DNA from: Candidatus Babelota bacterium
GTDB taxonomy: Bacteria; Babelota; Babeliae; Babelales; Vermiphilaceae
DNA: 32,000 nucleotides
Direction of reading: 5' to 3'
NCBI GenBank assembly: GCA_039809905.1
Contig: JBDHVY010000001.1
Coordinates: forward strand, 1,050,001 to 1,082,000
The first letter of the stretch is position 1. Every line of letters starts with the position of its first letter. Below, in pieces: positions 1-32,000 of the stretch. Under the pieces are notes generated by a model. That model did no database searches. It was not told the DNA's origin and saw nothing but the letters and a program-made list of their open reading frames with translations. The position numbers and the translations under genes are program-made.

Positions 1-450
1 TTTTATTTAAATCGTAAAGCTGATGCACAACTTGAATTTGATGTAGGGCTTGCTTTAAAGAAAACAGAAGAAAATCCTGTTTATTATGTCCAGTATGCGT
101 ATGTTCGTACGGGAAGTATTTTAGAAAAAGCTTTACAGGCGGAGCAATTGCAAAATATTTCGGCACATGATGCGCAGCATATAGGCCCTGAAGAGGCTTT
201 TTTGATCAAAAAAGTTGTTTTCCTTGAGCAACTATTACATGATATTTCAGTTAATCATCAAACACATCTGCTTACCTATTATGTTGTTGAGCTTGCACAG
301 CTTTTTCACCGATATTATAGTCATGTGCGTGTAATTGATGCCCAAAATTGGGAAAAAAGTCGTGGGCGTTTACTGATGATAGGTATTTTGCGTAATACAA
401 TTGCGCTTGTTTTAGACCTTCTTGGAGTAGGTCATCCCGAAAAAATGTAA
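1..450 (+). CDS. argS: arginyl-tRNA synthetase, C-terminal fragment (5' end lies outside the window)
   Basis: Frame 1 is open from base 1. The translation ...KKTEENPVYYVQYAYVRTGSILEKA... carries the ArgRS anticodon-binding domain signature NPVYYVQYAxxR and a typical ...EKM C-terminus. Confidence 0.85.
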   Translation, partial: FYLNRKADAQLEFDVGLALKKTEENPVYYVQYAYVRTGSILEKALQAEQLQNISAHDAQHIGPEEAFLIKKVVFLEQLLHDISVNHQTHLLTYYVVELAQLFHRYYSHVRVIDAQNWEKSRGRLLMIGILRNTIALVLDLLGVGHPEKM

Positions 451-481
451 AGAAAAGCTGTATTTTTGTGTCATTAAGTTC

Positions 482-514
482 TTTACCGGGGGCCCTATTC
501 GTAATATAATGGAA
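482..514 (+). promoter_or_regulatory. GC-cored palindromic motif, copy A (candidate promoter/operator upstream of tsf)
   Basis: TTTACC(482-487)-GGGGGCCCTATTCGTAA-TATAAT(505-510)-GGAA. This is a 17-nt spacer that begins with the palindrome GGGGGCCC (488-495). It aligns with copies D, E and F. Confidence 0.5.
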
Positions 515-582
515 TTACAAGGCTACATTATTCGTAGTGCAATTAAAAATAACAATATTTTTTACTTCTAACAGGAAAGCAT

Positions 583-1179
583 ATGTCAAAAATAAGCAAA
601 GAATTATTGCAAGAATTAAGAGATCATACGGGTCTTGGTCTGATGGATTGTCGCAAAGCATTAGAAGAATCTGGTGGTGATTTTGACCAAGCATTAGAAT
701 CATTGCGCAAAAAAGGTGCAGCGGTTGCAGCAAAGCGTGCAGATAAAGAAACTGGTGAAGGGCTTATCAAGGCTTACATTCATCCGGGAGACCGTTTGGG
801 TGTCTTGCTTGAGATTAACTGCGAAACAGATTTTGTTGCTAATACTGAAGCAGTACGACAATTTGCACAAGATTTATGCTTGCAAATTGCTGCAAATAAA
901 GCAATGTATGTTTCTCCTGAACAAGTTGATCCTGCATTTTTAGCGCATGAGCGAGACATTTTTAAAGAACAAATGGCCAACTCAGGAAAACCTGAAAAAA
1001 TTATTGAACAAGTTGTTGAAGGTAAAGTAAAGAAACTTTATAGTGATATTTGTTTGCTTGAACAACAATTTATCAAAAATGATCAACTGACGGTAAAAGA
1101 AGTTTTACAGCAATTGATTGCCAAAACAGGTGAAAGCATCCGTATCAGAAGATTTTGCCGATTTGAACTTGGTAAGTAA
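583..1179 (+). CDS. tsf: translation elongation factor Ts (short form, 198 aa)
   Basis: N-terminal EF-Ts signature LLQELRDHTGLGLMDCRKALEESGGDFDQALESLRKKG and the core motif EINCETDFVANT. AGGAAA SD lies upstream of the ATG. Confidence 0.95.
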   Translation: MSKISKELLQELRDHTGLGLMDCRKALEESGGDFDQALESLRKKGAAVAAKRADKETGEGLIKAYIHPGDRLGVLLEINCETDFVANTEAVRQFAQDLCLQIAANKAMYVSPEQVDPAFLAHERDIFKEQMANSGKPEKIIEQVVEGKVKKLYSDICLLEQQFIKNDQLTVKEVLQQLIAKTGESIRIRRFCRFELGK

Positions 1180-1202
1180 ACAGTATTTCAGGAAGGACAG
1201 AT

Positions 1203-1790
1203 ATGGCAGAAATTATTTTAATAGAAAATGATATAAAAAGTTTCCAGAAGCCAATGGAAGCTGAGATGGAAAGCCCATTAAAGCATTTTGAGCGAGAATT
1301 GTTAAAAATACGTACTGGTAGAGCTCACACATCAATGATAGAAGATATACCGGTTAGTTGCTATGGACAAGATGCTGTTCCTTTAAAAGGACTGGGTGTT
1401 GTTGCAGCACCAGATCCACGTTTGCTGACTGTCCAGCCATGGGATACATCTGTTATTTTTGATGTTGAAAAAGCCATAGTTGCATCAGGCTTTGGTGTTT
1501 CTCCGGTTAATGATGGAAAAATTATTAGACTTCGTTTGCCAGAAATGAGTTCTGATCGACGTGAAGAATTGATTAAGCAACTGCACAAGAAATTGGAAGA
1601 ATGTAGAGTCGCGATTAGAAATGTTCGCAAAGACTTCAAAAATCTTATTACTGATGCAAAGAAAGATAAGAAAGTTTCTGAAAATTTTCACAATAGATTA
1701 GCAGATGTTTTACAAGAAATTACCGATGCTTACATTGCCAAAGTTGAAGCAATGGCTAAGAAAAAAGAAGTAGAACTTGCTACTGTTTAA
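1203..1790 (+). CDS. frr: ribosome recycling factor
   Basis: 195 aa. RRF signature LKIRTGRAHTSMIEDIPVSCYGQDAVPLKGLGVVAAPDPRLLTVQPWD. GGAAGGA SD upstream. Confidence 0.95.
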   Translation: MAEIILIENDIKSFQKPMEAEMESPLKHFERELLKIRTGRAHTSMIEDIPVSCYGQDAVPLKGLGVVAAPDPRLLTVQPWDTSVIFDVEKAIVASGFGVSPVNDGKIIRLRLPEMSSDRREELIKQLHKKLEECRVAIRNVRKDFKNLITDAKKDKKVSENFHNRLADVLQEITDAYIAKVEAMAKKKEVELATV

Positions 1791-1813
1791 AAAATATTAA
1801 ATTTAATGTAATT

Positions 1814-1856
1814 AAAAGCTAGAAAGATAAAAATTTTATCTTTCTAGCTTTTTTCA
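1814..1856 (+). terminator. rho-independent terminator after frr
   Basis: Perfect 16-bp arms AGCTAGAAAGATAAAA (1817-1832) and TTTTATCTTTCTAGCT (1834-1849), running into a T tract. Confidence 0.8.
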
Positions 1857-1908
1857 TTTTCCTTTAAATAATATTGATTTGGATTGAGCAATACTTAAAG
1901 GAAAACAA

Positions 1909-3342
1909 ATGCATATAATTATTATAGTGTTTTTATTCGGGGGTATTTTTATTGCACCCATTATTTATGGTAAAGGAGGAAAAAGCCCACAAGCAAAGCC
2001 TATTCCGGTTGGAGTACAAAAGCCGATAATGGGACAGCCTTTACCTTCCTCGCAACTTCCTTTTCGGTATACTCTGCCGATTAACATATCAAAAGAAAAA
2101 ATAATCAGTCAGCTTAATGAACTATTGCAGCAATCAGAAGTTGATGATACATGGTATGCCTCTGTAGATGACTTGATTTTTGATTTAGCACTTTTGGATA
2201 GAAATCTATCCCGTGAATATCTCAAAAAAATTCATAATAAAATAGTTCAAATTGCTGTAGCAGCAATGCCTGTGCCTTCTGTGGAAAAAGAGGTACCAGT
2301 ACCTCCTGTTGTGAGTGAGCCAGTGAAAAAAGAAAGTCCTCAGATGGCACCAGAAGGAATGAAAAAAGGTACACCTCCAGCACCGCCAGTGCCAATGAAG
2401 AAAGGTGGTACTCCACCACCTGCCCCGGGACCAATGCAAAAAGGGATACCGCCAGCACCACCAGCGCCAGGTCAAATGAAAAAAGGTGGAACACCACCAC
2501 CACCCCCTGGACCGATGGCCCAAGGAAAGAAAAAATCTACTCCTTCTGCTACAGGGCCGGCGGCACCGGCCGCACCGAAAGGGCCTGAGCTGCTATCGAT
2601 AGATCAAACATATGGTCTTAGACAACTGGAAAAGCGAACAACGGAAGAATTAAAAGAGCTATTTGATAAATTAATAGAAGCCTTGGCAAGTAAAGATGCT
2701 TTCTGGAATGCAGAAAAGAAAAAACCTCAAGCTATTTGGGAAAATAGAATAGATACTCTCAAAAAAGTTTTATTAGCAAGAGATCCAAAAGGTGGTTTTG
2801 CTGAACAAATAGCCAAACGCATTATTCAAGTAAGAAATGAAAAGGACCAAAAAGGATTTGAAAAACAAGCAGCTGCTGAGCAAGAAAAGAAAAAAGAAGA
2901 ACCCAAAGAAGAATATACAGAAGAACAATTGCTTAAAGAAATAGAGCTTTTGAAAAACAATGCAAAGCCTGGTGATATTTCATGGTCAATTAATTTTCGA
3001 GGGGCTGTAATAAAGTTAGATACTTTTAATCATGAAAAAGCTCTTGAATATGAGGCCTACTTCATCAAAATGAATCCAGGACAAAAGCTATTTTTACCAA
3101 AAAAGAAAGAAGCTCTAGTTAAAAAAGAATTAACAGAGCAAGAGCAACTTGTTGCAAAGATCGATAAGATTATCGCTGACAAAGAAAATAATCTGCTCTG
3201 GAATATCAAGGTAAGAGAACCAATTCAAGAATTATATAACATGAATCAAGAATTAGGTCTTAAATACCAACAAAAAGTTATCGATATTGCTAAAAAAGAT
3301 ACAGGAAAAATTGATAAGCCCTTTTTACAACTGAAGAAATGA
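1909..3342 (+). CDS. membrane-anchored/secreted proline-rich repeat protein (FH1-like polyproline tract), function unknown
   Basis: 477-aa ORF with AAGGAAA SD and a hydrophobic N-terminus MHIIIIVFLFGGIFIAPIIY. Central repeats are M(K/Q)KG(G)(T/I)PPPAPxP, and the C-terminal half is Lys/Glu-rich. Confidence 0.7.
   Translation: MHIIIIVFLFGGIFIAPIIYGKGGKSPQAKPIPVGVQKPIMGQPLPSSQLPFRYTLPINISKEKIISQLNELLQQSEVDDTWYASVDDLIFDLALLDRNLSREYLKKIHNKIVQIAVAAMPVPSVEKEVPVPPVVSEPVKKESPQMAPEGMKKGTPPAPPVPMKKGGTPPPAPGPMQKGIPPAPPAPGQMKKGGTPPPPPGPMAQGKKKSTPSATGPAAPAAPKGPELLSIDQTYGLRQLEKRTTEELKELFDKLIEALASKDAFWNAEKKKPQAIWENRIDTLKKVLLARDPKGGFAEQIAKRIIQVRNEKDQKGFEKQAAAEQEKKKEEPKEEYTEEQLLKEIELLKNNAKPGDISWSINFRGAVIKLDTFNHEKALEYEAYFIKMNPGQKLFLPKKKEALVKKELTEQEQLVAKIDKIIADKENNLLWNIKVREPIQELYNMNQELGLKYQQKVIDIAKKDTGKIDKPFLQLKK
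2359..2520 (+). repeat. in-frame tandem coding repeat (4 units of about 13 codons) encoding polyproline blocks
   Basis: Units are MKKGTPPAPPVP / MKKGGTPPPAPGP / MQKGIPPAPPAPGQ / MKKGGTPPPPPGP. This is a local GC-rich island made of CCN codons. Confidence 0.85.
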
Positions 3343-3410
3343 TAATTTCTTTTATCTAGAGCTTTATTTTCTTCAATTTTCTGGTAAAGTAATAGGTAAG
3401 TTTTTGACAT

Positions 3411-3486
3411 GGGTTGCTAGCTCAATTGGTAGAGCAACAGACTCTTAATCTGTGGGTTCTTGGTTCGAGTCCAAGGCATCCCACCA
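3411..3486 (+). tRNA. tRNA-Lys (anticodon CUU), CCA encoded
   Basis: Cloverleaf read by eye. Acceptor GGGTTGC/GCATCCC has one T-T mismatch. D arm is GCTC-AATTGGTA-GAGC. Anticodon arm is ACAGA-CTCTTAA-TCTGT. T arm is CTTGG-TTCGAGT-CCAAG. The 3' end is A-CCA. Confidence 0.9.
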
Positions 3487-3599
3487 TACTTTGCGTAAAG
3501 CTTCGTATGGCAGGCCTGTTCTTTGTAGCTTGTAGAGCGTATAGAGACAATTTGAGTGTAGTTAGCAAAAACTGAAATTAATATGCCTTTGAAATTTGT

Positions 3600-3684
3600 G
3601 CAAGAGTGGCGGAATTGGCAGACGCGCTGGACTTAGGATCCAGTGCCGAAAGGCGTGTGGGTTCAAGTCCCTCCTCTTGCACCA
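3600..3684 (+). tRNA. tRNA-Leu (anticodon UAG), class II with long variable arm, CCA encoded
   Basis: Acceptor GCAAGAG/CTCTTGC is perfect. Anticodon arm is CTGGA-CTTAGGA-TCCAG. Variable arm is GCC-GAAA-GGC. T loop is TTCAAGT, with one T-T mismatch in the T stem. Confidence 0.85.
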
Positions 3685-3689
3685 GACTT

Positions 3690-3723
3690 TTACCCCAACT
3701 CCATATATTTCGTTGGGGACCCG
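3690..3723 (-). promoter_or_regulatory. GC-cored palindromic motif, copy B (best match on the minus strand)
   Basis: Minus-strand reading is GGGTCCCCAAC-GAAATATATGGA-GTTGGGG. The 7-bp arms are CCCCAAC/GTTGGGG (3693-3699 / 3712-3718). The core GGGGACCC is at 3715-3722. Confidence 0.5.
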
Positions 3724-3850
3724 AACAAAAAAATAACAGCTTTGTTTTCTTTCTTTATCTTCAATTATTTCAACAAAACTTTCTTCCCTTGCAAAATTAT
3801 TCTAACTATAGCAGTCTTCATAAAAAGGATTTTTTTATGAAAGGCCTCGT

Positions 3851-5167
3851 ATGAAGCAAAAAGTTATGTTAGATACTGATGCTCTTTTTAGCGTTGAACA
3901 CAATTATGAACAACCAACATTATGTCGCGCTACGATAACAGTTTCTCGGTCACTCGTAAAAACATTCTTTGAAGAAACAGCAGTTGCTTTAAAAGGTAAT
4001 ATCCAAGCTTATGGATTCCAACAAGGCGAAGTTCCGATTGAATATATATCAAAACAATATAAAACTAACATTACTGAACATTTAAAAGAGTTTTTTTTTA
4101 AGTTCGGAATTGTTAATTTTTTATTTCAAGAAATTAGAGCACAAAAATTACTGGTTGCAGGAGACCCTCGTCTGATTGATATTTTTTTGGAAAATGATAG
4201 TGATGCTCGATTTATTTTTGAATTAAGTATTTTCCCGATGATTGCTCTTAACGAATGGAAGTATTTTCCTTTTAAATCACCTAATCGAAAAAATTACAAA
4301 GATCTTGATCGTCAAGTTGAAGCATTTATTCAAGAAGAGCAAAAAAATTTAGAAAAACATACGGATAATACTATTGCTATTGGCGATTGGGTACATTTTG
4401 ATGTTTCGGTAGTCAATAAAGAACATATTGCTTTAGATGAACGTTGTGTGCAGAAATTTTGGTTAAAATTGGGCAATGAAGAAGTAGAAAGCAATTTGCG
4501 CGCTTTATTTGTTGGCAGAAAAAAGGGCGATCAGTTTATTGTTAACAATAGAGGATTACAAGATTATTTTAGCGACCAATTGCGTGCTTCTTATAATTTT
4601 AAAGTTAATATAACTGATGTTGTGCCTCATGCTTATTTTTGTTTTGACCAATTTAAAGACCATTTTAGAATAAAAACAAATAAAGATATGCACAAAAAAT
4701 TAATTGAGGTCTTTTCGTATCGTAATGATGTTTCGCAACGTCTTGCCATGGTAGAAGAGGCATTTAAATTGCTTCTTTCGCGGCATCGGTTTTTTGCACC
4801 CAGTTATCTTGTATTGCGCCAGCAAAAAATAATTTTAAGTGCAATTCAAAGTAATCCAGATTATAATGTATACCGAAAACAAAAAAATTTTAATTTTTGG
4901 ATTCAGCAATTGGCTGAAAAACAAGTAAAAGAAACATTGCTTATAGATCAGCTGATTTATCGTGAAAATATAGTGGTTACTAATGAAGATATAGTTAATT
5001 ATTTAAATTTGGATAAACGACCGCGTATGAGAGAGTTTATCTATTTTAATTTGCCAGATTTTAAACAATATGGGCAAGAAGTACCGTTATCAATGCATGA
5101 ATTGAGTAGGATTTGTGCTCGGGAAAAAGCAATTAATTATGTTATTCATTATTTAACAAAAAAGTAA
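3851..5167 (+). CDS. tig: trigger factor (divergent)
   Basis: 438 aa, a typical trigger factor length. The N-terminal ribosome-binding signature GFRxGxxP appears here as AYGFQQGEVPIEYISKQY. The rest is too divergent to confirm by eye. Confidence 0.6.
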   Translation: MKQKVMLDTDALFSVEHNYEQPTLCRATITVSRSLVKTFFEETAVALKGNIQAYGFQQGEVPIEYISKQYKTNITEHLKEFFFKFGIVNFLFQEIRAQKLLVAGDPRLIDIFLENDSDARFIFELSIFPMIALNEWKYFPFKSPNRKNYKDLDRQVEAFIQEEQKNLEKHTDNTIAIGDWVHFDVSVVNKEHIALDERCVQKFWLKLGNEEVESNLRALFVGRKKGDQFIVNNRGLQDYFSDQLRASYNFKVNITDVVPHAYFCFDQFKDHFRIKTNKDMHKKLIEVFSYRNDVSQRLAMVEEAFKLLLSRHRFFAPSYLVLRQQKIILSAIQSNPDYNVYRKQKNFNFWIQQLAEKQVKETLLIDQLIYRENIVVTNEDIVNYLNLDKRPRMREFIYFNLPDFKQYGQEVPLSMHELSRICAREKAINYVIHYLTKK

Positions 5168-5182
5168 AAAGTCTTTTATTAA

Positions 5183-5218
5183 GGGGTTCCCCATGTAAAG
5201 GATAACCGTAACATGGGA
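5183..5218 (+). promoter_or_regulatory. GC-cored palindromic motif, copy C (trxB leader hairpin)
   Basis: GGGGTTCCCC (5183-5192). Arms CCCATGT (5190-5196) and ACATGGG (5211-5217) flank a 14-nt loop. The 3' arm GGGA is the only SD-like element, 8 nt before the trxB ATG. Confidence 0.5.
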
Positions 5219-5226
5219 TATACATC

Positions 5227-6162
5227 ATGGAAAACAAAATTCATAAACTTATTATAATTGGTTCAGGACCAGCAGGTTTAACTGCAGCTATCTATGCAGC
5301 TCGTGCTAATCTTGAGCCAATTATTATTGACGGTAATGAGCCAGGTGGACAGTTGATGAAAACATCATATGTTGAAAATTGGCCAGGTGAAAAGAGTATT
5401 CTTGGGCCAAAACTTATGATGAACATGCGTGATCACGCAAAACATTTTGGTACACAATTTGTTTCTGGCAAGGTTACCAAAGTCGACTTTTCTAATTCTT
5501 ATGCAAAAAAAATTATTGTTGATGATAAACTTGAGCTGCAAGCACATGCAGTGATCATAGCAACTGGAGCAACACCAAAGCGATTGAATGTTCCTGGTGA
5601 AGATATTTACTGGGGTAAAGGTGTTATAACCTGTGCAGTATGTGATGGTGCGTTTTATCCAAATAAAAAAGTGATTGTTGTTGGTGGTGGTGATACTGCC
5701 ATGGAAGATGCATCATTTTTGAAAAAATTTACGCGCGATATAACGATAGTTCATATTCTTGATCAGTTTACTGCTTCACATGCAATGCAACAACGAGTTA
5801 TTAATGATCCTGATATTAAGATTTATTATAGTAGTACCGTTACAGCATTTCATGGCAATGATGCCCATGTTACCTCAGTTACCATTACCAATCAAGTAAC
5901 AGGTGAGAAAAAGCAACTTGATGCAGATGGGGTATTTATAGCGGTTGGATTAAATCCAAACTCTGATCCGTTTAAAGATCATCTTGCCTGCAATAAGGGT
6001 GGTTGGTTGGAAACAACGATCGGGGAAGTTGGTACGGCGATCCCGGGAGTATTTGTTTCCGGTGACGTGCATGACTATCGATATCGTCAAGCAATCACTT
6101 CTGCCGGAGCAGGCTGTATGGCAGCTCTTGATGCAGAACGATATTTATCAGAACATTTTTAA
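5227..6162 (+). CDS. trxB: thioredoxin-disulfide reductase
   Basis: 311 aa. FAD motif IIGSGPAGLTAAIYAARA, redox-active CAVCDG, NADPH motif VVGGGDTAMEDA, and a C-terminal GDV..YRQA motif. Confidence 0.93.
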   Translation: MENKIHKLIIIGSGPAGLTAAIYAARANLEPIIIDGNEPGGQLMKTSYVENWPGEKSILGPKLMMNMRDHAKHFGTQFVSGKVTKVDFSNSYAKKIIVDDKLELQAHAVIIATGATPKRLNVPGEDIYWGKGVITCAVCDGAFYPNKKVIVVGGGDTAMEDASFLKKFTRDITIVHILDQFTASHAMQQRVINDPDIKIYYSSTVTAFHGNDAHVTSVTITNQVTGEKKQLDADGVFIAVGLNPNSDPFKDHLACNKGGWLETTIGEVGTAIPGVFVSGDVHDYRYRQAITSAGAGCMAALDAERYLSEHF

Positions 6163-6195
6163 ATGAGCATTTTGTTTTAGAAAGGGATAAAGACG

Positions 6196-6492
6196 ATGAT
6201 TTCAAAGTATTTTGTGTTGGTTTGTGCATTGGTTCAGGGATTAGTGGTAACTGCTTCAGAAGGTTCTAATCTACGCAGCTCTGGTAATAAATTGAATAAA
6301 TCTAATGATGGGATAGAGCAAAGAGCAAGTTCTAAAGAAATGCGTAAAATAGCAGCAAAAGTTGCGACGTATCCTTTATGTTATGGTTTTCCTGGAGGTT
6401 CAGGAGCTAGCTATTATCATCAAAATAGTAATCCCCTAGATGATATGAAGCCATATCTGCCATATCACCTTGATTTTCCATCAGGACAATAA
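6196..6492 (+). CDS. small secreted hypothetical protein
   Basis: 98-aa ORF with AAGGGA SD and a signal-like N-terminus MISKYFVLVCALVQGLVVTASEG. No recognisable domain. Confidence 0.5.
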   Translation: MISKYFVLVCALVQGLVVTASEGSNLRSSGNKLNKSNDGIEQRASSKEMRKIAAKVATYPLCYGFPGGSGASYYHQNSNPLDDMKPYLPYHLDFPSGQ

Positions 6493-6608
6493 TATTTCAA
6501 ATAGAAACCATTGCCCAGGTAAGTATCTAAGGTGAATAGAGAAGAATTTGAAATTATCTCTTTTTTGTTTTAAAATATGAAATATATGAAATTACTACGG
6601 AGAAGCTT

Positions 6609-6755
6609 ATGTCATTGACCGTTTCCAAAAAAAGTAACATTAAACGTCGTAGAAAACATGGTTTTCTTAAAAGAATGAGCACAAAAGACGGTAGAAAAAT
6701 TATCAATCGTCGTCGCTCATCTGGTCGCAAACGTTTAGCGCCAAGCAAATACTAA
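6609..6755 (+). CDS. rpmH: 50S ribosomal protein L34
   Basis: Not in the supplied ORF track (48 codons). Manual translation is [48 protein letters not shown]. This matches the L34 pattern (HGFxxRM..xxGRxxxxRRRxxGRKxL). GGAG SD upstream, and rnpA follows as in the conserved rpmH-rnpA arrangement. Confidence 0.9.
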
Positions 6756-6814
6756 AAATATTGATTGAGCTGAATTTGTATGGGGTCTTCATATATCCGG
6801 ATATTCCGGTTTTT

Positions 6815-6847
6815 GGGGTCCCCATACGCAATAAAATGGAGTATGGG
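6815..6847 (+). promoter_or_regulatory. GC-cored palindromic motif, copy D (rnpA leader)
   Basis: GGGGTCCCC (6815-6823). Arms CCCATAC (6821-6827) and GTATGGG (6841-6847) flank the loop GCAATAAAATGGA, which contains TAAAAT (6832-6837). Confidence 0.55.
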
Positions 6848-22814: not shown

Positions 22815-24776
22815 ATGAAAATTATACGAGGTGCTTGCTTATTGTTGTTTAATTCTCTTTTTTTGATTGCTATGGATGCTCCAAAGCAACAATTAACAAC
22901 TCCTCTTTCTGCAGATGCATTGGTGAAAGTTGTCGTTGAAGGTAAGGAATCAGAACCGCTAGAACTGCAATGGCAGCAGGTAAAGTTGAGTGGATTAGGA
23001 AAAATGGTAGAGGATTTAGAATATAATACAAGTTTGCCTTTTCCTTTGCCTGCTGGTGTACCTCTTAATACTGCACAAATGATTTTTACTATGTTAAAGC
23101 CATATGCTGAAAGTTCATTGACAAATGAGGAGGACAGATTAAAAGAAAATCTTGATCCGCAATTAAAAAAATTATCTTTGAGTCAACTTGTTGAGATAGC
23201 TAATGGAGCAAATCTATTATCTGTTAATAAACCAATCTTGGAGCGTATTGGAGCTCGATGTACTAAGTTGATTACTACAGCACCTCATTTAAAAATTTCT
23301 GATTATGATGCAATAGATTCTATAAATACAGATTTTTTTAAAGTGGAGCTACCTATTAAACCAGAACCTATTATGGCCGATATTAAAGAACTATTCCTTA
23401 AAAAACAATTGAATTATGGAAAAAGAACAGAGTTTGATATTGGATTTGATCCTGTAATGGGACATTTTTATGAAGATAGTTCCATTGCTTTCGCAGGAAT
23501 GGTTGATAGAAAGACTTTTCAGCTAAGTATTTATAATGATAAAGGAAAAATGAGTTCACAAGAGTATTCTACTGAAGAAGCTGCTCTATGTGCGGCATTA
23601 ACAAAAGATGTTATGGCAATCCAACTGTATGATAATCAAGTCATTATAAAACAACGTTCAGGTGAAAAAAAAGCATGTCGCCTGAAATTTATTGATACTC
23701 GGTTGCGCAGATTAATCTTCAGTCCTAGCGGTAAATATTTAATATCTTTTGACCTTAATGATAAAGTGTATCTATGCGATATAGATTCTATTGATTGGTC
23801 AAAAGATTCAAACCTAAAAGCCACTAAAATAGGTGTAATCGATATGAAGTCAAAATTAGATCATATCGATGCAATTTTTTTTACTTCCGATACGGATATT
23901 TTAATAGCTGGCACACAAAAAATGGATTCTAAATTGTTGCGATGCATCACATCTATAGGAGAACCCTTAAGATTGGTTATGAGAGAGGCAGTCGTTATAC
24001 ATACGGCTTTGCATGAAGCTAGAGAGATTGTTTTTAGTGATGATGGAAAATATCTTTTAGATTGTTATTGGAATCCATATGGATTGAATCCTTCGTATGT
24101 GATGGTTGTGTATGATATTGAGAACAACAAAGCAGGAAAGGAATTTACAATTGAAGGGTTTGAAAAGCATTATATTATTTCAATGTGTTTCAATAGAGAT
24201 AATAGTTTAATAGCCTGTGGTGGTGATATCAAAGATGGTATAATTAAGATATATGATGTAGCAACAGGAGCTTTAGTGCATTCTTTTTCAGGATTAGCTC
24301 TAAATAAGATGATGCAATTTAGTTCTAAAGATAGAAAGATGATGAGTGTTAATGGTAAAAAATTTGCTGTATGGGATGTTTTCACTAAAGATTATTTTTC
24401 AGCAATCAAGAATATTGAAGGATATGATTATGATCGGAACAAAAGAAAATTAACTTTTTTATATCGCTTTTTATCGTTCTTAAAAAATAAAAAGAAGATG
24501 GATCTTGAAGAAGGCGATTTACAGCAATTCAATTTACTGCATGATAATGTAAAATCATTATTAAATTACATTAAGGAACCATCCCAGGAGACAAAACCAT
24601 CGTATTCCTATCAATCGGCATGGCAAGAAAGATGGCAACAGTTTCAGAGCAAATATCTTAATACTCCCGGCAGAAAAGCAATGATTTTCTATGGGGCTTT
24701 GGTTACTAGTGCTTCTGCCATAGGTTATGCACTATATAAATACCTGACATCTACGTCTGCGACTGCAAAAGATTAG
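22815..24776 (+). CDS. Skp1/POZ-like + WD40 beta-propeller protein with N-terminal leader and C-terminal TM anchor
   Basis: Leader MKIIRGACLLLFNSLFLIAM. The Skp1-like block (22923-23273) is KMVEDLE..LPFPLPAGVPLNTAQMIF...LVEIANGANLLSVNKPILERIGARCTKLI. WD40-like units include FSPSGKYLISFDLNDKVYLCDI, FSDDGKYLLD and ACGGDIKDGIIKIYDVATGALVHSFSG. C-terminal TM is AMIFYGALVTSASAIGYALY. Alternative starts are 22800 and TTG 22737. Confidence 0.7.
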   Translation: MKIIRGACLLLFNSLFLIAMDAPKQQLTTPLSADALVKVVVEGKESEPLELQWQQVKLSGLGKMVEDLEYNTSLPFPLPAGVPLNTAQMIFTMLKPYAESSLTNEEDRLKENLDPQLKKLSLSQLVEIANGANLLSVNKPILERIGARCTKLITTAPHLKISDYDAIDSINTDFFKVELPIKPEPIMADIKELFLKKQLNYGKRTEFDIGFDPVMGHFYEDSSIAFAGMVDRKTFQLSIYNDKGKMSSQEYSTEEAALCAALTKDVMAIQLYDNQVIIKQRSGEKKACRLKFIDTRLRRLIFSPSGKYLISFDLNDKVYLCDIDSIDWSKDSNLKATKIGVIDMKSKLDHIDAIFFTSDTDILIAGTQKMDSKLLRCITSIGEPLRLVMREAVVIHTALHEAREIVFSDDGKYLLDCYWNPYGLNPSYVMVVYDIENNKAGKEFTIEGFEKHYIISMCFNRDNSLIACGGDIKDGIIKIYDVATGALVHSFSGLALNKMMQFSSKDRKMMSVNGKKFAVWDVFTKDYFSAIKNIEGYDYDRNKRKLTFLYRFLSFLKNKKKMDLEEGDLQQFNLLHDNVKSLLNYIKEPSQETKPSYSYQSAWQERWQQFQSKYLNTPGRKAMIFYGALVTSASAIGYALYKYLTSTSATAKD

Positions 24777-24800
24777 ATATCATAGTTCTAAAATGAATGT

Positions 24801-24846
24801 AAAAAGATCCCCTGTTTGTAAATTACAAAGGGGGATCTAAATTTTT
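24801..24846. terminator. hairpin H2 / bidirectional terminator between the WD40 gene and rpsT
   Basis: AGATCCCC (24805-24812) pairs with GGGGATCT (24831-24838). Inner arms are TTTGTAA and TTACAAA. An A run lies on the left and a T run on the right. Confidence 0.75.
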
Positions 24847-24872
24847 AAGCAAATAAGCAAGAACCGATAATT

Positions 24873-25145
24873 TTAGGCGGTTCTTGTAGCAGCTGCAACT
24901 TTTTTAGCTAATAAGCTAATTTTGCGAGCGGCGGTATTTGGATGTAATACACCTTTACCTTTTGCGCGAGCAATTTTGCTTTCTGCTTCAATAAGTAAAG
25001 CTTTTGAAGATTCAAGATCATTCATTTCAATAGCCGCAACAACTTTTTTGATTGCAGTTTTGAGAGAAGATTTTCTTGCTTGGTTGCGAAGCTGGCGTTT
25101 TGTTGTTTGTAAAACGCGTTTTTTTGCAGATTTAATATTTGGCAT
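24873..25145 (-). CDS. rpsT: 30S ribosomal protein S20
   Basis: MPNIKSAKKRVLQTTKRQLRNQARKSSLKTAIKKV matches the S20 N-terminal signature. 90 aa. Confidence 0.93.
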   Translation of the reverse strand: MPNIKSAKKRVLQTTKRQLRNQARKSSLKTAIKKVVAAIEMNDLESSKALLIEAESKIARAKGKGVLHPNTAARKISLLAKKVAAATRTA

Positions 25146-25169
25146 AATCGATTAATCCTGATCTTAAAA

Positions 25170-25373
25170 TTAAATAATTTTTTTAATTTTGCCTGCTTTT
25201 ACACATTTTGTGCAGACTTTTCCGCGATGAACATGATTTTGAGCATCACCGGTAATGGTGTAGCGTGCAGTATGTACGTTTGGGTACACCCAACGTTTTA
25301 CTCTATTGTTTGCGTTACTTACTAAATTTGCTACCTGTGGGCCCTTTGAGCACACTGAACAGATTCTTGACAT
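25170..25373 (-). CDS. rpmB: 50S ribosomal protein L28
   Basis: MSRICSVCSKGPQVANLVSNANNRVKRWVYPNVHTARY follows the L28 pattern (MSRxCxxxGKxPxxGNxxSHAxxxTKRxxxPNL). 67 aa. Confidence 0.85.
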   Translation of the reverse strand: MSRICSVCSKGPQVANLVSNANNRVKRWVYPNVHTARYTITGDAQNHVHRGKVCTKCVKAGKIKKII

Positions 25374-25444
25374 GATGGGACCTTCTTTTAAAGCCTATTT
25401 ATATACTTTTAACATAACAAAAAGATAAATTTTTACAAGACCGT

Positions 25445-27274
25445 TTATACAAATTTATGAGCTTGGCGGGGGGTAATGTCCAATAATTCATAAATTTCTT
25501 CCGCGTGCATCGTTTCTTTTTCAATTAAGGCATTAGCCAACTTTTCCAGTTTATCGCGGTTAGATTCTAGCAATTGGCGCGTTTGCTCATGATATTGCGA
25601 GGTCAAACGTTGTACTTCGCTATCAATTTTTTCAGCAGTTTTTTGGGAATATTCAAAATCTCCGTGTTGTTGGCTATAAATAATAGTTCCTAATTCTGGA
25701 GACATGCCATATTTAGTAACCATATTGCGAACAATACGGTTTGCTGCTTGAAAATCGCTATACGCCCCTGTAGTGAGCGCTCCAAAGATGATTTCTTCTG
25801 CCACTCGTCCGCCAAGAGCTGACATAACCGAAGCTTCCATTTCTTCTTTGCTGGTAATATATTTTTCACGTTCTGGCAAAAAGTGTGTAACGCCTAATGC
25901 TGATCCGCGAGGGATAATAGTTACCTTGTGTAATGGATCGGATGTTTCTGGCAATAAAAGGCGAACAAGAGCATGTCCTGCTTCATGATATGCTATCAGT
26001 TTTTTATCTTCAGGAGTTAACATGATAGTTTTTGTTTCTTTTCCGAGCATAAGTTTATCACGAGCTTGATCAAAATCATGCATGGTAACGTTGTCTTTGC
26101 CTTCTTTAGAAGCTTCAATAGTGGCTTCATTAACCAAGTTAGCAAGATCCGCACCAGAAAATCCTGGGGTTCCTTGAGCAATTTTTTTGATGTCTAATCC
26201 ATCTTCTGCAACTACATTTTTAACATGTACCTCTAAAATAGCTTCACGACTTTTCAGATCTGGATAAGGAACGGTAACTCGGCGATCAAATCGTCCAGGT
26301 CGTAATAATGCTTTATCTAAAACATCAACACGGTTTGTAGCTGCTATGACAATGATTGGAGATGGGGAAACTTCAAAACCATCCATTTCCGCAAGTAATT
26401 GATTAAGCGTTTGTTCTCGCTCATCATTGCCGCCACCCATGCCGCTACCGCGATGACGGCCTACAGCATCGATTTCATCGATAAAAATAATGCTAGGAGC
26501 ATGTTTGCGCGCTTGTGCAAAAAGATCTCGTACTCGTGCAGCACCAACACCCACAAAAACTTCAATGAAATTTGATCCGCTTATGCTGAAAAATGGACAA
26601 TTGGCTTCTCCTGCTACAGCTCGAGCAAGTAATGTTTTACCGTTGCCAGGTTCGCCAATAAGAAGCACCCCGCGGGTTATTTTAGCACCAAGGCGTTCAT
26701 ATTTTTTTGGATTTTTAAGAAAATCTATGACATCAGCTAATTCTTCTTTTGCTTCATTAGCTCCTGCTACAGAATTAAAGTTTTCTTTAATGCTTGATGG
26801 CAAAAACATACGAGCGCCACTTTTTCCCATAGTGAAAATATTGCCACCACCATTGCCAGCATTGTTGCGAGAGCGAACAAAATACCAGATAGCCCATATT
26901 GCAACAAAAAGACATGAGAAAAGGAAGAGATACCATATGCCAAGTTGATTACTTGGAGAAAGTACTGAAAATTCTACTCCATGCATGCGTAAGCGTTCCC
27001 AATCATTGGCATTGTTGCCAATAACTGTTTCAAAACGATTACCATCGGTGAAAACGCCCTCAACATCTTGTCCTGAGACATAGACTTTTTTCACAAGATT
27101 TTGATCAACTTTTTCTAAAAAGGTTGAGTAAGAAATAATTTGAACATTTCTGCCGAGCTCGGTCAATTTATTCAATACCAGTAAGATTCCTGCAATCATA
27201 ATGAGTGCAACTAATCCATTTTTTATGGTTTTTGGGTTTGGCATCCAAGAATTGTTATTTTTAGGTTTTTTCAT
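25445..27274 (-). CDS. ftsH: ATP-dependent zinc metalloprotease FtsH
   Basis: Two N-terminal TM segments. Walker A is [18 protein letters not shown] and Walker B is [10 protein letters not shown]. The SRH region is present, and the zinc site is HEAGHA. Confidence 0.97.
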
Positions 27275-27391
27275 AATATCATCTATTTTTGAGGTTTATG
27301 ATCAAATTTTAATGCTTTTAGAGTACCATATTGGCTAATTTTGTCGATTTTTTAACCTCAACTTTCATTAAATAAGCCAAAATGGTGTTGC

Positions 27392-28678
27392 TTATGTTGT
27401 AACGGGAAAAATAGTATAGCAAGGAGACCAATCAGGATAGCTACATTGGTCGGTTGCTTTTGTAATAAGGCGTGTCTTTTTTGTTGCAATGTTAGCGATG
27501 GCAAGACAACTATTTTGTTGTGTTTTTTCATGGTTATACATAATAAATGTTCCATCAGGTGACCAACTGACTTCATGCTTATTTCCATCGTCGTAGGTGA
27601 ATTGAGTATGTGTTTTAGTTGCGCAATCATAGAGCATGATTTGCATAGTTCCCTGAATCATCATATGATAGGCAATTTTATTGTTTTGTGCGCAATAGCG
27701 TGGAGATGTACAGTATCCACCCTTGGTAATTCTTTGTAAATGTCCGGTTTCAATATTTCCGATATAAATTTGAGGTCTGCCTGTTTGAAAATCAGAACAA
27801 AAACAAATACGTTCTTGATCTATAACAATTGGTGCTATGTTGTTGCCTATGTTTTTAGTACATCGTTTTATCTTGTCGTCTTTGTTGAGATAGATTTGAC
27901 AGCTACCATTTGCCCGGGATCCACAAAAAACATAGTCCTTACCATTTTCATAAAAAGACATATTCATCGCAATACTTGCATCAAGAGAAGGAACAAGTGA
28001 TTTATGGCTATTTTTTTTTGCAATACTGATAGATTTTAACTGTACTTTTGTATCAGTATATTCTGAGTAAAAAATATCGGGATTTTTTATATGCCAACGA
28101 GGAGCAATTGCAATGCTTGAAAGACTTGCCACTAATTCTTCATGAGTACCATCAAAATCTGATATAAAAATATTACGAACTGTTTTTCCATCAGCAGTTT
28201 TAGCATTTTTGCAATAAACCAATCGTGAGGAAAAAAGATCTCCATTGCCCGTGAGCGCCTTTCGTGTTCTATCGGCAATTGCGTGTCCCCATCCACGAAT
28301 GGCAGTGCCTTTTTTTTTGTATTTTTTGCCTTCAAGCATAGTACATTGTATCGTGTCATATAATCGCCATTCAATTACTGTTGGAGATTTTATATCTATG
28401 CACAAAGCAAGAGGGATGCCTTTATTGGCAAGCGCTTGTATATTTTTTTGCGTAAATGTTGCTGAGGAATAATGTTCAATAGATGGTGCAAATTGATCAG
28501 TGAACGCTAAATCTTTTTTTATAATACGTGCAATAGTATTAAGTTCATCATTGTTGTGGTCGCGCAATATAATGGCAATCGGCATTTGCGTTTGTTGAGC
28601 ACCTGATACGGCAAGTTCAATATTTTGTGAGTGTATGATGGTTGTAAAGAACAAAAGTATAAGAAATATATTTTTCAT
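27392..28678 (-). CDS. tolB: TolB-like periplasmic beta-propeller protein
   Basis: Signal peptide MKNIFLILLFFTTIIHSQ, an N-terminal TolB-type domain, and propeller blades with WSPDG-type motifs (VSWSPDGTFIMY, YPDWSP). It lies immediately downstream of tolQRA. Confidence 0.8.
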   Translation of the reverse strand: MKNIFLILLFFTTIIHSQNIELAVSGAQQTQMPIAIILRDHNNDELNTIARIIKKDLAFTDQFAPSIEHYSSATFTQKNIQALANKGIPLALCIDIKSPTVIEWRLYDTIQCTMLEGKKYKKKGTAIRGWGHAIADRTRKALTGNGDLFSSRLVYCKNAKTADGKTVRNIFISDFDGTHEELVASLSSIAIAPRWHIKNPDIFYSEYTDTKVQLKSISIAKKNSHKSLVPSLDASIAMNMSFYENGKDYVFCGSRANGSCQIYLNKDDKIKRCTKNIGNNIAPIVIDQERICFCSDFQTGRPQIYIGNIETGHLQRITKGGYCTSPRYCAQNNKIAYHMMIQGTMQIMLYDCATKTHTQFTYDDGNKHEVSWSPDGTFIMYNHEKTQQNSCLAIANIATKKTRLITKATDQCSYPDWSPCYTIFPVTT

Positions 28679-28690
28679 AAGCGTATCATT

Positions 28691-29539
28691 TCATTGTTTA
28701 AAAGTAATGATCAGAGGGTTTCCATGTGTCCATTGTGGCATTTTCATTGAAAATAGTGCTTGGCGAGCAGAAATATCAAACATCATTACACCAGAACTTT
28801 TTACCATCTTTAAATTTTCTACTGTTCCTTTTTGAGTAACAAAAAAAGATATATCACAGGTGCAATCTGATGACACGCCTATCGGTGGATGCCATTTTTG
28901 TACTAATTCTTTTTGCAATTGTGCTCCGCGGCGCAATGCTTCAACTTCACGATAATTATTCGAAACAAGAGCTTGCGTATCATTTTTTGTGGTGTTTTCT
29001 TTTGGTTCTATTTTTTTTTCTGCTGTTTTGGCAACTGCCGGTTCAGTAACATTCTTTGCTGCAGGTTTTTCTGGTGTTGATTTTTTTGCTACGGGAACTT
29101 CTGTATTTTTTTGCACAATAGGTTTTTCTGCTGCTGTGGTTTTAACGGGTTCAATCGGAATAACTTTGTTTATGGATTCTGTGCTCTTTTTTGTATTTGT
29201 TTTTGCAGGTTGCGTTGTTATTGTAGTTGCCTTAGCAGGCTCTTTTTTCGGTGGTGTCGCTGTGGTTATAGCAGGTTTCACTGTATTTAACGTGCTATGT
29301 TTATCCTCTTCAGCTTTTTTAGGGGTTCCCTGCGTAGCTTTAGCGGAGCAGGGTAAAAATAGTATAGGAATTGAATAATCCATTTTTTTATTAACGGAAA
29401 AAGCATACATATATTTATTTTCACGATAAATGCAAAAAATCCATAACAGTAGGATTGCATGTAAGCTTGCGCAAAAGCCTATTATTTTAAGCCACAGCAG
29501 ATGTTTTTTGTGAAGGTTTTTGCGTTGCAAGAGCCACAT
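28691..29539 (-). CDS. tolA: TolA/TonB-family protein
   Basis: N-terminal TM LWLKIIGFCASLHAILLLWIFCIY, a long Pro/Lys/Thr/Ala-rich spacer, and a C-terminal TonB_C-like fold (ISFFVTQKGTVENLKMVKSSGVMMFDISARQAL). ATG 29539 overlaps tolR by 53 nt, so the true start may be further downstream. Confidence 0.65.
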   Translation of the reverse strand: MWLLQRKNLHKKHLLWLKIIGFCASLHAILLLWIFCIYRENKYMYAFSVNKKMDYSIPILFLPCSAKATQGTPKKAEEDKHSTLNTVKPAITTATPPKKEPAKATTITTQPAKTNTKKSTESINKVIPIEPVKTTAAEKPIVQKNTEVPVAKKSTPEKPAAKNVTEPAVAKTAEKKIEPKENTTKNDTQALVSNNYREVEALRRGAQLQKELVQKWHPPIGVSSDCTCDISFFVTQKGTVENLKMVKSSGVMMFDISARQALFSMKMPQWTHGNPLIITFKQ

Positions 29540-29951
29540 ATTTTATACCACCAACGTATTTAATATCATCAACCAATTCAATCACCGTTCCATAAGATAT
29601 TATCGTATCTGCTTTTACATATACGGTTTTTTCTTGATCATTACCTATGGTTTTTTTTATTTCGGCAATCAGTTCTTTTTTATCAGCATATTTTATTTTG
29701 TTGAGATAAAATACGCCATCTTTATCAATAAAAACTACTAATTCATCAGATTGTTGAGATGCTGTTTCTTGCGCGTTTCCTTTAGGTAAAGTTACTTTAA
29801 TTGCATTATGGATAGCAGGTGTTGCAATCATGAAAACCATCAATAAAGTTAGTGCAGTATCTATGAGCGATGTCATTGAAAGATCGTTGATAACAGATCT
29901 TTGTTTTTGTGAACGTTTTCGTGTACGGCGCATGAGTATATTACCTTTCAC
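29487..29951 (-). CDS. tolR: TolR/ExbD-family biopolymer transport protein
   Basis: INDLSMTSLIDTALTLLMVFMIATP is the ExbD/TolR TM signature. 154 aa. Alternative start is Met7 (29933), just after the tolQ stop. Confidence 0.85.
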   Translation of the reverse strand: MKGNILMRRTRKRSQKQRSVINDLSMTSLIDTALTLLMVFMIATPAIHNAIKVTLPKGNAQETASQQSDELVVFIDKDGVFYLNKIKYADKKELIAEIKKTIGNDQEKTVYVKADTIISYGTVIELVDDIKYVGGIKYVALATQKPSQKTSAVA

Positions 29952-30621
29952 GAAGGTGTTGAAGAATGAATGCTATTCTATCTGCAAGTATCATGAGATT
30001 ATGTTCGAATGTACGTGCTTTTATCTGTAAATAATTGAACATAATCAGAGCAGGAATAGCAACAATTAGTCCGGCAATAGTTGTAATCAGTGCTTCTGCA
30101 ATACCTGGTGCAATTGTTGCAATGTCGGCAATTTGAGCTTCACTAATGCGCATAAATGAATGAATTAATCCCCAAATAGTTCCAAAAAGTCCCAAAAGTG
30201 GGCCTACTGCAGCACATGATGATAAAATGGATAAGTATTGTTCGTTATGTAGTAATATTGTATCAATGGTGGCGTCATTATATTTTTCAAATAATTCCCA
30301 TTCAAAGGAATCTATTTTTCGCTGTAAATTGCCCTGTGATAATTCTTTTAAAAATGAAAGATTTTTAGAAATAAAATAACCAGCAGTGGTTTTCTGTTCA
30401 GTTGCAGCAATATCAACAAGATCGGCAATGGTTTTTGCCGTTTGAATTTTTTTATTAACTAATTTTAAATGTCTTTCTTTTGCATAAAATAATGCGAGTT
30501 TTCCTATAAAAATAGCCCAACAGGCAATAGACATACATAATAAGATAAGCAAAACGAATTTACTAACGGCATCAGATTGTGCTACAAGTAGCCAGAGAGA
30601 ATTACCTGAAAAAATATTCAT
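29941..30621 (-). CDS. tolQ: TolQ/ExbB-family proton channel (MotA/TolQ/ExbB)
   Basis: Three TM segments. The conserved C-terminal block is AAVGPLLGLFGTIWGLIHSF...IAPGIAEALITTIAGLIVAIPALIMFNYL. Confidence 0.9.
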   Translation of the reverse strand: MNIFSGNSLWLLVAQSDAVSKFVLLILLCMSIACWAIFIGKLALFYAKERHLKLVNKKIQTAKTIADLVDIAATEQKTTAGYFISKNLSFLKELSQGNLQRKIDSFEWELFEKYNDATIDTILLHNEQYLSILSSCAAVGPLLGLFGTIWGLIHSFMRISEAQIADIATIAPGIAEALITTIAGLIVAIPALIMFNYLQIKARTFEHNLMILADRIAFILQHLRER

Positions 30622-30706
30622 ATCACATTCCTTAATTTGTTCTACTGAAGGTCATTCGAGCTTAACAGAAGTTGTTAATTTTGGAAAATGAAATTGTGCG
30701 GATTCT

Positions 30707-31678
30707 TTATGATATAATGCATGGCAACTGTGGCAAATAGAGATCCACTGCATGCTTTCCACCATGTTTTTTTATAATATTACAGTGTATTTCATGAATA
30801 CCTAAATTATCTCTTCTTGCTTGAATGTTTTTGATGATTAAATAATCAAGAAATGTTTGTTTTTTTTTATTCACATGATTGAGATGGTCTTTATAAAACA
30901 TAATGCAATATTCAAATATATGTTCGCTATAAGATCGAACAGAGCAGTTGCCCGAATTTTTGGGAAGCGATGTTTCATAGGTGAGTTTCCATATTTTTTT
31001 ACGGCTATTTATGTTTAATTTATGTAATAAATCAGACATAAATGCATAGTCATTATTTACATCATTGCGTAATGCATCAGCTATTTTCCGATGAGAAAAA
31101 GATATTGTGGAATCCATAACATTAAGATTAAAGTCGTGCATGACAAATGAAAGCAAAAGCCGATGTGTTGTGCTTAATATATGAGTTAGAAGTTCTTGAG
31201 ATTGATAAGTTTTCTGTTCTTCTGGAGATAGCTCAAAGTAGTCAAATGGCGTATTGCTGATAAACGAGCCATTGGAATGCTTGCTACCAAATGGCAATTG
31301 TTTTCTGTTCTTATATAATTCTAAAATTTGTTCTTTAATTTTTGTGTATTTTGTTTTGTTCGTTTCTGTTTTTTCATTTTCTTCACAAAAATGAGCCTTA
31401 AGAAGTAATGAAGATAAATTGAGTTCACTCATAGCATTAAAGCTGTGGCAAACAATATCCCATATCTTGGGAGTTTGAAATGAAATTATGTTATTCAATT
31501 GGCGACATGTTAGACTTAAGCTTTTTATGCTCGTTGGAGTGCAAAATGCTGCAATACGTGGATGTATCTCTTTGGGTAATGTGAGCAATTCAAATTGTTC
31601 ATTTATCATGGCACAAGAAGGAATTATATTGAACAGTAAGACAGCGATTATTGGTAAATGTATAAATAATATTTGCAT
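30707..31678 (-). CDS. F-box-like protein with N-terminal hydrophobic leader
   Basis: ATG 31678 gives the leader MQILFIHLPIIAVLLFNIIPSCAM (the track's TTG 31723 is unlikely). The F-box-like segment (31460-31594) is FELLTLPKEIHPRIAAFCTPTSIKSLSLTCRQLNNIISFQTPKIW. Confidence 0.6.
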   Translation of the reverse strand: MQILFIHLPIIAVLLFNIIPSCAMINEQFELLTLPKEIHPRIAAFCTPTSIKSLSLTCRQLNNIISFQTPKIWDIVCHSFNAMSELNLSSLLLKAHFCEENEKTETNKTKYTKIKEQILELYKNRKQLPFGSKHSNGSFISNTPFDYFELSPEEQKTYQSQELLTHILSTTHRLLLSFVMHDFNLNVMDSTISFSHRKIADALRNDVNNDYAFMSDLLHKLNINSRKKIWKLTYETSLPKNSGNCSVRSYSEHIFEYCIMFYKDHLNHVNKKKQTFLDYLIIKNIQARRDNLGIHEIHCNIIKKHGGKHAVDLYLPQLPCIIS

Positions 31679-31877
31679 TCGCAATTCTCTGATTAATAAT
31701 AAACTATTAGAATCAATATACAATCAAGATCATTTATGTAAATATATATTTTTTTCTATAAAAATTAAATTATTGATTTCTATGCATACAATTAAAAATG
31801 AAATATGAGAATGCTGCTGTTTTTTGTTACAATTTATTTGTTTTTATCATATATGTATCAACAATAAGGAGGAGTGA

Positions 31878-32000
31878 TGTTTTTTGTATCGATAATTTTT
31901 TTTGTTCTATCTTTTTTTCCATGTAACGCAATGGACCTTATGCAAAGGAAAAATGAAAGCTATCCTTCTTATGTCTGCATGTTATTTCATGCAATTGTTG
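31878..32000 (+). CDS. hypothetical protein with hydrophobic leader, 5' fragment (continues beyond the window)
   Basis: A strong SD AAGGAGG ends 4 nt before ATG 31878. The open frame to the window end encodes MFFVSIIFFVLSFFPCNAMDLMQRKNESYPSY... Confidence 0.55.

Follow-up and report, generated by a model that had tools for sequence, protein, structure and literature searches.

A dispersed G4-tagged palindromic repeat family, probably REP/RPE-like, in the Babeliales (Dependentiae) lineage

Our study indicates that the motif at positions 6815-6847 of the window, by which we mean the whole stretch of 32,000 nucleotides that was analysed, is probably one copy of a family of palindromic repeats of the Babeliales (Dependentiae) lineage, tagged by four G residues and resembling the REP and RPE elements, and not a promoter or an operator. 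The members of this family share one hairpin with a defined strand polarity, are dispersed, form inverted dimers, have been gained and lost between close relatives and have inserted in frame into genes. The copies in the window (Table 1) were compared with TrxB-anchored loci, designated here by L-numbers, which come from GTDB genomes and JGI metagenomes and are labelled Candidatus Dependentiae, Babeliales or TM6.

Results

The core motif and its copies in the window

The preliminary description of this DNA had reported a GC-cored palindrome at six intergenic sites, and our counts confirm that the GGGGNCCC(C) core is real, strongly enriched and almost wholly intergenic. In a window with a base composition of 34-35% GC, GGGGNCCC is present at four distinct sites (488, 3715, 6815 and 7430), corresponding to six strand-matches against 0.21 expected, a number that none of 100 shuffled sequences equalled; GGGGNNCCCC, at 5183, has an expectation of 0.01, and an imperfect copy of the core lies at 18709-18717. 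Six of the seven sites fall in non-coding DNA, which makes up 10.3% of the window (P = 7.6e-6). The string at 29322 in tolA, mentioned at the time only as comparable, is indeed there and is more than that, being a genuine member of the family. The arm pairs CCCATAC/GTATGGG, CCCATGT/ACATGGG and CCCCAAC/GTTGGGG had been read correctly, and so had the imperfect arms of the copy at 7430.

Other parts of that description have to be revised. TAWAATGGAR by itself is not enriched in the window, where its three matches compare with an expectation of 0.93 and 10 of 100 shuffles also reach three. The copies at 3715 and 18708, which had been placed upstream of genes together with the others, are minus-strand units, so that their geometry is mirrored relative to the downstream gene. 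The looser relative suggested at 15766-15796 has no match to the family model, and a second partial unit at 18793-18831 finds no support, the sole match nearby being a partial one at 18743-18765(-) with 16.4 bits. The copy at 488 keeps the core and the loop-like GTAATATAATGGA, but its 3' arm is absent (E 9.6; fold z +0.28).

Table 1. Repeat units and associated features in the window.
Feature	Positions	Strand	Sequence elements in order	Score and remarks
Decayed copy, argS-tsf spacer	488-522	+	GGGGGCCC and loop-like GTA-AT-ATA-AT-GGA, without 3' arm	5.5 bits
Marginal unit (sister sub-family), immediately following tRNA-Lys	3484-3510	-	CCATAC, GAAGCTTTACGCAAA, GTATGG	9.4 bits, E 0.64
tRNA-Leu	3600-3684	+
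Unit B, 8 nt past the 3' end of tRNA-Leu	3685-3724	-	GGGT, CCCCAAC, GAAATATATGGA, GTTGGGG, TAAAAG	31.7 bits
Unit C, tig-trxB spacer	5183-5226	+	GGGGTT, CCCCATGT, AAA-GG-ATAA-CC-GTA, ACATGGG	30.6 bits; both helices predicted to fold, -12.7 kcal/mol
Larger competing hairpin	6779-6827	+	GTATGGGG...CCCCATAC	Encloses terminator-like CCGGA-TAT-TCCGG-TTTTT
Unit D	6814-6856	+	TGGGGT, CCCCATAC, GCA-AT-AAA-AT-GGA, GTATGGG, ATG of rnpA	44.2 bits, E 1.4e-11; predicted RNA fold -10.6 kcal/mol
Unit E, degenerate, yidD-nfeD spacer	7429-7471	+	GGGGT, CCCCAGCC, AAAAAAAATGGA, GGCAGAGGG	Weak: 14.9 bits, E 0.013 (window-only search)
MITE-like element with 21-nt TIR	10652-10787
Unit F	18675-18717	-	GGAGC, CCCCAATC, GCA-AT-GTA-AT-GAA, GATTGGAG, TTAAAG	34.4 bits, E 1.4e-8
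Intragenic unit, TolA/TonB-like gene	29320-29361	+	Encodes ..FLPCSAKATQGTP..	Antisense, in frame; 25.3 bits

Unit E has a better preserved orthologous copy in L023 (1963-2005), the argS-tsf spacer holds intact units in L016, L030 and L042, and in L038 a full unit occupies the site equivalent to 3484-3510, whose loop type, GC-TTTA-GC, is common to the tolA copy, L006 and L030. Unit F, the tail of which overlaps the stop codon of a sigma-54 activator gene, would form a tag-to-tag dimer with a degenerate copy on the plus strand at 18709-18736. The window is part of Logan contig SRR27308757_1164 (54,983 bp), of which 43 kb contain 8-9 copies; on this contig, outside the window, mnmA has a composite unit of 73 nt on either side.

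Architecture of the repeat unit

Searches of the related loci, first with the core and afterwards for hairpins with a GC clamp, revealed one and the same architecture in many relatives. The repeat unit measures about 43 nt when its tag and tail are counted, and its hairpin alone 29-35 nt. From 5' to 3' it consists of a T-rich or TTAA stretch followed by GGGG-T, CCCC-R-NN(N), GNA, NN, triloop, N'N', GNA, (N')N'N'-T-GGGG and TWAAAAG. The 5' tag GGGG-T is unpaired; according to the 5' flank matrix it is GGGG and then T or A in most units, with occasional GGGAT, GGAGC and GGCCTG. A lower stem of 6-9 bp (CCCC-R-NN / NN-T-GGGG) closes a loop of about 13 nt that is itself structured, being formed by a 3x3 purine internal loop (5'-GNA / 5'-GNA), a 2-bp upper helix and a GNA-type triloop. 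The flank matrices describe a T/C-rich 5' flank, often ..TCTTAA.., and a 3' tail T-W-A-A-A-A/G.

Among 42 loops, the 5' GNA is found in 33 and the 3' GNA in 32, 17 of these being GGA. The upper helix is AT/AT in nine, GC/GC in seven and AC/GT in five, with AA/TT, GA/TC and GG/CC also represented, and the commonest triloops are GAA (11), AAA (5) and GTA (4); typical loops in the relatives are GAAACGTAGTGGA, GTAGCATAGCGGA and GGAGAGGATCGGA. The TAWAAT-GGAR previously described as a -10-like hexamer with its extension corresponds to an AT/AT upper helix, an AAA or ATA triloop and GGA, and TAWAAT is present in only 4 of the 42 loops.

Covariation and the folding strand

The compensatory changes between arms had been taken as a sign of a selected hairpin rather than of simple repeat copies. 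Our results agree with the conserved hairpin and its compensatory arm changes, but the copies do belong to a dispersed repeat family. When 17 units are aligned without gaps, paired cells amount to 92.4%, compared with 69.2% in shuffles, and the covariation score of 0.668 (0.243 in shuffles) was equalled by none of 500 shuffles and collapses once the partner is slid; in the model-based alignment of 53 distinct model hits, 91.4% of cells are paired against 66.9% in shuffles, and it is important to consider that lower-stem covariation is partly circular as evidence because pairing in that stem was a criterion when picking the units. The upper helix, which was no such criterion, shows pairing in 64 of 72 cells, where shuffles give 40.9 +/- 2.8 and none of 20,000 equals it, and RNAalifold independently predicts both the lower and the upper helix.

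The unit also has a polarity. The fifth stem pair is R:T, the two inner stem positions contain 10 and 9 G.U pairs among the 53 distinct hits, where non-standard pairs are rare, and the 42 listed units have 17 G.U against 7 A.C on the 'forward' strand; since G.U pairs far outnumber non-standard ones on that strand, one strand is the folding strand. GNA triloops and sheared G.A motifs are hallmarks of very stable single-stranded DNA mini-hairpins as much as of RNA motifs. As RNA, a co-transcribed unit is predicted to form a hairpin of -10 to -14 kcal/mol. A search of the window against Rfam brought only two tRNAs to the gathering threshold, and a permissive search gave no credible match on the units.

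Distribution, orientation and dimers in related genomes

A census with a covariance model of the unit (R1) over about 860 kb of related loci identified 69 hits with 53 distinct sequences, nearly all of them intergenic, to which L085 and L086 add further copies. The copies are concentrated in a patchy subset of the loci (L002, L016, L019, L020, L023, L027, L029, L030, L032, L038, L042/L079 and L005); the distant L071, with 53% TrxB identity, carries copies as well, and most other loci have none. Both orientations are represented, and tRNA genes have units before or after them, mirrored accordingly. Nine or more inverted dimers, joined tag to tag, have a G4-N-C4 junction, among them L042 1733-/1764+, L079 2169-/2201+ and L032 4477-/4511+, and what serves one of the two units as '5' GGGG' is the 3' arm of the other. 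The GGGGNCCCC palindrome is accounted for as the point at which two inverted units join, or as the remnant of one. In single units the 5' flank resembles the tail of a lost partner, and this dimer-remnant look matches a remark on REP singletons by Di Nocera et al. (PMC3733652). Dimers are also nested in copies of another repeat, a MITE-like element of 136 bp whose TIRs measure 21 nt and which is itself represented in the window (Table 1).

Single units favour the sense orientation by 24:7 (P = 0.0017), or by 16:7 once orthologous sites are collapsed (P = 0.047), a bias that is confounded with the G-rich strand; with this reservation, it hints at selection at the RNA level rather than at pure selfishness. 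As to the strand of folding and replication, unit orientation in these syntenic loci goes with both the orientation of the genes and the G-rich strand, which confounds the comparison. Stems differ in nearly every copy, the only near-identical pair being L030 2141 and 16968, and because of this divergence there is no sign of very recent bursts. With regard to the origin of the family, one IMG/VR scan of viral contigs produced a single chance match, inside a GC-rich ORF. The gene tables of the window and of the related loci, about 0.9 Mb of sequence, contain no mobilising enzyme; a Pfam scan of ten unassigned ORFs near unit clusters returned Fic, pentapeptide and beta-eliminating lyase domains but no transposase; and tblastn with an IS200 TnpA query, a weak test for IS200/RAYT-like ORFs, gave nothing better than E 0.15 in the related loci.

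Gain and loss of units

Units have been gained and lost between close relatives, both in spacers and, in frame, within genes. In most relatives the rpmH-rnpA and tig-trxB spacers are 20-30 nt long and motif-free, and these short empty orthologous spacers suggest that the genes are co-transcribed; the junctions are operon-internal sites into which something was inserted. Units fill the spacers only in scattered relatives whose TrxB identity is 79% or more, the copy in L011, at 79%, being degenerate. In the tig-trxB spacer, orthologous units with other stems are found in L032, L027, L020 and L018, and the stems of occupied spacers vary by lineage (ATGT/ACAT, AGC/GCT, TCAC/GTG). Decaying copies are represented by those at 488 and 7430, by the one in L011 and by a remnant upstream of phoH.

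The copy at 6815 illustrates such an insertion. The rpmH-rnpA spacer measures 92 nt in the window and about 20 nt in most relatives, and compared with the 22-nt spacer of the close relative L024 (95% TrxB identity), positions 6779-6847 constitute a 67-nt insert made up of a larger hairpin and unit D; L029, L019 and L028 have homologous long-hairpin inserts at this junction. The predicted centroid RNA fold of 6756-6860 pairs CCCCAUAC (6820-6827) with the upstream GUAUGGGG (6779-6786) and not with the downstream GUAUGGG, so the hairpin originally described at 6815 exists but, according to the model, competes with a more stable alternative, which would leave the GGAG-N6-AUG of rnpA unpaired. The direct repeat of GTATGGG around 6779-6847 was considered as a target-site duplication and rejected; the empty site of L024 lacks it, and for this reason the repeat belongs to the insert. 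At neither the cca nor the rpmH-rnpA site did the comparison of filled and empty sites define a target-site duplication or exact ends, and at cca 12 nt were replaced, so that the insertion is not a clean one.

Two genes contain units in frame. In L030, the gene for the CCA-adding enzyme (cca) has a 102-nt cluster, consisting of a partial unit and a dimer with a conserved ..AAATCCCTCTTAA.. left flank, in place of 12 nt; the insertion adds 30 amino acids in frame and leaves the ORF intact at 489 aa, and the orthologues in L029, L002 and L016 are without it (459-463 aa). This is the behaviour of RPEs, namely an in-frame insertion that keeps the ORF open and is absent from orthologues, and the tolA copy is likewise in frame. 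The latter sits in the linker after the TM helix and has been retained in three relatives, where compensatory arm changes alter the protein: the copies in L085 and L086 have CCCTGC/GCAGGG against CCCGCC/GGCGGG, and the encoded residues have changed. The wobble in the L085 copy is G.T on the forward strand of the unit, which is antisense to the mRNA and non-transcribed, and is therefore A.C in the mRNA.

Discussion

Alternative explanations

Three roles had been proposed for the motif (a promoter architecture, an operator and a Shine-Dalgarno (SD)-sequestering leader), and none of them fits the family as a whole. A lineage-specific promoter, in which the GGGGNCCCC box, a TAWAAT -10 and a GGAR discriminator drive housekeeping genes, could explain why several window copies lie upstream of genes, why a unit stands 13-30 nt upstream of tRNA-Leu in L002, L016 and L029, and why the copy at 488 coincides with a TTTACC-17-TATAAT consensus match. 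We consider it very improbable, however: the TAWAAT segment is rare among the loops and covaries as a helix, no consistent or conserved -35 accompanies it, sigma-70-like matches in the window number 78 against 81 expected from shuffles, and the units do not have a -35/-10 pair at fixed spacing directed towards the downstream gene. Moreover, unit B would fire antisense into tRNA-Leu and unit F into the 3' end of a gene, one copy is within tolA, and at the same gene junctions the spacers of most relatives are motif-free. A sigma-54 promoter was also discarded, GG-N10-GC fitting by eye the 6815 copy only and not the other copies. No part of the unit varies less than the 9-bp palindrome, which is strongly avoided elsewhere in the window, as would be expected if a dimeric DNA-binding regulator recognised double-stranded GGGG-N-CCCC, but such an operator is highly improbable in our judgement: tag and 5' arm, or the junction of two inverted units, already account for the palindrome, and a double-stranded site does not explain why the polarity is conserved, why the hairpin covaries or why it has G.T wobbles. 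The hairpin is kept in copies whose tags are GGGAT, GGAGC or GGCCTG, and the positions of the copies relative to genes are not those of a regulon. As for a thermometer-like leader that sequesters the SD sequence and controls the translation of trxB, rnpA and nfeD, the 3' G-run at 5183, 6815 and 7430 is paired in the hairpin at 0-9 nt from the start codon, and at 6815 the alternative upstream pairing (6779-6786) could free it. Nevertheless, only these three window copies abut a start codon, most members of the family being situated away from start codons (at tRNA flanks, at 3' ends, in divergent spacers and inside genes); in orthologues lacking the unit, neither trxB nor rnpA has a G-rich SD, which means that the hairpin masks no essential one, and the GGAG SD of rnpA is located in a loop and not in a stem. 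Sequestration is thus conceivable at 5183, 6815 and 7430 alone, never as the general function of the family, for which we regard it as extremely improbable. An intrinsic terminator was rejected as well, because the T-run lies upstream of the unit and TWAAAA after it. Canonical terminators are found elsewhere in the window, for instance at 1814-1852.

A different kind of alternative is that the hairpin is a selected RNA element and not selfish DNA, that is, a phylum-specific structure recognised by a dedicated RNA-binding protein or RNase that flags sites within operons and beside tRNAs to be processed, stabilised or translationally coupled. The conservation of the internal-loop purines and of the structure while stems vary, the G.U polarity on one strand, the sense bias of single units, the position of many copies just upstream of an SD or start codon or beside tRNAs, and the structure upheld in tolA despite amino-acid changes are all consistent with such an element. 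Against it, the seven reverse-oriented single units, the tag-to-tag dimers and the antisense tolA copy would present a different RNA, the wobble of the tolA copy in L085 becomes A.C in the mRNA, most orthologous sites hold no unit and copies decay, the GNA triloops and sheared G.A motifs are at least equally typical of stable single-stranded DNA hairpins, and the element has no Rfam family; for these reasons we find it rather unlikely. We also entertain, with similar reserve and as a speculation only, that the hairpin with its G4 tag, GNA/GNA loop and GNA triloop might be the recognition module of a Dependentiae-specific protein, either a new, hairpin-directed mobilising enzyme or an RNA-binding or processing factor. 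If this were true, the repeat would not be inert REP-like DNA but a signal in active use throughout the genome, for instance to process or stabilise mRNA within operons and to process the flanks of tRNAs, and its in-frame insertion into essential genes, known from the RPEs of Rickettsia, would be continuing.

Proposed mechanism and implications

According to our preferred reading, that of a REP/RPE-like repeat family, the units would have spread as non-autonomous DNA, mobilised in trans, by analogy with REPs, by a Y1/HUH (RAYT-like) enzyme that recognises the hairpin plus its tag. Those inserted in operon spacers would be co-transcribed and form an RNA hairpin, which, if it acts at all, might do so in the manner of REPs, as an exonuclease barrier or by stabilising segments of mRNA; in the copies at 5183, 6815 and 7430 it may also occlude the G-run beside the start codon. 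What speaks against this reading is that the searches above found no mobilising enzyme, that the tag is not that of the known REPs, that the insertions show no clean signature, that the copies have diverged and that single units are biased towards the sense orientation.

This reading does away with an attractive but mistaken idea, that of a 'lineage-specific promoter' in an uncultured phylum, and offers instead a testable repeat family whose unit is defined and described by a covariance model. With this model, Dependentiae MAGs can be masked or annotated, and differences in intergenic length and small in-frame insertions such as those in cca and tolA can be explained; filled versus empty sites could serve as markers for strain tracking. 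The reading also extends REP/RPE-type elements to a further lineage of obligate intracellular bacteria, where the tag resembles neither GTAG nor CGTC, which raises the question of which enzyme mobilises the units.

Comparison with known repeat systems

Like MITEs such as Correia/NEMIS, ERIC and RUP, the units are small, presumably non-autonomous spacer elements located beside genes, probably co-transcribed and forming hairpins that may alter mRNA stability, and TTAA-like sequences often bound them. Unlike MITEs, which measure 70-300 bp, the unit has about 43 nt and neither terminal inverted repeats of 15-30 bp nor a demonstrable target-site duplication. The likeness to the RPEs of Rickettsia consists in a palindromic repeat of an obligate intracellular bacterium that is found in frame inside genes whose ORF is kept (tolA and the cca of L030). 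RPE-1 elements measure 100-150 bp and short RPEs are CGTC-tagged (PMC3733652), and the repeat described here differs also in being mostly intergenic; the two are likened by description, and no sequence relationship is expected.

In architecture the unit resembles REPs and BIMEs. According to Di Nocera et al. (2013, PMC3733652), REPs have stems of 6-9 bp, sub-families that differ through complementary substitutions in the stem and G.T pairs, complex loops that contain non-complementary trinucleotides and end in GC/GC, and dimers 1-2 bp apart, many singletons being dimer remnants; overlaps with stop codons and intragenic copies, the RPEs of Rickettsia among them, are also described. The present repeat shares these characteristics. 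It is a 20-40 bp stem-loop palindrome, with covariation in both helices and matching folds, that has an unpaired terminal tag, stems of 6-9 bp, complementary sub-family changes and G.T pairs; its trinucleotides separate the stem from a short inner loop closed by GC/GC; it forms BIME-like inverted dimers 1-2 bp apart and leaves remnant-like singletons; and, in the loci surveyed, it is mostly extragenic near the ends of ORFs, with some overlap of stop codons and occasional intragenic copies. In contrast to REPs, its stem is clamped by four G-C pairs with an inner stem that differs in nearly every copy, its internal loop and its triloop are both GNA-type, no RAYT was found for it in the approximately 0.9 Mb searched, and its host belongs to the candidate phylum Dependentiae. 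Dependentiae were not found in connection with REPs in the parts consulted of the 2013 survey (PMC3733652) or in our literature searches, and searches for the motif and for Dependentiae repeats returned nothing relevant. The known REP super-families are defined by a GTAG or CGTC tag (PMC3733652; Nunvar et al. 2010, PMC2817692). The tag of the present family is GGGG(T/A), and because it is GGGG(T) we classify the family as REP/RPE-like and outside the GTAG and CGTC super-families.

Hairpin units within larger elements and genes

Past the end of the window, on the same contig (L083), mnmA is bracketed by two composite hairpin units, REP-like palindromic repeats that here reach 73 nt and are mutually inverted. 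The apical loop of each carries a nested hairpin, CTTCG-TAGCTTCAG-CGAAG, and one of the two runs into mnmA at its annotated 3' end. Hairpin units were also identified within a coding sequence of a related locus, L030, where a 102-nt cluster lies in frame in cca, the gene of the CCA-adding enzyme. The cluster is translated to DSKSLLIRGPQFIPTSAIASSGSPCEMKCNIGLN, which replaces VPLH directly C-terminal to the GGAVRDMVMN motif of the enzyme.

The window also holds a member of a second repeat family, a palindromic, MITE-like element of 136 bp with perfect terminal inverted repeats of 21 nt (TCCGCTCGCCCTGAGTGTTTT) and an inner inverted repeat of 18 nt. Further copies are present in the related loci L002, L006, L030, L034, and L040, one of the sites being the rpmH-rnpA spacer of L002. 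In some copies, a dimer of hairpin units is found between the terminal and the inner repeat.

In L002, an insert of 131 nt immediately 3' of tRNA-Leu holds a canonical terminator, with a hairpin unit at its end; past the insert, the 3' part of tRNA-Leu is repeated as an exact 36-nt duplicate (aaaggcgtgtgggttcaagtccctcctcttgcacca). The arrangement resembles what an integration into the tRNA-Leu gene would leave behind as an att-type remnant.

Positions of composite units, repeats, insertions, and genes in the window and related loci
Feature	Sequence	Coordinates	Strand
Composite hairpin unit, 73 nt	L083	4062-4134	+
Composite hairpin unit, 73 nt	L083	5190-5262	-
Hairpin-unit cluster in cca	L030	2070-2171	
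MITE-like element	window	10652-10787	
Hairpin-unit dimer in MITE-like element	L030	12360-12429	
Insert 3' of tRNA-Leu with the 36-nt tRNA-Leu duplicate	L002	8065-8233	
ORF, 477 aa, without Pfam match	window	1909-3342	
Sigma-54 activator (Sigma54_activat), 905 aa	window	15965-18682	
Polymorphic-toxin cassette	L085	10921-12589	

Other genes of the window and of a relative

The sigma-54 activator gene, whose product has a long, multi-pass membrane N-terminal region, implies that this reduced genome uses sigma-54-dependent regulation. No match to the -24/-12 consensus is seen in the hairpin units. The 477-aa ORF contains a proline-rich tandem segment (..KKGTPPAPPVPMKKGGTPPPAPGPMQKGIPPAPPAPGQMKKGGTPPPPPGPM..), and at the same position in relatives it is absent or poorly conserved.

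In one relative (L085), tolA and tolB are separated by an inserted polymorphic-toxin cassette made up of PT-HINT/Ntox21, a CdiI_N immunity-like gene, and a small ORF; the window lacks this cassette. The TolA-like protein of the window has an identical counterpart (P0001) listed for a 1,228,744-bp NCBI contig; therefore, a near-complete genome of the organism exists, which could serve for a full census of the hairpin units.
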